DNA from: Desulfomonilia bacterium
Lineage (GTDB): Bacteria; Desulfobacterota; Desulfomonilia; UBA1062
Assembly: GCA_050014195.1 (NCBI GenBank)
Contig: JBEKDT010000012.1
Location: forward strand, 94,181-158,180
Direction: 5' to 3'
DNA length: 64,000 nucleotides
The position numbers and the translations under genes are program-made. Shown piece by piece: positions 1-64,000 of this stretch. How positions within the stretch are numbered: the stretch's first letter is position 1; each line of letters starts with the position of its first letter. The notes beneath the pieces are model-generated. The model was not told where the DNA came from. It did no database searches and saw only the letters and a list, made by a program, of their open reading frames with translations.

Positions 1-141
1 TTCTATGGGGTGTCCTGTCTTTGAGAACACCTTCATCATGGGGGTATTTCGTGCCAGGACATCTGCCGTGAATCCTTTAATCTCGTCCGGGTTAATTCCT
101 CGCAGCTTTCTGCATTCCATTTTGCTTTTTATACCTCGCAT
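1..141 (-). pseudogene. Fragment resembling the C-terminal part of a GNAT acetyltransferase; runs off the window edge
   Basis: Manual translation gives ...IKGFTADVLARNTPMMKVFSKTGHPIE, a GNAT-like V-x-x-x-N-x-x-M-x-x-x-F-x-K-x-G motif with no N-terminal part. Confidence 0.4.
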
Positions 142-286
142 CTCTGCCGCCGGGTGGTTCACTTCTATTCCGGCTAGGCACCCCTCTTTTTTAAGCAGAA
201 AGGAACATCCTCCGGCCGGTCGCCGTGTAGGAATGGGCGAGATTGAATCCTAGCGACTGTTCCACATCCCCGCTGGACCAGGATAG

Positions 287-478
287 TTACTTCCCAACGT
301 GGATATTGGAGAAGGAACTGAGAACTCCAAAAACGCTCAGGAGCCACAAGACAACGGCAATGACAACGACGGCATTCAAGATCGACTTGATGGAGCTCGC
401 CATCGGGATGAATCGGTTGATGAGCCAGAGAACAACACCAGTTACGACCAGGACTTCCACTACTTGAATTAAGGGCAT
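287..478 (-). CDS. Small two-TM membrane protein (Thivi_2564-like family)
   Basis: 63 aa with GVVLWLINRFIPM..IKSILNAVVVIAVVLWLL pattern; AGGAG RBS upstream. Confidence 0.8.
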   Translation of the reverse strand: MPLIQVVEVLVVTGVVLWLINRFIPMASSIKSILNAVVVIAVVLWLLSVFGVLSSFSNIHVGK

Positions 479-638
479 GATCTAATTCTCCTTGTTTTGT
501 CGACGAAAGCAGAACACTTAGGTCCGTTCCCGCTTATGCGCTGCTGGGTGAAGCCGATATGAGGTTCAAGCTCGCCGCCATACGTTCAAGAGCACTTGGC
601 GCCATTTTTTGCACGTGACACCAAACAAGCTCGGCCGC

Positions 639-794
639 CTAAAGCCGACCCAGTAGCAGCAGGATGATCAGAATGACCAGGACAATTCCCAGCCCCCCGC
701 TCGGGTAGTAACCCCACTCTCGGCTGTGAGGCCATGTGGGTATTGCACCTACCAGCATCAAAATCACGACGATAATCAAAATAGTTGCCAGCAT
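639..794 (-). CDS. DUF3309 family small membrane protein (51 aa, not in ORF track)
   Basis: MLATILIIVVILMLVGAIPTWPHSREWGYYPSGGLGIVLVILIILLLLGRL carries the PTWPHSRxWGYxPSGGLG signature; AGGAGG RBS. Confidence 0.9.
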   Translation of the reverse strand: MLATILIIVVILMLVGAIPTWPHSREWGYYPSGGLGIVLVILIILLLLGRL

Positions 795-860
795 ATGGCT
801 CCTCCTTTCAGTTTATCCGTGAACGTAGCGTTGGGCGGATACTTTCAACGGCCTTGGCCA

Positions 861-954
861 TTTGAACTTTGAAGCCCTAGCTGTTGAAGGCAGTCTTGAC
901 ATCCGTCCAGACGTTTTCTGTACCTGTCTTGAGGTCCTCCCATGCATCATCGCC
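861..954 (-). pseudogene. Relic of a small coiled-coil protein C-terminus
   Basis: GDDAWEDLKTGTENVWTDVKTAFNS* followed by frameshifted ASKFK; no start region. Confidence 0.4.
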
Positions 955-1052
955 GTTGGCCCTTATCCTTCCCCTAAGGGGATGGCCGTAGGAGGACCCT
1001 CACCACTGCGCCAGAAAGTCAACCCAGGTTGCCGATTTTATAAAAAATTCTA

Positions 1053-1622
1053 CTAAAACCGATTTAGATCCGTTTCCAATGAGTCAAGCCGATGGGAAAT
1101 GTCTGTTCTCTCCTCGTACGTGGCGTATCTGCCTTCTTCCGTCATCCGAAAATAATCACTCCGGATGGCGTCTAGTCTGGCTTGAAATTCTCTCCCCTCT
1201 GTCTGAGGCAAGCGCCCGTTGGTTCTTCCATCATCGATTCTCCTTTGGAGTGAGACAATCCTGTCCCCATTCCTTGGTTCTCTTGGTTGTTCAATTTTTG
1301 CAGGCCGGGCAAGCGCTCTGTCGATCTCCGCTCCAAGCGCATCAAGTCTTATATGAAGCTTGTCCCATTCGTCCCGCTCGACCCTTTTGTCTCTCAGCTC
1401 CGTATAGTCTGTTCGAATACCCTTCAGTGTCGTGAGAAACATCTGGGACTGATCAGGGCTAAGCGCACCGGATTTCAGCCCATCCCCGATCTTCTCCTGG
1501 ATTACAACCATCTTGCTCTCTGCATTCCTTTCAGAATCCGGCCATGTTTGGATAGTAGCGCAGCCCGAAAATAAGGCTAATCCGAAAATCGTTAACACTG
1601 ACAGCAGAATAACCTTCTTCAT
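1053..1622 (-). CDS. Hypothetical lipoprotein with two internal helical repeats
   Basis: Lipobox FSGC; repeated I-x-DG-x-x-x-G-x-L...L-x-x-IR-x-DY...RLD-x-L units; GGAGG RBS. Confidence 0.8.
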   Translation of the reverse strand: MKKVILLSVLTIFGLALFSGCATIQTWPDSERNAESKMVVIQEKIGDGLKSGALSPDQSQMFLTTLKGIRTDYTELRDKRVERDEWDKLHIRLDALGAEIDRALARPAKIEQPREPRNGDRIVSLQRRIDDGRTNGRLPQTEGREFQARLDAIRSDYFRMTEEGRYATYEERTDISHRLDSLETDLNRF

Positions 1623-1740
1623 TTGTCACCTCCTATTTTACAATCAGGTCGTTTTTCACCGATTTGACACCCTCAATGCTGTCGGCAATCTCTTAAGAGT
1701 GCGGTTATCAGCCCGACGCAGACGAGGAATTTCACCATAC

Positions 1741-1866
1741 GATCTCGTTTTACCATACAGGCATCTCCTTTCCCGTAGAGGACCATATGAGGAATTCCAT
1801 GGAGTCCTTTTTATTGGAACCTTATGTATAATAATCATCAGATTGTTCCGGGCAAGGTTGCATGAC
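1741..1866 (-). repeat. ~125-bp promoter/leader-like repeat, inverted copy of 8959-9084
   Basis: Reverse complement reads ccttgcccggaacaatctgatgattattat..aaggttccaataaaaaggactccatggaattcctca.tggtcctctacgggaaaggagat, nearly identical to 8959-9084. Confidence 0.9.
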
Positions 1867-2012
1867 ACATACTATCCCCTGGTGAACTCGATAGGAATGT
1901 CCCCATGTGAGTTTGATAGATCGGCCTCATGTAGGGGCCATGGGGGTTTTAGTGATGAGCAGGAAGGAACGGGTACGGTTATAGGTAATGGGATGGAAGG
2001 AGCGGAGCGGGA

Positions 2013-2360
2013 TCAGCCTTGTAATGGCCGCAGAGGCGATGGGAGTAAGCTATCGGCAGGCGAAGCGGATCTGGAAGCGATACAGGCCGGCTGTTCAGGG
2101 ATGTTGACAACAACGTCTTCAATGATGAAGGACTGGCAGGCTACTACAAACCCGGAAGCCCTTTCTTCGTCGGTCAGCTGTATGTCTGATTTACATGCAA
2201 CAGAGCCGCGGGTTATCTGGACCAGGCATTTTCCACAGGTCCCTTTTCCTCCGCAGGGCAGCTCGATCATGATCCCTGCCCGGCCCGCGGCATCCATGAG
2301 CAAGGTGCCGGAAGGGACGTCTATGGTTTTTCCTATGGGAAGAAAGGTGATTTTCGGCAT
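2013..2360 (-). pseudogene. 2Fe-2S ferredoxin domain resembling the N-terminus of RACo/AcsV (ASKHA, DUF4445) corrinoid reductive activator; truncated
   Basis: MPKITFLPIGKTIDVPSGTLLMDAA..LPCGGKGTCGKC..VACQ..EDVVVNIP then stops after about 115 aa with no ASKHA ATPase domain. Confidence 0.65.
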
Positions 2361-2420
2361 ATGAATTTTAGTCTTATCTTTAACTGGACCCCTCACCCTG
2401 ACACTCTCCCCATAATTATA

Positions 2421-2580
2421 TGGGAGAGAGAGGACTGGAGATTCATGGCTTTTATGTATCATACTCCCTGTAGATCATCATGCATAAAAACTTTTTTATT
2501 CTCTCATATGCATAGATCTCATTTGAATATCTGGAATAATCTGGACCAATAAAAATCAGATAGTTATCGCAGTAATCTCT
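2421..2580 (+). repeat. ~160-bp direct repeat (pair of 10339-10496) containing boundary element copy A (core 2511-2577)
   Basis: Near-identical to 10339-10496 by eye; ends in aaatcagatagttatcgcagtaatc. Confidence 0.9.
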
Positions 2581-2602
2581 ACTCTTGAGTTTGCTTAGGA
2601 TG

Positions 2603-2636
2603 AAAAAAAGCAGGGCCTGAAATTGACCCTGCTTTT
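2603..2636 (-). terminator. Intrinsic terminator of PEP-CTERM gene 2658-3179
   Basis: AAAAAAAGCAGGG-N-CCCTGCTTTT hairpin with T-tract on minus strand. Confidence 0.75.
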
Positions 2637-2657
2637 AAAATCTTGAGAACCGTAATG

Positions 2658-3179
2658 TTACTTTTTTATCTTCTTTCTAAACCCTGCTAAACCTAACAGA
2701 CCAGAGCCCAGAAGGAGTATGGTGGTCGGTTCAGGGACAGGGGCGCCTTTATCATATTTGAGACATAAAGTGGATGTATCAAGATAGAAAGGAGTTAGAC
2801 AATTTTTATATGTCATACATACATCAAGGTTTTCTCCAAGATCCCATGTGGCAAATGTACCAGTAATATCGAAAGTTTTATCTCCCCAAAAGAATAATTT
2901 ATTGTTGCTTATGGTACCCGTGAAATCATCATTTACATACACCTTATCTTTACTTGGATTTATAAAGAATCCACAGAGTGTAAGTTTTGCTTTGGTTACC
3001 ACGTCAGGCGGAACCTCAAGCCCTAGGGGTGTGGGCTGTACCCATGATAGTGTTCCGGAACCAAACAGGTGAGCTTTGTCTAAATCTACTGTACTGGTAA
3101 AAACAAGAGCATTCCCTACACTACTTACAGCGAACAATAAAACAAATACGCTCAAACAAGAGATAATAACCTTTTTCAT
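2658..3179 (-). CDS. PEP-CTERM sorting domain surface protein
   Basis: Signal peptide; C-terminal VPEPTTILLLGSGLLGLAGFRKKIKK. Confidence 0.92.
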   Translation of the reverse strand: MKKVIISCLSVFVLLFAVSSVGNALVFTSTVDLDKAHLFGSGTLSWVQPTPLGLEVPPDVVTKAKLTLCGFFINPSKDKVYVNDDFTGTISNNKLFFWGDKTFDITGTFATWDLGENLDVCMTYKNCLTPFYLDTSTLCLKYDKGAPVPEPTTILLLGSGLLGLAGFRKKIKK

Positions 3180-3218
3180 AATAAACCTCCCAGTTGTTGT
3201 TATTGTTAGTTTAAATAA

Positions 3219-3234
3219 TGCAATAATCAGGCCA
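3219..3234 (-). promoter_or_regulatory. Sigma54 (-24/-12) promoter
   Basis: TGGCCT-GATTA-TTGCA about 40 nt upstream of the PEP-CTERM start. Confidence 0.7.
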
Positions 3235-3296
3235 ATAGAATAATTGTTTTAATTTTAATATAATAGAACGATAATTAAGAGATGAACTTGCTCTAT

Positions 3297-3413
3297 TGTA
3301 AATTTTATCGACACTAAAATTTATGGTTCTTATGCGAAAAATCCGATAATCACTTTGATTCCATAGCAGTACAAATCATTGCACAATAAATAGTACTGTA
3401 AATTAATTCGACA
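3297..3413. promoter_or_regulatory. Two PEP-CTERM-box-like enhancer sites (3297-3313, 3397-3413)
   Basis: TGTAAA-N6-CGACA twice, 100 bp apart, upstream of the sigma54 site; resembles the PrsR-type activator box of PEP-CTERM genes. Confidence 0.7.
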
Positions 3414-3506
3414 GTGATCTTTTATTCTGACAGAGGCAGATTACTATCTTGCTGGTTGAATAAAAGCCCTCCGCCATCCTGGCTGGCAATTGAAAGTGTA
3501 GATAAC

Positions 3507-3607
3507 GTGCCAATCGTTACGCTCTGCCGTGATATGACAATTTCGAAGATCTGTTCTCAAGATCATCAGTTTTATTCATCTTAAACTGAGATGATATCTT
3601 AGTGATC
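3507..3607 (+). repeat. Boundary element copy B
   Basis: gtgcca...aagatcatcagtttt-attcatctt-aaactgagatgatatcttagtgatc. Confidence 0.75.
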
Positions 3608-3681
3608 AACAACATTGATTGAGGTGAATTATCATGGTAGATGCGGTTATCCATTAAAACACGTTAAGGTAATCATTAAAG

Positions 3682-4137
3682 ATGAATAAGCTGAAAACTG
3701 TTCTCGTTTATTTTATAGTCTTATCCTTGGGAATTGTATGTGGAGGTTATTTGTTCTCCCAATCACAACCCAGATCATTTTTATCAATATCGAATTGTCA
3801 ACATTGTTTAAGTGAGAATGATCTTGTCGGGCTGCTTGCCTCAGTCGGTATACAAAAATTTTCTAAGCTTATCCCTTCTGTTGTATTCGAAACGGACAAA
3901 ACAATCGCCATTAAGATCCCGGATACACAGGTTCGTTATCACTATGTCATTATTCCTAAGAAAGACATCAAGAATATCGGTGAACTTACTGATGCCGATG
4001 CTCAATATTTAATTGATACATTTTTTGTAGCAAGAAAGATCATTGAGGATAAGAACTTATTCAAATATACCCTTCATACAAATGGACCTGGTATTCAAGA
4101 CGTTACATATTTACATTTTCATTTGATAGCCGAGTGA
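3682..4137 (+). CDS. HIT-domain protein with N-terminal membrane anchor/signal
   Basis: HYVIIPKK and C-terminal NGPGIQDVTYLHFHL (HIT-like, first His replaced by Tyr). Confidence 0.8.
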   Translation: MNKLKTVLVYFIVLSLGIVCGGYLFSQSQPRSFLSISNCQHCLSENDLVGLLASVGIQKFSKLIPSVVFETDKTIAIKIPDTQVRYHYVIIPKKDIKNIGELTDADAQYLIDTFFVARKIIEDKNLFKYTLHTNGPGIQDVTYLHFHLIAE

Positions 4138-4274
4138 CACCGCATCTACCACCACTGTCCCGATCCGCTTCTGATATAAATCGCTTCGCCCTTAATCCTT
4201 CAACCATTTCCTATTTACTCGATGGGAAAACGCAGGAGTCTGCGCTTTTGTGGAGATGCAAGGACGTGTGTCAT

Positions 4275-4329
4275 ACCTGGCATCTCAAATAACCAGTCTA
4301 TATACGTCCTGAGCAATAGTCCATTCATG
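4275..4329 (-). pseudogene. Tiny relic resembling Lon protease internal motif
   Basis: HEWTIA/RTYIDWLFEMP (frameshifted) resembles Lon EYTVxRTYLDWLxELPW. Confidence 0.35.
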
Positions 4330-4584
4330 AACTCACCCACTTGGGATAGAGGGAGCAAATCAAAACTCTTCCTGCTCGAATAAGGCGATCTTATCTTGAG
4401 ATTGGTCCTAGGTATCAATGCCCATCGTGATATTATCGCATGGCATGGCATCAAATGTGGGTTTCAAGATGATGTGGGAAGGAATGAGAGATCCTGGATA
4501 AGATATTATGGTTGAGTAGATGGAGGTGGGATTGATGAGTTATTGCAGGGATCTTTATTTTTCATAGGGTATAAAACGATAGTC

Positions 4585-4980
4585 TCAAAACGGTGCACAC
4601 AAATAGGACATGAAATTATTCAAGCCTTTATCATCTTTTCGTGTGAAGATAATTGCCATCCCTGAATCAGTCTTCCGCACCACTTGCCCGATGACCCAGA
4701 TTACCTTGCCGAACGGCTCTACATTAAGGCTAGCACTTACAAAACCATCAACATTAGGGCAATGCCCTGTCTCAACGAACATTCCACCCTTGCTGATGTT
4801 ACAGACTCTTCCCATCCTGTTCGCATAATCATTGTCACGATAAGAGAACATCATGTTTACCCTTACTCTCTTATAAGCCCGCTGATTATCCGTAGTCTGA
4901 GATATTTTTGCATGAGAAATAATTGACGTAGGTTCTTTCAAAACAGTATCCTCCACTTGCAAGCAAAACAGTATAACCAT
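4585..4980 (-). CDS. Single-domain PilZ (c-di-GMP receptor) protein
   Basis: QRAYKR (RxxxR) and NISKGG (D/NxSxxG) motifs; true start may be a TTG near 4941. Confidence 0.85.
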   Translation of the reverse strand: MVILFCLQVEDTVLKEPTSIISHAKISQTTDNQRAYKRVRVNMMFSYRDNDYANRMGRVCNISKGGMFVETGHCPNVDGFVSASLNVEPFGKVIWVIGQVVRKTDSGMAIIFTRKDDKGLNNFMSYLCAPF

Positions 4981-4989
4981 AAGTTAACC

Positions 4990-5088
4990 TGCCATGTCAT
5001 TTGAATACATAATTAACATCATCTATAGATAATATTTCAAGATCATCGGTTTCTGGGCCTTACAAAACCAGAAAGTTATCGCAGAATC
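4990..5088 (+). repeat. Boundary element copy C
   Basis: tgcca...tatagataatatttcaagatcatcggtttc-tgggccttaca-aaaccagaaagttatcgcagaatc. Confidence 0.85.
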
Positions 5089-5124
5089 ATCGCGTTAACA
5101 GTTAGACAGGAATAGATGAAAAAC

Positions 5125-5157
5125 AAAAAAAGGCAGGGCCTTTCAATGACCCTGCTT
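5125..5157 (-). terminator. Intrinsic terminator of PEP-CTERM gene 5182-5799
   Basis: AAAAAAAGGCAGGG-N-CCCTGCTT, paralogous to 2603-2636. Confidence 0.75.
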
Positions 5158-5181
5158 CTGATATCCAGTCAATATGTTGTA

Positions 5182-5799
5182 TTACTTTTTCAGCTTTTTC
5201 CTGAACCCTGCTAGCCCAATAAGACCTGATCCAAGAAGAATCATTGTACATGGTTCAGGAACAGGGGGAGTTTTTACAATTAGATCTTGAGCTTTAAAGG
5301 GAAGTGTTGTGGGTAGGGCCATTTCAGCAATCTCATACCCTGTACCAGTATAATCATATCCTTTAAAATCTTCCATATATTTTGTGAAGTCAGCTTGGAC
5401 TGTTGGATTACTGATATTAGTAATCTGTCCATACATAATATCCCATATTGCCAACTGCAATGCTGGAGTATCTGCTTTATTACCCTCTTTGTTAATCAAC
5501 CATGCTGATTCATAACCAAGATAGTCATGGTTTAGGTTGTTAGTAAGGGATACATTATAGTATGTATAAGGAACGTATGTTACATCATACAGGTCAACAC
5601 AATATCCTGTTGTAGGCTGCCCATTAATGTTGAGATGAAACTGTCCAGCATACTCACCTGTAGGATTGCCGTTCAAATCAAAATTAACGTAGGTATAGTC
5701 ATTGATGCTACCAGTAATATTGATTGTATTTGCTCCTACTGATGCTGTGAAGCCAAGCACGATAAGTAGTAATGCAACTGTCATGGAAAATTTTTTCAT
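5182..5799 (-). CDS. PEP-CTERM surface protein with thioester-domain-like motifs
   Basis: Signal peptide; GYCVD, LQLAIW, AQDLI motifs; VPEPCTMILLGSGLIGLAGFRKKLKK tail. Confidence 0.9.
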   Translation of the reverse strand: MKKFSMTVALLLIVLGFTASVGANTINITGSINDYTYVNFDLNGNPTGEYAGQFHLNINGQPTTGYCVDLYDVTYVPYTYYNVSLTNNLNHDYLGYESAWLINKEGNKADTPALQLAIWDIMYGQITNISNPTVQADFTKYMEDFKGYDYTGTGYEIAEMALPTTLPFKAQDLIVKTPPVPEPCTMILLGSGLIGLAGFRKKLKK

Positions 5800-5836
5800 A
5801 TTGACCTCGTAGATGTTGTTTTATTAGCGATTATTA

Positions 5837-5852
5837 TCCAATATTTATGCCA
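5837..5852 (-). promoter_or_regulatory. Sigma54-like promoter
   Basis: TGGCAT-AAATA-TTGGA (one mismatch at -12), same distance from the start as at 3219. Confidence 0.5.
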
Positions 5853-6078
5853 ATTAACGTATGTCTTTGATATAAATAATTAATTACTTCAGACAGTATA
5901 AAATAGGGGTATTGGCGTAATGGATAAAATAGAAATATATTTCCATAAAGATAGTAATTATTTACATCAATAAAATGCGTAGAACGGCCTATCGATTTCT
6001 ATGATCATAGAACCAGATAACTGTAAATCATACCATCTATAACTGATTGATAAGGTATAATTAATAGATTACGTTATT

Positions 6079-6820
6079 TGTCATGTGTCACACCCAGAGT
6101 TGGTTTGATCTTTTCATAGATCTTATTTCAAAATCATCGGTTTTGTGTGTCACGAATGCCGAGAGGCAATGCTGTGTAGGAGATGAGGGGAGGCCCCTCG
6201 GAGCCGGTTTACAGGAGCAGGCTTCAAACCGCCCTAAGCTGCGATGGTAAAGAGCCATGGTGGTGAGCGTTAGGGAAAAGGCGCAAGGAATGCGTCAGGT
6301 AGTATCGGAGAGACGAGCGAAAGCGAACCAATCGATGAGGCATCGAAAATGATCACAGATGATGTCAAAACCAGGGTCCAAAACTAACTCTGGGAACAGC
6401 TCAGAGGAAACCTGTTTACTGTCTGAGCGGCATCCGGTGTAGAGATGGTGTGAATCCGATACGGGCTTTTACACGGAACGTGAGAACCTGTCGTCTGGAT
6501 GAGAAGGGAGAAATCCAAGGAGAGGCCCCCCGAGGATGAGAGTACCGATGCCAGGCACAGGGGCGGGACAGCTCGTAGTAGTGAAGAAGCTCCTGTAATG
6601 GGAGTGGAGCGAAGGGGCTGTGTTGTTCAGGAGGTATTTATTGATCAACCAGAAATGGGAGGAATCAATGAGTATTGCCAAGCCAAGCTATACGATTGGC
6701 TGAACAATGGGAGCCGGATGAGCTGAGAGGTTCACGTCCGGTTCTACGAGCAGCTGGGGGTGAAATTCCCCTGGCTGACTTTCCCAGGAATTTCAAAACC
6801 AGAAAGTTATCATAGGAATC
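6079..6820 (+). repeat. Boundary element copy D, split by the intron (left 6079-6144, right 6785-6820)
   Basis: Rejoined sequence catagatcttatttcaaaatcatcggtttt|caggaatttcaaaaccagaaagttatcataggaatc matches copies C, E and H. Confidence 0.85.
6145..6784 (+). mobile_element. ORF-less group II intron (IIB, bacterial class D-like), about 640 nt
   Basis: 5' GTGTG; domain V GAGCCGGATGAGCTGAGAGGTTCACGTCCGGTTC; domain VI with bulged A; domain IV keeps only RBS + ATGAGTATTGCCAAGCCA (MSIAKP) and a few codons, so the RT ORF is deleted. Confidence 0.92.
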
Positions 6821-6907
6821 TTCAGTCCCATCTTCCAATAAGATATTTCATTTCATAAAAAGGAAGTGACTCATATACACTTTGTCTAATCTATTGAACT
6901 AGCCCAA

Positions 6908-7072
6908 TTATGATGTTATCTTTTTATTTAACTCCCCAAGCACGATTAGGTTGACACCTAAAAAAAATATATTTAATGGACCAGGTTCGAAAGTTGGATT
7001 TTGATAGGTGTATCCATTCAGTAAAATGAGTAGAAAAAGAAGACAAACTATTGGGAATATCCCTTTCCACAT
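6908..7072 (-). CDS. 54-aa mini-protein: hydrophobic N-terminus plus degenerate PEP-CTERM-like tail (not in ORF track)
   Basis: MWKGIFPIVCLLFLLILLNGYTYQNPTFEPGPLNIFFLGVNLIVLGELNKKITS; strong ACAGGAGG RBS 5 nt upstream. Confidence 0.65.
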   Translation of the reverse strand: MWKGIFPIVCLLFLLILLNGYTYQNPTFEPGPLNIFFLGVNLIVLGELNKKITS

Positions 7073-7207
7073 AAGAACCTCCTGTACTCATAAGCTTAGA
7101 TAAGCCCCTTTTAGATAAAATCTCCATAGTGAAAGTCAATAGGCTTAGATGACAACATTTGGTTAAAGTCATTATAAACTTATAATCAAGGGTATGTATA
7201 CGTTGCG

Positions 7208-7310
7208 GTGCCAGGGTGACATGCTTAGATATGGAGGCCTTGCTGCATAGGTTTCAACTTAAGATCATCAGTTTCAGGCATTATAATACCGAGAAGAAAT
7301 CGCAATAATC
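7208..7310 (+). repeat. Boundary element copy E
   Basis: gtgcca...ccttgctgcataggtttcaacttaagatcatcagtttcaggcattataataccgagaagaaatcgcaataatc. Confidence 0.85.
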
Positions 7311-7467
7311 TTTACCCTAGAGAAAATAAGCTAAATCCCTTTTGATATGATTATAAATCATCGAACTATCAATGGCCGTTAGATCTTGCCACTGTAAGTC
7401 TTCTTAAATTTATCAAAATTAAAGGAGCATATACATCTCTCCTATAGCTCACCTATGATTCATTTTC

Positions 7468-7671
7468 TCACATATGCAATTTCAGCTCGATAATATATGA
7501 ACCTTCTCCCGTTGTGTATTTCTCAACTCCTACACCGACATCACGCATTGTAAAGCCAGATGTTTTAGCCGTATTATCGATGTCCTTAATGCATTGAGTA
7601 AGCAATTTAAATATTTGTATTTTAGTACGCTCAACATTTAATTTGTTGGCCTGTAGAGTTTTTTCCTCCAT
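7468..7671 (-). CDS. Small hypothetical protein (67 aa)
   Basis: MEEKTLQ... start with AGGAGA RBS; own sigma54 promoter upstream. Confidence 0.6.
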   Translation of the reverse strand: MEEKTLQANKLNVERTKIQIFKLLTQCIKDIDNTAKTSGFTMRDVGVGVEKYTTGEGSYIIELKLHM

Positions 7672-7773
7672 GACCGTTCTCCTTTTTCCTCGCATCAGGA
7701 GGATCATATGATGATATGTCTAAGATGAGTTCTAGTTGAAAGTGAATTTTGATAATATATCTAAGCTAGTGTA

Positions 7774-7789
7774 GGCAAATTATGTGCCA
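7774..7789 (-). promoter_or_regulatory. Sigma54 promoter
   Basis: TGGCAC-ATAAT-TTGCC, near consensus. Confidence 0.75.
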
Positions 7790-7840
7790 TCACATAACAG
7801 TTTGATATATTTATTTTAATTTTATCGTCCTTCCGAAGAA

Positions 7841-7936
7841 TGCAAAGTAATTCGACAGTTCATTATGCTGTATACTTTATATAACATTGAAATTATTAAT
7901 ATTTATATAGGAGCATAACTGTTAAATATTTCGACA
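7841..7936. promoter_or_regulatory. Two PEP-CTERM-box-like sites (7841-7857, 7920-7936)
   Basis: tgcaaagtaattcgaca and tgttaaatatttcgaca, same 17-nt motif as 3297/3397. Confidence 0.65.
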
Positions 7937-7969
7937 GTTCAATTTGATATTTAACACCAATGAACTGAA

Positions 7970-8044
7970 GATTTCGTGCCATGGATCACGCTTAGCCTAT
8001 AGTATATATCTCTTGAGTTAATATCTGGTTGACCATAACTGAAG
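7970..8044 (+). repeat. 75-bp repeat X (pair of 12415-12489)
   Basis: gatttcgtgccatg...atatctcttgagttaatatctggttgaccataactgaag aligns with 12415-12489 at equal length. Confidence 0.7.
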
Positions 8045-8071
8045 ATGTCGTGACTCTATATGTGGATTGAT

Positions 8072-8158
8072 AAAAACCGGACCGCACAAGGGAGCGATCC
8101 GGCTTAAGAGGAGGTCAAAAGTCCGTTCGTCAAGGATGACGAGGAGAGTTTGACTGAC
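8072..8158 (-). ncRNA. Candidate small RNA (about 87 nt) with CU-rich loops and intrinsic terminator
   Basis: sigma70-like TTGCAT (8186-8191) with TATAAA/TAAACT; stems GUCAAA/UUUGAC and UCGUCA-UCCU-UGACGA; terminator GCCGGAUCGC/GCGGUCCGGU-UUUU pairs fully only on the minus strand. Confidence 0.55.
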
Positions 8159-8288
8159 AATAGTTTATAAGATCGACTTTGGAAAATGCAACCTTGACGA
8201 TTCTATGCGGTCTTCTTGGGCTTCTCATGGGTGGTGTGGAAAGAACCAAAGAATCCTTCAATTCGTAAATCCCTTTTTCAACAGACTC

Positions 8289-8355
8289 TGCCAGTATCGG
8301 CACTCTTACATGATATGACCATTTACATATATCTCATCCGGAGATCATCGGTTTT
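8289..8355 (+). repeat. Boundary element copy F (left half, followed by intron copy 2)
   Basis: tgcca...catatatctcatccggagatcatcggtttt|GTATG. Confidence 0.8.
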
Positions 8356-8884
8356 GTATGTCACGAATGCCGAGAGGCAATGCTGTGTAGGAGATGAGGG
8401 GAGGCCCCTCGGAGCCGGTTTACAGGAGCAGGCTTCAAACCGCCCTAAGCTGCGATGGTAAAGAGCCATGGTGGTGAGCGTTAGGGAAAAGGCGCAAGGA
8501 ATGCGTCAGGTAGTATCGGAGAGACGAGCGAAAGCGAACCAATCGATGAGGCATCGAAAATGATCACAGATGATGTCAAAACCAGGGTCCAAAACTAACT
8601 CTGGGAACAGCTCAGAGGAAACCTGTTTACTGTCTGAGCGGCATCCGGTGTAGAGATGGTGTGAATCCGATACGGGCTTTTACACGGAACGTGAGAACCT
8701 GTCGTCTGGATGAGAAGGGAGAAATCCAAGGAGAGGCCCCCCGAGGATGAGAGTACCGATGCCAGGCACAGGGGCGGGACAGCTCGTAGTAGAGAAGAAG
8801 CTCCTGTAATGGTAATGGGAGTGGAGCGAAGGGGCTGTGTTGTTCAGGAGGTATTTATTGATCAACCAGAAATGGGAGGAATCA
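8356..8884 (+). mobile_element. Second, 3'-truncated copy of the group II intron
   Basis: Almost identical to 6145-6667; 5' GTATG variant, gtaatg duplication; identity stops just before the IEP ATG, no domains V/VI. Confidence 0.92.
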
Positions 8885-8958
8885 GGGATCTACAATCCAC
8901 CCTTAGGAGAAGATGTCTCAAGTTGTTTATTAAAAGCAGGGTCTCATTATGCAGCCCC

Positions 8959-9084
8959 TGTCATGCAGCCCCTTGCCCGGAACAATCTGATGATTATTAT
9001 ATAAGGTTCCAATAAAAAGGACTCCATGGAATTCCTCATGTGGTCCTCTACGGGAAAGGAGATAACTTTATGGGAAAATGGGAT
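8959..9084 (+). repeat. ~125-bp promoter/leader-like repeat (inverted pair of 1741-1866)
   Basis: TTGCCC-N16-TATTAT, leader, AAAGGAGA RBS and a short ATG ORF. Confidence 0.9.
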
Positions 9085-9248
9085 TCGTCATAGGAGTTTT
9101 TGTAATGATAGTTCTAGTGCTTGCGATTGTCTATTTTTAATGCATAGAACACAAGATTTTATGCAAGATACCATCCAAAAAGGAGAAATCGATGGAAAAC
9201 ATTTCTCAGGGAATGAGACAGATTTTGGATGAACAAATAGTATCTATA

Positions 9249-10115
9249 ATGAAGTCCAAGCTCTTGATTCTATTCGTAGTAGCGGCATTGGCCTCGCTTC
9301 TTTACCCACCCTTGGTATCGGCCACGCCAATACTGGGTTCGGCGCAGAGCTTCGCGGTTCTGGGTCACGAAACGGTGACCAATGGCCATAGCGCCCCGAA
9401 CCCAACCACTCAAATATACGGGAATTTGGGTGTGACGCCAAAAACTTCGGTCACTGGCTTTTATCCTGACGGGACCGTGAGCGGAGGAACGATACACATA
9501 AATGATGGGGTCGCGCAACTTGCTCTGGCGGATGCAACGACTGCGTACAATACGCTAGCAGGCTTGCCGTTCGTTTACAACTATACTGGTTTTGTCCTGG
9601 GTTCAGCGGGATACACCACGCTCACGCCGGGTGTCTATCATTTTGACTCATCGGCTCAGTTGACAGGAGCACTCACTCTCGATTTCGAAAACGAGTCCAA
9701 TAAGGACTTCATTTTCCAGATAGGGAGTACGCTCACGACCGCAAGCAGCTCTTCTGTTAACGTCATCAATGGGAATTCAACTGACGGTGTGTATTGGCAG
9801 GTCGTAAGTTCTGCGACTCTGGGTTCAGACACTACATTCGAAGGAAATATTCTTGCTCTTGCAAGTGTTAGCCTTGATCCTCGCGCACAGATTCTGTGCG
9901 GGAGAGCCATCGCGCTAACTGGGGCAGTGTCGTTGATAGACAATCTTATCTCCAACAATAACACCGCCCAAAACTTCGGTAGCGGCCGCTCCGACTTCGG
10001 CAGCTACGGCTTCAGTGGCAGCGCGGCGCCGGTCCCGGAACCCTCAACCATGCTCCTCCTTGGCTCCGGGCTGCTTGGATTGGTGTCATTGGGGAAAAGG
10101 TTCAAGAAAGTTTGA
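9249..10115 (+). CDS. DUF3494 (ice-binding-like beta-solenoid) protein with PEP-CTERM tail
   Basis: LGSAQSFAVLG, TLTPGVYHFDSSAQLTG, FIFQIGSTLTTAS, VYWQVVSSATLG, FEGNILA, GRAIALTGAVSL; VPEPSTMLLLGSGL tail; ORF track start is 9192. Confidence 0.92.
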   Translation: MKSKLLILFVVAALASLLYPPLVSATPILGSAQSFAVLGHETVTNGHSAPNPTTQIYGNLGVTPKTSVTGFYPDGTVSGGTIHINDGVAQLALADATTAYNTLAGLPFVYNYTGFVLGSAGYTTLTPGVYHFDSSAQLTGALTLDFENESNKDFIFQIGSTLTTASSSSVNVINGNSTDGVYWQVVSSATLGSDTTFEGNILALASVSLDPRAQILCGRAIALTGAVSLIDNLISNNNTAQNFGSGRSDFGSYGFSGSAAPVPEPSTMLLLGSGLLGLVSLGKRFKKV

Positions 10116-10163
10116 TCAGGCGTAACAGACGCATTCTTCAGGGGGCAGGTCAGTAAGATTGAG

Positions 10164-10257
10164 ATATATGAGGTTGACCCGCTAACCTGCCCCACGTGTT
10201 ACGGCACGATGCGATACTGGCCTTCGTCGAGGAAGAGCCGGTAATCCGAAAATACTG
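10164..10257 (+). pseudogene. Frameshifted C-terminal relic of an IS91-family-like transposase
   Basis: IYEVDPLTCPTCYGTMR/ILAFVEEEPVIRK/IL resembles the C-terminal zinc-ribbon of IS91-like transposases. Confidence 0.65.
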
Positions 10258-10338
10258 CGTACAAAGAATCAGAAATTGGTGACGTGTTCACATTATTCCC
10301 CTGCAAGGATGAAAAATAGAAACGTCCCCTTTTCTCTT

Positions 10339-10496
10339 TGGGGAGAGGGGACTGGAGATTCATGGCTTTTATGTCTCATACTCCCTGCAGATCATCATGT
10401 ATAAAAACTATTCATTCTCTCATATGCACAGATCTCATTTGAATATCTGGAATAATCTGGACCTATAAAAATCAGATAGTTATCGCAGTAATCTCT
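10339..10496 (+). repeat. ~160-bp direct repeat (pair of 2421-2580) containing boundary element copy G (10427-10493)
   Basis: Near-identical to 2421-2580. Confidence 0.9.
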
Positions 10497-10738
10497 GCTA
10501 TCGGATAATTAAAACCATCAAAACAATATATTATAACACGATCTCTTCAATACGTTGTCATACTTTCTAAACTCTAAAGTTTTAAGAGTAAAAATCCGTT
10601 TAATACCATAGTGTAATTTCCTTATGTTGTTTCATGATTATTAGGTCACGAGAAGAAGTTCGATCTTAGAAGTTTTACAAGCAAATTAGTTCTCAGGAAT
10701 GCTTTTATTACAGGCACCAGAACTGGAGGAAGGCGAAC

Positions 10739-12292
10739 ATGTTTAATATCATCAATAACATGTCAATCAGGTTGAAAATGGTTGGTATAGCAATCTTTGG
10801 TATTCTCTCTTTTGTATGTCTCCTTTCACTCGTTTATTACCTCAATTTCGATTCTGAGTTGAAAAGACTTGCAATGGCAGACCAGGAGACTCGCCAGCGG
10901 GTTTTCTGGCATCTACTTGAGGAAAAAGGCCAGAATATTGATATTGTCGACAACAAACTTAAGATTGGCAACTATGTAATCAATGATAATTTTGAGCTTC
11001 CTGATATGATGAAGAAACTCTGTGGAGGAACAGCAACTATCTTCATGCATGATGAGCGGGTATCCACCAATGTCATGACACCGGATGGTACACGTGCTAT
11101 TGGCACGAAACTACAAGGTGCAGCATATGAAGCTATTTTCAATAATCAAAGATCATACAGGGGTTTGGCAAATATTCTTGGAACACCTTACTTTACCGCC
11201 TATGATCCTATTAAAAACAACAAGGGAGAAATTATCGGGGTACTCTATACAGGTATTAAGAAAAGCGAATACTATGCATCATTCAACACGCTCATCACCC
11301 ACATCCTCATACTGACACTTATAGTTACTATTGGCACGGCTTTTTTGTGGATGTGGCTTGTAGATGGCATGATCACCAAGCCAATGAACTATGTCATCAG
11401 ACGTATTGCTGATATAGTCGAAGGAGAAGGCGATTTAACCAAAAGGGTGGACACGCAAGGAAATGATGAGATAGGAAAGCTGGGTCAGGGGATCAATGCA
11501 TTTCTAACAAATTTCGAAAGCATAATTGCTAAGGTAAAAGAGACGTCAACTCAACTAATTTCCGCTATACAAGAAGTTGACGCCGGTTCACAGGGACTCT
11601 CTCAAATAACCCAGGAACAGGCATCGGCTGTTGAACAGGTGGCCGCCACGATTGAACAGATGACATCGAGCATTAAGAATAATGCTACTCAGGCAGATAA
11701 GGGGCACACAATGACAAAAAGTCTGGTTCAACAGACTACTGTCACACGAGAGTCAACCAAAGATCTTATGAAGGCCATGGATGAGATCTCTATGTCTTCC
11801 AAGAAAATTGGGGACATTATCACAACAGTGAACGAAGTGGCCTTCCAGACAAATCTCCTGGCCTTGAATGCTGCTGTGGAAGCAGCCCGTGCCGGTGAGC
11901 ATGGTAAAGGATTTGCCGTTGTAGCCCAAGAGGTCAGATCATTGGCACAACGTTCAGCCGATGCCGCCAAACAGATTAAGGAAATGATAGAGGATAGTGT
12001 TAAAAAAGTTCAGGTTGGCGATGAGATAGTTAAGAAATCTGTAGTTTCTCTAAAGGAGATCATTAATCATATCGACATGCTTTCCCAGACCATGGAGGAG
12101 ATCTCCTCTTCATCAAATGAGCAATCCTCAGGTGTAGATGAAGTGAACAGAGCTATAAGCCAGATTGACACTACTACTCAACAGAATGCTTCCACGGTAG
12201 AAGAACTAGCTGCTGGAGCAAATATGCTGAGTAATGGAGCAGATGAGCTCAAAGAGACCGTTGAGCGTTTTAAAGTTTTAAATGAGGGATAG
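10739..12292 (+). CDS. Methyl-accepting chemotaxis protein (Cache sensor, HAMP, signalling domain)
   Basis: Two TMs; GGTATIF..RVSTN Cache motif; [31 protein letters not shown]. Confidence 0.95.
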
Positions 12293-12414
12293 GCATAATC
12301 TGTATCGATATTATTGATATACAAAATAATAAGAGACCCTTGTAATGTATGCCCCATGTTAAGGGCAACAACTTTGATATGAATATAAGAAAAATATCTT
12401 CTAAACAAAGCGTA

Positions 12415-12546
12415 GATTTCGTGCCATGACCTTCAGTTTATCCATATTGAATATTTCTTAAGGTTATATCTGTTTGATCCGGACTGAAGGTTATGTGCCA
12501 CCACATGGATTCTTTCATCAGTGCGCATAGTTCTTCCCAAGATCAT
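12415..12546 (+). repeat. Repeat Y (12415-12489) followed by a degenerate left half of the boundary element (12495-12546)
   Basis: Aligns with 7970-8044; then gtgcca...catagttcttcccaagatcat. Confidence 0.55.
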
Positions 12547-12696
12547 AACAAATTTATAAGCAGGGGTAGACGACGTTTCTTATGCCGTTATGTGTTGGTG
12601 TCCTCATGCCAGAAACCCCAAACTCTGGGCTTACCATTAGATAATGTACGCATTAACTGGATGGTCCTTATCTTAGAGTCATGCTTTATCTTGATA

Positions 12697-12840
12697 GAGC
12701 CAATTGCAAAAGACCGAGATCGTTATTCCAGCGGGAGCGGGAATCCAGTCTTTTCAAAATATTCTGGACCCCCGCTACCCGATCAGGTCGAGGACAAGTT
12801 TCGCGGGGGTGACACCTTTTTTGAGTTTTGCAATTGCCTC
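12697..12840. repeat. REP/RPE-like palindromic element
   Basis: Terminal IR caattgcaaaa/ttttgcaattg enclosing gttattccagcgggagcgggaatccag...ctggacccccgc...cgcgggggtgac. Confidence 0.7.
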
Positions 12841-12853
12841 GATCGTCAGATAT

Positions 12854-14194
12854 TTATACCGCGATATAGCTCTTGATGAAGCCTTCCAGATCGGATGCCT
12901 CTTCAGGCCCTACCATCACGCGCCAGCCAGGGAGGCTGTCTTCCAGCTCCCCGCTTATCTGGGAAACATAGCCCGGTATGACGATCCGGCGCGTGTTGAT
13001 CTGTGCTTCCAGGTTCATCTCCTTGATGAATTTGGATATTGTGCCGGCGGAGAACTTCCCGGCAGCCCAGGCGGTAAGCACGCTCATGCCCTCGCATTCC
13101 GGTACGACCAGCCAGGCACTGATGCCGCTGTTCTCGATTTCACCTGAGACAATGAAGTAAGTGAGTGAAAAATTTGTGGTGACGAAAACAGGCGAATCCG
13201 GGGTCGGTTCGCCGATTGCATACACTTTTGGCTCAACCTGGATGGGCTTCTGCGGGTCAGTATATATGTTGAGCCGGAGTGTCAGGAGCGTTGCGAGTTG
13301 TGAGGCATGAAAACCGGGCAGGACGCAGATACTCCCGTATTTAGTGATCTCCGTGATGGCAGCAGTAGTGTCATCCATCAGGGTGCCGGTATCGATGAAG
13401 TGCACAAAGGGATATCCAAGCGGTTTGAAATTGTCTTTGATGGCTGAGCGTCTGGCTATCGTATTCGTCTGCAACTGTTCTGAAAGGGAATGGGTCTCCA
13501 GTTGGAGCAAAATGTTGTGAAAACCGTTTTCACGGTGTCTTGATACCAGCTCGATCAAAGAATCCATGTCAGGTGCTGCAAACGCAATGGCATGTTCCTG
13601 TTCCTGTGCAACAGGCACAAGGATGGCTGCTGTCTTTTCATCCGGGGCGCAGAGAACGCTGCGGGACCCTTGAATATGAGATGTCGCTCTAACAATCGCA
13701 TCTGCACTTTTGCCCCGCAGGATCAGAGGCCTGCCGGTTACCTGCCAGGCCTTGGCTGCTAGCTGTATGAATGCTGCTGCATCTAAGGACAGCTGAGTAA
13801 TCGCAACCATGCCGACGGTGAGGGACTCTCCCACACGCTCGAGCACATAATTCTTGATGGAGGTAAGGGAGGCATCGATCCTTGCCGGCTCATCGGTGTC
13901 ATTGATGTTGATGGCCATGATGGTCGGGTTCAGAAAGGTCTTGTCATGCCGGTACAGCACGGTCTCGCCTCCGGCAATGAGCCTTTTGTCAGGGCCCAGC
14001 ACAACGGACTTGACCGGAGGTTCGTTGGCGAGCCCCAGGACCTGCTTAGCCTCCTCAGATGCATACGGGCACTCGGAGATATCAGCCTTTTTGGCAGCCA
14101 GCTTCATGGCAAAGGCAAGGCAGGTGTTGGACCCGCATTCCTTGCAGTTGGTCTGCGGCAGGAGTTTCTGTATCTGGAGTCCGCTCAGCGCCAT
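12854..14194 (-). CDS. acsC: Corrinoid Fe-S protein large subunit (ACS gamma)
   Basis: MALSGLQIQKLLPQTNCKECGSNTCLAFA; IYTDPQKP; VTTNFSLTYF; VLTAWAAGKF. Confidence 0.95.
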   Translation of the reverse strand: MALSGLQIQKLLPQTNCKECGSNTCLAFAMKLAAKKADISECPYASEEAKQVLGLANEPPVKSVVLGPDKRLIAGGETVLYRHDKTFLNPTIMAININDTDEPARIDASLTSIKNYVLERVGESLTVGMVAITQLSLDAAAFIQLAAKAWQVTGRPLILRGKSADAIVRATSHIQGSRSVLCAPDEKTAAILVPVAQEQEHAIAFAAPDMDSLIELVSRHRENGFHNILLQLETHSLSEQLQTNTIARRSAIKDNFKPLGYPFVHFIDTGTLMDDTTAAITEITKYGSICVLPGFHASQLATLLTLRLNIYTDPQKPIQVEPKVYAIGEPTPDSPVFVTTNFSLTYFIVSGEIENSGISAWLVVPECEGMSVLTAWAAGKFSAGTISKFIKEMNLEAQINTRRIVIPGYVSQISGELEDSLPGWRVMVGPEEASDLEGFIKSYIAV

Positions 14195-14199
14195 GATGA

Positions 14200-17100
14200 C
14201 TACCTCCCATCCATCAGAGAAGCAATGGTCTTTTCCAGTGCCATGGCTGCCTGCGGATGATACATGATAACAATCGATGCCCCGGCAAAAAGGAGCGAGG
14301 TTGCGGTTGAGAGCTCCCACAGTGCTGCACGGTCCTTAAGATCCCCCCAGGCCGGGAAGTCTGATTCCGGGGCGCGCAGCTCCTTGATCTTTGCACACTC
14401 CTGTCCCGGGGAGACGATCATGGGTGCAGCCAGCATCTTATCGCCGGCAAGGCTGGTGAGGCGGATCCGTTCCATGACCGAGTAGGTATATTCAATGCCA
14501 TATCCGACGGCACTCGTGACCGGATCGATAACAATCCTCTCGGTTGGGATATTCATATTGGCAAGCAGGATATTCAGTTGCTTGGCAATATTCACATCAA
14601 TGGGGCTCTGGGCAACGATTGTATGCCCATAGGCCAGGGCCGCACCAGCAATGGTGCGGTAGTTCTCCTGCTCCACCCAGCTCAGGAGGAGATTTTCGCC
14701 GGCACACCCACGTGCAACCTCTTTCATCACCTCGTTGATCTTGTCAAAATGGCTGTGGCCGGTGATGATCAGCGGGACATCGACTGCTGCAAGAACCGAT
14801 TTTACCAGTGCCAGGGCTTCTTCAGGGGAACTATTCCCTTTTTCCGGATGCGTCCCTTCAAGCCTTACGCTGATGAGGTCGGCCCCGTATTTATCCACAC
14901 ATACCTTGGCCATTTCTGCAGGATCGTTAAGGAGATCACCCCATATCGAACGCAGTGCCTCAGGATACTTCGGGCTGACCTTGTCAAAGACCTCAAGGGC
15001 CACCAGAGGCCGGTTTTTCATGGCTCCTTCGAAGTAAAGGAAGGGCATGGCAGTATCTCCGCCGATGGTATAGGTGCGTCCCCGCGTGCCTCCCCCAGCA
15101 TTTGTGGCGCCAAGGGTGACTTCGTAAACACCCTGCTCGCAGGTCTCTTTCCTGATGGGCAAAGACTTTATGGATGCTATACGCTCCCTTGCAGTGGGCC
15201 TGGTTACCTTCCTTTCCGGCTTATCATCCATGGGCTTATCGAGATTCACCGGTGCAGTTACCTGGTCTTGCAACTTGGTTTCTGGGAACCGGTTGCTCAA
15301 GACATTGATGATATCGCCCACGATATCCTGGGCAAAGGTCTGTTTGATTTCAGATTTGATCTGTTCGATGAGCTCTGCTTTTAATTGCGCAATCTGGTCT
15401 TTTGAATATGATGTATCAGGCTGCTGCGAAGGCGAGACAGACACTGACTCTGCAACTACCTTTTCCCGAGCTGTTTCTCGGGGCGTACTTTCAACGGATG
15501 CAGTATCATGCCTTGCAAAGTCTGCGATGTCACCCATCTCGATGGCAGGGTGCTTCACCCTTTCCAGGTAGGCCCTGATATCGTGAGGTTCAATGGCAAC
15601 GGATTCGTCCGGGATCTTCTCAAGCAGATCCGGCTCCCCCTGTTCTGCAAAGCGCCTTTTCAGGTCTTCGCCCAGCATCTTCTTCAATCCCTTTGTCATC
15701 CAGATCAAGCGCTTGTGGCCCCCTTCGGCAAAGAGGAATTTGCGCGAGGTGAGGAATACCTTTCCGCAGCCCATGAAGCCCGGGGTCTGCTGGCCACCGC
15801 CAACGCTGCCGGCAAGTGTGGAAAAGGTCATGCCCGCCGGGGTGTCACCGGTGTATTCGCGGTTTACAGCCATGATCCCGTTGCATTCCGGGACATAGGC
15901 GCATATGACCTCGAAACATCCGCAGCTGGTCATGGGCCGGTCCATGATGGAGTAGGTGCAAACGGAGGGAATTGTCTTGTGTGATGAGAGATACACATAG
16001 TCATCCACGCCCTTCCACACACCCTTGACCGGGTCTGTGCACTCGCCTTTTTTCACGGGCTGGTTGGGGCCCGTCTCATCGATCTCATAGGCTGCCCGTG
16101 CATCGAGCCAGTTGTACGCCCCGCACAGGCCTAAACGTTCGGGTGTGACCACACAAACATGATTGGGTGCAAAGGACTGGCACAGCAGGCATGAATAGAA
16201 GATATCCACGTTCTCATCGGTCATGGATTCGAGTCGGCGGTTGCGTTCAATATAGGTGTTCCGTGCAATTTCCTGCCGTTTTTCAACCTCATCTTTTTCG
16301 GTGATGAGGGTCACCTTTACCTTGTCGACAATGGCAGGATAGTTGGACAGGAACTTTGCATGGATGATCTCTCCGTAGTGCCTGAGGCGCAGTCCCTTTT
16401 CAAAACCGCTTGTGGAGATGCGGGTCCAGACGATATCACGCTGGCCCATGTGCCAGATGCCCTCGGCGCTGTTAATGAGATGGTGGATCTGCCGCTCTAA
16501 AATGGCCTCAAAGTCGGTCTGCATCTTCCTGCCTGCCACCTCGACCCAGATGGCAAGCGGCAGCGCCGAACCCTGAGGGACCTGGTCCACATCGGGTCCG
16601 ATGATTTCGATGGCGCCGTCTTCGATCTCATCCATGCCCACCATGGTCACGAACTCGAAGGCCGGGGTGATATTACCCCCGAACTCCACCTGCGTATCCT
16701 GCTTGCGGATGCGCTCGCCCTCGAACGCGGGTCCATAAGGAACCGGGATGGGGACCTTGGTTATCTTGACCTTGCAGCCCCTGACCTCAAGGGCCTTATC
16801 GACCATGCTCTCATACGGCACGGAAGAAACGACATGTTCATAGGTGCATATGCCTGTGGGCAGGATCTGCGGGATCGCGGTGTCGGCAATGACCGGAAAG
16901 CCGTAATTCAAGGCCCCGGCTGCTGCGGCATACTTCTCGGCATCCACTTCGCCGAAGGCGAGCACAAAGGCGAAGATGCGATCCTTGTTGTATTTCAGGT
17001 TGGCATGGAAATCACCAGGCTTCACATTCCCGAAGGACAGGGCGGAGCGGTTGGCAAAGCCCAGGGCATAGATGAGGGCTGACACATCCTTGCCGAACGG

Positions 17101-17700
17101 CACAAGCCTGGTCTCCCAGCCCATCTGGACCCCTTCCTCGGCAAGCTGCTCGGCAAACTGCTTCCCGTGGGTGGCGCCGGCCATGAACACATAGATATTC
17201 TTTTCCTGCAGTTCGCGGGCAATCTTGACTGCGATCTCGTTGGTGGGGGCTGCACCGGTGATGGCGGCAAATCCGGGGGCTGTGCCGTCCACGAATTCGA
17301 TGCCCCGCTCGCGCATGATGACGTCGCTGGCAGCGCCTAGCCATATGCCGTCCACCGGATCCGGGCCGATAAGATACTTGCATGCCTCGATGATTTCACA
17401 TGCAAATAATGTCGCCACGCCTGCATCCAGGGTATTGCCGAGATAGGGCAGCCAGACCTTTTCAGACGGCAGTGCACTCAGCAGGCCTCTGGCCCGAGTA
17501 AGCACAAGACGCAGATCGGCGAGTGTTTCAGCCTTCCGGCCGGTAAAGGAATAGATTATTGGGAGATGATAGGCCGTCTCAGGGAAGGCTACTGCGCACT
17601 GTAGGCCCTTTAGCTTGATGGCCTCATCGAGCTTTGCCTCGGCGCGCGCAACCCAATCAATAGCTCCCTGGATGGCGCTCGAGCAGATGAGCTTAGACAC
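14200..17700 (-). CDS. acsB: Fusion of acetyl-CoA synthase (AcsB) and corrinoid Fe-S protein small subunit (AcsD)
   Basis: N-terminal ~720 aa with A-cluster motifs SCLLCQSFAPNHVC, GLCG, SCGCFE; linker; C-terminal CdhD-like domain (EVTLGAT..IGGDTAMPF..GYGIEYTYSVMERIRL). Confidence 0.93.
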   Translation of the reverse strand: MSKLICSSAIQGAIDWVARAEAKLDEAIKLKGLQCAVAFPETAYHLPIIYSFTGRKAETLADLRLVLTRARGLLSALPSEKVWLPYLGNTLDAGVATLFACEIIEACKYLIGPDPVDGIWLGAASDVIMRERGIEFVDGTAPGFAAITGAAPTNEIAVKIARELQEKNIYVFMAGATHGKQFAEQLAEEGVQMGWETRLVPFGKDVSALIYALGFANRSALSFGNVKPGDFHANLKYNKDRIFAFVLAFGEVDAEKYAAAAGALNYGFPVIADTAIPQILPTGICTYEHVVSSVPYESMVDKALEVRGCKVKITKVPIPVPYGPAFEGERIRKQDTQVEFGGNITPAFEFVTMVGMDEIEDGAIEIIGPDVDQVPQGSALPLAIWVEVAGRKMQTDFEAILERQIHHLINSAEGIWHMGQRDIVWTRISTSGFEKGLRLRHYGEIIHAKFLSNYPAIVDKVKVTLITEKDEVEKRQEIARNTYIERNRRLESMTDENVDIFYSCLLCQSFAPNHVCVVTPERLGLCGAYNWLDARAAYEIDETGPNQPVKKGECTDPVKGVWKGVDDYVYLSSHKTIPSVCTYSIMDRPMTSCGCFEVICAYVPECNGIMAVNREYTGDTPAGMTFSTLAGSVGGGQQTPGFMGCGKVFLTSRKFLFAEGGHKRLIWMTKGLKKMLGEDLKRRFAEQGEPDLLEKIPDESVAIEPHDIRAYLERVKHPAIEMGDIADFARHDTASVESTPRETAREKVVAESVSVSPSQQPDTSYSKDQIAQLKAELIEQIKSEIKQTFAQDIVGDIINVLSNRFPETKLQDQVTAPVNLDKPMDDKPERKVTRPTARERIASIKSLPIRKETCEQGVYEVTLGATNAGGGTRGRTYTIGGDTAMPFLYFEGAMKNRPLVALEVFDKVSPKYPEALRSIWGDLLNDPAEMAKVCVDKYGADLISVRLEGTHPEKGNSSPEEALALVKSVLAAVDVPLIITGHSHFDKINEVMKEVARGCAGENLLLSWVEQENYRTIAGAALAYGHTIVAQSPIDVNIAKQLNILLANMNIPTERIVIDPVTSAVGYGIEYTYSVMERIRLTSLAGDKMLAAPMIVSPGQECAKIKELRAPESDFPAWGDLKDRAALWELSTATSLLFAGASIVIMYHPQAAMALEKTIASLMDGR

Positions 17701-19642
17701 CCAGTTCCCTCCTGTCCTTCATGTCCATAAGCTTCCGCTCGGCCTTTTTGTTGATGCCCAGTTTATCACGCCGCTCATTGATGATCTTAAGTATGGCTAC
17801 CACTGCTTCATGGGGGTCTTCGTGGACATGGAACGATGCACCGAAGAGCTGCTTTGCCTCCTGGTTGAGGAAGTTGCTCACATTCTTGGAGCCCGAGATA
17901 TAGAAGGGATTACCCAGGATGACATCGATGCCCGAGGCAACGAAGTAGCAGCCGATGGCGATGGCCTTTTCACTCATCCACTCAGGCGCAACACCGACCA
18001 CCGGGACATCGGACAGGTCGTCCCCAAGGCCGCCTTCTGCAACGATCTCAGTGGCTGCCTCTAATAACCGGGAGTTATCCACACAGCTTCCCATATGCAG
18101 TACCGGAGGCATGCCCACGGCCTCGCAGACCTCCCGCAAACCGTCACCTGCGAACTCGAAGGCCGCTTCAGGGATCAGGTTGCCCTCCTTGGCAGAGGCA
18201 ATGGCTGCGCACCCTGTCTTCAGGACCAGGATGTTTTCCTTGAGCAGCTCTTTGGTGAGCGTGTTTATGTAGGAATCGAGCTTTGTCTTGGGGTTGTTGC
18301 ATCCGACAATGCCTACCACACCCTTTATGCGGCCCTGGATGATGGCATCGTTGAGCGGCCTGAAAGAGGCACGGAAGGTGCCGCCCAGCATGTACTTGAT
18401 GCTCTCCACACTGAACCCGGCAATAAGCGGCTTGGAATGTTTGGGTATCGCCACCTTCTGGGGGTCCCGGTTCTTATAGTTGTCTATGGCGCGCTTCAGG
18501 AGATCTTTTGCAGTCTCATAGGCATGTTCGGTATTGAAATCTGCTTCCGTGGCACCGATGGTATGAGCCATATGGCTGGTGGAGACGATTTGTGTATGGT
18601 ACGCTTTTGCCACATCCGGCAGGGAAGGCATGCAGCACTGCACGTCGATGAGCATCATCTCCACCGCACCGGTGACAATGGCCAGCTCCTGCTGCAGGAA
18701 ATTGCCCGCAAGCGGGATGCCGTGACGCATCAGGATCTCGTTGGCTGTGCAGCATATCCCGGCGAGCGTTATGCCATCAGCCCCAGAGAGTTTCGCGTAT
18801 GCCTTTATCTCAGGGTCAACGGATGCTGCAGCGAGCATCTCGGAAAGGGCAGGCTCATGGCCATGGACAAGGACATTCACCGTGTGCTCTCCTAAGATAC
18901 CCAGGTTTGCACTGCTGCGGACAGGTGTCGGTGTGCCGAAGAGTATATCGGACACCATGGAGGCGATGCGGGAGCCACCCCAGCCATCTGCCAGGGCCAG
19001 ACGGAAGGCATGCATGAGGATGCTCCGGTAATCGTGATCCACACCCATGTGCGTACGGTGCATGGCCTCAACAACCATACGATCGATCCCTTGCGGCTCC
19101 ACATCCCTTTTCTGCCAGAGCCCCTGGCGATTCAGAGGGGAGAGCTTCAGGGTCTTGAGCTTGTCTTCCTGGGAGGTGTATTCGCCGATCATGAGTTCTG
19201 CAAGCCTGGCTGCCAGCTCAGGGATAGAAAGCCCCTGGTCATTAAGCCCATAAAGCTTTGCGATATTTTTTAAGGCTGCTTCATCCTTGATGGTGTAGCC
19301 TCCGCCCATTCCCAAAGCGATCTTTTTCAGGAGCAAAACGAGGTGCCTGCCATGGTCCGAGTGGGCCGCAGCACCTCCTGCCACCTCGCGCAGGAAATTG
19401 CGGGCTGCGATGGTGTCTGCATCCGCCCCGCATACGCCGAGAGGAGCCTTTGCAGTGATCCTGCACGGGCCCATGTGGCATATCCGGCAGCACAGGCCCT
19501 TGGTGCCGTAGGTGCACTGGTTCTTCTGCTGATCTATGCGGAAAAAACTCAAGCCAATGCATTCAAGCTCGGCCTTTCGTATGGTCTCAATTGATGCCGG
19601 ATCGCAGGCCCTTTCTTCAGCCGATTTTCTGGTGCTATCCAT
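17693..19642 (-). CDS. cooS: Anaerobic Ni-CO dehydrogenase catalytic subunit
   Basis: CCRICHMGPCRI, HGHEP, GICCTANE, DVQC, GCNN, GSCVDN, MSEKA. Confidence 0.96.
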   Translation of the reverse strand: MDSTRKSAEERACDPASIETIRKAELECIGLSFFRIDQQKNQCTYGTKGLCCRICHMGPCRITAKAPLGVCGADADTIAARNFLREVAGGAAAHSDHGRHLVLLLKKIALGMGGGYTIKDEAALKNIAKLYGLNDQGLSIPELAARLAELMIGEYTSQEDKLKTLKLSPLNRQGLWQKRDVEPQGIDRMVVEAMHRTHMGVDHDYRSILMHAFRLALADGWGGSRIASMVSDILFGTPTPVRSSANLGILGEHTVNVLVHGHEPALSEMLAAASVDPEIKAYAKLSGADGITLAGICCTANEILMRHGIPLAGNFLQQELAIVTGAVEMMLIDVQCCMPSLPDVAKAYHTQIVSTSHMAHTIGATEADFNTEHAYETAKDLLKRAIDNYKNRDPQKVAIPKHSKPLIAGFSVESIKYMLGGTFRASFRPLNDAIIQGRIKGVVGIVGCNNPKTKLDSYINTLTKELLKENILVLKTGCAAIASAKEGNLIPEAAFEFAGDGLREVCEAVGMPPVLHMGSCVDNSRLLEAATEIVAEGGLGDDLSDVPVVGVAPEWMSEKAIAIGCYFVASGIDVILGNPFYISGSKNVSNFLNQEAKQLFGASFHVHEDPHEAVVAILKIINERRDKLGINKKAERKLMDMKDRRELGV

Positions 19643-20420
19643 GGACCTTCTCCCCTGCAAAGGATAACTGTTCGATAAAGCCGGAAATCGCAGCCATTAT
19701 CGGATTGGATGCACTCAGGGTCTTCATGCTCCTGCCTGTCTCGCCTGCAATCGCCAACTCAGTGTCGAACGGCAGCACGAGCCGATAATCAGCCCCGATC
19801 TCTTTCATCAAGGCAGCTGCACCCTCCGGTATGGCCCCGTCTCTTGCGAGGTTTACCACAACTGCGAGGCGCTCGTATACAATGCCCATTTCCAAGGCAA
19901 GGTCATAGAGCCGCTTTATGGTCAGGATCCCCCGCTTTGAAGGGTCGCCGACAATGATCATAAGGTCAATCTTCTGATAGAGACGCCGGGAAAGGTTTTC
20001 AAGCCCGGCTTCATTATCGATGACAATGAAGGGATAATGCGCGGATAGCTCCTTGATGACATCGCTGAAGAGGTTGTTGGCATAGCAGTAACATCCGGGG
20101 CCTTCGGGCCTGCCCATGGCGATGAGGTCGAAGTCGTCCGCTTCCACCAGGCTCTCAGCGATCCTGACTTCAACCAGTTCCCGCTTGGATATGCCGCTTG
20201 ACTGACCAGTGCTTGATTCCCGGCTCTCTTCCCGGATCTGCCCCACGGTCTTTTTTACTTCCACGCCGAGCGCCTGATCGAGGCAGGCGTTGGGGTCGGC
20301 GTCTACGGCGAGCACAGGGCGATGACCCTTATTGATAAGGCAGGTGATGATGGCTGCTGCAATGGTAGTCTTGCCCGTCCCGCCCTTGCCGGTGATTGCT
20401 ATGGTGTACCTGTTAGCCAA
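19635..20420 (-). CDS. cooC: CooC/AcsF nickel-insertion ATPase
   Basis: GKGGTGKT, DADP, GPGCYCYAN, DNEAGLE. Confidence 0.9.
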   Translation of the reverse strand: MANRYTIAITGKGGTGKTTIAAAIITCLINKGHRPVLAVDADPNACLDQALGVEVKKTVGQIREESRESSTGQSSGISKRELVEVRIAESLVEADDFDLIAMGRPEGPGCYCYANNLFSDVIKELSAHYPFIVIDNEAGLENLSRRLYQKIDLMIIVGDPSKRGILTIKRLYDLALEMGIVYERLAVVVNLARDGAIPEGAAALMKEIGADYRLVLPFDTELAIAGETGRSMKTLSASNPIMAAISGFIEQLSFAGEKVHG

Positions 20421-20434
20421 GGCGGTGCATACCT

Positions 20435-21538
20435 TTAGAGCTGAAGTACGCCATGGGCATGCAGGGAAAGATCTCTCAACATGCCGAAAACCAATTCACT
20501 ATCGCTCACTAAAAGAGATCCGGTGCCGCAGGAAGGGGTGATGAGGGATTGATCCAGGACCTGGTGCTTTTCAATATGCGCCTTTGTACAGAGGTTATCG
20601 ATAGTGTGGATGAAGCGGTTCATCAGTGAATCCACATCCTGCTCACGAATGGCAGGTGAGGTCGGGACTATCCCCCATGCAATCAGCCCTCCATGAGCGA
20701 TAAACCTGCTGAGCGCGTCGGGATACAAGGCAATGGATTCCCCGTATCCGAATGCATCGAAATTGATCAAATCGACACCTGCATCGATGAGTATGGTCCA
20801 GTCTGTGTTCCCGCAGCAATGCACACCGGCAATGGCATTCTCGGCATGGATGGCCTGGACCAGCTCGTCTATGAGAGCAACCACTTCCTCGCGTTTTACC
20901 GAGATGTAGGTGGAGGAACCGAAGGCAGAGAGGATGGGTTCATCGATGAAGCAGATGAGCTTGTCCGCATAGGGTCGGAACTTCTGTATCTGCCAGCAGC
21001 ATTTCATGGCCAGCGCCTTGACGATGACATCGCGGAACTCTTCGTTATAAAAGATCGCCCGCTTGTTTTCATCCACAACGGTCAATGCAAAGGAGCAGGG
21101 ACCCGTGTTCTGGACCTTTACAAAGGGATATTTCGCCCCTTTTGTCTTCAGTAGGTCTTCAAATCCGTAAAGACCCTTCGCAAAATCAGGGCTGATCGCC
21201 ATAGCCGAGCAGTCTCGGTTCCCCTCGTCCGGATCGAGGGCGGCCATATAGGATTCGTAGAAGGCGGCAAATTCTTCGGAGTAATCTCCCGATGTATCAA
21301 AATACAAGCGGCCCTTTTCACGATCAATAACCGCTTTGGGCATGCCTTCGGAAAACTGTATCTCCATCTGCTCATTGAGTGAGCGCTTGGGCAGCTGGGG
21401 CCATAGCGGAGCGTCCGGTAATGTATTGAAGACAATATCCAGGGCCTTTCCCGGATCGCTATGGGGAAAGCTTCCAATGGCTGTTGCTATGCATTTTGTT
21501 TTGATTGCCATGTCTTTATATGTGTCATTCCCGGCCAA
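20435..21538 (-). CDS. Core (folate-independent, MesB-like) methionine synthase, MetE C-terminal domain only
   Basis: IGSFPH, WPQLP, FIDEP, Zn ligands HCC..D..TPSCG, WGIVPT. Confidence 0.75.
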   Translation of the reverse strand: MAGNDTYKDMAIKTKCIATAIGSFPHSDPGKALDIVFNTLPDAPLWPQLPKRSLNEQMEIQFSEGMPKAVIDREKGRLYFDTSGDYSEEFAAFYESYMAALDPDEGNRDCSAMAISPDFAKGLYGFEDLLKTKGAKYPFVKVQNTGPCSFALTVVDENKRAIFYNEEFRDVIVKALAMKCCWQIQKFRPYADKLICFIDEPILSAFGSSTYISVKREEVVALIDELVQAIHAENAIAGVHCCGNTDWTILIDAGVDLINFDAFGYGESIALYPDALSRFIAHGGLIAWGIVPTSPAIREQDVDSLMNRFIHTIDNLCTKAHIEKHQVLDQSLITPSCGTGSLLVSDSELVFGMLRDLSLHAHGVLQL

Positions 21539-21632
21539 CTCCGCCGAAGCAATTTATATGGCTGCGAAGGCTGGACGGAAGCGGGAATCCAGTATTTTCT
21601 GCTCCTTATGGTCTTCTTTAGAAGTTTGTTTT

Positions 21633-22418
21633 CTACAGTAATTTCTTGACAATATCAGCAAAGAGACCTAGCAGATTATCATCAAGATTGTCAATTGCCG
21701 ACTTCCCGTCGCGATCGTTGCCGAGAATGGCTTCAGAGTAAGGGATATAGCCGATTATTTCAGTTGCATCCAGTTCGCGTCTGATCAGATCTTCATCAGA
21801 GAGGGACCTGATCTTATTGGCAATGACCTTGATATTCCTGATGCCGATATCGGATGCCATGACAGCAATACGTTTATACGATTCAATGGAACGGGTGCCC
21901 GGTTCAACGACCACGATGAAGGAAGTGACGCCTCTTGCCGTAGCACGTCCGAGATGTTCGATGCCAGGCTCCATGTCCAGAAACAGAATCTCGCCCCGGT
22001 GAAGGACCAGATCCTGTACAAGTGCCTGCAGGAGCACATTCTCCGGGCAGGCACACCCGGAACCGCCCGATTGTATGGCCCCCAATACCACAAGATCAAT
22101 GCCCCGGTGATGATAGGCATAGGTATCGGCAATATCAGCAACCTCGGGGTTGAGCTTGAATATCTGACCATATTGTTGAACCTTGGCCCCGGTCCGCTCT
22201 TCGATGAGCCTCTTGTGCTTGGCAATCGTGACGATGTGCTTTTGTGATTCGATCGGTATACCCAGTGCTGAAGCCAGATTGGCATCAGGATCTGCATCTA
22301 TGGCCAGGACCTTGTTCCCCTTTTGTGCGGTTAAGAGTGCCAGGGCGGCGGTAATAGTGGATTTTCCGACCCCGCCTTTACCCGTTATGGCAATCTTTTG
22401 TGCACGCCGGTTTTCCAT
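21633..22418 (-). CDS. cooC: CooC nickel-insertion ATPase (second copy)
   Basis: GKGGVGKS, GSGCACPEN, DMEPGIEHLGR. Confidence 0.9.
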   Translation of the reverse strand: MENRRAQKIAITGKGGVGKSTITAALALLTAQKGNKVLAIDADPDANLASALGIPIESQKHIVTIAKHKRLIEERTGAKVQQYGQIFKLNPEVADIADTYAYHHRGIDLVVLGAIQSGGSGCACPENVLLQALVQDLVLHRGEILFLDMEPGIEHLGRATARGVTSFIVVVEPGTRSIESYKRIAVMASDIGIRNIKVIANKIRSLSDEDLIRRELDATEIIGYIPYSEAILGNDRDGKSAIDNLDDNLLGLFADIVKKLL

Positions 22419-22482
22419 GAGTTTTTGAGATCTACGACATATTACCCTTTATCGTCAATATCGATGGTATCCGCGGTCAGAA

Positions 22483-23550
22483 TCATCTTAAGGTAATGGC
22501 CTTTTCAGGACAGATTTCCTGGCAGCAGAAACAGGAGATACACGAATGGACGTTTACCTGCGGGATGTTCTTATCCATGGACAATGCTGATACGGGGCAC
22601 TGGTCCATGCAGGTGCCGCACCCCGTGCACAATTCGGGATCAGCCTGCGGCCGCATGATCATTCGAGTATGGATCAAAGCCTGCATCGCTTCATTATGGA
22701 GAATCACTTCTCCGCCAAAGGAGGGGAGCTTGAAATCGTTTAGTCGCAACAACTCACCGATCACTTCTATGGTACTGAGCTCGTATTCTCCGAGGCCCAC
22801 CTCTTGAGCCTTCCGTAAGAATCGCAGCCTGCTCGGTTCGCATCCCATCATCGTTGCTATGATGGCATCGAGGGCCACGGCGTTGTCAGAGGCCAGGATC
22901 TGGCCGATGTCCCTAAGGTCGGGGGAAGCCGGGCCATTGCCTTCCATACCGACTACGGCATCGACGATGAACAGATCCGGTACCCTTAAGCGGAACACGT
23001 CGACGAGCATTTCATGAAACCGTTCTGCATTACCTGCTGCCTTGTGCAGCATAGCCTTCTGGGCACCCGGTAGAAAGCCATAGTTATTTTTGATGCATCC
23101 TGTCATGACGGTTAGCCCATGGGTCTTGAATTTCGGCAGGCTGATGATGATATCGGCATCCAGCACAGCCTGAGAGATGCTTACTATGGGGGCGAATGCG
23201 AGATTGAACTCGACCTTCTTTGAATCGTTCCCGATGTTTAGATAATAGCCTTTGGCTGCTTCCATGAGGCCGGTCTTTTGAAAACTTTCCTCGTTTGCCC
23301 CATAATTGAACAGGCCAGGGTTGTCACCCACAACGATTTCACCGGGCCGCATGGCCTCTACCTTTTCCACTACGGCCCGAAGCACCGCAGGGTTGGTGGC
23401 GATACCTTCTTGCGGCAATGAAGCCCGAAGCACATTGGGTTTTATCATAACCTTCTTCCCGTGTAACTCTAAGGGGAAGAGCTCAAAAGATCTGTCTACA
23501 GCCTGGTGTACATTCTCATAAGTTGCAGGATGGATCATTACTTTTGCCAT
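22483..23550 (-). CDS. DUF362 domain protein with C-terminal 2x[4Fe-4S] ferredoxin
   Basis: IKPN, PKFKTH, GMEGNGP; CTGCGTC..CP and CISCFCCQEICP. Confidence 0.88.
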   Translation of the reverse strand: MAKVMIHPATYENVHQAVDRSFELFPLELHGKKVMIKPNVLRASLPQEGIATNPAVLRAVVEKVEAMRPGEIVVGDNPGLFNYGANEESFQKTGLMEAAKGYYLNIGNDSKKVEFNLAFAPIVSISQAVLDADIIISLPKFKTHGLTVMTGCIKNNYGFLPGAQKAMLHKAAGNAERFHEMLVDVFRLRVPDLFIVDAVVGMEGNGPASPDLRDIGQILASDNAVALDAIIATMMGCEPSRLRFLRKAQEVGLGEYELSTIEVIGELLRLNDFKLPSFGGEVILHNEAMQALIHTRMIMRPQADPELCTGCGTCMDQCPVSALSMDKNIPQVNVHSCISCFCCQEICPEKAITLR

Positions 23551-23553
23551 GGT

Positions 23554-24504
23554 TTAATCCCTCTCGGTATGATTTTTATCAGCCATCCCCCCGGTGAATA
23601 GACGTAAAAAGACCTTGGGTATCGGTGTTTCAAAACGCAGTTCTTTGCCGGTCATCGGATGCCGGAATGCAAGGACCCGGGCATGAAGGCCGAGACGTTT
23701 CATCGGGTTTTCCCTGCCGCCATATTTCTTGTCACCTATTATGCTGTGGCCAAGGTCTTTCATATGGATACGGATCTGGTTCTTACGTCCTGTTTGAAGT
23801 TTCACCTCCAGCAGCGAACAGATAATATTTTTTTTGATCACCCGGTAATGGGTTATAGCTTTCTTGCCGTCTCCGGGAGTAGGGCTGGAGTACACGACAA
23901 GGGCCTTGTTTTCCTTCAGCCATGAGGTGATAGTACCGTGCTCCTGTGGTATAAGTCCCTCTACAACCACAACATAACTTCGTTCAATGACATCTTCATC
24001 CCAGGCATGTTGCAGCAGTTGTTGTGTTTCTTTGTCCTTTGCGAACATCATTATTCCTGAAGCCTCTCGATCAAGACGATGAACCACGAAGATGCGGCCC
24101 TTAGGGTTTGTCTTTTTTAACTGGTCACTCAATATCCTAAAAGCGGTCCGTTCATTTTCTTTCTCCGTGGCAATGGAAAGCAACCCGGGAGGCTTTTCAA
24201 TTACTATTAAATAAGGGTCCTCATAGAGTATCTTCATCCCTCTGTGGGGGCTTTCCTGCAGCACCTTTGACCAGTTTATTACTACCTGCTGGCCCGGCTT
24301 AAGCCGATGATTGAACTGAGTCGTTACTCTATAGTCCACAGATACCTGATGATGTGCCAGGAGAGACTTGATCGTCTTACGGCTTTTATCAGGCATCTGA
24401 TCGAGCAGATAGTTCATGAGCTCGGCGGGCTCCACAACCGTAAAAAAAGTCTGCTTGACCTTTCCTCCTGCAGGCTTTAACCCATTCCGAGATCCGTCTA
24501 TCAT
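23554..24504 (-). CDS. RluA-family pseudouridine synthase
   Basis: VHRLDREASG catalytic motif, TGRKNQIRIH, GDKKYG; start uncertain. Confidence 0.92.
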   Translation of the reverse strand: MIDGSRNGLKPAGGKVKQTFFTVVEPAELMNYLLDQMPDKSRKTIKSLLAHHQVSVDYRVTTQFNHRLKPGQQVVINWSKVLQESPHRGMKILYEDPYLIVIEKPPGLLSIATEKENERTAFRILSDQLKKTNPKGRIFVVHRLDREASGIMMFAKDKETQQLLQHAWDEDVIERSYVVVVEGLIPQEHGTITSWLKENKALVVYSSPTPGDGKKAITHYRVIKKNIICSLLEVKLQTGRKNQIRIHMKDLGHSIIGDKKYGGRENPMKRLGLHARVLAFRHPMTGKELRFETPIPKVFLRLFTGGMADKNHTERD

Positions 24505-24654
24505 GATTTCCCTTGTAAGAAGACCTTTCCTGTATTCTCTATCAGGGCTGTTCTTTCTATGTAAGGGGAAAAACGTCAAATAAAAGAATTCACGACTACA
24601 AGAAAAACACGGGTGATATAATTATCATTCCTGTGTTTTTTTTGGAATTCTGTT

Positions 24655-26478
24655 CTATTCCATAACCACGAGCATGCGGCAGTGGGTGCAATCAAAGGCA
24701 AGCCTGAAGCGGCGATGAGAGTTTTCGATAAAGAGGGGCTCAGCAAGACGCGCAGGGGTTTTCGCTCGGAGACATGCTGACAGGCAGCGGCGCACGCAGT
24801 GTTTGGTGGTCATGATGACGGTCCCGGGCACAGGCCCTTGCAACTCAAAGGCAGGTTCAATGGCGGATACGCCATGCTTCCGGTAGAACTCGCGTGCGGC
24901 CCCATTGCTGATGTTATAGCTGTAGTCAAGCTCTATCACAGGGTATCGGACCTTGGAGTGCGACATTGACCGGCGTGTGAGCCGCTTATAGGTTTGAGCA
25001 CGGGTAGTTTCCAGTTTGGCGATGAGTTCGCGGCGTAACCTGTTAAGCTCGGATGTGCGTAGGAAATAGGGCTTGGTCTCCATCTTCAGGGATGCAAGGT
25101 AAAACATGCTGCTGGCCAGCTTGGAAAGTTGTTTTTTTATGGTATCCATAGCAGCTTCGGGTTTTTCAGCCGGTTCCTTGGCGATAGGGAGGGTGATGGA
25201 TTCCTGTATGCCGTCTTCATCAATGCCCTCAAGCTCAAAGCCATTCTGGGTCTGACGAAAAGTGAGATACAGGGCAATCCTGCGCACAGCGGTAAGACTT
25301 TCAAGCTGCTTGAGAAATTGATGGTCATGGTTGCGGAAGATTATCATGCCGGGCCTGAGTCCATTTAACGACAGATGTACCTTGACATGTTTGCCGATCA
25401 CCTTGACCACCTGCAGGCCCTGGAGTTCTTTCTTCTCGTCAAGAAAGCACAAACCATCTCCCGGGTGAATGGCATCGGCTCCTCCGGCCAGTTCGAACCA
25501 GTTCGGACCGCATTCTGTGACCGTTCCGATTTCCTCACCAATAGACTTGGGCGTATCAGGCGACCAGATGCCGTGGGTATCACCATTGAGAAGATAGTTG
25601 GTGGCGCCACGATGAAATGTTTTACAGGGGTTGGGGGTGAAGAAAATCTCGGTACAGCCGCTGGAGGCGCGTTGTAGATCGGCCCGGGTATTAAGAATTG
25701 TATCGATCCGGGTGCGGTAAAAGGCAGTGACGTTCTTGACATAGGCGATGTCTTTTAGCCGGCCTTCGATCTTAAAGGCGGTGATGCCCGAGGCGATTAG
25801 ATCGGACAGATAATCACTGCGATCCATATCCTTGAGACTCAGGAGATGGCGGTTATGTTCAAGCACTCGCCCTTGACCATCAATAAGGGTCCATGGAAGC
25901 CGGCAGGGCTGGCCGCAAGCCCCTCTGTTGGCGCTCCGACCGCCCAGGGCGGCACTCAAGTAGCAGCGGCCGCTGTAGCTCACGCAAAGGGCACCATGCA
26001 CGAAGGCCTCTAGTTCGATGTTAGTATTCCTCCGGATTTCATCGATCTGATGCAGGGAGAGCTCTCGTGCAAGGATGACACGATGGAACCCGATCTGTTC
26101 CAGAAAACGGATATGGGCGGCATCGGCGTTGTGCATCTGTGTGCTGGCTATAAGCGGCAGGGGCGGCAGATCGAGCTCGAGCAGGCCCATGTCCTGGATA
26201 ATCAGCGCATCTACTCCGGCCTCCCAGGCCTGTCGGGCAAGTGTCTGGGCGGCTTTTAATTCATTATCGAAGAGGATGGTATTAAGTGTTAGGTATGCTT
26301 TGGCCCTGTAGAGATGGGCATATCGGGAAAGCCTTTCGATGTCTCTCATGGGATTACCGGCTGCAGCACGGGCGCCGAAGGATGGACCACCGATATAGAC
26401 TGCATCCGCACCGTGATCTATGGCGGCCCTGCCGTATTCAAGATCTTTGGCCGGCGCAAGGAGTTCTATGGGTGTCAT
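24655..26478 (-). CDS. U32 peptidase-family protein with DUF3656 (RlhA-like rRNA hydroxylase)
   Basis: ELLAPA, HGALCVSYSGRC, SANRGACGQPCR, KIEGR. Confidence 0.9.
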   Translation of the reverse strand: MTPIELLAPAKDLEYGRAAIDHGADAVYIGGPSFGARAAAGNPMRDIERLSRYAHLYRAKAYLTLNTILFDNELKAAQTLARQAWEAGVDALIIQDMGLLELDLPPLPLIASTQMHNADAAHIRFLEQIGFHRVILARELSLHQIDEIRRNTNIELEAFVHGALCVSYSGRCYLSAALGGRSANRGACGQPCRLPWTLIDGQGRVLEHNRHLLSLKDMDRSDYLSDLIASGITAFKIEGRLKDIAYVKNVTAFYRTRIDTILNTRADLQRASSGCTEIFFTPNPCKTFHRGATNYLLNGDTHGIWSPDTPKSIGEEIGTVTECGPNWFELAGGADAIHPGDGLCFLDEKKELQGLQVVKVIGKHVKVHLSLNGLRPGMIIFRNHDHQFLKQLESLTAVRRIALYLTFRQTQNGFELEGIDEDGIQESITLPIAKEPAEKPEAAMDTIKKQLSKLASSMFYLASLKMETKPYFLRTSELNRLRRELIAKLETTRAQTYKRLTRRSMSHSKVRYPVIELDYSYNISNGAAREFYRKHGVSAIEPAFELQGPVPGTVIMTTKHCVRRCLSACLRAKTPARLAEPLFIENSHRRFRLAFDCTHCRMLVVME

Positions 26479-26644
26479 GTCAAGTCATCTAGTACAAGCC
26501 AATATTGCATGACAATACCCAATCCTGGTGCAGGACCAAGAGAGGGTTATAAATATTATCCGGGAGTTGTTTTTTTTAAATTTTATCAAATCATTTTTTT
26601 ATACAAATCTTGCAAACGATTTTATAGAGCCTTATTGATAATGT

Positions 26645-26902
26645 GTGAATAAAAGACAAATGAGAGTACTTATTGTAGTTGTTGTATTTATACTGATAAT
26701 GATACTGTTCCCACCGTTTCATGTCGTGTATGCCCCGGGAATTGTTATATATGAAGGTTATCATTTCCTGTATAGCCCGCCTAGCTTTCAAGGCAGGATA
26801 GTTGCATCAGTAGATATAAGATCGCTATTTGTGCAATTATTTGCCGTGATCGCCCTTGCATCAATGCACCTGTATATTGTCCGTGACAAGCCTAAACAGT
26901 GA
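26645..26902 (+). CDS. Small two-TM hypothetical protein
   Basis: 85 aa; MILFPPF...GYHFLYSPP pattern. Confidence 0.6.
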   Translation: MNKRQMRVLIVVVVFILIMILFPPFHVVYAPGIVIYEGYHFLYSPPSFQGRIVASVDIRSLFVQLFAVIALASMHLYIVRDKPKQ

Positions 26903-27496
26903 TTAGATGTGCAACGGTCCTTCACAGATCGTCTCCGAGAGCATACGTCTATTGCTTGGGGATTCGCGTTTCTTAAGCGTTTCCGGTAGGTCTTCCAAGT
27001 TCCCGGGTTTGCCTATTGCCGCCATCGCCTCGACATTGAACTCTCCCGGAATATTCAATACGGTCCGCGCCAGTTCATAATCGAATCCTTGCATGCCGTG
27101 CACGACGTAGCCTTTGAGTATACCCTGAAGTGCAAGGTTCTCCCATGCAGCACCGGTATCATAGGAATGGGTGATTGACGGCTGGTTATTATGGTCGAAA
27201 GTTGTCTTGGAGATGAAAACCAGTAGTGCAGCTGCGTTTCGAGCCCAGACTTGGTTGGACTCAGTGAGCAGGTTGAAAAAAAGCGGCCAGTATTTGGTGT
27301 TCCGTCTTGCATAAAGGATGCGCCACGGCTGGTTGTTGTTCGAAGACGGCGCCCATCGTGCGGCTTCAAATAACACCATGAGTTCCACATCAGGGATCTC
27401 TTCACCCGACATAGCACGTGGCGACCAGCGGTCGAGGAAAAGTTTGTCAATAGGGTGGTCGGCTTGCCGTATGTCACTTCCTTTTATCATAGGCAC
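26903..27496 (-). CDS. Nitroreductase family protein
   Basis: RWSPRAM, AARWAPSSNNNQPW, DTGAAW. Confidence 0.92.
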   Translation of the reverse strand: MPMIKGSDIRQADHPIDKLFLDRWSPRAMSGEEIPDVELMVLFEAARWAPSSNNNQPWRILYARRNTKYWPLFFNLLTESNQVWARNAAALLVFISKTTFDHNNQPSITHSYDTGAAWENLALQGILKGYVVHGMQGFDYELARTVLNIPGEFNVEAMAAIGKPGNLEDLPETLKKRESPSNRRMLSETICEGPLHI

Positions 27497-27763
27497 GTTC
27501 TGTATTCTCCTTGTAGGTTCACTTGCTCCTTATTGATAATCGAGGGAAAAACATACCTGATTTAACATTTTTTCTAAATTAAAATCCCATTTCCAGCTCA
27601 ACGAACTTGTGCAAGAGAAGACCTGTGTTGAATAGTGGGGGCAAGTCTTGCTTTGAGAAATTCATAAAGTAATTAATAGGTGTGAATATAATGATGCGTG
27701 ACCTGAATACAGGCATTATCACGGTATTACTGAGAGAACGATGAAAATTGAAAGGAGACAGAC

Positions 27764-28561
27764 ATGAATAAAATCCTCCTAATCGGTTTTTGCTGCGCCT
27801 TCATATCAATGTTGACGTTGGGCTCTCCGTCTTGGGCAGCAGTAAGGACAGAGATTGTCCCTTACAAACATGGGGATGTGGAGCTTATCGGTTACCTGGC
27901 TTATGATGACTCTGTTAAGGGACCCAGACCAGGGGTCCTGGTCGTCCATGAATGGTGGGGCCTCAACGGCTATATTAAGAAACGCGCTGAGCAGTTGGCT
28001 TCTGATGGTTACATCGCATTTGCCGTGGATATGTATGGAAAAGGTTTCATGACCAAAGACCCGAATGAGGCAAGGGCCTTTGCAGGAAAATTCAGGGATG
28101 GTGACCGCAAGCTTTTACGCGATCGGGTGAATGCAGGATTAAAGGTGTTACGGGATCACCCTCTAACGGATAAACTGAGAATTGCCGCAATAGGTTACTG
28201 CTTCGGGGGTACAACAGTGCTGGAGCTCGCCAGAAGCGGGGCAGAGATAGCCGGTGTAATAAGCTTTCATGGGGGGCTCGATACGCCTAACCCTGATGAT
28301 GCCAAGAACATAAAGGCAAAGGTGCTTGTGCTCCATGGGGCAGATGACCCGAATGTACCTGTTCCCCAGGTCATTGCATTTCAGGAAGAGATGCGAAAGT
28401 CAAAAGTCGACTGGCAGATGGTCAGTTACGGAGGGGCGGTTCACAGCTTCACAAACCCTGATTCCGGGTCAGATCCTTCTCGTGGTGCAGCATATAATGC
28501 GAAGGCCGATAAGCGATCCTGGGAGCATATGAAAGTCTTTTTTACTGAGATATTTAAATAA
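27764..28561 (+). CDS. Dienelactone hydrolase family protein with signal peptide
   Basis: HEWWG, GYCFGG, HGADDP, HSFTNP. Confidence 0.92.
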   Translation: MNKILLIGFCCAFISMLTLGSPSWAAVRTEIVPYKHGDVELIGYLAYDDSVKGPRPGVLVVHEWWGLNGYIKKRAEQLASDGYIAFAVDMYGKGFMTKDPNEARAFAGKFRDGDRKLLRDRVNAGLKVLRDHPLTDKLRIAAIGYCFGGTTVLELARSGAEIAGVISFHGGLDTPNPDDAKNIKAKVLVLHGADDPNVPVPQVIAFQEEMRKSKVDWQMVSYGGAVHSFTNPDSGSDPSRGAAYNAKADKRSWEHMKVFFTEIFK

Positions 28562-28584
28562 CAAGTCGGAAAAGAGAAAGTAAT

Positions 28585-29430
28585 TCAGTTAAATTTGATG
28601 AGATACCGGTATATCAGCCAGAAGTGTGCGCTGCTTCCGAGCATGACAAAGATGTGGAAAATCTCATGGTATCCGAAGAACGGGGGCGTGTCATCCGATT
28701 TTTCCAATGCATAGAAAATTGCACCTATGGTGTACGAAAGGCCGCCTACAACAAGCCAGAAGATGGCCCAGGGCTGAAGCGTTCTGAGGATGTGGCCTGT
28801 AGCGACAAGAGAGAAGAAGCCTGCAAAAAAATATATTGAAAGACAGATCTTTTTGGGCACTTTAATCCAGTATAACTTGAAAATCGTACCAAGGGCGGCT
28901 ATCACCCAGATGCATGCGAATACACTCCACCCGAAAGGGCCCCTGAAGGGTATGAGGCAAAATGGGGTGTAGGTGGCTGCTATGAAGACAAATATCATAA
29001 TGTGGTCGAGTTTTCTGAGTTGCAGGATCTTTTTTGCAGAAAGAGGGAGCCAGTGGAACAGTGTACTGACCACATAGAGAAGGATCATGGATATGCCGAA
29101 GATCGAATATGTTACCAAGTGCCATGGTCTGAAAGGTTCCGTAGTTTCCAAGACAAGGGCGACAAGCCCAACAGCTGCGAGTACTGCACCAAGGCAGTGT
29201 GTGAGACCGCTCATGGGTTCTCTGAGTCTCGTTTTAGCTTGTAAATGAAGAATCCGGTTTTCTATCAAAGATATTAAGTCTTGGAGGCGGGTGTTTATCC
29301 CGGTATCGGGTAATCCTTGGGGAAGGGCGACAGGACCGGGATGTGGGAGGACGGCTTCGGATACCGAAGGGATGTTGCGGGATACTGTATCTTTTCGTGA
29401 TGCTGTCATACCACTCTCCAGTTCAAACAA
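28585..29430 (-). CDS. Hemolysin III/PAQR family membrane protein
   Basis: SGLTH, STLFHW, DHIMIFVFIAATYTP, HEIFHIFV; start uncertain. Confidence 0.9.
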   Translation of the reverse strand: MFELESGMTASRKDTVSRNIPSVSEAVLPHPGPVALPQGLPDTGINTRLQDLISLIENRILHLQAKTRLREPMSGLTHCLGAVLAAVGLVALVLETTEPFRPWHLVTYSIFGISMILLYVVSTLFHWLPLSAKKILQLRKLDHIMIFVFIAATYTPFCLIPFRGPFGWSVFACIWVIAALGTIFKLYWIKVPKKICLSIYFFAGFFSLVATGHILRTLQPWAIFWLVVGGLSYTIGAIFYALEKSDDTPPFFGYHEIFHIFVMLGSSAHFWLIYRYLIKFN

Positions 29431-29732
29431 TAAGCAATAATTATATTATTATCTATTCACCCTGCGTGCCATAAATTGTAAAAAGGAGGATTATTCCAAC
29501 AGGCCTAATTTATTGGTGAAATGAATTATTGATCAATATAGCTTAGGATTACAAGAAATAGAGAGAGAAATTTATTACACATTAACGGCAAATATATCCA
29601 TATTATATTTATACAAATTCATTACGGTTAGATCTATTGACCTTTACCCTGCCTATAGGTAATAACCCTGATAAAGTTCATCCAGAGGATAAGCCTGTGA
29701 ACAATAATAAGGTACGAAAGGGGTTTTCACCG

Positions 29733-30626
29733 ATGATCAGAAGACAGTTTGTTTTTTTCCTGATGACTTTTGTCATGCTGACTGTTCTTTCCTGTGCGCC
29801 AAAAGAAATTCCCAAACAGATCGCTCCACCTCCGAAGCCGGCCAAGATTGCCGTAGTCCTTGGGGCCGGTGCATCGAAGGGCTTTGCCCATGTCGGGGTA
29901 TTGAAGGTGCTAGAAATGTATAAAATCCCCATCCACATGGTGGTGGGCACGAGTGCAGGCAGCCTGGTAGGCAGCCTGTACGCATCAGGAATAAATGCAT
30001 ATGACCTCCAGGATCTGGCCATGACGATCGAGAAGAGTGATGTTATCGATTATAGGATCATTCCGGATAATGGTTTTATCAAAGGGGAAAAGCTTGAGGA
30101 TTTCATAAACAAGGCCGTAAAGAACGTCCCCATAGAAAAGCTGAAGATCCGTTATTATGCCGTGGCAACCAACGTGGCCACAGGGGAAGAGGTGGTCTTT
30201 ACCGCAGGTAATACAGGAAAGGCGGTTCATGCAAGCTGCGCCGTACCAGGAGTATTTCAGCCGGTGAAGATCGGCACAAACACGTATGTGGATGGAGGCG
30301 TAGTCAGCCCAGTGGCAGTGGATGTGGCCAGACGCTATGGAGCAGATGTGGTTATTGCTGTGGACATCTCCGGCGGTATTGCCGGGGTGGTGCCACAGGG
30401 TACTTTGGACACAATGCTTAAGTCGGTCGACATCATGTACGCAAAGATCAGCGAATATCAGTTGAAAAAAGCGGATGTCGTGATCCGCCCTGATGTGAAG
30501 AATATTGGATCGACAGAAATGGAAAAGAGGCACAAGGCCATTCTTGAAGGCGAGAAGGCAGCTGCGGCGGCAATGCCTGCCATTCAGCAGATCATAGCCA
30601 AACTTAAACAGGAAGGGAGGCTGTAA
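29733..30626 (+). CDS. Patatin-like phospholipase (lipoprotein)
   Basis: Lipobox LSC; GAGASKG, GTSAG, DGG. Confidence 0.92.
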   Translation: MIRRQFVFFLMTFVMLTVLSCAPKEIPKQIAPPPKPAKIAVVLGAGASKGFAHVGVLKVLEMYKIPIHMVVGTSAGSLVGSLYASGINAYDLQDLAMTIEKSDVIDYRIIPDNGFIKGEKLEDFINKAVKNVPIEKLKIRYYAVATNVATGEEVVFTAGNTGKAVHASCAVPGVFQPVKIGTNTYVDGGVVSPVAVDVARRYGADVVIAVDISGGIAGVVPQGTLDTMLKSVDIMYAKISEYQLKKADVVIRPDVKNIGSTEMEKRHKAILEGEKAAAAAMPAIQQIIAKLKQEGRL

Positions 30627-30687
30627 TCATCCGTTTCAGGATGGATGGGCCAAGCGTTACGCACCATCACATTTGTATCTTTTATCC

Positions 30688-31806
30688 TTACCGGAAGGTC
30701 GCCCGGAAGCGGATCATGGCACCGATGAAGAGCACGGTCCCGATGGCAGCCATGGCTGCAAGTTGAGGCCAGACCACGCTGATTCCCGCATCTCTGAACA
30801 GGACCCGCGCACAGAATTCCATATAATGGGTGGTCGGGGCAAATTGCATGGCGATCTGGAGGAACCTGGGCATGGATTCTAAAGGTGTTGTCCCGCCATT
30901 CAGCATGGAGATAGGCACGATGATAGGCATGCTCAGAAGACCTGCCTGGGGCTGGTTCTTGGCGATAGTGGCAAGGAATACACCCAACTCGGTTGTTGCA
31001 TAGAGAAAAACAATCGTCCCGAGAAAGAAGAGGAAGGTCGAGCCATGGATGGGGGCACCGATGACCCACTTCACGGAAAATAAGAGCGAAAACATGGCCC
31101 CCACTACCACGATAAAGCTGTTGGCCCAGACCTTGGCGATGGTAATTTCTACCGGGACAAGGGGCATGACAAGCAAATGTTCCACCGTGCCGCGTTCCTT
31201 TTCCTTTATGAGGGCCGCAGCAGGCAGGATTATGGATAAGAGTGTTATCATGTGAGTGAGGAATACGACGCTCATGAACCAGGAGCTTTCACGATTCTGG
31301 TTGTACAGCACGCGGGTGGTCAGCTGAAAGGGCAGGTTGGGGAGCTTCTGGGACCTCAGCACGAAAGTGTTTATTTCGTCGTTTATGATCCTTGTCAGGT
31401 ATGTCGCGCCGAGCTTGGCATGTCCGATTGCCGTGGCATCGACATCTATGCTGACCTCGGGAGACTTCCCGGCAAGCACATTCTTCTGGAATCCCGATGG
31501 GATGTGGATGACAAAGATATATTCACCCCTGTCCATGACACGGTTGATCTCATCAAACGAGATGGCATGGGGCTTTTTGAAAAAGGGTTTCTGAATGGCA
31601 TCGATGATTCGAAACGAAAGGGGAGACTGATCTTCATCCACGTATGCTACCGAAGAGTCACGTACCTGAAGGCCTGTACCCTTGGAGGGGACAATGACCA
31701 TGACAGTGAAGGAATAGATGACCAGGACCACCAATACATAATCATAGCGGAAGCTGATGAGTTCCTTCAACCCGAGCCGATAGATGTGCCGGAGGTTTCT
31801 TATCAT
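30688..31806 (-). CDS. yhhJ: ABC-2 permease (YhhJ-like)
   Basis: EKERGTVEHLLVMP, GGTTPLESMP; follows rbbA. Confidence 0.85.
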   Translation of the reverse strand: MIRNLRHIYRLGLKELISFRYDYVLVVLVIYSFTVMVIVPSKGTGLQVRDSSVAYVDEDQSPLSFRIIDAIQKPFFKKPHAISFDEINRVMDRGEYIFVIHIPSGFQKNVLAGKSPEVSIDVDATAIGHAKLGATYLTRIINDEINTFVLRSQKLPNLPFQLTTRVLYNQNRESSWFMSVVFLTHMITLLSIILPAAALIKEKERGTVEHLLVMPLVPVEITIAKVWANSFIVVVGAMFSLLFSVKWVIGAPIHGSTFLFFLGTIVFLYATTELGVFLATIAKNQPQAGLLSMPIIVPISMLNGGTTPLESMPRFLQIAMQFAPTTHYMEFCARVLFRDAGISVVWPQLAAMAAIGTVLFIGAMIRFRATFR

Positions 31807-31807
31807 G

Positions 31808-34564
31808 CTATTTGTCCTGTTTTTTCAGTAGGAAGACCGTCATGGTCTGTATAGTAGTGTAGATCATGACAAGGAAGACAAAATTCCATACAAGTTCCGG
31901 AAAACCTATGCCCTTGGTGAAGGTCCCGACACTGATGTTCAGGAAATAGCGGGCAGGGAAGATCCATGACATGAACTTGGCGCCCCCGATAAGTGTTGAT
32001 GCCGGTGTGGTAAGACCCGAGAAATCGAAAGAGGGTACAAGGGTAATGACAAAGGCGGCCACAAGGGAGGCGATCTGGGTCTGGGTAAAGGTGGATATCA
32101 ACAGCCCGATGCCGGTACTCGTAATGATATAGAGCATCGCCCCGACAACAAGGGCCGGTCCGCTGCCCTTGAAGGGGATGTCGAAGAGGAACCTGACCAC
32201 ACCGATAAGGATCAGGAAGGTGATGGCGGTTATGACAATATAAGGGATCTGCTTACCCCAGAGAAACTCTAGCCTGGTCATGGGGCTGGAATAGAAGTTT
32301 GTGATGGAGCCAAGCTCTTTTTCTCTCACCACACCTATTGCAGTGAGCATGGAGGGAACCAGCATAAGCACCACGGCCAGCAATCCGGGAACAATGGAAA
32401 AGCGACTCCGCACCAGGGGGTTATACCAGTAGCGGGGCTGGACATGAGTGTTTGAACGTCCTAGGGGTGCAGGAGACAGGGCGGCTAGATCCATAAGATA
32501 AGATAAGTGAACTGCATCCACATAGTTTTTTGTCGTCTCAGCCCTGAAAGGCATGGTACCGTCTATCCAGACACCCACCGAGGGGCTTTCGCCACGCTTG
32601 ATATCCTTTTCGAAGCCGGGCGGGATCTCGATGACCATCTTGAAATCACCCTTCTTAAAACCCTCCTCGATCTCGGATGGTGAGTGTATGGGCGGTTTTT
32701 CGTCAAAGTAGCGGGAGCCGGAAAAGTATTCCAGATAGTCACGGCTCCACAATTTCTGATCATAATCGAGGATGCTGAAATTGATCTTCTCGATATCGGT
32801 TGAGATGCCGAACCCGAAGACAATCAGAAGGAATGGAGACACAATGAAAGAAGTGATGAGCCTGACAGGGTCCCGGAAAAGTTCCAATGACTCCCTCCGT
32901 GCAAGGGCAGCCAGACGGTGAATATCGAAGAAGCGTCTATGTTTGTGGACACGCTCGGGTGTAAGCATGAACGGTATGCTCTGCCTTTCATCATCCAGTT
33001 CTTTCGCGGCGCCGCTCTTGGCAATATCCTCTTTCATGTAGGCGATAAAAGCCTCTTCAAGGGTCTTGCAATCTCGCATTGAGATGAGCTCGTCAGGCGA
33101 TTCGCAGGCAAGGACGCGCCCCATGCTCATGAGGGCGACCCTATCACAGCGATTAGCTTCATTCATGTAATGGGTGGTCACGAAGATGGTAACACCACGT
33201 TCCCTGGAGAGCTGTATGAGGAGCTCCCAGAAGTGGTCCCTGGCAACGGGATCAACACCGGAGGTCGGCTCATCAAGGATCAATATCTCAGGCTCATGTA
33301 TAGCGGCCACAGCGAGGGAAAGGCGCTGGCGGATACCCAACGGCAGACGCTCGGTCTGATCGTCCATGACATCGGTAAGGCCGAAAGTCACGGCCATTTC
33401 TTTAACCCGGGAAGGAATGGCCTTAGAGGGCAGGTCAAAGAGGTGGGCGTGCATCTCAAGGTTCTGCCGTACCGTCAGCTCGCCATAGAGCGAAAAAGTC
33501 TGTGACATGTAGCCGATACGCTTTTTGAGTTCTATGCTCCCGGTTTCAACAGAGCTGCCGAAGATATAGGCCTCTCCATGTGTTGGATGCAGAAGCCCGG
33601 TTAGCATCTTCATGGTCGTGGTCTTGCCGCAGCCGTTCGAGCCGACAAAACCGAAGATCTCTCCCTTGGGTATGGTGAAAGAGACATCGTCGACTGCAGT
33701 AAAGTCGCCGAATCGCTTGGTGAGATTGTGGGCCTCAATGGCAGAACCATCATCTGATATTTTTCTTGGAGGGGTCGTAAAAGTATGGTGGCCATAGCGC
33801 ATTTCTTCAGGCAACAGGGCAATGTAGGCGTCCTCGATAGTCGGTTTTCCTGTTTTTGCCATCAGCTCCTGCGGCGTACCGGAGGCAAGGACCCGACCGC
33901 CTTCCATCATGATCAGCCAGTCCAGATGCTCGGCTTCTTCCATGTATGCCGTTGCAATGAGGATGCTCATCCCTGCATGATGGTTGCCCATATCTTTAAC
34001 CAGTTCCCAGAACTGGCGTCTTGATAAAGGATCCACTCCCGTAGTCGGTTCATCCATGATGAGTACTTCAGGGTCGTGGATAAGGGCACAACATAGTCCC
34101 AATTTCTGCTTCATGCCGCCTGAGAGCTGGCCTGCTGGGCGATCGGAAAATGGTGCAAGATTGGTGGCTGTAAGGAGCCGATCAATACGCTCTTTTCTTT
34201 CCATGCGGGAGAACCCGAAGAGGCGGCCGAAGAAATCAATATTTTCATAGACCGAAAGTGTTGCATAGAGATTCTGTCCCAGGCCCTGAGGTATGTAAGC
34301 TATTTCAGAGCAGACATTGTGGCGGTGGATACCGGAACGCATATTGCCGCCCAGGACATGGACATCTCCGGTCTGGATCTTTTTCTGTCCGGAAATAAGA
34401 CCCAGCAGTGTGGATTTACCCACGCCATCGGGTCCGATAAAGCCCACCTGGCATCCGGCAGGTATGTCGATATTGATGGAATCAAGGGCTGTCTTTTTAC
34501 CATAGTGGTGGTGAAGACCCTCAATACGTGCAATGGTGTTGCCTTTCTCCATGGGGCTTCTCAT
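31808..34564 (-). CDS. rbbA: RbbA-like dual ABC ATPase fused to permease
   Basis: GPDGVGKS and GSNGCGKT Walker A motifs; REKELGSITNFY permease. Confidence 0.9.
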   Translation of the reverse strand: MRSPMEKGNTIARIEGLHHHYGKKTALDSINIDIPAGCQVGFIGPDGVGKSTLLGLISGQKKIQTGDVHVLGGNMRSGIHRHNVCSEIAYIPQGLGQNLYATLSVYENIDFFGRLFGFSRMERKERIDRLLTATNLAPFSDRPAGQLSGGMKQKLGLCCALIHDPEVLIMDEPTTGVDPLSRRQFWELVKDMGNHHAGMSILIATAYMEEAEHLDWLIMMEGGRVLASGTPQELMAKTGKPTIEDAYIALLPEEMRYGHHTFTTPPRKISDDGSAIEAHNLTKRFGDFTAVDDVSFTIPKGEIFGFVGSNGCGKTTTMKMLTGLLHPTHGEAYIFGSSVETGSIELKKRIGYMSQTFSLYGELTVRQNLEMHAHLFDLPSKAIPSRVKEMAVTFGLTDVMDDQTERLPLGIRQRLSLAVAAIHEPEILILDEPTSGVDPVARDHFWELLIQLSRERGVTIFVTTHYMNEANRCDRVALMSMGRVLACESPDELISMRDCKTLEEAFIAYMKEDIAKSGAAKELDDERQSIPFMLTPERVHKHRRFFDIHRLAALARRESLELFRDPVRLITSFIVSPFLLIVFGFGISTDIEKINFSILDYDQKLWSRDYLEYFSGSRYFDEKPPIHSPSEIEEGFKKGDFKMVIEIPPGFEKDIKRGESPSVGVWIDGTMPFRAETTKNYVDAVHLSYLMDLAALSPAPLGRSNTHVQPRYWYNPLVRSRFSIVPGLLAVVLMLVPSMLTAIGVVREKELGSITNFYSSPMTRLEFLWGKQIPYIVITAITFLILIGVVRFLFDIPFKGSGPALVVGAMLYIITSTGIGLLISTFTQTQIASLVAAFVITLVPSFDFSGLTTPASTLIGGAKFMSWIFPARYFLNISVGTFTKGIGFPELVWNFVFLVMIYTTIQTMTVFLLKKQDK

Positions 34565-35532
34565 TTAAAGAGATCCGGCCATTTTGCAGACTGATTCAAC
34601 CGGATGAACGCAACACCAGGCATGCCTGGTTTCAAACGCGGATCACTATAATCCTGGAGGCTGACAGTCACCCTAAAGACGAGCTTCTGGCGCTCCTCCG
34701 TGGCCTCGACTTCCTTGGGCGTGAACTGCGCCTTTTCCGAGACATAAGCTACCTTGGCCAGGAAGGGCTTATCAGGTATGGAATCGAGCAGGACCTTCGA
34801 CTCGGCGCCAAGGGGGATTTCCCCTGCAACATATTCAGACAGGTACACATTCATGTAAACATCAGTAGGGTCTACAATGGTCAGGACCTTACCTCCGTTG
34901 GGCAGGACCTCACCCGGCTCAGCGAGACGTGTCAGGACCGGCCCCTTGATGGGGCTCTTAAGCATTGAGTCATTAATATCCGCTTTCAGCCTTTCCGTCT
35001 GGGCTATTGCAGCAGCTATGGCGGCATCGGCTTCGGCCACGGAAGATTGTGATGCAGAGTATTCTGCATCAAGACTCTGTTTGGCTGTTAGATCACGGTC
35101 GTACTGCTGCTGTGTCGCGATGCCTTGCGCAAAGAGATTATTACTCCGCTTCAACTCCTTACCGGCAAGAATGGTCTTGAGGCGTATTCCCTCAACCTTT
35201 GATAATGTTGTCAGGCGGACCTGTTTTACCCGCACGACCTCTGCCTCAGCCTGCCTGAGTTGAGCCTCTAACGTTGTTGTATCCATCTTGGCTACAATCT
35301 GGTTCTTGTCCACAAAATCGCCCTCTTTCACGAGGACCTCTGTCAGGCGGCCTGACAATTTCGTGGCTATATCGACCTCGGTGGCTTCAAGACGGCCGTT
35401 AGCCTTCACAAAACCTTGCGGGACGGCATTTTTATCTTTGTTGAAGAAGATGTGGAAGCACAGAATCCCAACCAGAATAACAAAAGCCCCTATTGCGATA
35501 ATCCGTTTGAATACTTTTTTCTTGTTGGCCAT
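34561..35532 (-). CDS. HlyD-family membrane fusion protein (YhiI-like)
   Basis: NGRLEATE, AQFTPKEVE, KPGMPG. Confidence 0.9.
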   Translation of the reverse strand: MANKKKVFKRIIAIGAFVILVGILCFHIFFNKDKNAVPQGFVKANGRLEATEVDIATKLSGRLTEVLVKEGDFVDKNQIVAKMDTTTLEAQLRQAEAEVVRVKQVRLTTLSKVEGIRLKTILAGKELKRSNNLFAQGIATQQQYDRDLTAKQSLDAEYSASQSSVAEADAAIAAAIAQTERLKADINDSMLKSPIKGPVLTRLAEPGEVLPNGGKVLTIVDPTDVYMNVYLSEYVAGEIPLGAESKVLLDSIPDKPFLAKVAYVSEKAQFTPKEVEATEERQKLVFRVTVSLQDYSDPRLKPGMPGVAFIRLNQSAKWPDLFK

Positions 35533-35614
35533 ACTCCCCCTTTTGAGAAATTACCATTTTCATCATCCGGCACGCCAAAAACGTGTGCAGGAATGTACAA
35601 CAGCCATCAGGCTG

Positions 35615-36190
35615 TTACAGCTCTCTTTTTCTCAGACCGTTTATCAGACAATCCATGGAACACTGGAAAGCCTTTTCAAATTCAGCCCCGGTTAGACCCG
35701 AGCGGAAATAATGTATAACGATACCTTCGATGAGATCAAAAATAAATTCCGGGGTCAGATCGTCCCTTATGCGACCCATATCCATTCCGTTTTGGATAAA
35801 TTGAGAAATGGTTGTCGTAAGCTCCTTCTGTGATGACTTGATCTTTTTTTCCATGGAAGGATATTCGAAGTAGATGTTGGGTATCACATTGGCAACGCTG
35901 TTCCTGGTAAGATCGACAACTTTTTCTATTATACGGTTTACCGCTGTTTCGTAATCTTTTTCTTCATTAATGATCCGGTCAATATGGAAGAGGTCTTGGC
36001 GCATCTTTGAAATAATGACCTGCTCCAATAACTGTTCTTTTGAACCGATGATTTTATAGAGTGTATTTTTTGCAAGGCCGGTCTCTTGGGCAAGCAAATC
36101 CATGTTCCATCCTCTCAGACCGTGCCTTCTTAAAAAATCGCGGGTAGTTAGAATGATCCTCTCTTTGATATCCGCATTACAAGACTTCAT
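35615..36190 (-). CDS. TetR/AcrR family regulator
   Basis: N-terminal HTH LAQETGLAKNTLYK..SKEQL. Confidence 0.88.
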   Translation of the reverse strand: MKSCNADIKERIILTTRDFLRRHGLRGWNMDLLAQETGLAKNTLYKIIGSKEQLLEQVIISKMRQDLFHIDRIINEEKDYETAVNRIIEKVVDLTRNSVANVIPNIYFEYPSMEKKIKSSQKELTTTISQFIQNGMDMGRIRDDLTPEFIFDLIEGIVIHYFRSGLTGAEFEKAFQCSMDCLINGLRKREL

Positions 36191-36381
36191 AACATCGCCT
36201 TATACGATATGAACTGATTTAGTATAATTAAAACAAGATGTGTATTTCGTCAATGACATTTTACATATGACTCATACCCGGACAATAGGTCAAACAGAGG
36301 TCTGTCTGATGGTTGCCGTTTTGGTCTAGTCTGTTATATATTAAACTTAAGCGTGTAACTGAGGAGTGAAGGATAAAGGAG

Positions 36382-37695
36382 ATGTCGGATATCATACTGG
36401 TCTATCCGTATGTATACAAACATACACGCAATGCCATGCTCTTTCATCCTCTTGGCATTGCGCAACTAAGCGCGATTTTAAGGCATGATGGTATTAAAAC
36501 CTCGGTTATAGATCTCACCTTCCGTAACATTGATGAAGCGCTTGTTGAACTGGTCGGGGCACGCCCGAAGGTGGTCGGCATCTATGTTATGCTCACCATG
36601 ATCGGAAGTGCACTCGAACTTGCAAGGAAGATACGTGTATTAACCCCCCATACCCTTATCGTTTGCGGGGGGCCTATGCCAACACTGAGACCCGAGCAAT
36701 TCACCCGGGACTTTGATCTTGTTTTCCGGGGTGAGTCTGTTCATTCATTTCCCCAATTCTTAAGAGATTACCTTGAGTCCGGAACCCTTTCAGACGTGCT
36801 CAGACATCATGACCGCTATCCCGGCATGTATACGAAAGACCTTCGAACCGGCATGATACTCCAAACTCCTTCACAAGCTACAGATGAGGGAGTCCTTAAT
36901 AAGTTACCAATCATTGACCGCCATGATTATGACCACAAGAGCTATCAGTTGTTCTGGAAAGAGAAAGTGGGCTTTTCCCCTGCCAGCATCATGACCACCT
37001 ATGGCTGCCCTCATAATTGTGATTTCTGTGCAAAACCTATTTTTGGCAGGTACTTCCGTCGCAGGGGCATGGACAGTATCATGGATGAGATCCATGACAT
37101 CAGATCGCTGGGGTATGATGGGCTCTGGATAGCCGATGACTGCTTCACGCTAGATCTCGATCATGTAAGGGCTTTCTGCAAGAGATTAATCAGGGAAGAT
37201 ATCCGGATGAAGTGGTCCTGCCTATCGCGTACAGAACCCATCTCGCGTGATGATGTGAGGCTCATGAAGCGCTCCGGATGCTCCAAGGTCTTTTTCGGAC
37301 TTGAATCAGGAAGCAATAAGGTGCTCAGACTCATGAACAAGAATACAACAACAAAGGCGGCAGAGCACATGATTAATCTTTTCTCCCGGAGCGGTATTGA
37401 AACAGCAGGGTTTTTCATGGTGGGCTATCCCGGTGAGACCCATGAAACCATTGAGGCCACACTCACCTGGGCTTTAAAGCTGCCTTTAAATGAAATCTCT
37501 TTTACTACCCCGTTTCCCCTGCCCGGCACAAAACTTTTTGATAAAGTATGCGGCTTGCAGGCTGATGCCGACTGGAGCTATGAGAATGAAAACCGTTTGA
37601 TCTTCCGTTCGGAGTTTGATGAGGAATATCTCAATGGTCGCATCGAAGAGACCTATTCAAAATTTGCAGACAGACAAGTATCCAAACACCAGTAA
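36382..37695 (+). CDS. B12-binding radical SAM protein
   Basis: HPLG..GGP B12 domain; GCPHNCDFC; FGLESG; GYPGET. Confidence 0.9.
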   Translation: MSDIILVYPYVYKHTRNAMLFHPLGIAQLSAILRHDGIKTSVIDLTFRNIDEALVELVGARPKVVGIYVMLTMIGSALELARKIRVLTPHTLIVCGGPMPTLRPEQFTRDFDLVFRGESVHSFPQFLRDYLESGTLSDVLRHHDRYPGMYTKDLRTGMILQTPSQATDEGVLNKLPIIDRHDYDHKSYQLFWKEKVGFSPASIMTTYGCPHNCDFCAKPIFGRYFRRRGMDSIMDEIHDIRSLGYDGLWIADDCFTLDLDHVRAFCKRLIREDIRMKWSCLSRTEPISRDDVRLMKRSGCSKVFFGLESGSNKVLRLMNKNTTTKAAEHMINLFSRSGIETAGFFMVGYPGETHETIEATLTWALKLPLNEISFTTPFPLPGTKLFDKVCGLQADADWSYENENRLIFRSEFDEEYLNGRIEETYSKFADRQVSKHQ

Positions 37696-37708
37696 ACACA
37701 TCTCTCCA

Positions 37709-38518
37709 ATGGAGCAATTACATCTGGGGATATCTGAGAGTTTTTCTCTTATCCATGACCCATCGGTGTATTTGGGCAAGACAAAAGACATGGCCAAGGG
37801 CCTATTCCTCTGCTGTCGGGGGAGATTGTGCGCGGGCGAATCGGCGGGGATGGGTCTGCCGATATGGAAAACCAGAAGCAGGACCTATTTTCCATCCCTG
37901 GTGAATGTATATACAATCGGAAGACATGCAATTGAGATAGAATTCACGATGAACCTGATTCTTGCGTGGCATATTGCAGGGAAAAGGGCTCCGGAGTGGG
38001 TAAGTGTGTTCATGGAATGCATAGTTAATTGGTACATGAAAATACCAGCCTTCCAAAATCGTCTGCTCAAGTTACGCGATAGGGTTTTCTCATCGTTTGC
38101 CTTGAATAGTTCCCTCGTTACGGGGGATGAGATGGGACATTGCAGGGTGATGTATGAGGCAACACCACAAGGATTTATCATAAAGGTTGATAATGAATCC
38201 CTTCAGGGGCAAGGCCGGCTCATCATGCTCAACGAGGTTGACGGGCAGGCGTTTGACCGTCTGAGGATCGGGGATCTTGTATTGCAGGGCGATGAGATAC
38301 CTGCCTGGAAGAAAGTATCGTTTTGTGCACAACTTGAGAGCCCTTTACTCGATGCAGGCCTCTCCCTTTTGCCTGGGACGAATACGGAATACTCATCCTA
38401 TGCCCTTTTTTGCGGCAGGGAAGTAGCCCATGGATTGGATTGGGCCGGCATTGCCGTCATGAATCAGCAGTCGAGATATACGTATCAGGTGATCGTTCAT
38501 ACTTTAACCGGGACTTAA
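37709..38518 (+). CDS. Hypothetical protein
   Basis: Long ORF directly downstream of the radical SAM gene; no recognised family. Confidence 0.6.
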   Translation: MEQLHLGISESFSLIHDPSVYLGKTKDMAKGLFLCCRGRLCAGESAGMGLPIWKTRSRTYFPSLVNVYTIGRHAIEIEFTMNLILAWHIAGKRAPEWVSVFMECIVNWYMKIPAFQNRLLKLRDRVFSSFALNSSLVTGDEMGHCRVMYEATPQGFIIKVDNESLQGQGRLIMLNEVDGQAFDRLRIGDLVLQGDEIPAWKKVSFCAQLESPLLDAGLSLLPGTNTEYSSYALFCGREVAHGLDWAGIAVMNQQSRYTYQVIVHTLTGT

Positions 38519-38696
38519 AAAATTGCGGCTGGTCCGGTGGGGACAGCTATCCGTGAAATTAAGATAACTTGCGATTCTCTTCAAGAAAGCCTTTCCAAAT
38601 GGCTTTCAACATTGCCCTTCATAGAAACAGGTGGTATTATTTTTTGTACTCATGCTTCTCATGGATATGCGCCCCCGCTTTAAAGAGGAGTTTTGG

Positions 38697-38966
38697 ATGG
38701 ACAAACAGGATGACCTCAAAGAAAAGAAAGACGCTGTGTACTACTTCAAGTGCCAAAAGTGTAAGAGTGAGATTTTCTGGTCGGACATTCGGCCGTCCGT
38801 GCACAGGGCAGCCAAGGTGTTCAAGTGGGTTAGGGCCGGCTGTCCGAACGAAGACTGCGATCACTACCTTACTCTGAGCGACCCGGATAAGGTCTATGAA
38901 AGGCTTGAAGCCCAGAAGATCTATAATGAGATGATTGCAAAGGGTATCAAGGCATATTGGGTGTAA
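38697..38966 (+). CDS. Small zinc-ribbon-like hypothetical protein
   Basis: GAGGAG RBS; CQKC...CPNEDC. Confidence 0.65.
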   Translation: MDKQDDLKEKKDAVYYFKCQKCKSEIFWSDIRPSVHRAAKVFKWVRAGCPNEDCDHYLTLSDPDKVYERLEAQKIYNEMIAKGIKAYWV

Positions 38967-39078
38967 AGACCCAAATCGGTCTGGAATCGCGTTACCTATC
39001 CTTCCAAAATACTCACCGCTTCTCCAATATTTTGTTTAACTTGCCTTTTGGAAGAGATAGTATAAGGAGGATGCTGTT

Positions 39079-39438
39079 ATGATAAAGGACATCCTCTACG
39101 AGAAGACCGAACAGAGGCTCATCGAGAAGGAACTCGATCCGAGCAAGTCCGTCAAGCTTGCCCAATGGTCCGGTGCCGATCATACGGGTAGTTTCAGAAA
39201 CGATTCCGAGACCCTCTATGTCAGCGGAAAGGGGGAGTACTATATCATCTATGAAGGGGGCCTGAACGCCGGGTTCCACAGCCTTCCCGGGGTGGAATCG
39301 TGGTTCGGGGGCTCCTATATCAGGCCCGTCTCGGTCGAAGATGCCTATGCCTGGTGCGAGGAAACATTCAATCATGATGCCATCAGGGACCATTTGCCGT
39401 TCTTCATGATCTCGCTGACTAAACAACAAAAGTTATAA
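39079..39438 (+). CDS. Hypothetical protein
   Basis: AAGGAGG RBS; ETLY..KGEYYI..EGG pattern. Confidence 0.7.
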   Translation: MIKDILYEKTEQRLIEKELDPSKSVKLAQWSGADHTGSFRNDSETLYVSGKGEYYIIYEGGLNAGFHSLPGVESWFGGSYIRPVSVEDAYAWCEETFNHDAIRDHLPFFMISLTKQQKL

Positions 39439-39452
39439 AATCTGGGGATAGA

Positions 39453-39974
39453 TCAGAACCCCAGCCGGAACAGAATCGTGACCAGATCGCTATCTACAGG
39501 GTGATTGTCAAAGAGGACATGATACTTGAAGTCCATCCCGATCTTTATGCCCTGCTGTAATGGGAACTCCATGCCTGCACCCAGGTAGAGGCCGCCCTCG
39601 GAGTGGCTATTCCCGTAGTCGGGATCAAGAAAATATATCCCGAGCCCTACATCTCCGTAGAGATTCAGGTTTCTGTTGACCGGGGCAGTCAGGCGTGGGC
39701 CGAAAAGCAGCGATGTGATAGCGAGATCGGAATCTCCTCTCCCGTCATGACTTGCCGTTGTCAGGCTTCCCTCAAGGCTTAACTGCCTGTCCAGCCGGTA
39801 GCCGCCGTATACACCGAAGGCGATCGTATTATCCCAGTTGTCCTCTGTATTATTTGCCAGAAACTCGGGGCCTAGCTGTAAGCCTGCATACCAGTTGTTT
39901 GCACCGTGAACAGGTGTCTGCAAAGCTAAAGAGAAAAGAATAAAAACGCCAAGTACAATCGCTTGTTTTCTCAT
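39453..39974 (-). CDS. Outer-membrane beta-barrel (OmpA-like/porin family) protein
   Basis: Signal peptide MRKQAIV..., alternating beta strands, C-terminal Phe; GGAGG RBS. Confidence 0.85.
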   Translation of the reverse strand: MRKQAIVLGVFILFSLALQTPVHGANNWYAGLQLGPEFLANNTEDNWDNTIAFGVYGGYRLDRQLSLEGSLTTASHDGRGDSDLAITSLLFGPRLTAPVNRNLNLYGDVGLGIYFLDPDYGNSHSEGGLYLGAGMEFPLQQGIKIGMDFKYHVLFDNHPVDSDLVTILFRLGF

Positions 39975-40139
39975 GGTAGGCCTCCTATGGAAAATATGTG
40001 GCTTTACATAGTCAGCAAAGACCCGAAGGTCAAGGGCTTCTGACGGATGAATGGGACAATGATTATAGAACATCTGGAATGCATGACCGATCATGTTCAA
40101 AAAGATTTGCGTTATGGGAATTGAATAATGGGCGTGGAT

Positions 40140-40169
40140 AAAGGGGCGGGCCCTACAGGTCCCGCCCCT
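40140..40169 (-). terminator. Terminator downstream of hcp
   Basis: AGGGGCGGG/CCCGCCCCT hairpin. Confidence 0.55.
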
Positions 40170-40178
40170 GAGAAAGTC

Positions 40179-41813
40179 TTAGTTGCCTGCCATGATGCTT
40201 GCCACATCGGCATCCGGTGTGGTTACAGCCTTGATATTGAAGTTGTCCACCAGGACCTTGGCTACATTAGGCGACAGGAAGCCCGGGAGCGTCGGTCCGA
40301 GCCTTATGCCCTTGACCCCGAGATAGAGCAGTGCCAACAGAACGGCTACAGCCTTCTGTTCATACCATGCGATGTCAAAGGAGATGGGCAGTTTGTTGAT
40401 GTCGTCCAGGCCGAAGACTTCCTTGAGCTTCAGCGCTATGACGGCCAGGGAATAGGAGTCGTTGCACTGTCCTGCATCGAGCACCCGTGGAATACCGCCG
40501 ATGTCGCCCAGGTTCAGCTTGTTATAGCGATACTTGGCGCACCCGGCTGTGAGAATGACTGCATCCTTGGGGAGCTTTTCAGCGACCTGGGTGAAGTAAT
40601 CGCGTTCCTTGTAGCGGCCATCGCAACCTGCCATCACGACAAAGCGCTTAATGGCACCCGATTTGACGGCATCTACCACCTTGTCAGCTACAGCCAGGAC
40701 TTGGGTATGGGCAAATCCGCCAACGATCTCGCCGGTCTCGATCTGCTTGGGGGCGGGGCTGTTCTTTGCGCGCTTGATCACCTCAGAGAAGTCCTTAGCC
40801 TTCCCGTTTTTACGGTCGGGGATATGCTTCGTACCGGCATATCCCACCGTGCCGGTTGTAAATATGCGGTCGGCATAGGTCTCCTTGACCGGGACGATGC
40901 AGTTCGTGGTCATGAGGATGGGCCCGCCGAAGGCCTCGAACTCTTCCCGCTGATGCCACCATGACCCGCCATAGTTGCCGACCAGGTTGTCATATTTCTT
41001 GAAGAACGGGTAGTAGTGGGCCGGCAGCATCTCACCATGTGTGTATACATCCACTCCGGTGCCCTTGGTCTGCTCCATGAGCTCCTCCATATCTTTGAGA
41101 TCATGGCCTGAGATGAGTATGCCCGGATTTTTCCGGACACCGATGTTCACCTTGGTTATTTCAGGGTTGCCATAGGTAGTGGTGTTTGCTTTGTCCAGCA
41201 GTGCCATGGTTTTCACAGCCATCTCACCCGCCTTCATGACAAGCCCCACGAGCTCATCTGCACTCTTTTCCTTGGTGGTTGCAGCAAGGCCTTCTACAAG
41301 GAAGTGGTAGATATCGTCATCTTCGAAACCCAGGACAAAAGCATGGTGCGCATATGCCGCGATACCCTTCAAACCATAAATTAAAAGTTCGCGCAGCGAA
41401 CGTACGTCTTCGTTGCCGGTGGCAAGCACACCCACTTCCTTGGCCTTGCTCTGGAACTCGTTGTTACTCTCAGTTCGCCAGATTGCGCTGTCGTGGGTAA
41501 TGTCTTTCGCAGCGTCTCCCACTTTGGCCTTGAGCGCATCTCTGAGGGTAATCGCGTCTCGGATGAGGGAGCTTATTCGTGACGGGTCAAAATTGGTGTT
41601 GGTCAGTGTTACGAACAGGGCATCCAGGAGAAACCTGCCGTGAGAGGAATTGAATGCCCCCTTGGCGATGGCCTTTTCGCCATATAATGAAATTCCCTTG
41701 AGTACATGGATGAGAAGGTCCATGAGATTGGCGGTATCTTCGGTCTTTCCACAGACGCCTCTAACAGTGCAGCCCTGATTCTTTGCCGTTTCTTGACACT
41801 GATAACAAAACAT
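40179..41813 (-). CDS. hcp: Hybrid cluster protein (hydroxylamine reductase)
   Basis: [18 protein letters not shown]; SGHD; GCDG; AGQCND; WYEQKA. Confidence 0.97.
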
Positions 41814-41877
41814 GATGTTCCTCCTTCATGTGTTTTTTATTGTGTCCCCGAAATATCAGGTTATATTTAGAACGTAA

Positions 41878-41891
41878 TTGACCTGAGTCAA
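41878..41891. promoter_or_regulatory. Crp/Fnr-family (HcpR-like) operator upstream of hcp
   Basis: Palindrome TTGAC-N4-GTCAA about 65 nt upstream of the hcp start. Confidence 0.65.
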
Positions 41892-41999
41892 GCCTGCACG
41901 ATTTATTTCAAAATCAATGAACCAGGCAATGCAAGAATCCGCCTGTTCATGACTGGGGTCTGATGGTATGTTATCGTACATAAAGAAGGGGAGGAAAGC

Positions 42000-42293
42000 A
42001 TGAACTATCTCATCATTGCGCATGACGGCACTGATGACAAGGCGCTGGAAAGGAGAATGGCATCACGGGATCAGCATCTTGCATCGATAATAAGGCTCAA
42101 GGCTGAAGGCAAGGCACTCTACGGTGCTGCGCTTATCGACGAAGGCGGTGCTATGAAAGGCTCGCTGCTGATCATGGATTTTGCATCACAGGCAGAGCTC
42201 GAACATTACCTTGCCACCGAGCCCTATATCACCGGCAAGGTCTGGCAGCAGGTGGAAGTTAAACCATGTAGAGTGCCGGAGATATTTCTTTAG
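42000..42293 (+). CDS. YciI family protein
   Basis: RRMASRDQHL, GSLLI, EPY..GKVW. Confidence 0.88.
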   Translation: MNYLIIAHDGTDDKALERRMASRDQHLASIIRLKAEGKALYGAALIDEGGAMKGSLLIMDFASQAELEHYLATEPYITGKVWQQVEVKPCRVPEIFL

Positions 42294-42560
42294 TCATAAT
42301 TGAGAAATATATTTCTCATAGCCAAATTAATTCACTTTTAACCATATAGTTAATTATATGATATCAAAGGATTAATAATATTGTGTACTAGTATAATGCA
42401 CGTATACGACTAGTATTATTTTAGTAATTAAAAATCTATCCAAGGTATAGTTTTTGTATATATAATTATATATAATAAGTAATTACCATTACCCTATCTA
42501 ACAAACCAGAAATACATTGATAGGAAAAATATCTTAAAATTCAAAGAGAGGAAGGACCCA

Positions 42561-44168
42561 ATGGGAACAACCACGAAAGAGCCTAGACTTGCTTTGATCC
42601 AAAATGAATCAGGTACGAAGAATTATATCAACATTCCCCCGATCATCATGAAGAGGATTTATTCTATTGGAAGCCTTACCAATCTTAAAGATGGTGTATC
42701 CTTCATTATCAGAAACCCAATGAAGGATGCTCTTATTACCAGACTCAATGGCGTCTTCATGAATGGCAAAGAAATCCCTCAGCATGAGATATTACTGAGT
42801 AACAACGGAGCAACCATCAATGCTAGTGAGATAAACGCGGACCAACCTTTTCTTTTCTCAATGGGCCAGGATGTGAAATTCCTTGTGCAGACTGTAGCCT
42901 TAGCCAAAAACATGGAGCACAAGATCAATATCTCCTTCCAAACAGATCTTTATGGGCCATTGGATCTAGAAGCGAGAGACTCGATTATTAAGACAACACC
43001 AATCCAGCAGATGATACCTTATGATAAGCAAAATAACTACAACATGGATATTATTCGAAAGAGACAGGATTTTTTGGAAGAGCACACCGGCACTCACTTT
43101 CATCATGTAAAGCAGCATTCCTTTGATCCTACTGTAACCCAAGGGAATATCGAGAATTTCACTGGTGTGTCACAGGTTCCTCTCGGGTTTGCCGGACCGT
43201 TAAAAATCAATGGAGAGCACGCCAAGGGTGAGTTCTATATCCCCATGAGCACAAGTGAAGGGACATTGGTTGCATCCTATAACAGAGGAATGAAGCTCCT
43301 CAATATGTGTGGAGGCGTCACTGTTACAATCATTGAAGATCATATGCAGAGATCGCCTGCCTTCGCCTTTGTTTCTGCGCGTGAATGCAGGGACTTCGTG
43401 ATGTGGGTTGATCAGAACTTGGACGAGATCCGCCAGCAGGCTGAATCCTGTTCAAAGGTTGCAAAGTTACTCAGTATAGACAGGTATGTGGCGAGCAGGC
43501 TCGTATACTTACGATTCAACTACTATACAGGTGATGCTGCTGGGCAGAACATGGTGAGTATGTGTACATATACAGCATGTAACTGGATACTATCCCAGGT
43601 GAACGATGTTAAACATTTCTATATGGATGGGAATATCTCCACTGATAAAAAAGCATCTTTTATCAATAACCTGACTACGCGTGGAAAGAGGGTAATAGGA
43701 GAGATCCTTATTCCGAAAGAAGTATTGATTCAGCACATGAGGGTAGATCCTGTGACCCTTGATAACCTCTGCAGGGCATGCCAACTCGGTGCTTTTATGG
43801 GAGGCGCTTCGAGCAATGGTCTTCATGCAGCCAACGCCCTTGCTGCTATTTTCATAGCAACAGGCCAGGATGTGGCGTGTGTATCCGAATCATCAACCGG
43901 CATGGTTTGTACTGAGATAACACCGGAAGGTGACCTCTATGGGTCATTGACGCTCCCATCATTGATAGTTGCAACACATGGCGGCGGCACTAGTCTGCCA
44001 ACCCAGCGTGAATGTTTAGAGTCTCTTGGGTGTTATGGTCACGGCAAGGTTTTAAAATTTGCAGAGATTGTTACTGCGGCGGCAACAGCAGGAGAAATCT
44101 CTCTTGCCGGGGCGATTGCATCCCTGGACTGGGTCACGAGTCATGAGCGCTTAGGAAAAAATCGCTAA
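42561..44168 (+). CDS. HMG-CoA reductase (class I-like) with extra N-terminal domain
   Basis: GNIENFTG, PMSTSEGTLVAS, GDAAGQNM, DKK, TGQDVA, terminal His (SHERLG). Confidence 0.88.
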   Translation: MGTTTKEPRLALIQNESGTKNYINIPPIIMKRIYSIGSLTNLKDGVSFIIRNPMKDALITRLNGVFMNGKEIPQHEILLSNNGATINASEINADQPFLFSMGQDVKFLVQTVALAKNMEHKINISFQTDLYGPLDLEARDSIIKTTPIQQMIPYDKQNNYNMDIIRKRQDFLEEHTGTHFHHVKQHSFDPTVTQGNIENFTGVSQVPLGFAGPLKINGEHAKGEFYIPMSTSEGTLVASYNRGMKLLNMCGGVTVTIIEDHMQRSPAFAFVSARECRDFVMWVDQNLDEIRQQAESCSKVAKLLSIDRYVASRLVYLRFNYYTGDAAGQNMVSMCTYTACNWILSQVNDVKHFYMDGNISTDKKASFINNLTTRGKRVIGEILIPKEVLIQHMRVDPVTLDNLCRACQLGAFMGGASSNGLHAANALAAIFIATGQDVACVSESSTGMVCTEITPEGDLYGSLTLPSLIVATHGGGTSLPTQRECLESLGCYGHGKVLKFAEIVTAAATAGEISLAGAIASLDWVTSHERLGKNR

Positions 44169-44193
44169 AATCATAGAGAGCATAAGGAGATGT

Positions 44194-45267
44194 GTGTACA
44201 TGGGTAATGTAGCAGAGATTAACCCACTTTCGGGTCAATTAAGAGATAATCCGCCGGTCAAGGTTGTACCTATAGACCATTACCGATCAAGGGCTCAGGG
44301 GAAGTCCGATCTTTTTTCCCTCGAAGAGCGGCTCACATACCTAAGACAGTATGGGAACCATTGCATGTCATTTTCAACACTCCAACCCGGGATGCACTTT
44401 TTTGATGTCCCTGGGATTGGTTTCATAGCCTATATGCAGAAATGGGGCAATCGTTTAACTCTTGCTGATCCGGTTTGCGATATTAAAGACCGTGAAACAT
44501 TTTTTAGGGAACTCCACAAAGATGGCAAACATACTACCTTTGTGCAGATCTCTCAAGATACTGCCGAGCTGCTTCATGATAAGTTCGGCTATTATGCCAC
44601 CCAGTTCGGGATTGAGATTAATCTGGATCTCAAGAGGTGGGACCTGAAAGGAAAGAAAAAGCAGATCTTGAGGACATCGATTAACCATGCAAAGAAGGAA
44701 GGTGTTATCATAGAGGAAAAATGCACCAGCGAGGGATGTCATCAGCTCACATGTGAGTGGCTGAAAACACGTAGGGTTAAAAATAGAGAGATCGGGTTTC
44801 TGATTCGCCCCATGGAGATGGAGTATGAAGAGGGAACGAGGAAATTTTTTGCATATTTGAATGGGGAACTCATAGGATTCATCTTTTTTGATCCGATATA
44901 TTCTGATAATCAGATAACAGGCTATGTGCCCAATATATCTCGCTTCAGCAGCAAGTTCAAATCGGGTATTTTCTATCCGCTCATGATCCATGCTATAGAG
45001 GTATTTAAGCAGGAAGGTATACCGAACTTGAATCTTGGTCTTTGCCCTCTTGTAGTAGATGATAAGGACCTGTTTTGCGAATCAGGTATCCAAAAAAAGC
45101 TCAATCGTCTTCTCTATAAGTATGGCAATTGGATATTTAGTTTCAAGGGGTTGTATTTCACCAAATCACGTTTCGATGGCGTTGAGAAAAAAGTGTTTGG
45201 AGCCCATAAGGAAAAACTCCCAACCATACCCTTCTTAACCATGTTCAGGCTGTCAAACTTTTTCTAA
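44194..45267 (+). CDS. Stand-alone DUF2156 (MprF synthase-like, aminoacyl-tRNA-dependent transferase) protein
   Basis: LADPVC, LKGKKKQILR, LNLGLCP, FSFKGLYFTKSRF; no TM segments. Confidence 0.8.
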   Translation: MYMGNVAEINPLSGQLRDNPPVKVVPIDHYRSRAQGKSDLFSLEERLTYLRQYGNHCMSFSTLQPGMHFFDVPGIGFIAYMQKWGNRLTLADPVCDIKDRETFFRELHKDGKHTTFVQISQDTAELLHDKFGYYATQFGIEINLDLKRWDLKGKKKQILRTSINHAKKEGVIIEEKCTSEGCHQLTCEWLKTRRVKNREIGFLIRPMEMEYEEGTRKFFAYLNGELIGFIFFDPIYSDNQITGYVPNISRFSSKFKSGIFYPLMIHAIEVFKQEGIPNLNLGLCPLVVDDKDLFCESGIQKKLNRLLYKYGNWIFSFKGLYFTKSRFDGVEKKVFGAHKEKLPTIPFLTMFRLSNFF

Positions 45268-45364
45268 TCGATTAAATTTTTATAAGAAACGGTATCACCA
45301 AATATAGGCCCATAGTCATCTATTCACAAGAATATATTGAATCTCGTGATTAAAACATGGGATA

Positions 45365-47182
45365 GTGACTTTGATGGGAATCTTTAGAGTAATTCTCGCG
45401 TTAAGTGTTCTTTTGACCCATGCAGGGGGTTTTGCAGTATTTTCTCGAGGAGGCATTTATCACTATAGTATTACAGGAGGCCTTGTTGCTGTTCAATGCT
45501 TCTATATTATATCCGGCTTTTATATGTCTCTGATATTAAACGATAAATACACTAAAAAGAAATCATCTCTTTTCCTGTTCTACACCAATAGGATATTTCG
45601 CTTGATGCCCTTATATTGCTTTTTCCTGATAGTCTCGATCGGGTTTACCTGCATCTTTGATTATTCAAATTACAAATCAATTGCACTCTTATATTTCATT
45701 GATTATTTCAAGATGCTCGACATAACTTCTAAAGTATATGTTATTGCCTCACACATTCTTGTCATAGGCCAGGATCTGTCTTTTTTCTTGGGTATAAATC
45801 CCCATACTGGCGGTTTGAGTATCGATTCCACTTCATTAATACATACTACTGACCCTATGTTATGGGGATTTTATTTCATTCCGCAGTCATGGACGTTAAG
45901 TCTTGAGTTTTGTTTCTATTTACTGGTGCCATTTTTTGTAAAGAGAATAAATAGCACGATACTTGTCATACTGCTAAGTTTTGTGATCCGAATAGTTGTC
46001 TATTCTATGGGATACAACTTTGATCCGTGGACGTATAGATTTTTCCCTTTTGAGCTTGCAATGTTTCTGTCCGGGACCCTATCTCATAAATTATACTTAC
46101 TTTTGAAACACAAAAAAATAATAAACAATGTAAACTCTCTTGCAGTTTCGGGCATTATTCTTATTTTAACCTTTTGTTATCCTTTGTTGCCCCAGCGAAA
46201 TTCACTCCCTTATTTTTTCAATGATGCACAATTACTCTATTATACAAGTGTCGTTCTTGGATTACCTTTCATATTTCAAATAAGCAGGAGCAATAGGATA
46301 GATCGTTTTATCGGTGAGCTTTCATATCCGATATACTTATGTCACCTCATAATCATTCCGCTCTTTGGAGAACCATATGCGGCTGATAAATCTCCCTCTA
46401 CCCTTTTGTATATTATCTGTTTATCCATTGTATTATCAGCAGGATCTGTTGTCTTTATCCAAAAATATGTGGATAATTACCGCCAAAGACGTTACCAGAT
46501 CATGGCGAGGACATTTATGGTAGCAGTCGATCCCTCCAACCCCCCCATGGAAATGTTCGATACCACCAAGAAGATCATAGGATATGACATAGATCTCATG
46601 AATGCCGTTGCCAGAAATGGGGGCTTCTCCATCAGTTACGTTAATACGACAAAAGGCAAAATGTTTAAGGGGCTAGAATCAGGCAGTTACAATGCAATCT
46701 GCTCGTCAATTGCCATCACCGACCAGCTTAATAAGAAGTATGATTTCTCATTACCATACATCAAAATAGAACAGGTCCTTATAGTCGCTAAGATCTCCTG
46801 TGATGTGAACAAACTCGATGATATGAAGGGTAAGAAAATAGGTGCTCAAGTGGGTACCACCGGTGCCCTGGAAGTTCAAAAAGTGAAAAATGTGGAGCTC
46901 AAGAATTATAGTGATATCAACCTCGCATTCAATGATTTAGCTGCGGGTAGAATCGAGGGTGTGGTATGCGATAACCTAATATCAGCCGATTATTTTCTCC
47001 ATAAGAAGGAATACAAGGATATATTTGTCATTGCTGGTGCACCATTTGCAATGAAGCAGTATGGCATTGTCGTGAAGAAAGGAGACGATCATTTTCTCAA
47101 CCTCATCAATAAAGGCATCAAATCGGTTCAGATACAGGGCATCATTCCTGAGCTTAAAAAGAAATGGTTTGACAAATCTTAA
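45365..47182 (+). CDS. Acyltransferase-3 membrane protein fused to a family-3 amino-acid solute-binding domain
   Basis: FYIISGF, RIFRL, WTLSLEFCFY, SYPIYLCH; then PPMEM..GYDIDL..GAQVGTTG..YGIVVKKG..KKWF. Confidence 0.85.
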   Translation: MTLMGIFRVILALSVLLTHAGGFAVFSRGGIYHYSITGGLVAVQCFYIISGFYMSLILNDKYTKKKSSLFLFYTNRIFRLMPLYCFFLIVSIGFTCIFDYSNYKSIALLYFIDYFKMLDITSKVYVIASHILVIGQDLSFFLGINPHTGGLSIDSTSLIHTTDPMLWGFYFIPQSWTLSLEFCFYLLVPFFVKRINSTILVILLSFVIRIVVYSMGYNFDPWTYRFFPFELAMFLSGTLSHKLYLLLKHKKIINNVNSLAVSGIILILTFCYPLLPQRNSLPYFFNDAQLLYYTSVVLGLPFIFQISRSNRIDRFIGELSYPIYLCHLIIIPLFGEPYAADKSPSTLLYIICLSIVLSAGSVVFIQKYVDNYRQRRYQIMARTFMVAVDPSNPPMEMFDTTKKIIGYDIDLMNAVARNGGFSISYVNTTKGKMFKGLESGSYNAICSSIAITDQLNKKYDFSLPYIKIEQVLIVAKISCDVNKLDDMKGKKIGAQVGTTGALEVQKVKNVELKNYSDINLAFNDLAAGRIEGVVCDNLISADYFLHKKEYKDIFVIAGAPFAMKQYGIVVKKGDDHFLNLINKGIKSVQIQGIIPELKKKWFDKS

Positions 47183-47243
47183 CATTGAAGAATTCTCTTG
47201 ATTATACAGGGGGAAAACAACCTTCCAAGTTCTTCCTCATTAA

Positions 47244-47259
47244 AGGCATTGCTTTTGCT
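47244..47259 (+). promoter_or_regulatory. Sigma54-like promoter
   Basis: AGGCAT-TGCTT-TTGCT upstream of 47296. Confidence 0.55.
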
Positions 47260-47295
47260 GATGATAGAGATATAATATTTCTTAGGTAAAGAATT

Positions 47296-47712
47296 ATGAA
47301 AAGCGCACTGTTGTTTTTTATTATCTTTTTGCTTCCATTCTCCACCTGGGCAATGACACCGCTTACTGATTCCGAGCTTTCTGATGTCAGTGGACAGGCT
47401 GGTGTGAGTATCATGTTTGATATAGCAATGAATATACACTTCGATGTCATTGCTTGGGGAGACTCTGATGGTCTTGGTTCAAATAACATCTGGGGAGAAA
47501 AAACTACTGGCGGTTATTTCGGAGTAAAAAATCTCTCTATCAACAACCTTTACATAGGACCTCGCACGGATGCCTATAGCTACAATGGATCTTATCCTAT
47601 CACTATAGATGGTGCTAAGGTTATATCCCATACAGTTGATGATTCTTTTATCCGAATGGATCTTAATGCTCTTCAGAACCCTCTTATGACATGGAATAAT
47701 ACGTTGCATTAG
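47296..47712 (+). CDS. Secreted DUF6160-like protein (short)
   Basis: Signal peptide then AMTPLTDSELSDVSGQAGVSI..WGDSDG. Confidence 0.75.
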   Translation: MKSALLFFIIFLLPFSTWAMTPLTDSELSDVSGQAGVSIMFDIAMNIHFDVIAWGDSDGLGSNNIWGEKTTGGYFGVKNLSINNLYIGPRTDAYSYNGSYPITIDGAKVISHTVDDSFIRMDLNALQNPLMTWNNTLH

Positions 47713-47773
47713 ACGTCGATTCAAGATGTTTTGTCTGTGCTTGTCGACCTCTTCCTATGACCTGATAGCTGTA

Positions 47774-47876
47774 GATTCCTGCGATTTTATCTCGGTTTTA
47801 AGTTGTCTGAAAACTGAAAATCTGGGTTTGAAACCTATGAAGCAAGGTACTCTATATTAGAGCGTGTCAAATGGTG
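47774..47876 (-). repeat. Boundary element copy H (opposite orientation)
   Basis: Reverse complement ccttgcttcataggtttcaaacccagattttcagttttcagacaacttaaaaccgagataaaatcgcaggaatc closely matches copy E. Confidence 0.85.
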
Positions 47877-48007
47877 TATCAGTCATAATTTTCATAGTTC
47901 TTCCCCTGGGGTAAAAGTCCCCATGGTGGGGTACAATTCCCCCCATAGGGAAGGTTCCTTGTAAGGCCCTGATTGCTAACACTATGAGTTTAAAGGGGTA
48001 ATCTTCA

Positions 48008-48023
48008 TGGCATTCATATTGCC
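48008..48023 (+). promoter_or_regulatory. Sigma54 promoter of the hydrogenase operon
   Basis: TGGCAT-TCATA-TTGCC; CCCC/GGGG palindromic tracts upstream may be activator sites. Confidence 0.65.
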
Positions 48024-48102
48024 TTACGAATATTAACAGCGGTTCATGGTATGCGTCTACAGCCATACGCCGCTTTTAAAGATGTAAGGAGGGCACAGAA
48101 GA

Positions 48103-49917
48103 ATGTGGGTGACAAAATGCCAGGGAAGCGCCTGTGTCGAGGCCGCGATAAAACAGTTCCTGCCGCCGTGTCAGGTGCGATGCCCTATCAACGAGGACAT
48201 ACAGCGGACCAATGTCCTCATCTCCATGCTGCCGGAAGATCCGGCGCTGGCACGAGATGGGCTTATCCAGATAGGAGATTATCTTTACCAGAAAAACCCT
48301 TTCTTCCCGGTCTGCGGCTTTGTGTGCGGCGTATGCGAGCTCGGGTGCAACTATAAGAGCAAAGGTGGTTCTATCAGGAGACGTCTGCTGAAGAGGTTTG
48401 TGTCGGACAACTTTCTCAACCATCTCGACAAGAAGGAGGAGTTCGACATCGTCAAGGGCAAGGAGAACGTTGCAGTTATCGGCGGGGGCCCTGCCGGACT
48501 GATGTGTGCCTTCGAACTGGGCAGGAAGGGCTACCGTGTCACGATCTTCGAGACACTCAACAGGCTGGGTGGTGCATTATGGCTCATACCGCATTACCGT
48601 CTCCCCAAAGATGTGCTCCAGAGGGTCATCCAGAACATGCTCCGTATCGCAGGTGTAGACGTGAAACTCGGCACCGGTGTCGGGGATTCAAAATTAAGCC
48701 TGGATAAGCTGCGAAAGCAGGGCTACCAGGCCGTGTTTGTCGCCAAAGGGACCCCGTCGCCCCGAATCCTGACCTTCGGCAAGGACCCTGTTGAGAATCA
48801 GGATCTTGCCGGGGTTATGTATGGACAATCTTTTCTCTATGAGGTGAGCCGGGGCATATTGCCCGGGGGCTACTTCGAGGGTAAGAAGGTGATTGTCATC
48901 GGCGGAGGGAATGTGGCCTTTGACGTTGCGCGGTCCGCCCGGAGGCTTGGGGGTGAAGTCACGGTTGTGTCCCTGGAAAGTGAGGACAAATCGAGCAAGG
49001 ACGGTCTGCCGGCCGATGATGAAGAGATCAAGGGGGCCTGGGAGGAAGGCATTAACCTCAACTGTTCCAGGGGTGTAAGCCAGATAATGGGCAAGAGCGG
49101 GAAGTTCACGGGTATCAAGACCCCCCTGTGCACCTGTGTATTCGACAAGGAGGGCAGGTTCAACCCGGCATTCGACAGCACCGATGTCATGACCATTGAT
49201 GGCGATATCCTCATCATCACGGTCGGGCAGGGCCCTGATCGCGCGTTCCTCCAACATGAGGAGCTGCTCGATGAAAACGGCAGGATTGCCGTGGACCCGC
49301 TTACGCTCCAGAGCACACGCAAGGATTGGGTCTTTGTCGGGGGAGACGTCAGACGCGTCGGCTATATGGTTGATGCCCTCAAAGACGGCATCGAGGCAGC
49401 CGAGTCCATTGAGCGGTATCTCAAAGGCATTGACATCGCATCGGGAAGGAACAAGGAGTTTGAGGCCTTTGACATCCCGCAGCTCAAAGACCGGGATTAT
49501 AAGGAAGAACCCGAGATCGTGTGGATACCTCCTGAGAATCGCATGCACTTCCAACTCTTCGAGAGGGGATTCACACTGGGAGAAGCTATTGAGGAGGCAA
49601 AGCGTTGCCTTTGCTGCGGCCCGTGCGTCTCCTGCAAGGCATGTGTATCGATCGGGCTCCAGAGAGATATACCCTCGGTTATCGTTAACAAGAACCTCTG
49701 CAGCGGTTGCGGCATATGTGTTTCCTCATGTCATTACGGGTCCGCATATTTAAAGCAGGAGGATGGTTCGATCACTTCGGCAACGGACTTGTACCGGTGC
49801 AAGGCATGCGGCATGTGCGTATCTGCATGTCCGGCCCAGGCCAGGCAGCTTACCGGGTCTGATATGGAAGACCGCATCTCTGCGGTCTTTTCTCTGCTAC
49901 AGGAGGCCGCAAGATGA
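48103..49917 (+). CDS. GltD/NfnB-like FAD/NAD(P)-dependent oxidoreductase with C-terminal 4Fe-4S ferredoxin domain
   Basis: PPCQVRCP, GGGPAG, GGGNVAFD, EAKRCLCCGPCVSC, two CxxCxxCxxxC. Confidence 0.85.
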   Translation: MWVTKCQGSACVEAAIKQFLPPCQVRCPINEDIQRTNVLISMLPEDPALARDGLIQIGDYLYQKNPFFPVCGFVCGVCELGCNYKSKGGSIRRRLLKRFVSDNFLNHLDKKEEFDIVKGKENVAVIGGGPAGLMCAFELGRKGYRVTIFETLNRLGGALWLIPHYRLPKDVLQRVIQNMLRIAGVDVKLGTGVGDSKLSLDKLRKQGYQAVFVAKGTPSPRILTFGKDPVENQDLAGVMYGQSFLYEVSRGILPGGYFEGKKVIVIGGGNVAFDVARSARRLGGEVTVVSLESEDKSSKDGLPADDEEIKGAWEEGINLNCSRGVSQIMGKSGKFTGIKTPLCTCVFDKEGRFNPAFDSTDVMTIDGDILIITVGQGPDRAFLQHEELLDENGRIAVDPLTLQSTRKDWVFVGGDVRRVGYMVDALKDGIEAAESIERYLKGIDIASGRNKEFEAFDIPQLKDRDYKEEPEIVWIPPENRMHFQLFERGFTLGEAIEEAKRCLCCGPCVSCKACVSIGLQRDIPSVIVNKNLCSGCGICVSSCHYGSAYLKQEDGSITSATDLYRCKACGMCVSACPAQARQLTGSDMEDRISAVFSLLQEAAR

Positions 49918-50327
49918 AGAAGGTGAAAGTAAACTCCGGATATGAACCGAAGCTCGTGTGTTTCACATGCAAGTTCGGATGGGGATATCTCAATGGCAAT
50001 AAAACCTACGAAAACATCGAGCAGGTGGTTCCGATCATGTGCAGCGGCAAGGTTGATGCCACATATATCATGGATGCATTCAGAAAGGGTGCCGATGGTG
50101 TTCTCATCCTGGGTTGCCCGGATGGGGAATGCCACTTCCAGAACGGCAATTATCAGGCCCGCAAAAGGGTGATGCTTCTGCACAAGACCCTGAAGGAGTT
50201 CGGCATCGAACCTGAGAGGGTCATGATTAAGCTGGACATGGACCCTGAAGGAACTTTGATCCCTACCATCATCGAGCAGATGTGTGAAAGCCTGTCAAGG
50301 CTGGGTCCCGTCTCTCCGACGGTTTAG
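49914..50327 (+). CDS. mvhD: MvhD-like [2Fe-2S] hydrogenase subunit
   Basis: MCSGKV, GADGV..GCPDGECHF..GN, GIEPERV. Confidence 0.88.
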   Translation: MKKVKVNSGYEPKLVCFTCKFGWGYLNGNKTYENIEQVVPIMCSGKVDATYIMDAFRKGADGVLILGCPDGECHFQNGNYQARKRVMLLHKTLKEFGIEPERVMIKLDMDPEGTLIPTIIEQMCESLSRLGPVSPTV

Positions 50328-50384
50328 CCGGTAACAGGAATGAGAAAGACCACATCATTTAAAATATTATCATAAGGAGTAGGT

Positions 50385-51362
50385 ATGGCTGAGAAACCCA
50401 AGGTTGCCATTTACTGGCTTACCGCATGCGGCGGTTGCGACGAGACTATTGTTGATCTGAACGAGGCCATCCTGCAGGTGGCCGATGCCGTTGACATCGT
50501 ACTCTGGCCTGTGGCTATGGATTTCAAGTACAAAAGCATAAGGGAAATGAAAGACCAGGGCATCGTCCTTTCCATTATCCACGGCTCGGTGAGGAACTCG
50601 GAGCAGGAAGAAATGGCAAAGCTGCTCAGAAAGAAGTCACAGATCGTGCTGGCCTTCGGTTCGTGCGCCTGCTTCGGAGGGACCCCGGGGCTGGCGAACT
50701 TCAGGTCCAAGCAGGACATCTTCAACTGGGTCTACCGGGATGCGCCCACGGTAGTCAATCCTAAAGGCAACTTCCCCCAGACAGAAACTATTCTGGACGG
50801 ACACAAGCTGACCCTGCCGGAATTCTACGAGCAGGTCTACCCCTTGAATCAAATCATCGGGGTTGACTATTATCTGCCCGGTTGCCCTCCGCCACCGGAT
50901 CTTGTCGCCCATGCGGTGTTTGCCGTCGTAGAAGGCAAGCTGCCTCCGCACGGCGCCACCCTTGCCCCCCAAAAGCCATTGTGTGATGTCTGCCCGAGAA
51001 ACCGGTCAAAGCCGATCAAGATGGAAATAAGCGAAGTAAAGAGGATCCATACCGTCGAGGCCGACCCGGAAAAGTGCTTTCTGGCCCAGGGCATCTTGTG
51101 TATGGGGCCTGCCATCCGTTCAGGATGCGGCGAGACCTGTATCCGTATCAATATGCCCTGCAGAGGATGTTTCGGGCCGGTGGAAGGTATAAGCGATGCC
51201 GGGACCAAGTTTATCTCCGGCCTTGCAGCACTCCTCGGAGCAGAGACCGAAGCGGAATCGCTAAAGGCTGTTGAGGGTATCACCGACCTGGCAGGTTACT
51301 GCTACCGGTTCAGCCTTCCTTCGGTGTCCCTGAAGAAGAAAAACCCAGAGAGCGTGAGGTAA
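50385..51362 (+). CDS. mvhG: Group 3c NiFe hydrogenase small subunit
   Basis: ACGGC, GSCACFGG, LPGCPP, CMGP, PCRGCFGP. Confidence 0.9.
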   Translation: MAEKPKVAIYWLTACGGCDETIVDLNEAILQVADAVDIVLWPVAMDFKYKSIREMKDQGIVLSIIHGSVRNSEQEEMAKLLRKKSQIVLAFGSCACFGGTPGLANFRSKQDIFNWVYRDAPTVVNPKGNFPQTETILDGHKLTLPEFYEQVYPLNQIIGVDYYLPGCPPPPDLVAHAVFAVVEGKLPPHGATLAPQKPLCDVCPRNRSKPIKMEISEVKRIHTVEADPEKCFLAQGILCMGPAIRSGCGETCIRINMPCRGCFGPVEGISDAGTKFISGLAALLGAETEAESLKAVEGITDLAGYCYRFSLPSVSLKKKNPESVR

Positions 51363-51367
51363 GCACT

Positions 51368-52828
51368 ATGACGAAAAAGATATCCATTGACCCTATTACC
51401 AGGCTTGAAGGACACGGAAAGATCGAGATCTTCCTCGATGAGAAGGGCAATGTCCAGGATGCATACTGGCAGGTGGTGGAGCTCAGAGGGTTCGAACGGT
51501 TCTGTATCGGCAGGCCTGTGGAAGAGATGCCGCGCATCGTGCCTAATATCTGCGGCGTGTGCCCGTCAGCCCACCATATGGCGGCCACCAAGGCCCTGGA
51601 TGACCTCTACAGTGTGGAGCCGACCCCCGCAGCCCGCCTCATCAGGGAACTGGAGTTCAATGCCTTTTATATTGAAGACCATTACATCCACTTCTTCTTC
51701 CTGGCAGCACCGGATTTTGTGATGGGTCCTGATGCAGACCCCAAGGAAAGGAACATATTGGGCGTTATCGGAAAGGTGGGTAAGGAGATAGGCCGGAAGG
51801 TGATCGAGGTCCGCAAGAAAAACCGCGACATCATCAGACACATCTTCAGCAAGGCCCCGCACCCTGAAGGAGGGCTCCCGGGCGGAGTTCCAAGGGGGTT
51901 CACCGAGGAAGACCGCAAATGGGTCAAGGAAACAGCCGATTTTTCCCTGGAATTTGCTCAATTCGCCATACAGCTTTTCAAGGATGTGGTACTGGCGAAC
52001 AAGGCATATGTGGATCTTATCCTGAATGACGCCTACAGCCTCAAGACATACTATATGGCCCTGGTTGACGATCTGAACAGGACCACGTTCTATGACGGGA
52101 CGGTCCGCGTTATAGACCAGAACGGCAAGGAGTATGTGAAGTTCCATCCGCGCGATTATGATAAATTCATCGGTGAGTGGGTGGAGCCCTGGACCTATAT
52201 CAGGCTCAACCATCTGAAGCCTCTCGGATGGCACGGCCTCAAGGACGGAGAAGGAACATCACTGTACCGCGTGGCCCCGCTTGCCAGGCTCAATGTGGGG
52301 GATTCCATGACGACCCCGCTGGCTCACAAGGAAGCCCAGATCATGTTCGATGTCCTTGGGGGTAAGCCGGCCCACCAGACGCTTGCCACTCACTGGGCGC
52401 GTCTCATCTGCGCCCTTCAGGCTGCTGAAAGCAACGTTGAGATCGCGAACAACCCCCTACTCACGAGCAAGGATATCCGCAACATGAACCTCAAGCTCAG
52501 GAATAAAGGGGTAGGGTGTGTGGAGGCCCCCCGCGGCACGCTGTTCCACCACTATGAAACCGACGACAACGGCATACTCACCAAGGCCAACCTCATCGTT
52601 GCAACCCAGAACAACGCAGCGCCCATCTGCCTGTCCGTGAAAAAGGCGGCTAAGGCGTTCGTAAAGGGACCAGATGTGAAGGAGGGGTTCCTCAACATGG
52701 TGGAGATGGCTTTTAGAGCCTATGACCCGTGCCTATCATGCGCAACCCACTCTTTGCCCGGCACCATGCCTATGACGGTAAACATCCGGAACCATGAGGG
52801 TGCGCTCATCAGGCAGCTCAAAAGGTAA
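51368..52828 (+). CDS. mvhA: Group 3c NiFe hydrogenase large subunit
   Basis: TRLEGHG, RGFE, ICGVC (L1), EAPRG, DPCLSCATH (L2) plus C-terminal extension. Confidence 0.92.
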   Translation: MTKKISIDPITRLEGHGKIEIFLDEKGNVQDAYWQVVELRGFERFCIGRPVEEMPRIVPNICGVCPSAHHMAATKALDDLYSVEPTPAARLIRELEFNAFYIEDHYIHFFFLAAPDFVMGPDADPKERNILGVIGKVGKEIGRKVIEVRKKNRDIIRHIFSKAPHPEGGLPGGVPRGFTEEDRKWVKETADFSLEFAQFAIQLFKDVVLANKAYVDLILNDAYSLKTYYMALVDDLNRTTFYDGTVRVIDQNGKEYVKFHPRDYDKFIGEWVEPWTYIRLNHLKPLGWHGLKDGEGTSLYRVAPLARLNVGDSMTTPLAHKEAQIMFDVLGGKPAHQTLATHWARLICALQAAESNVEIANNPLLTSKDIRNMNLKLRNKGVGCVEAPRGTLFHHYETDDNGILTKANLIVATQNNAAPICLSVKKAAKAFVKGPDVKEGFLNMVEMAFRAYDPCLSCATHSLPGTMPMTVNIRNHEGALIRQLKR

Positions 52829-52834
52829 ACCAGC

Positions 52835-53314
52835 TTGAAAACGCTCGTTCTCGGCATGGGAAATCCCATCCTTTCTGATGACGGGGTGGGGATTGTGATC
52901 GCAAACTCACTTGAGGGAAGATTCGAGGGTGCCGATGTGGCGACGAGTGCCATGATCGGCCTTGACCTTCTCGACATGATCGAAGGGTACGACCGGATCT
53001 ACGTGATCGATGCCATGTGCACAAGAGGCGGCAGGATAGGCGAGGTGCACAAAGTATTCAAAGATGGCAATGATGGTACGATGCACCTGTTCTCCTCGCA
53101 CGGCATTCATTTCTTCGAGCTCATGGAACTCGGGGAGCGCTGCGGCTTGAATATGCCCGAGGTAGGTGCTGTCTATGGTATAGAGATCGGCGATTGTGTG
53201 TGTTTTGACGATTGCCTTTCAAAAGAGATCCAAGGAAAGTTGGCCTCCATAACCGAAGAAATCTTGGGTGACCTAAGATCTTCATCCTCTATCCCTCCTG
53301 ATCACTCAGGCTGA
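52835..53314 (+). CDS. Hydrogenase maturation protease
   Basis: GMGNPILSDDGVG, VIDA, SSH. Confidence 0.92.
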   Translation: MKTLVLGMGNPILSDDGVGIVIANSLEGRFEGADVATSAMIGLDLLDMIEGYDRIYVIDAMCTRGGRIGEVHKVFKDGNDGTMHLFSSHGIHFFELMELGERCGLNMPEVGAVYGIEIGDCVCFDDCLSKEIQGKLASITEEILGDLRSSSSIPPDHSG

Positions 53315-53644
53315 ATGCGCTCTCCTATTCTTTCTCTTCAATTGATAACAGCTTGAATACCCCGCTGCGGCTGCTCGTAATGATTTTATGGGTTCCCATT
53401 TCATTTTAGGGTTAATCAAGGCTTTCAAAATGACTTTCAAGCTCTGTTTGTATGTTTTGCAAGATACAGAAACATCTCTCCATAACTCCTTGACAAGCAT
53501 GGAAATATATCTATCATGGGGCACACCACAGAATGTTGTGGGATTGTTTAATATAGATTCAGTCAGGCATTTAATGTCACGCCAAGACCACATTTTAAGA
53601 TTAGGTTGTTTCTTTATGAATGGGGCTTTTGGGGGCAAGCCTTG

Positions 53645-56191
53645 ATGGGGCGTATAATAAAGGCCTTGGGGGCATCCCTCGGGCTCGTCCTCTTTGGCGT
53701 GGCCTTGTGGGTTCTCCATAAAGAGCTCGAAAAATATCGTCTCCATGAGATCCTCCAATACCTCCAGGGAATTCCCTTAAGTCAGTTTTTAATCGCAATT
53801 GCTCTTACCATGATCAGCTATCTCATCATGACCGGCTATGACTTTCTCGCTTTGCGGTTCATCAACAGGCCCTTGGGTTTCAGAAAGATGGCAACGGCAT
53901 CCTTTATCGGATATGCATTCAGCAACAATATCGGCTTTTCCATGGTTGCAGGAGCTTCTATACGGTATCGGCTCTATTCATCCTGGGGACTGTCGGCCTT
54001 GGAGATCACCAAGGTCATCTTTTTCAATACCGTGAGTATCTGGCTCGGTTTTTTAATGCTCGGCGCCGGGGTTTTTCTCCTGGAGCCTCTTGATATCCCC
54101 AAGGCTCTCCATATCCCTTTTGCAACAGACCGACCCCTTGGGCTGCTCTTTCTTATCCCGATTCTCATCTATGCTGCATTGATCCTGACAAAGAGGAGGG
54201 CGCTTAAATTCGGGGATTTTGAAATGACTGTTCCGCCTGCACGGCTTTTTCTTCCACAGATAGCGGTAGCTACCGTCGATTGGGCTTTTGCCGGCAGTAT
54301 CCTCTTTGTGCTCTTACCTCCCATTATCCCTTTGCCGAGCTTTATCGGGATATATCTGATCGCCCAGCTTGCAGGACTGGTCAGCCAGATCCCCGGCGGG
54401 CTCGGGATATTCGAAGCCGTCATCCTGATTTTTTTATCCCCCCTCATACCTGCGTCTTCCATTATCGGTTCACTCGTCATCTACCGCCTCACCTATTATA
54501 TTCTCCCGCTACTCATAGCAGCCGTAATCCTTGGGATAGAAGAAATCATCCAGCGCAAGCAGATCCTTCAATGGGGTGCTCAGACACTCACCCGGTGGCT
54601 GCCGTACATGGTACCACCCGTCCTCACGGTCATCACCTTCCTGAGCGGTGTCATAATGCTTTTTTCGGGTGCAACACCGGCCATTTCTTATCGTCTCGAG
54701 CAGTTAAGCGTATATGTGCCCCTTCCGGTGATCGAGGTTTCGCACTTCCTGGGAAGTATCTTTGGGGTAGGGCTCCTCATTCTTGCACGTGGTCTCCAGA
54801 GGAGGCTTGATACAGCTTATTATATGACTGTTGCACTTGTTGTTGCCGGTATCATTCTCTCGCTCCTCAAGGGGCTCGAATATGAAGAGGCATCGGTTTT
54901 GCTGGTAATGCTTTTTATCCTGATACCATCAAAGCCGAGCTTCTACAGAAAGGGATCGCTGTTCGGGGGCAGGTTTACCGCAGGCTGGCTCTTAGTCATG
55001 GGGATAGTATTGCTGTCAACGGCCTGGCTCACCTATTTTTCATATAAGCATGTGGAATACTCTACTGACTTGTGGTGGCGGTTCGCATTCATGGCAAGTG
55101 CGCCGCGGTCTTTACGAGCTGCAGTGGGTGCGCTTGTTGCCGCACTTGTTTATTCATTTGCGAAAATCCTGCATCCTATCTCGCCAAGGCCTGTAACCGG
55201 AAGCACTGGCGACCTCGAGAAGGCATTACCCGTTATAAATGCATCACCTGAAAGTTATGCAAACCTGGCTCTGCTTGGAGATAAGGCGCTTCTGTTCAGT
55301 GAGAACGGCAAGGCGTTCATCATGTATACGATCAGTGGCAGAAGCTGGATTGCCATGGGTGATCCGATAGGCCTGAAATCCGAATGGCAAGAGCTTGCCT
55401 GGCAATACTGTGAACTGTGTGACCGTTTCGGGGGGTGGCCGGTATTCTATGAAGTAGGTTCTCATAATCTTCATGTCTATATCGATTTAGGCATGACACT
55501 GGTGAAGCTTGGGGAAGAGGGAAGGGTGGAACTTGATACGTTCAGCCTTGATGGGGGCTCCCGCAAAGAGCTGAGGCATACGTACAACAAGCTTACCAAA
55601 GAGGGTTACACCTTTGATGTGGTGCAGCCACACTCAGTGCCGAAAATCATCGGCGATCTGAGAAGGGTATCGGATGCATGGCTTGAGGAAAAGAAAACAA
55701 AGGAAAAGGGATTCTCTCTAGGATTTTTCAAGGAGGACTATATAGCGCGATTCCCGATAGGACTCATTCGGCGGGGAGATGAGATCATAGCCTTCTCAAA
55801 TTTGTGGACCTCAGGGGACATGGAAGAAATTTCAATCGATCTTATGCGATATATGCCTGATGCACCGAGCGGAACCATGGATTATCTTTTTATTAATCTC
55901 ATACTCTGGGGCAAAGGGAACAGATATCATTGGTTCAACCTCGGTATGGCCCCTCTCTCAGGGCTTTCGGACAAATCTCTTTCATCCTTGTGGAACCGCA
56001 TAGGTGGATTTCTCTTCAGGCATGTAGAAAACTTCTACAACTTCCAAGGCCTTCGACAGTATAAAGAGAAGTTCCAGCCTCAGTGGCGGCCACGATACCT
56101 CGCTTCGCCCACTACCCTGTCTCTGCCTGTGGTTCTTACAAATATTGCCACACTCACTTCCGGGGGCGCAAAGGGTATCGTCTCGAAATAA
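53645..56191 (+). CDS. mprF: Bifunctional aminoacyl-phosphatidylglycerol flippase/synthase
   Basis: Multi-TM N-terminus; MGDPIG, EKGFSLG, DLMR, YNFQGLRQYKEKF. Confidence 0.95.
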   Translation: MGRIIKALGASLGLVLFGVALWVLHKELEKYRLHEILQYLQGIPLSQFLIAIALTMISYLIMTGYDFLALRFINRPLGFRKMATASFIGYAFSNNIGFSMVAGASIRYRLYSSWGLSALEITKVIFFNTVSIWLGFLMLGAGVFLLEPLDIPKALHIPFATDRPLGLLFLIPILIYAALILTKRRALKFGDFEMTVPPARLFLPQIAVATVDWAFAGSILFVLLPPIIPLPSFIGIYLIAQLAGLVSQIPGGLGIFEAVILIFLSPLIPASSIIGSLVIYRLTYYILPLLIAAVILGIEEIIQRKQILQWGAQTLTRWLPYMVPPVLTVITFLSGVIMLFSGATPAISYRLEQLSVYVPLPVIEVSHFLGSIFGVGLLILARGLQRRLDTAYYMTVALVVAGIILSLLKGLEYEEASVLLVMLFILIPSKPSFYRKGSLFGGRFTAGWLLVMGIVLLSTAWLTYFSYKHVEYSTDLWWRFAFMASAPRSLRAAVGALVAALVYSFAKILHPISPRPVTGSTGDLEKALPVINASPESYANLALLGDKALLFSENGKAFIMYTISGRSWIAMGDPIGLKSEWQELAWQYCELCDRFGGWPVFYEVGSHNLHVYIDLGMTLVKLGEEGRVELDTFSLDGGSRKELRHTYNKLTKEGYTFDVVQPHSVPKIIGDLRRVSDAWLEEKKTKEKGFSLGFFKEDYIARFPIGLIRRGDEIIAFSNLWTSGDMEEISIDLMRYMPDAPSGTMDYLFINLILWGKGNRYHWFNLGMAPLSGLSDKSLSSLWNRIGGFLFRHVENFYNFQGLRQYKEKFQPQWRPRYLASPTTLSLPVVLTNIATLTSGGAKGIVSK

Positions 56192-56439
56192 AGATCGAGA
56201 TAGTATGGCTTGACACAAAAATGGTTAATATAAATCTTTTTATACGAATATGTGTCCGACGACATAAAAAGACCTTGCATAAATCCCCTAGGAAAGAACT
56301 GAAAGATCACCATAAAAAATTATGCCGATAGGTCTCTCCAAAAACAAGGAGGAGAGGCTCATCAGGAGAAACCGCTTGCCTGGCAGAATAAATGCATATA
56401 GTCTTTATGAAAATAAAACACAGCCATGAAGGATAGAAG

Positions 56440-58107
56440 ATGTGCGGCATACTCGGTATTTTTAATATCAAGACTGATGTGAAGGAACTCCGAACCCAGG
56501 CCCTGGGGATGAGCCGCACACTGCGCCACCGCGGACCCGATTGGAGCGGCATCTATGTGAATGAAAAGGCAATTCTGGCCCATGAACGTCTTTCAATCGT
56601 GGATGTCAACAAGGGTGCCCAGCCGCTTTGCACCTCTGACCACAAAGTGGCGTTAGCGGTCAACGGTGAAATTTATAATCATAAGGATCTCAAGAAGGCA
56701 TTGAAAGAACCTTATGATTTCCTGACCGAATCGGACTGCGAGATCATTCTGGCTCTTTACCGGCAGAAGGGTGTTGATTTTCTCGAAGACCTGAATGGAA
56801 TCTTTGCCTTTGCACTCTATGACAGCGAGAATGATGTCTTCATGATCGGCCGCGACCATATCGGAATTTGCCCCCTGTATACCGGGTACGACGAGCACGG
56901 CAACTTCTATGTGGCATCGGAAATGAAGGCCCTGATGGGTGCATGCAACACGGTAAGCGAATTTCCTCCCGGGCATTATCTCTACAGCAAAATGGACGCT
57001 CCGGTTGAATATTACAAGCGGGACTGGATGGAATATGATAATGTAAAAGACAACAAAACCAGCGTCAAAGAGCTCAGACGGGCGCTGGAAGAGGCGGTTG
57101 AACGCCAGCTGATGTCCGACGTGCCTTACGGCGTGCTGCTTTCCGGGGGCTTAGACAGTTCGATTACTGCAGCAGTAGCCAAGAAATATTCCGCCAAGCG
57201 TGTGGAGACAGCCGGGTTGAAGGATGCCTGGTGGCCCCAGCTACATTCCTTTGCCGTCGGGTTGGAAGGTTCGCCGGATCTGGCGGCAGCCCAGAAGGTG
57301 GCCGACCACATCGGCTCCATTCACCATAATTTTACCTTTACCGTTCAGGAAGGCCTGGATGCGCTGCGCGACGTGATATATCATATAGAAACCTATGATG
57401 TTACCACGATCAGGGCTTCAACCCCCATGTATCTGATGGCACGGAAGATCAAATCCATGGGTGTCAAGATGGTGCTCTCAGGCGAAGGGGCCGACGAAAT
57501 TTTCGGCGGTTATCTGTATTTCCACAAGGCGCCCGATGCAAAGGAATTTCACGAGGAAACCGTGCGCAAGCTCTCCATGCTCAGCAAATATGACTGTCTG
57601 CGCGCCAACAAGTCGCTGGCTGCCTGGGGAGTGGAAGGCCGGGTGCCTTTTTTGGATAAGGAATTCATGGACGTAGCCATGCGGCTCAACCCTCAAGACA
57701 AGATGTGCAAGGATGGCCGGATGGAGAAACATATCTTAAGAGAGGCCTTCGAAGATTATCTGCCGGCCGAGGTTGCCTGGCGCCAGAAAGAACAGTTTTC
57801 CGACGGCGTGGGTTACAGCTGGATCGACACCCTGCGCGAGGTGGCCGGAAAAGAGGTAAGCGATTCCCAGATGGAAAACGCCCGTTTCCGTTTCCCCATT
57901 AATACGCCCGTCACCAAAGAGGGGTATTATTACCGGTCGATCTTCCAGGAATTCTTCCCGCTGGACAGCGCCGCCCGCTGTGTGCCCGAAGGGCCTTCGG
58001 TGGCCTGTTCAACGCCCACTGCCATCAAGTGGGATGCCGAGTTTGCCAAGATGATCGATCCATCCGGCCGGGCGGTCAAGGATGTGCATAAAGACAGTTA
58101 TAAATAG
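56440..58107 (+). CDS. asnB: Glutamine-hydrolysing asparagine synthetase B
   Basis: MCGI, RHRGPD, NGEIYN, LSGGLDSS, RQKEQFSDGVG. Confidence 0.97.
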   Translation: MCGILGIFNIKTDVKELRTQALGMSRTLRHRGPDWSGIYVNEKAILAHERLSIVDVNKGAQPLCTSDHKVALAVNGEIYNHKDLKKALKEPYDFLTESDCEIILALYRQKGVDFLEDLNGIFAFALYDSENDVFMIGRDHIGICPLYTGYDEHGNFYVASEMKALMGACNTVSEFPPGHYLYSKMDAPVEYYKRDWMEYDNVKDNKTSVKELRRALEEAVERQLMSDVPYGVLLSGGLDSSITAAVAKKYSAKRVETAGLKDAWWPQLHSFAVGLEGSPDLAAAQKVADHIGSIHHNFTFTVQEGLDALRDVIYHIETYDVTTIRASTPMYLMARKIKSMGVKMVLSGEGADEIFGGYLYFHKAPDAKEFHEETVRKLSMLSKYDCLRANKSLAAWGVEGRVPFLDKEFMDVAMRLNPQDKMCKDGRMEKHILREAFEDYLPAEVAWRQKEQFSDGVGYSWIDTLREVAGKEVSDSQMENARFRFPINTPVTKEGYYYRSIFQEFFPLDSAARCVPEGPSVACSTPTAIKWDAEFAKMIDPSGRAVKDVHKDSYK

Positions 58108-58313
58108 TACGATCTTAAGGCAGAGACTGCGGTGATAATTTTTAACTCACAGCGCTTTGAAATCACTGCATGAAATCTCTGGCTCTTTATTAGCATCTAA
58201 ACATGTACATGAGATTATTTTCTGGGTTTATCATTGCTCGACTCAATATTGAGTGGTATGAACGATGTCCCCTGGACATGCTGTCCAAGGCGCTGAACAA
58301 ATCATGATAGACA

Positions 58314-59741
58314 ATGACCGGGCGAGGCTGGGACAATATGCATGACATACATGAGATTGATGATCACTGGCACGAAGAATGCGGTATAGTCGGGATCTAC
58401 GGCGATGCCAGTGCCGCAGAAAAGGTGTACCTGGGGCTGTACGCGTTGCAGCACCGCGGCCAGGAGAGTGCCGGCATTGCTACCTCGGACGGTAATGAGA
58501 TAGCCCTTCACAAGGGTCTTGGCCTTGTCTGGGCGGTATTCGCCGATCCTTCCGCCATGCCCAAGCTATCAGGCCATGCAGCCATCGGCCACAACAGGTA
58601 TTCCACCAAGGGGACCACGACCATCACCAATGCCCAGCCCATAGTCATCGAATGCAAATCAGGCCAGATAGCAGTGGCCCATAACGGCACCATCACCAAT
58701 GCATCCCAGCTTCGAAAAGGTATGCAGGATTCCGGCTCCATTTTTCAGACCACGTCCGACAGCGAGATAGTCCTGCACCTTATTGCCCGATCCGGCAAGG
58801 CCGACATAATGGATGCGATTACCGATGCATTACAGCAGCTTATGGGGGCATTCAGCTTTGTCTTCCTTGCGCAGGACAAGCTGATAGCCGTGCGGGATCC
58901 GCATGGGTTCAGGCCTTTAAGCCTCGGCACGCTCGATGGAGTCTACCTCGTGGCGTCAGAGACCTGCGCCTTTGACATCCTTGGCGCCGAATATATCCGC
59001 TCACTGGAACCCGGTGAAGTCGTCATCATCGACAAGGCCGGAGTACGGTCCATAAGCCTTCCGGCTTCCGAGAGGAAGAGCTTCTGTATCTTCGAACACA
59101 TCTACTTTGCTCGCCCAGACAGCCTGGTGTTCGGCGAGAAGGTCGACAAGATCAGGCGCATGCTCGGGAAAAGGCTTGCCGAAGATCAACCTGCGGATGC
59201 AGACATCGTGATCGCCGTACCCGACTCCGGGAACACCGCTGCCCTGGGATATGCACGGGTATCGGGCCTCAGATATGAGATCGGGCTTATCAGGAACCAC
59301 TATGTAGGCCGTACTTTCATCGCCCCTCATCAGGACAAGCGCAAGCTCGACGTTAAGGTAAAGCTAAACCCGGTAACCGGCGTACTCGATAACCGGCGGG
59401 TCGTGTTGGTGGATGATTCCATTGTGAGGGGCACCACCATGCGGCAGATAGTAAAGATGCTCAAGGAAAAGGGCGCCCGGGAGATACACGTGAGGATCAG
59501 CTCGCCCCCGATCATGCATCCCTGCTTCTACGGTATAGACATATCCCGCCATTCGGAGCTGATAGCCAGTGAAAGAAGCATAGAGGAGATCAGGGAATAT
59601 ATTGAGGCAGACTCACTTGGATACCTCTCCATACCCGGAATGCTCAGCACGGTTGATAACAGCAGCAATTATTGCACGGCATGCTTTAGTGGCGATTACT
59701 CTACAGCCGTGCCGGATGACTTTGATAAGTTCAAGTTCTGA
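58314..59741 (+). CDS. purF: Amidophosphoribosyltransferase
   Basis: EECG propeptide site, QHRGQ, VDDSIVRGTT, CTACF. Confidence 0.96.
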   Translation: MTGRGWDNMHDIHEIDDHWHEECGIVGIYGDASAAEKVYLGLYALQHRGQESAGIATSDGNEIALHKGLGLVWAVFADPSAMPKLSGHAAIGHNRYSTKGTTTITNAQPIVIECKSGQIAVAHNGTITNASQLRKGMQDSGSIFQTTSDSEIVLHLIARSGKADIMDAITDALQQLMGAFSFVFLAQDKLIAVRDPHGFRPLSLGTLDGVYLVASETCAFDILGAEYIRSLEPGEVVIIDKAGVRSISLPASERKSFCIFEHIYFARPDSLVFGEKVDKIRRMLGKRLAEDQPADADIVIAVPDSGNTAALGYARVSGLRYEIGLIRNHYVGRTFIAPHQDKRKLDVKVKLNPVTGVLDNRRVVLVDDSIVRGTTMRQIVKMLKEKGAREIHVRISSPPIMHPCFYGIDISRHSELIASERSIEEIREYIEADSLGYLSIPGMLSTVDNSSNYCTACFSGDYSTAVPDDFDKFKF

Positions 59742-59940
59742 AACATCGCAGTGAAACTTGATTGAGAGATTTGAACAAAATTGTTATATTGTTATAATGA
59801 ATTTGCCTTTTGCCTTTCAAACAAACCGCTTCTGCTAAAACTCTTCCTGATTTTAAATCGCCGGTGAATTAAGGATAGGCCTGCATTTATATACCTTCAG
59901 TCCATCTTGAAGACCCGGGGGAAAATTTTTTAATTTCCAA

Positions 59941-59956
59941 TGGCACATCCATTGCT
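59941..59956 (+). promoter_or_regulatory. Sigma54 promoter
   Basis: TGGCAC-ATCCA-TTGCT, consensus. Confidence 0.75.
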
Positions 59957-60018
59957 TATAATACATAAATTCACGAGAAGGCCCCCGGGGCCAATACAGA
60001 CATTAGGAGGATTGAAAG

Positions 60019-61242
60019 ATGGCTTTTATCGGTGAAGATCTGTTCCATTTTCAGGCAACGATCGAGCAGGCAGGGTCCACATTCGAGGATTTCGTCCGTG
60101 ACAACTACGTAAGCAAGTGGGTGAACGACGACATTTATAATGCCATGAGTGTCCGCACCACATTTGTGACAGCCATCAATAATTATCTCGTGAATGAAGG
60201 CCTCCTCAATCTTGAGCGGGTGGAGATGAGCCCGGTGACGGACCCGCTGGCCCATGACGTGGAGCACGTCCCGAACATTCATTACAAGGGCATGCCCTAT
60301 GTATGCACTCATTCCATGATCTATATGAAGTTCCTTGCATGCTTCAACCCGAAGCTGAAGGGGATTTTCGTCGATTCGCCGAACATCCGCCTGGAGATTG
60401 AAAGCCCACAGAGAAAGCAGCGAGGCAAATACCTCATCGACTTCTCTCAGATCGATGTGGAACTCAGGAGAAACAGGGGTGTTGATTTCGATCAGTACAA
60501 GAACCAGCCTGAAAAGGTGAAGAAGATACTGAAGGAAGACTTCGAGAAGGCCATAGACTTTTTTGAGCGCATGCTCATTGCGGGCTTATCGGCCGTTGCA
60601 GAGAAGAATGAAGAAAGTCTCAAGGCGCTTGGCGTAGCTATTGAAGTCCCCAAACAGCCTATCCCGCGCATCAGACACGATGAGGCCATCAAGAAGTACG
60701 GCAAGGTGGACCTCGATGCCAAGGTAGGGGAAGAAGTGAAGGGACAGTTCTTCTGGGTCACCGGCCTCATGAGGGAGAATTACGACCTCATCTACCCCTA
60801 TGTCCTCCCGGACGGCGGTAAGATACAGCTTTCCACCTTCACATCCGACATGATCTACAACTACGACATCTGCGCAAAATCGCTGCTCAGAAAGACAAAC
60901 AAGTTCACCCCGGCCCTGGAGATCGTCTCCGGAGCCCTCAGGGAGTGGCTCTATGAGCCGATAATTCAGAGGCTCCTCGACAACAGGATCATTCCTGAGG
61001 CGCCTGTCTTCGAAGACGGCATGCTCCAGAATATCGCAGTACTCGACGGGTACGGTCCCTTCCTGACCGCCGTCCACATGTTGAACAAGAAGGGGCAGGC
61101 TTACTTCCCCGACACCTTAGGTGCAGGCATAGGGATAGAGAGGTCGCTCTATGCATTGCTCAAGGGTGAGAAGATCGAGAAGATCGACGACATCACCTGT
61201 TTCGGAAAGAACCCTGACACATACCCGATATTCCTCTTTTAG
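60019..61242 (+). CDS. AsnRS/AspRS catalytic-domain paralog, archaeal-type ammonia-dependent asparagine synthetase (AS-AR-like)
   Basis: SPVTDPL, THSMI, SPNIRLE, FSQIDVE, GAGIGIER; no anticodon-binding domain. Confidence 0.75.
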   Translation: MAFIGEDLFHFQATIEQAGSTFEDFVRDNYVSKWVNDDIYNAMSVRTTFVTAINNYLVNEGLLNLERVEMSPVTDPLAHDVEHVPNIHYKGMPYVCTHSMIYMKFLACFNPKLKGIFVDSPNIRLEIESPQRKQRGKYLIDFSQIDVELRRNRGVDFDQYKNQPEKVKKILKEDFEKAIDFFERMLIAGLSAVAEKNEESLKALGVAIEVPKQPIPRIRHDEAIKKYGKVDLDAKVGEEVKGQFFWVTGLMRENYDLIYPYVLPDGGKIQLSTFTSDMIYNYDICAKSLLRKTNKFTPALEIVSGALREWLYEPIIQRLLDNRIIPEAPVFEDGMLQNIAVLDGYGPFLTAVHMLNKKGQAYFPDTLGAGIGIERSLYALLKGEKIEKIDDITCFGKNPDTYPIFLF

Positions 61243-61261
61243 ATAGATAACGGGAATACGA

Positions 61262-61300
61262 AAGAAGCCCTTTCGCCCGATATTCGGGCGAAGGGTTTTT
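61262..61300. terminator. Bidirectional terminator
   Basis: ccctttcgcccga-tat-tcgggcgaagggttttt between convergent genes. Confidence 0.75.
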
Positions 61301-61313
61301 CTGTAGATAGTAG

Positions 61314-63785
61314 TTACTGATCACTCAATTTGGATATCGCATTGGTAATCTCGACCACTATGCGAAAATCAAGCTCTTCATCGGTGATTTTTTCCCCAAA
61401 CTCGTCAACAACATAGAAGACATCCGTGCATGGATCGCCGGTATGTGAAAGGAATGCCCGGTGGATATCAAGACCAAGTGCAGCTATGGTTTGAGCTGTG
61501 CGGAAGAGGAGTCCGAACCTTTGCGGTGAATGCACATCGATCACCGTGAAGAAGTCTGAGCTGTTGTTGTCCAGGTTGACCACGGGAATCGATGAGGAGT
61601 GGATCATAGAACCATTCTTGATGGGCCTTGTGGAGGAAATACGCTCATTGATATCCAGTGAACCCGAAGCTGCAAGCCTGAATTGCTCGGTAATCTTGCC
61701 CCAGTTTGCATAATCCTTCCATGGTGTCAGAACTGTGAACTCATCAACTGCTATACCGTCGAGCCAAGTAAAGATCTTTGCAGAAATAATTTCCAGATGG
61801 TTGATAGTGAGGATCCCCGTGAGCATGGCAAAGAGGCCTGGCCTGTCTCGGGTAATGATGGTAACGGCAGCATACTCACCTTTGACCCGGACGTCCACCA
61901 TGATATCGTTCGGATTCTTTAGACCGCCACTTAGTTCGAGGTGGTGCTTTATATCCTCGATCTCAGTATGGAGGATATAGGCCTGGGGAAGCGCCCACAG
62001 CCTTCCCCCCTGCCGTGAACCTTGCTCTGCGGGGACATCCGCGATGAGTTGGTTCCACCTTTCTTCCAGGATGATCATGTTGTCGGGATCCCGAAGAATA
62101 CCCCGCTGCAGGCTGTGAGCAGCCTTCAGGTAGAGCTCACGTAACAGAGCAGCCTTCCATTCATCCCATGCACGGGGGCCTGTCGCCCTTGCATCGGCAA
62201 CACTGAGGAGATAGAGCATGGTAAGGGTCTGGTCGTCACGTGTAAGCCTGGCGCAATCCAGGGCCACCTTTTCCTCAGAGAGGTCTCTCCTGAAAGCCGT
62301 GTCGGGTAAAAGGAGATGATAACGCACGAGAAATGCAACAAGATCTGCGCGCTTTTCAGAGAACCCGAGCGATCCGGCTATGCCCTGTGCAACAGGCGCC
62401 CCTGTAATAGCATGGGGTCTCCCTAATCCTTTCCCGATGTCGTGAAGGAGCGCGGCAACATACAACACTGCTTTATCCGACACGGATGCAATGAGTTCAG
62501 GATCTTCATCTTCAAGGGCCTTCAATTCATCAACCGTTTTTATGCTATGCAGATCGGTGGTGTAGGTATGGAAGGCATCAAAATGAGTGCGGCCCTTGAT
62601 AGACCCGAAATCGGGTATAAAACGTTCGAGAACTCCGGTCTCCAGCATGGCCGTCAGTGCCATGGCAGGGTACCTCCCGGTGAGGATTGTCAGAAAGTCC
62701 TCTTTCGCCTCCATGCTCTCCCTCACTTGAGAAACTAATACCAGGGCATTCCTGACATGATGACGCGCCTCGATGGACATAGTCATACCGAGAGATGAAA
62801 TATGGGTAAATACCTTGAGAATCAACTCCGGCTTTTCAATGATTTTTCGATGATCAGTAAACGAAATCTGGCCGGAGGTGAGCCGGAAATTGTCATCGAG
62901 CAGCTTGTCTCCTCGGCTGCGCTTAAGTCCCAATGCCAAATTATATTGGGAGAGCACGGCTTCAGATAAGGATTTCACCGTAAGGGCACAACGGTGAAAC
63001 TGCCTCATGAAAAGCTCGGCTGCAGATTCATAACCGTTACCATTATACCCCAGTTCGGCAGCCAAGGCCCCTTGGTACTCGAAATACAGCCGGTCATTTT
63101 TTCTACCCGATATATCATGGAGGGTATAGCGTATTTTAAGAAGATGATCCAAGGCATCTTCAAGCTCCTCGCGGTCCACAGGACTGACATATGAGGGGAT
63201 GTAACGGGCCTTTGGGTCAAACGATGCCGCTTTGATTACCCACATGAGACAGTGATAATCTCTTAGGCTCCCATTCCCTTCCTTGATGTCCGGCTCAAGG
63301 TAATAAGAAGCATCTCCGCACTTATTGTGCCGTTTTTCCACATGTGCGTTCAGGTCTACGAGGAAGCTTTTCGTGTCTCTAAAGCGCTTATCCTTGCCCA
63401 TTACATGAATCAGCTCATCAAACAGCTCTCTGGATCCGCAGACAAATCGCGCATCCAGCAATGATGTCCGGAAGAAGAAGTCGTCTCTCGTGTCGCGTAA
63501 TGCCTGTTTGACTGTGCGAACACTATAACTGACCGTATACCCCTCGTCCCAGAGAGGGTACATCATATCTTTAAGTGCTTTTTCAATCTCGGCATGTCCT
63601 GTTCTGCGGTGTGCGAGGAGCAGTAGGTCAATGTCGGAGAAGGGGCAAAGTTCATTCCTGCCGTATCCTCCCACGGCTACGATGGACCATTTTGGACTGT
63701 TTGTGCCGAACCGGCTTTCGAATAGGCCGGTGATGGTCCTGTCAGTCCGTTCAGTAAGTTCTGTGCAGAGGGTTCTTCCATCCAT
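61314..63785 (-). CDS. glnD: PII uridylyltransferase/uridylyl-removing enzyme
   Basis: AVGGYGR..SDIDL, EPDIKE..LRD, LLHDIGKG, two ACT domains. Confidence 0.95.
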   Translation of the reverse strand: MDGRTLCTELTERTDRTITGLFESRFGTNSPKWSIVAVGGYGRNELCPFSDIDLLLLAHRRTGHAEIEKALKDMMYPLWDEGYTVSYSVRTVKQALRDTRDDFFFRTSLLDARFVCGSRELFDELIHVMGKDKRFRDTKSFLVDLNAHVEKRHNKCGDASYYLEPDIKEGNGSLRDYHCLMWVIKAASFDPKARYIPSYVSPVDREELEDALDHLLKIRYTLHDISGRKNDRLYFEYQGALAAELGYNGNGYESAAELFMRQFHRCALTVKSLSEAVLSQYNLALGLKRSRGDKLLDDNFRLTSGQISFTDHRKIIEKPELILKVFTHISSLGMTMSIEARHHVRNALVLVSQVRESMEAKEDFLTILTGRYPAMALTAMLETGVLERFIPDFGSIKGRTHFDAFHTYTTDLHSIKTVDELKALEDEDPELIASVSDKAVLYVAALLHDIGKGLGRPHAITGAPVAQGIAGSLGFSEKRADLVAFLVRYHLLLPDTAFRRDLSEEKVALDCARLTRDDQTLTMLYLLSVADARATGPRAWDEWKAALLRELYLKAAHSLQRGILRDPDNMIILEERWNQLIADVPAEQGSRQGGRLWALPQAYILHTEIEDIKHHLELSGGLKNPNDIMVDVRVKGEYAAVTIITRDRPGLFAMLTGILTINHLEIISAKIFTWLDGIAVDEFTVLTPWKDYANWGKITEQFRLAASGSLDINERISSTRPIKNGSMIHSSSIPVVNLDNNSSDFFTVIDVHSPQRFGLLFRTAQTIAALGLDIHRAFLSHTGDPCTDVFYVVDEFGEKITDEELDFRIVVEITNAISKLSDQ

Positions 63786-63869
63786 GGTTTAGTGACCAGT
63801 GATCAGTGATGAGTGCTTGGATAAAATACTCAATGGATTCTCCATCCTTGCTTTCTGTTCACTGATCAC

Positions 63870-64000
<131 letters not shown>

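Follow-up and report, generated by a model that had tools for sequence, protein, structure and literature searches.

Is the run of similar elements at positions 2421 to 12546 of the Desulfomonilia contig C12 stretch analysed here an integron-like cassette array, as the initial annotation proposed, or part of a repeat of another kind? We located copies of the element, termed F1, by nhmmer profile throughout this 64,000-nt stretch (hereafter the window; window position equals C12 position minus 94180). The repeat element is real: every copy listed in the annotation is present on the + strand, save the 'degenerate' one at 12495, which gives no match to the F1 profile, the sequence at 12412–12480 belonging to F2, a related, shorter type that has only the first ~45 nt in common with F1. 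The entries at 6079 and 6785 are indeed F1 but constitute one copy, split by an ORF-less group II intron, and that at 8289 is the 5′ part of an F1, cut by a 5′ fragment of an intron. The unit is also longer than the annotated 65–100 bp, measuring ~125–130 nt from (A/T)AGATTnCGTGCCA to ATCGCAGnAATC (alignment A1). In copy A, repeat families D3 and D7 are 92–93% identical to 10340–10499, and a 96% duplicate of copy A lies just ahead of the window (C12:91776–92284); the array itself begins ~2 kb ahead of the window, at C12:92202.

Table. F1 and F2 copies, and introns inserted in them, in window coordinates
Feature	Position	Strand	Details
Copy A, composite A-type unit	2423..2583	+	last 77 nt (2507-2583) are F1 3′ part including right arm GTTATCGCAGTAATC
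Copy A, F1 part	2507-2583	+	nhmmer, profile 56-131
Copy B, full-length F1	3489..3611	+	nhmmer 66.5 bits, profile 4-129; left arm ~3498-3512, core CAAGATCATCAGTTTT 3558-3573, right arm ~3594-3607
Copy C, F1 3′ two-thirds	5021..5086	+	core, hairpin region, right arm; nhmmer profile 57-123
Copy D, 5′ part	6061..6144	+	ends ...ATCATCGGTTTT at intron insertion point; nhmmer match 6061-6169, counted with 6782-6826 as one split copy
ORF-less group II intron in copy D	6145..6784	+	640 nt, starts GTGTG, same direction as F1; Rfam RF01999 at 6185-6300 (115 bits), RF00029 at 6709-6784 (48.5 bits)
Copy D, 3′ part	6785..6826	+	CAGGAATTTCAAAACCAGAAAGTTATCATAGGAATC; nhmmer match 6782-6826, profile 87-131
Copy E, full-length F1	7191..7315	+	nhmmer 81.4 bits, profile 6-130; left-arm GTGCCA 7208-7213, right arm 7299-7311
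F2-type start	7960..8040	+	left arm GAAGATTTCGTGCCATGG, then different, shorter centre; 7755-7982 is 78% identical to C2:96108-96336
Copy F, F1 5′ part	8288..8355	+	ends ...ATCATCGGTTTT; nhmmer match 8288-8375
Intron 5′ fragment in copy F	8356..8884	+	~529 nt, 3′ side lost; RF01999 at 8396-8511
Copy G, composite A-type unit	10340..10499	+	10424-10499 is F1 3′ part with right arm, nhmmer profile 57-131
Copy H, F2-type	12412..12546	+	left arm GTAGATTTCGTGCCATG and short centre, then degenerate stretch at 12495
Additional full-length F1, outside the array	47769..47896	-	C12:141949-142075; nhmmer 90.3 bits

F1 carries two short, mutually inverted end motifs, a left arm (AGATTnCGTGCCA) and a right arm (ATCGCAGnAATCT), separated by a conserved centre of ~85 nt. 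The profile gives 109 matches on 21 of the 29 contigs of the 4.2-Mb genome (G000), of which 62 score at least 40 bits, and the genome thus holds about a hundred copies, clustered in variable islands; the 13-mer AGATCATCRGTTT occurs 19 times, against ~0.25 expected by arithmetic for random sequence. F1 is also present in 12 of 14 congeners (copy number ranging from 0 to 84 among congeners) and in 3 of 10 other genera of the same family, and in none of the 16 genomes from the next family. The window array is therefore no local integron-like array but one of many, the repeat being dispersed genome-wide and genus-wide. The joint explanation that we favour, with a probability of roughly 0.55, is that F1 and its shorter relative F2 are a non-coding, DNA-level, lineage-specific intergenic mosaic repeat.

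F1 lies between genes, in no constant orientation relative to those adjoining it. Specifically, 52 of the 62 copies overlap no ORF, although 89% of the genome is ORF, and the genes upstream share the orientation of F1 in 32 cases and oppose it in 30 (26 and 34, respectively, downstream). Consistent with the initial annotation, F1 copies delimit modules, but the module genes run in either direction under their own promoters, and module size reaches 4 kb rather than the 0.4–2 kb first given. The annotated common orientation of copies holds well beyond the window: adjacent copies (<10 kb apart, at least 40 bits) are co-oriented in 25 of 25 pairs in G000, and at loci of the relatives in 25 of 29, the other 4 being opposite. 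F1 strand is not tied to GC skew, either at 25–50 kb or per cluster (20 versus 17 of 37), and a passive-repeat model does not foresee copies so strictly co-oriented locally, a point against the explanation that we favour.

F1 could alternatively act as a structured RNA or regulatory site, that is, as a small RNA, leader, operator or arm-flanked invertible promoter. Its conserved blocks, the three small hairpins of its consensus (75% of cells paired in register) and the adjoining genes for surface proteins, c-di-GMP and chemotaxis would fit such a role, and the central RGTTT/AAACY hairpin pointed out initially is complementary in the consensus, but without support from covariation. Base pairing, however, does not exceed that of shuffled controls (115/500 and 425/500 shuffles reach the observed value); RNAalifold predicts no consensus fold for the + strand, and for the − strand it reaches only −8 kcal/mol; and Rfam yields no known family even at E ≤ 1. 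Given also the random orientation to genes, the lack of a consistent promoter-like site in F1 and the lack of strand-switch joints in four metagenome runs, we consider an RNA or regulatory role very improbable.

The length of ~125 nt and the co-oriented arrays would likewise suit canonical integron attC sites in integrase-less clusters (CALIN). The available text of PMC3001079 and PMC7923331, on attC, CALIN and group IIC-attC introns, extends the likeness to co-oriented repeats of ~60–140 nt that separate modules, to inverted end motifs, and to introns that home into the site, known for attC from PMC3001079, one family of them lying antisense close to the 3′ end motif. However, a complementary RYYYAAC/GTTRRRY pair is found in 0 of the 62 copies, F1 lacks an R''/R' consensus and a full-length hairpin, homology breaks in two zones, at both ends of the element (see below), and the modules are multi-gene, run in either direction and have their own promoters, unlike promoterless single ORFs. 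In addition, G000 has no integron integrase (IntI), the best TIGR02249 match scoring 82.7 bits against a cut-off of 265. A CALIN origin is thus scarcely credible, and F1 is neither a canonical attC nor a canonical dif site; the best-matching dif-like sequence in the genome lies elsewhere (C10:72956) and does not resemble the arms. The initial statement that the element lacks both the attC rule and dif arms is borne out. In Acinetobacter plasmids, pdif modules are gene modules that have short, inversely oriented recombination sites as their boundaries, an arrangement seen in F1 as well, except that the F1 arms are not of XerC/XerD type and have an 85-nt centre between them.

At least four site-specific mobile elements use F1 as a landing pad: an IS110-family element, two ORF-less group II intron families and a MITE (small inverted-repeat transposon). 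In all 4 copies examined, the IS110-family element is seated within the left arm and has the left junction ...C(G/A)TG joined to ATAATCATCTAAAAGG; the right junction, ...TTAATGG joined to GTGCCA and then an F1 or F2 centre, is found in 3 of 3, plus a G000 remnant. Because this element inserted there, the left end of F1 is a real recombination target, which upholds the annotated 'recombination site' for that end, but a dedicated recombinase was not found. Homologues of the IS110-family transposase are found in all 5 genomes that carry at least 51 F1 copies, and in none of the 10 that carry at most 23 (5/5 versus 1/10 at Pfam family level), a link confounded by relatedness, as the F1-rich genomes are also closest to G000, and involving two F1-poorer genomes that are only 71–76% complete.

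The two intron families are equally site-specific. Three copies of the copy-D intron occur in G000, among them the copy-F fragment, 98.7% identical over intron positions 3–522, and a full copy at C24:1840-2480 (98.4%), also within an F1 copy; 3 of 3 lie at one and the same F1 position, after TCGGTTTT. In the second family, found in relatives, 7 of 7 copies are preceded by the right arm in reverse complement, on the opposite strand and just inside the arm. The MITE (143 nt, with a perfect 18-bp inverted repeat) is nested at profile position 73 in 2 F1 copies. TeI3 introns of Thermosynechococcus, ORF-less group II introns spreading by means of a helper according to the accessible part of PMC2882425, are similarly compact, lack a reverse-transcriptase gene and occupy one fixed target in several copies; the F1 introns differ in that their target is a dispersed host repeat, that two families use opposite strands, and that only one reverse-transcriptase gene (C10:107986) was found in the genome.

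Homology with related species breaks at the ends of F1. Among 186 ends of homology blocks of at least 400 nt, 20 are no more than 25 nt away from a strong F1, four times the chance expectation of 5.2. Of these 20 ends, drawn from two relatives and resolved to ~10 nt only, 12 fall in profile positions 110–126 and 4 in 13–35, i.e. 16 of 20 in the arms, and none in 36–70 or 96–109; the arms being conserved, BLAST is able to run through them. The fixed breakpoint foreseen by the initial annotation is thus recovered as two sites per element, not one. In particular, base-level alignment of a 4.1-kb module shared by G000 and G004 at 96% identity shows it bordered on one side by the right arm and on the other by the left arm, with differing centres, so that the same module sits arm-to-arm between different neighbours in two species. 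Base-level alignments resolved further junctions too. In the closest relative (G003), flanks 92–94% identical to those of G000 enclose 1.09 kb, one module with one PEP-CTERM gene, versus 14.3 kb and ~11 modules in G000; one break of the island falls at the 3′ terminus of an A-type copy, the other at the left arm of copy H, where homology picks up again at 12417. Judging from these alignments, gene blocks have probably been exchanged between related species at the two ends of F1.

Exchange of this kind could reflect a true cassette system, with the arms as crossover sites of a dedicated site-specific recombinase or of an RNA-guided IS110-family recombinase acting target-to-target, and with modules excised as circles and inserted at other F copies, building co-oriented arrays like an integron. 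The co-orientation of copies, the breakpoints in two arms that spare an equally conserved core, the arm-to-arm boundaries of a module shared by two species, the growth of an island from 1 to ~11 modules between fixed flanks and the left arm as a demonstrated recombinase target all favour it. We nevertheless regard it as quite unlikely: besides the missing integron integrase, the integrase adjoining one array is specific to G000 (0 of 14 congeners), each element has two breakpoint zones in place of the single crossover point expected, no module inversions were seen, and four metagenome runs gave neither module circles nor alternative junctions at the arms. Moreover, the array is near-identical in metagenome runs of 23 studies (2017–2025), with one deletion-type joint between two 160-nt repeats; hence active shuffling, as the annotation envisaged, is not demonstrated, and any shuffling is slow. 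Contigs of four independent runs pass through copies B, C and E without a single difference and break at A, D, F and G, so the segment order across the latter four copies rests on the MAG assembly.

For the mosaic repeat that we favour, modules between F1 copies would be reshuffled via recombination at the arms. The likeliest route would be ectopic homologous recombination between long mobile elements, near-identical to one another, that are parked in different copies at one and the same position, followed by scarless IS110 excision or intron loss; a recombinase acting on the arms directly seems less likely. The available text of PMC11208160 describes scarless excision of IS110 elements and their use of repeated intergenic targets such as REP. 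The window array would then be one variable island, grown to ~11 modules. While we infer recombination through parked elements, no junction was caught with the element in place on both partners.

F1 might itself be a non-autonomous mobile element (MITE-like or derived from an IS end), moved in trans, its arrays reflecting a preference for insertion near, or in fixed direction beside, existing copies. Consistent with mobility, the arms pair as imperfect terminal inverted repeats (62% of cells in register versus 28–48% slid), copy number varies from 0 to 84 between congeners, most of 275 pairwise alignments show copies to be homologous within the element only, and the 3′ terminus of F2 (GATAATCATC) is similar to the left end of the IS (ATAATCATCT); sub-modules of IS110 elements can move separately, according to the accessible part of the ISPpu9 preprint. 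However, none of 28 full-length copies examined has a duplicated target site, no clean empty-site/filled-site pair was found for F1, and the real MITE of the same lineage, with its perfect inverted repeat, is quite different. The copies are mutually only 70–80% alike and therefore record no recent burst. We consider this reading unlikely.

The initial annotation thus holds in part. F1 is, in our judgement, a new intergenic mosaic repeat, and its nearest known counterparts are NIME/dRS3 of Neisseria and the REP-type IS110 targets. As described in the available text of PMC1797815, NIME consist of RS elements of 50–150 bp flanked by 20-bp dRS3 inverted repeats, and resemble F1 in that short inverted-repeat sites flank families of such repeat units, that arrays lie beside variable surface-protein genes and vary between strains, that the short sites are integration targets of a mobile element bearing a transposase or recombinase, and that the sites are proposed to promote exchange of adjacent genes. 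F1, in contrast, belongs to another phylum and is unrelated in sequence, its two arms are half-sites that terminate a single unit, genes being located between units, its copies are co-oriented, group II introns also target it, and there are no tandem dRS3-RS-dRS3 runs. REP/BIME are palindromes of 20–40 nt, whereas F1 is modular and ~125 nt long, and no RAYT-type gene is associated with F1, the two Y1 transposase genes of the genome not being F1-flanked. As IS110 targets (IS621, ISPpu9 and ISPpu10, in the accessible parts of PMC11208160 and two preprints), REP/BIME share with F1 a multi-copy, conserved, intergenic and directional target of sequence-specific insertion, a stem-loop beside the target (in F1 the small CGTGCC...GGCACG, right at the insertion point) and rearrangement boundaries marked by IS copies.

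We inspected window 2300-12700 directly and made a repeat search and a profile from the copies of the array. The repeat search recovered the shared blocks reported in the initial annotation (families D2 and D4), and the profile matched eight array pieces, all on the + strand (Table), in agreement with the reported common orientation of the copies; the split copy at 6079/6785 is counted here as two pieces. The array starts about 2 kb upstream of the window start. The repeat itself was correctly recognized, but its full unit, F1, measures ~125-130 nt and is longer than the 65-100 bp first assigned to it; the alignment of 32 full copies (A1) gives the consensus ...ATAGATTACGTGCCAT..G.CACGCTCTGATATGAAGTG...CGTATGTTTCAAC.CAAGATCTTCAGTTTTCAG.CATCTTAAAACCGAGAAGAAATCGCAGTAATCT. 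The copy at 12495, described as degenerate, is not matched by the profile; at 12412 there is instead an F2 element (copy H), a shorter relative common to F1 over the first ~45 nt only.

Table. Locations of the F1 pieces of the array, of a MITE nested in F1 copies and of the intact IS110-family element of G000
Feature	Location	Strand	Basis or context
F1 array piece	window 2507-2583	+	profile
F1 array piece	window 3489-3611	+	profile
F1 array piece	window 5021-5086	+	profile
F1 array piece	window 6061-6169	+	profile
F1 array piece	window 6782-6826	+	profile
F1 array piece	window 7191-7315	+	profile
F1 array piece	window 8288-8375	+	profile
F1 array piece	window 10424-10499	+	profile
143-nt MITE	L074:2960-3103 (G003 C43)		nested in F1 copy
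143-nt MITE	L074:4180-4325 (G003 C43)		nested in F1 copy
Intact IS110-family element (G000)	L207:1916-3660 = C7:138415-140159
Gene of this element	C7:138625-139647		PF01548

The two end motifs of the unit, a left arm AGATTnCGTGCCA and a right arm ATCGCAGnAATCT, lie around a centre and form an imperfect inverted repeat that includes an indel. Arm-to-arm complementarity is 62% of cells in register versus 28-48% when slid, with no covariation; scored as a stem, the arms pair in 62.4% of cells, whereas shuffled controls average 63.8% and do at least as well in 425 of 500 cases. Three small hairpins are complementary in 75% of cells in register, yet 115 of 500 shuffles do as well. RNAalifold gives no consensus RNA structure on the + strand and two small weak hairpins on the - strand. 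The initial annotation had treated the element as unannotated; none of the 4227 Rfam covariance models matches F1 and nothing appears on copy B at E<=1; over the whole window, the only Rfam match at gathering level is the group II intron. No description of the family was found in the literature or Rfam, although supplementary files might list such repeats.

The layout of F arrays is like that of integron attC arrays with introns, but the RYYYAAC/GTTRRRY pair, the whole-length fold and IntI are absent. Specifically, none of the 62 copies scoring at least 40 bits carries a complementary RYYYAAC/GTTRRRY pair 45-140 nt apart on either strand, as the initial annotation had noted, no hairpin spans the whole length, and the best match in the genome to the integron integrase model TIGR02249 scores 82.7 bits versus a cut-off of 265, with none on contig C12, which holds the window. 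These observations argue against a canonical attC; CALINs lack IntI by definition, and the absence of IntI by itself excludes no CALIN. A crude scan of the assembly for R''/R' pairs likewise showed no dense cluster of them. The absence of dif arms likewise holds. A dif or pdif site is a 28-bp, chromosomal dif-like sequence of two 11-bp arms and a 6-bp spacer, and the F1 arms are unlike the best dif-like site of the genome (C10:72956, two mismatches to a dif consensus).

Several mobile-element classes and promoters were also disfavoured. REP/BIME systems (REPtrons) have a 20-40 nt palindrome with 5' GTAG and a single-copy RAYT (a Y1 transposase) flanked by repeats; the F1 unit is ~125 nt long, and the PF01797 genes (C1:92082 and C5:220358) have no F1 in their 1.2-kb flanks. 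A replication-strand bias like that of IS200/IS605-type elements is disfavoured by the absence of TnpB and by Y1 transposases unlinked to the element, and a classical MITE by the absence of a 3-8 nt target duplication at any offset in 28 full-length copies. A clean empty site for the F1 unit occurs in none of the 15 indel pairs between the genome holding the window (G000) and the loci of its relatives. The F1 centre has no consistent match to a sigma-70 promoter, and TGGCACG on the - strand, as read from the sequence, is not accompanied by the TTGC -12 box of a sigma-54 promoter.

The F element is a modular repeat with conserved end motifs that forms co-oriented clusters in variable islands. 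Its core 13-mer occurs 19 times on 11 contigs of G000, where the refined profile gives 109 matches at E<0.01, including 62 of >=40 bits, spread over 21 of 29 contigs, and at least 10 comparable clusters are present (e.g., on C3, C5, C6, C7, C19 and C21). A sequence-only covariance model detects the F1 family in 12 of 14 congeneric species genomes, with 0 to at least 84 scored copies, in three of 10 further genera within the family, but in none of 16 genomes of the neighbouring family; all genomes compared are MAGs, and the relatives are not independent of one another. Scanning of the 17-nt core across genome contigs returned mostly chance matches in unrelated phyla and was set aside. F1 is not coding: although ORFs make up 89% of the genome, 52 of 62 copies are free of any overlap with an ORF of >=70 aa. 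Nor is it tied to genes, which lie in the same or opposite orientation in 32 and 30 cases upstream and in 26 and 34 cases downstream.

Adjacent copies of >=40 bits less than 10 kb apart are co-oriented in 25 of 25 cases in G000. Counting every weak match gives 43 same versus 9 opposite, and loci from two relatives give 25 versus 4. A replication-strand bias of the IS200/IS605 type does not explain this, since element strand is unlinked to GC skew at 25-50 kb or per cluster.

The end motifs are enriched in interspecies homology breaks and have site-specific mobile elements in or beside them. In the island that contains the array, the flanks of G000 and its closest relative, G003, are 92-94% identical, while between them G003 has 1.09 kb with one PEP-CTERM gene versus 14.3 kb in G000. 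The left break is positioned at the 3' end of an A-type copy, a composite unit with the F1 3' part (C12:92282), and the right break at window 12417, in the first bases of copy H. A 4.1-kb module encoding a PAS histidine kinase is 96% identical in another relative, G004, where its neighbours are different. Base-level alignment shows that the shared stretch starts at ATCGAAGTAATC of the upstream element and stops just past ...CCGTGCCAGG of the downstream element, with the centres of both elements differing. Furthermore, two junctions (2 and 5) show that the same left module, with its left arm, can lead into an F1 centre in one genome and an F2 centre in another. A linkage-block analysis of variable columns, which sought internal crossover points, found association at short range only.

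We counted breakpoints in blocks of >=400 nt and >=85% identity between G000 and loci from only two relatives (G003 and G004), selected for carrying the element. The 108 blocks have 186 non-edge ends, of which 20 fall within 25 nt of a strong element versus 5.2 expected. By profile position, precise to about 10 nt, 12 of these 20 ends lie in 110-126, four in 13-35, one in 71-95 and none in 36-70 or 96-109. Blocks on the 3' side begin at the right motif, while 5'-side blocks stop at either motif. Homology with the relatives breaks in two zones of the element, at the left and right motifs, rather than at the single fixed position for which the initial annotation had proposed a test.

Mobile elements use F elements as a landing pad and occupy defined positions in them. 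The insert of copy D scores 115.3 bits with RF01999 (cut-off 36) and 48.5 bits with RF00029 (cut-off 40), and its 5' end is GTGTG at 6145; by its GUGYG 5' end and the Rfam models matched for domains I-IV and V-VI, the insert shared by copies D and F is predicted to be a group II intron. The copy at 6079/6785 is split because this 640-nt ORF-less intron occupies 6145-6784, and the copy at 8289 is truncated by a 5' fragment (8356-8884) of the same intron. All three G000 copies of this intron family (A) are inserted after ...TCGGTTTT of F1, in the direction of the element. A second ORF-less family (B), ~70% identical to family A, is found in G002, G003 and G007, where 7 of 7 copies lie on the opposite strand directly after the right-arm reverse complement (...GATAACTGCGATAAA|GTGCG...), with the remainder of F1 on the other side in three of the seven; these boundaries were read by eye, the script offsets being approximate. 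The family B site is near profile position 110, where the 3'-side homology blocks start.

Two F1 copies of G003 each carry, at profile position 73, a nested 143-nt MITE whose 18-bp inverted ends (GAGGCTGTCGAAAAACTC) are perfect. The MITE looks like a miniature derivative of the intact G000 IS110-family element, which is bounded by this end sequence too. Its perfect inverted repeats differ from the imperfect arms of F1.

The left arm is an IS110-family target site, with a fixed position, a fixed direction and a short core at both junctions (...CGTG|...|GTGCCA). The IS110-family type of G002, G003 and G011, 61% identical to the G000 gene, is inserted within this arm. Its left junction reads ...GAT..C(G/A)TG|ATAATCATCTAAAAGGCACC in 4 of 4 copies, with unrelated upstream flanks, and the right junction reads ...CCTTTTAATGG|GTGCCA, followed by an F1 or F2 centre, in 3 of 3. 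The GTG at both junctions resembles the short core of IS110 targets as described in PMC11208160. A 268-nt repeat abutting copy E2 in G000 (C5:35859-36126, L015:5860-6127) is not a gene; it is a remnant of the same IS end, corresponding to the 3' non-coding part. In the IS110-family elements of loci L212-L215, this conserved 268-nt part carries GGGTGCCTGG, the right target half in sense, and CGTAATC, the left target half in antisense, within 26 nt. On the opposite strand, these halves as read from the sequence would match the layout described for bridge-RNA guides (PMC11208160), and the 268-nt stretch is a candidate guide (bridge or seek) RNA. In G002 (C14), a further group II intron (L212:3433-3552; RF01999, 106.8 bits) lies less than 1 kb from an IS110-family element in an F2 left arm, and several parasites cluster at this one junction.

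The initial annotation had suggested a search for a co-occurring recombinase, and no dedicated one was found. IS110-family transposase homologues track F1-rich genomes: all five genomes with >=51 F1 copies have them, as against none of the 10 with <=23 (5 of 5 versus 1 of 10 at the Pfam family level), although this link is not independent evidence because the five F1-rich genomes are also among the closest kin of G000. A tyrosine integrase beside the C7 array is rejected as the cognate enzyme, since it is confined to G000, occurs in none of the 14 congeners and is unrelated to the C19 integrase. Its gene is duplicated at 97% identity, with copy 1 (C7:69927-71142) 0.6 kb after an F1 copy and an IHF/HU-like gene, and copy 2 (C7:130613-131839) ~30 nt after an F2 element.

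Recombination at the arms may move modules. Most likely, mobile elements of 0.6-1.6 kb, parked at one shared position in different F copies, would undergo homologous recombination with each other and be lost afterwards. IS110 elements are described as excising without a scar (PMC11208160), and such excision would leave a clean chimeric F element. This parked-element route would account for the coincidence of the two breakpoint zones with the IS and intron-B sites and for the sparing of the equally conserved core, but it accounts for neither the co-orientation nor the spread of F1 itself. A bolder and less likely alternative is direct site-specific exchange at the arms. We consider it improbable, at roughly one chance in seven, that an integrase-free and possibly RNA-guided (IS110-type) cassette system uses F elements as dedicated docking sites, capturing whole promoter-bearing surface-protein, c-di-GMP-effector and chemoreceptor modules and stacking them in co-oriented arrays; such a system would be a functional analogue of integrons with a different recombinase and a two-site junction.

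The closest analogue of the F element is the neisserial intergenic mosaic element (NIME), in which 20-bp dRS3 inverted repeats flank 50-150 bp RS families and arrays lie beside variable surface genes (PMC1797815). According to the same source, a phage-borne transposase/recombinase integrates at dRS3 sites, and these have been proposed as recombinase sites promoting exchange of neighbouring genes (PMC1797815). REP sequences described as IS110 targets provide a second analogue. If the exchange reading holds, an uncultured peat Thermodesulfobacteriota lineage would have independently evolved a counterpart of the presumed NIME role, in which accessory gene blocks are exchanged by way of a family of short, conserved junction sequences. 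The connection is exceptionally clear in this case: the motifs at which interspecies homology breaks have an IS110-family (bridge-RNA type) element and two intron families physically trapped in them. This gives a second system in which to test the old idea that scarless reshuffling of neighbouring genes is driven by site-specific elements parked in dispersed repeats, and it offers a natural multi-copy target with a cognate IS110-family element for study.

The array appears in 24 DNA runs from 23 peat and wetland studies (2017-2025), which contain 81-97% of the sampled words of window 2400-12399; none of the runs matching the array is an RNA run. In four of these runs, contigs match the array with no differences over pieces as long as 3.5 kb and span copies B, C and E, while contigs end at copies A, D, F and G; for genome annotation, the element accounts for contig breaks of these MAGs at such places. 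The four runs gave no adequately supported joint at the arms. One contig of run X22 joins 2513 to 10430 through 34 shared nt of the A and G repeats; this joint is compatible with homologous recombination, or with a switch in the assembly graph, between these 160-nt repeats and is not an arm crossover; joints of 7258 to 8007 and 7311 to 8200, with sides of only 22-24 nt, were left out. Shuffling of the array, if it occurs, is slow on the 2017-2025 time scale.

Further features were observed near F elements or elsewhere in the compared loci. A 240-nt repeat at window 4159-4399 recurs (83-88%) at C18:3028-3266 and C3:28471-28639, both times directly 3' of an F1 right arm; in the window the HIT gene parts it from copy B, as though that gene had been inserted at the right arm. 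A phosphoketolase-like fragment, identified by eye in G003 (L073:5700-5975) and G000 (C12:84045-84100), is cut at different points in the two species; an F1 copy comes next in each, complete in G003 but with an internal deletion in G000. Conserved genes of G000 C5 (L015:14093/14094 and 12013-12126) differ internally in length, in frame, from those of G003 or G004 by 243 nt and 114 nt, and these differences have no relation to the F element. An inverted repeat pair of ~125-170 nt (window 1694-1865 and 8942-9084; 91% identical over 1742-1867 versus 8959-9084) also occurs at C11:15359-15549 and in several relatives. A kaiB-kaiB-kaiC cluster is located just 5' of the variable island (L011:701-3151, C12:80700-83150). 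Finally, window 3295-3415 and 7839-7938 contain four TGT-N11-ACA boxes (ACTGTAAATTAATTCGACAGT type), which precede minus-strand genes and are likely activator-binding sites for the sigma-54 promoters proposed in the initial annotation.

Follow-up and report, generated by a model that had tools for sequence, protein, structure and literature searches.

The window, a 64,000-nt stretch of contig C12 in the 29-contig draft assembly of the genome under study (G000), carries an array of a repeat that is about 75 nt long, dispersed among intergenic regions and devoid of coding capacity. Approximately eight co-oriented copies follow one another at intervals of 1-2 kb, each interval taking in one or two small genes, and two are interrupted by a group II intron, one complete and one truncated (Table 1). 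The complete intron is antisense to both adjacent open reading frames (ORFs), and a promoter scan of 5750-6950 found three sites against 3.5 expected, which is no excess. A look for RNA runs that contain the stretch found none.

Table 1. Features of the intron and of its host repeat in the window (window repeat coordinates are C12 coordinates minus 94180; repeat copies located by iterated nhmmer)
Feature	Position	Strand	Basis or remarks
Empty repeat copy	2502..2573	+	Iterated nhmmer
Empty repeat copy	3539..3598	+	Iterated nhmmer
Empty repeat copy	5021..5085	+	Iterated nhmmer
Host repeat, left part (5' exon)	6110..6144	+	IBS2 AATCAT 6132-6137, linker C6138, IBS1 GGTTTT 6139-6144; junction without the intron aligned to the repeat profile
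Complete RT-less group II intron, 640 nt, IIB / class D-like	6145..6784	+	Starts GUGUG, ends ...CUUUCC; Rfam RF01999 and RF00029
EBS2 (AUGAUC), pairs with IBS2 GATCAT	6349..6354	+	Unpaired in local fold and consensus fold; re-tuned in two relatives
EBS1 (AAAACU), pairs with IBS1 (A/G)GTTTT	6380..6385	+	Fold; five different EBS1/IBS1 pairs among relatives
EBS3 (G), pairs with C6785, the first 3'-exon base	6442	+	Aligns with RmInt1 G329; 3-nt unpaired stretch
Remnant of the RT gene in domain IV	6657..6703	+	Shine-Dalgarno GGGAGG 6657-6662; 12-codon frame 6668-6703, MSIAKPSYTIG*; translation, compared with RT starts and ends of relatives
Domains V and VI; branch-point A bulged, 6778	6709..6784	+	RF00029; fold z = -4.6
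Host repeat, right part (3' exon), IBS3 = C6785	6785..6816	+	
Empty repeat copy	7236..7304	+	Iterated nhmmer
Other repeat copy, left half, 5' exon of the second intron copy	8312..8355	+	Ends GATCATCGGTTTT
Second intron copy, 3'-truncated	8356..8884	+	RF01999 at 8396-8511; BLAST 98.5% over positions 1-523
Empty repeat copy	10419..10489	+	Iterated nhmmer
Empty repeat copy	47778..47852	-	Iterated nhmmer

The initial annotation had described a group II intron devoid of a reverse transcriptase (RT) gene, and Rfam bears this out. Domain I matches RF01999 (group-II-D1D4-2; 6185-6300, 115.3 bits against a cut-off of 36), domains V and VI match RF00029 (48.5 bits against a cut-off of 40), and no RT gene is present. 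In the predicted fold, domain V is a hairpin with a 2-nt bulge, the bulged A of domain VI lies seven nt before the 3' end, and equally good folds were obtained in none of 200 shuffles. The ribozyme fold is conserved: a consensus of this intron and its sister family (two RT-less families) contains 211 pairs, with compensatory changes at 61. Together with a domain I architecture that presents exon-complementary EBSs, these domain V/VI hallmarks identify the element as a group II ribozyme. Such introns carry the catalytic AGC in their domain V hairpin, and they typically begin with GUGYG and end with AY. The 5' end fits this consensus, while the 3' end, set by alignment of the intron-less repeat, is CC instead of the usual AY; the sister family ends in AC.

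Assignment to subgroup IIB, as initially proposed, rather than to IIA or IIC follows from the presence of EBS2 and of a single-base EBS3 column that changes in step with the first base of the 3' exon. Immediately 5' of EBS1 the base is C in family A and U in family B, and could pair with neither a C nor a T at +1. A stem of approximately 29 nt that family B, G051 and RmInt1 carry close to the 5' end of domain I is absent from the A lineage. RTs of full-length relatives are 414-417 aa long, have no endonuclease-length tail, and are 54-55% identical to the 419-aa RmInt1-type ltrA genes of Sinorhizobium meliloti and 69% identical to that of another S. meliloti intron. The 5' exon of one S. meliloti ltrA intron matches the published RmInt1 IBS bases exactly. 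This comparison, made against S. meliloti genes, points to an endonuclease-less, class D-like lineage and agrees with the earlier placement. Literature mentions of the RF01999 family name held nothing informative on intron class.

Domain IV still holds the remnant of an RT gene, in which, as first described, a ribosome-binding site and the start MSIAKP are joined to the last codons. MSIAKP resembles MSQAKPF, the RT start in one full-length relative; the RTs of such relatives begin with either MSQAKPF or MDKAKSF. An RT-less form of family B retains MDKAKSF and the last codons, and family B is known in both full-length and deleted forms. The Shine-Dalgarno motif and the remnant thus mark this intron as the product of an RT-gene deletion.

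Folding placed both guide hexamers where they had been located from the sequence, with AAAACT lying entirely within the 9-nt loop of a 7-bp hairpin and ATGATC unpaired. EBS3 is newly placed here, at the position homologous to the EBS3 published for RmInt1, G329 (PMC3123198, in its available portion). The guides are complementary to the exons, and this complementarity co-varies. For EBS1/IBS1, this intron has AAAACU/GGTTTT, intron G002:C9 of a sister genome CAAACC/GGTTTG, a second one in that genome (G002:C4) UUUUGUU/AACAAAA, family B GUUAUC/GATAAC and UUUAUC/GATAAA, and an S. meliloti relative AGUCGU/ACGACT. For EBS2/IBS2, AUGAUC/GATCAT is joined by GAUCAU/ATGATC and AAAUCU/AGATTT from relatives, with imperfect pairing, as read by eye, in several family B copies. 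The EBS3 column is G opposite a C exon in two family A copies and in RmInt1 (the published pair), and A opposite a T exon in the four aligned family B copies and in S. meliloti. Co-variation across five different intron/exon combinations confirms the guide-exon pairing at the level of sequence, in a set of few, closely related introns that represents about five independent guide changes.

The repeat read by these guides is abundant. In G000, it gives 79 nhmmer matches at E<1e-3 on 20 of the 29 contigs, corresponding to around 80 copies, of which three are occupied. The proposal that the guides read conserved sequence in an intergenic repeat of many copies stands, and is reinforced by the co-variation in relatives. 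The stronger claim that the two hexamers are the best-conserved motifs of the repeat holds only in part: GTTTT and GATC do belong to the conserved columns, but CAG, AAAACC and ATCG are equally conserved, and the fifth base of IBS2 is T, not the pairing A, in most copies. Core motifs of the repeat number 44 in G000, 54 and 26 in the sister genomes G003 and G002, and 16 in G007, compared with 0-8 in most other relatives and 0-2 in a reversed control. The same four genomes are those with long intron matches.

Insertion is site-specific. The intron splits its repeat exactly between ATCATCGGTTTT and CAGG, and in silico removal of 6145-6784 yields a normal element, as had been noted, which the repeat profile matches end to end (positions 11-77, E 2.4e-14). 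A BLAST search of the genome with the intron found three copies, two in the window and one on contig C24. All three follow (A/G)ATCATCGGTTTT, CAGG comes after both complete ones, and tabulating the flanks showed every G000 copy to lie in the repeat and none in unrelated sequence, the test to which the initial annotation had put its own proposal. G003 carries a 98%-identical copy at the same repeat position, and all four junctions (three in G000, one in G003) fall at profile position 45 on the + strand. The introns in G000 are 96.6-98.4% identical, whereas their 60-nt flanks are only 59-66% identical, and similarity between copies begins approximately 34 nt upstream of the intron and no further. 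The contrast between introns and flanks points to independent insertions. The two complete copies differ at 10 of 641 aligned positions and keep every ribozyme element. The second copy in the window, only 2.2 kb from the first in the same array, breaks off just 5' of the start codon of the RT remnant and lacks domains V/VI as well as the right half of the repeat; G002 and G003 contain truncated copies as well. In the metagenome, read depth over the intron exceeds that over its flanks, a measure that is not equal to copy number.

Other RT-less sublineages, found in sister species, have re-tuned guides and insert at two further places in this repeat family, both on the opposite strand. Family B inserts in the - strand at about position 67 of the profile, where four of its six sites match at E<=6e-5 and the other two match on the 5'-exon side only. 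The intron of G002:C9 lies on the - strand at position ~25. The 5' exon of G002:C4 has no significant match to the repeat profile, although by eye it resembles the reverse strand of the left part of the repeat.

These observations are most plausibly explained, with a probability of roughly 0.8, by a non-autonomous, endonuclease-less IIB (class D-like) intron that is guided into a dispersed repeat by three pairings and used an RT supplied in trans. An internal deletion removed the RT gene, leaving the ribosome-binding site, about six of the first codons and a few of the last. The intron RNA would recognise a 14-base site in the repeat through EBS2-GATCAT, EBS1-(A/G)GTTTT and a G-C EBS3 pair at +1. 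By analogy with RmInt1, it probably reached several repeat copies that had diverged beforehand, through reverse splicing and then reverse transcription (retrohoming). As the intron is RT-less, each insertion would have needed an RT/maturase from a full-length sibling. The lineage appears to have specialised on this repeat family, with sister sublineages changing their guides and coming to occupy opposite-strand positions.

The putative helper was sought in several ways. A class D-like RT query gave no matches at E<=1e-10 in the draft of G000, where PF00078 found one stand-alone RT with no adjoining intron RNA and PF08388 one 59-codon maturase remnant of another type. For family B, a related RT does share the genome: G002 has two 417-aa RT-encoding copies beside four RT-less ones. 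Such coexistence lends a helper indirect support, as does one metagenome contig that passes from domain IV of the intron into an RT-like frame. Scans for a full-length sibling returned only two loci from the metagenome contigs (exact 23-mers), both of the organism under study, and three from the species genomes (25-mers), presumed to be the known G002 and G003 copies. It is because no cognate RT was found in the G000 draft that we only infer mobilisation of this intron in trans. With no such RT gene left in the assembly, the copies are probably stranded now. Seven empty repeats in G000, all outside the window, are compatible with all three guides, which argues against current activity. The empty window copies singled out at the start as targets (B, C, E and H) proved imperfect: the -1 base mismatches, C is missing at +1, or both.

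A related but more tentative explanation, which falls somewhat short of even odds, is that the RT-bearing master has been lost and that the three RT-less copies are fossils, which neither move nor splice efficiently and owe their persistence solely to their place in non-coding repeats. The missing RT and the seven unoccupied perfect targets fit this view, as do the 3' truncation of one copy in three, mirrored in G002 and G003, and the antisense position of the intron with no promoter-like excess. Occupied junctions are also present in four metagenome runs that yielded no contig joining 6144 to 6785, the intron-less allele, although contigs cannot show absence. However, both complete copies have remained intact as ribozymes with few differences between them, and in one metagenome contig intron domain IV continues into an RT-like frame. 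Furthermore, a draft of 29 contigs could have left a multi-copy full-length intron unassembled. This explanation concerns the present state only and is compatible with an origin by retrohoming.

Other explanations give the repeat itself an active role. It is unlikely, for instance, that the repeat is an active, often single-stranded, attC- or REP-like recombination or transposition site bounding small gene units, with the class D-like lineage as its dedicated, guide-re-tuning parasite (at at least three positions, on both strands) that persists RT-less without any intron-encoded protein. If true, the IIC-attC association would gain its first counterpart guided by base pairing (IIB), and C.te.I1 would be joined by a second bacterial example of ORF-less introns that do without any cognate RT. 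A link to REP/RAYT systems was rejected: the repeat does not flank either of the two Y1 transposase genes, at C1:92082 and C5:220358, where its best match has an E of 0.0098 over 41 positions. A link to tyrosine recombinases was also set aside, as the repeat lies within 5 kb of only four of 14 such genes, near the roughly estimated chance expectation of 2.4.

Integron attC sites are imperfect inverted repeats with R'' (...AAC) and R' (GTT...) cores, which occur in arrays next to intI or as CALINs. It is very unlikely that the present repeat is an unrecognised, single-strand-folding site of this kind that bounds cassettes, and that the intron is a IIB counterpart of IIC-attC introns drawn to it by single-strandedness. 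The spacing and shared orientation of the window copies and the insertion of introns in both strands would suit such a site, as would conserved inverted segments (GAT...ATC and GTTTT...AAAAC) with extra bases on one arm. In addition, integron integrases are encoded in nine of 14 genomes of the genus (E<=1e-40). Nevertheless, the AAC...GTT core is not conserved in the consensus of 45 copies, no integron integrase exceeded the cut-off in G000, and the repeat profile has no matches in 12 integrase-bearing or adjacent loci. Canonical GC-rich attC sites, both in G000 and beside the integrases of relatives, look quite different. In G000, two crude scans for inverted repeats of the AAC...GTT type turned up no cluster, and a stricter one found a single canonical attC (C1:155774-155836). 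The repeat copies, spread over their 20 contigs, follow no clear rule of orientation (27 convergent, 17 divergent, and 17 and 14 tandem, relative to crude ORFs of >=90 aa). Within the repeat hairpin, the outer and inner stems are invariant and uninformative, and the variable pair of the middle stem is Watson-Crick in only 19 of 45 copies, with no co-variation. The near-chance frequency of repeats close to tyrosine recombinase genes points the same way. The repeat was therefore rejected as a canonical attC. For the same reason, the likeness to IIC-attC introns drawn in the initial annotation amounts to an analogy and goes no further; the intron itself has an EBS2, belongs to the domain I family of RmInt1, and occupies a target without attC cores.

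It is also very unlikely that intron-bearing repeats spread as DNA, rather than by retrohoming, through repeat transposition, gene conversion or segmental duplication: recombination between copies of a multi-copy host is conceivable and two of the three introns are close neighbours in one array, but the repeat flanks are far more diverged than the introns, their similarity ends a short way upstream, and such copying does not predict sublineages with changed guides at matching new sites.

The intron lineage described here adds a compact, structurally intact 640-nt class D-like example in which three guide contacts can be read from natural co-variation. Its natural target exists in dozens of copies, providing a ready set of occupied, empty-compatible and empty-mismatched sites against which target rules could be tested. 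That the lineage has diversified its guides inside a single small repeat, and on either of its strands, exemplifies an escape from target saturation that keeps insertions in harmless DNA. The repeat family itself, recognised here in peat Desulfomonilia and so far uncharacterised, merits a study of its own.

Several known systems share parts of this arrangement. C.te.I1 of Clostridium tetani is an ORF-less intron in a genome without an intron-encoded protein gene; a review describes it as the only exception known to the coexistence of ORF-less introns with related RT genes (PMC4424553). It is a single intron in a gene and undergoes alternative splicing, in contrast to the three copies in non-coding repeats described here, for which the absence of an RT is that of a draft assembly. 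IIC introns such as S.ma.I2 have no EBS2 and rely on a DNA stem-loop and a short EBS1 (PMC4424553, PMC3001079). IIC-attC introns, which enter the bottom strand of an integron attC site, likewise choose a repeated intergenic target that can form a hairpin and is located between genes, and their orientation is often antisense to the genes alongside. The present intron, which is not IIC, differs in using 6+6+1 base pairs and a target that is not a canonical attC.

IIB endonuclease-less introns (CL1, class E) have been reported in integron arrays and CALINs of halophiles (Sonbol and Siam 2021, PMC7923331). As in the present case, they occupy arrays of small genes bounded by repeats, and truncated copies are common. 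In the available portion of that paper, their exons are not conserved and no sequence-specific reading of a repeat is shown, whereas here insertions recur at one 14-base site whose sequence co-varies with the guides. A word search of the open-access literature on the homing of group II introns to REP, MITE or other intergenic repeats found no paper on point.

The closest analogues are RmInt1/RmInt2 and the ORF-less TeI3 introns of Thermosynechococcus. RmInt1 and RmInt2 of S. meliloti are described, in the accessible sections of the relevant papers, as bacterial class D (IIB3) introns; RmInt2 uses both inverted repeats of ISRm17, and an engineered RT-deleted RmInt1 with separately supplied protein has served in gene targeting (PMC5894124, PMC3123198, PMC4075523). 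The lineage described here shares with them an endonuclease-less RT, represented by its relatives, and the Rfam domain I family. EBS3 at the homologous position is shared with RmInt1. To judge from the same sections, the layout of the target (IBS2, a one-base linker, IBS1 and a G-C EBS3/IBS3 pair, from -13 to +1) and the use of a multi-copy genomic element are also common to both. RmInt1 and RmInt2, however, carry an RT and target insertion sequences, while the present intron is naturally RT-less, has a non-coding target and lacks one domain I stem of RmInt1. Class D, as against its sister class E, is a candidate placement for the lineage.

In Thermosynechococcus elongatus, RT-less TeI3 derivatives are deletion products of an RT-encoding IIB intron, and families defined by diverged EBS1/2/3 are mobilised in trans by the RTs of siblings (Mohr, Ghanem and Lambowitz 2010, PMC2882425). 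Most of the insertions are in non-essential DNA where the site is well matched, an IS200 element and other introns among them. Deletion origin, guide-diverged families and non-essential targets recur here, with the difference that the present lineage is known from its sequence and had no helper RT found in its genome. The known picture of how such introns work is unchanged, and this variation on known behaviour is slightly new. Unlike TeI3, the lineage is class D-like, its target is a short, non-coding dispersed repeat rather than an insertion sequence or an intron ORF, and within that single repeat several sublineages occupy different sites, on one strand or the other.

The host of the intron is an intergenic, frequently clustered repeat of ~75 nt, for which an nhmmer profile iterated from the window copies gave 79 matches (E<1e-3) distributed over 20 of 29 contigs in the source draft assembly (G000), where the window occupies C12:94181-158180. 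Two of these matches are half-repeats adjoining intron copies 2 and 3, while the repeat split by copy 1 stayed below threshold until the intron was taken out of the sequence. Seven repeat copies, counting both intron-bearing ones, lie between window positions 2502 and 10489, with three more just upstream of the window, and their orientation relative to neighbouring ORFs follows no consistent rule. An 18-nt core, searched with ≤2 mismatches and both strands summed, occurs 44 times in this genome, 54 and 26 times in the sister-species genomes G003 and G002, 16 and 15 times in the related genomes G007 and G011, and 0-8 times in each of the other 56 genomes searched (reversed control, 0-2). The repeat conserves inverted segments, GAT...ATC and GTTTT...AAAAC, which never vary and so offer no test of structure; in the middle stem, co-variation was not seen (19 of 45 Watson-Crick at the variable pair).

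BLAST of the 640-nt intron against the 29 contigs found three places. All three copies are preceded by (A/G)ATCATCGGTTTT, and CAGG follows both complete ones. Because the copies are 96.6-98.4% identical to one another and their 60-nt flanks on either side only 59-66%, the intron entered repeat copies after these had diverged, which argues for separate insertion events over co-duplication. The tabulation of flanks suggested in the initial annotation returned a common 5' junction and otherwise divergent surroundings. Copy 2 ends immediately ahead of the RT remnant's ATG, its right repeat half is gone and unrelated sequence comes next. Such 3'-truncated copies also occur in G002 and G003, the reverse of what incomplete reverse transcription is expected to produce, namely loss of the 5' end.

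Coordinates of the intron, its host repeat and associated features (window positions unless a contig of G000 or a locus is named)
Feature	Position	Strand	Detail
Intron copy 1	6145-6784	+	complete; BLAST query
Intron copy 2	8356-8884	+	98.5% over positions 1-523; without domains V/VI
Intron copy 3	C24:2481-1841		complete; 98.4%
RF01999 match (domain I)	6185-6300		115.3 bits; cut-off 36
RF01999 match, second	8396-8511		
RF00029 match (domains V/VI)	6709-6784		48.5 bits; cut-off 40
EBS2	6349-6354		AUGAUC
EBS1	6380-6385		AAAACU
Unpaired AGA around predicted EBS3	6441-6443		consensus fold
RT remnant, GGGAGG	6657-6662		
RT remnant, 12-codon frame	6668-6703		MSIAKPSYTIG*
Bulged A, domain VI	6778		fold
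Further repeat copy	47778-47852		
~160-nt stretches	2423-2583; 10340-10499		92-93% alike
Inverted repeat pairs	C12:92788-92932; C1:45467-45611; C17:2302-2447; C2:93243-93388; C7:65927-66153		head-to-head
PEP-CTERM proteins	2658-3179; 5182-5799; 9192-10115	-; -; +	
CO dehydrogenase/acetyl-CoA synthase genes	12854-17700	-	CdhD-like; 1166-aa fusion with ACS beta and CdhD domains
attC-like inverted repeat	C1:155774-155836		GCCCAAC...GTTGGGC
Maturase-domain remnant (L001, C17:19546-22689)	~1480-1650 of locus		59 codons; PF08388, 55.8 bits
Domain V 3' half, by eye (L001)	~1840-1880 of locus		
Stand-alone RT (L002, C10:106486-110151)	1114-2424 of locus	-	436 aa

Recognition of the repeat would depend on base pairing between the exon-binding guides (EBS) and exon bases (IBS). 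Folding supported the initial annotation's placement of two guides: EBS1 lies entirely inside the 9-nt loop of a 7-bp hairpin, and EBS2 falls in an unpaired stretch in the local and consensus folds alike. EBS1 pairs with GGTTTT (6139-6144) through one G-U, its exact complement, AGTTTT, being the commonest form among repeat copies; the complement of EBS2 is GATCAT, and the AATCAT of the copy 1 exon leaves one mismatch. The target (IBS2 at -13 to -8, one linker base, IBS1 at -6 to -1) covers the same 13-base span as that of RmInt1, laid out as IBS2 -13 to -9, linker -8 and IBS1 -7 to -1 in the relevant passages of PMC3123198 and PMC4075523.

The strongest test of the predicted guide pairing is natural co-variation. 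For instance, a 93% identical copy in G002 (contig C9) has the loop CAAACC with exon ...GGTTTG and EBS2 GAUCAU with exon ATGATC, and a 90% identical copy (G002 contig C4) has UUUUGUU with ...AACAAAA and AAAUCU with AGATTT. In family B, a 71% identical sister family to the intron's own lineage (family A), GUUAUC or UUUAUC is exactly complementary to GATAAC or GATAAA in three of six copies; two (L014, L018) pair with one G-U wobble and one (L022) is outside the comparison. A Sinorhizobium (S.) meliloti relative combines AGUCGU with ACGACT. EBS3 was located by aligning position 329 of the S. meliloti copy L072, the published RmInt1 EBS3 G, to the other introns; the 5' exon of L072 agrees with every published RmInt1 IBS base. 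This column is G in both G000 copies aligned, where the 3' exon begins with C, and A in the four aligned family B copies and in the S. meliloti relative, where it begins with T (as in all six family B 3' exons). It is U in the G002 C9 copy, whose 3' exon is lost, and G in RmInt1, whose G-C pair has been published. Since the column reads with the first 3'-exon base, G6442 is the predicted EBS3 of the intron.

When the exons of each intron were mapped onto the repeat profile, all four copies with AAAACU as EBS1 (three in G000, one in G003) fell on the + strand after position 45. Family B copies (G002, G003 and G007) lay on the - strand at position ~67, four of the six matching at E<=6e-5 and the other two on the 5'-exon side only (E ~0.75). 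The G002 C9 site is on the - strand at position ~25, and the C4 exon had no significant match to the profile. By this mapping, related introns with different guides occupy three or more positions in one repeat family, with both strands used. Among 61 genomes searched, G000, G002, G003 and G007 gave long intron matches and five others only short or distant ones; the first four are among the five repeat-rich genomes, an association that is descriptive rather than a statistical test, as these genomes are close kin.

The intron itself begins with GUGUG and ends in ...CUUUCC. Domain V forms the usual bulged hairpin, and the bulged A of domain VI lies 7 nucleotides before the intron end (z = -4.6 for the fold of the two domains; 0 of 200 shuffles equally stable). 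A consensus fold built from RT-less introns only (two of family A, six of family B) contains 211 pairs, and because 61 are maintained via changes on both sides, the fold has been under selection since the families split, in what is essentially a comparison of two lineages. Family A is without a ~29-nt stem near the domain I 5' end that is present in family B, RmInt1 and a full-length relative (locus L007 of G051, a genome from the same class). Between domains III and V, the RT gene is absent. The G051 relative encodes a 414-aa RT starting MSQAKPF, and family B in G002 a 417-aa RT starting MDKAKSF and ending ...KPSAGQ, while RT-less family B derivatives read, by eye from the alignment, MDKAKSFGIIPATGQ. 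Set against these RT ends and derivatives, the remnant bears out the earlier description of RT start codons joined to the last codons, and a deletion of the same kind is also found in family B.

The G051 RT, which is without an endonuclease-length tail, shares 69% identity with a 419-aa ltrA on S. meliloti pSymA and 54-55% with five more 419-aa ltrA copies in the same record, one with the canonical RmInt1 exon. RF01999 also matches the S. meliloti intron (123.1 bits). RmInt1 and RmInt2 are presented in part of PMC5894124 as class D/IIB3 and endonuclease-less, with ISRm2011-2 and both ISRm17 ends as targets, and a section of PMC3552965 places classes D and E as sister clades. With the RT compared against S. 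meliloti ltrA genes only, the lineage is labelled class D-like. The closest RT-encoding relatives, L007 (G051:C274) and L047 (the S. meliloti intron with the 69% identical ltrA, CP140947.1:142525-146763), each sit inside a second RT gene, exactly where its YADD motif is encoded. ACGAC(T) is the complement of their EBS1, and this lineage homes into other retroelements.

A full-length RT-bearing sibling, which the initial annotation proposed seeking, was not found in the 29-contig draft, where a class D-like RT query gave zero matches at E<=1e-10. PF00078 matched one stand-alone RT, without an Rfam intron match alongside, and PF08388 one maturase remnant on C17. The former, by eye a putative defence-type RT, sits beside a P-loop-motif ORF with no intron RNA nearby; the latter, with no Rfam match, lies ~1.1 kb from a repeat copy and would represent a different, now decayed, type of group II intron. 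G002 carries two RT-encoding family B copies, which may represent a single element that was assembled twice, at two contig ends, and four complete RT-less ones. At one G002 locus (L059, G002:C18:311-4537), other sequence replaces family B domain VI after domain V from ~2790, and a second, unrelated RT gene follows downstream; one intron may be nested inside another here.

In peat metagenome run X23, a contig matches the intron as far as 6664 and then extends by a median of 87 letters, the 30 shown reading by eye ...VDKAKPFSI, which resembles the relatives' RT starts: a hint, no more, that the habitat contains a full-length family A sibling. Metagenome contigs span both intron-exon junctions of copy 1 in all four runs; no contig joining 6144 to 6785 was found in them, although contigs cannot show absence. 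Others reach the intron from different upstream sequences sharing 6133-6144 only. A recognisable 14-mer target is present in 74 of the 79 repeat matches. For seven empty G000 repeats, perfect pairing with every guide is predicted (6+6 pairs with G-U allowed, C at +1), and ten further ones have one IBS2 mismatch. Perfect targets left empty, a truncated copy and the lack of an RT together suggest that the intron family is not moving now.

As to the nature of the repeat, a canonical integron attC identity was ruled out, the conserved AAC/GTT cores being missing. No integron integrase exceeded the NCBIfam cut-off in G000 (best 82.7 bits against 265); the family was matched at E<=1e-40 in nine of 14 genomes of the genus, eight above cut-off. 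Sites adjoining these genes are classical GC-rich attCs, and the repeat profile had zero matches across the 12 integrase-bearing or adjacent loci scanned. One classical GC-rich attC-like inverted repeat does occur in G000, 3 kb from an RsgA-family gene. Association with Y1 transposases was likewise rejected, neither of two genes being linked. Some repeats belong to a longer common unit, as two ~160-nt stretches each comprise a repeat copy and ~80 nt upstream. Inverted pairs, ~20-105 nt apart with only the hairpin half as minus-strand partner, are reminiscent of REP doublets. Three PEP-CTERM proteins, of which one carries an ice-binding-like domain, are encoded between repeats, with HIT and PilZ genes in the same region and CO dehydrogenase/acetyl-CoA synthase genes directly after it.

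Every element of the mechanism is already known from Thermosynechococcus (T.) elongatus and from RmInt1 and RmInt2 in multi-copy elements. According to portions of PMC2882425, T. elongatus deletion derivatives need sibling RTs, guides diverge into families, and the introns favour mobile or non-essential DNA; for class D RmInt1 and RmInt2, residence in multi-copy elements is covered in PMC5894124. ORF-less introns are described in part of PMC4424553 as rare in bacteria and nearly always accompanied by a related RT, C.te.I1 being the one exception, and a portion of PMC7923331 reports IIB introns in integron arrays without sequence-specific targeting. A word search of the open-access literature found no report of group II introns that home into repeats of REP, MITE or intergenic type. 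The present case differs from those known in three respects: an RT is not apparent in the draft genome, the target is a short non-coding dispersed repeat, and the guides of several sublineages have been re-tuned to sites in this one repeat, on both its strands.
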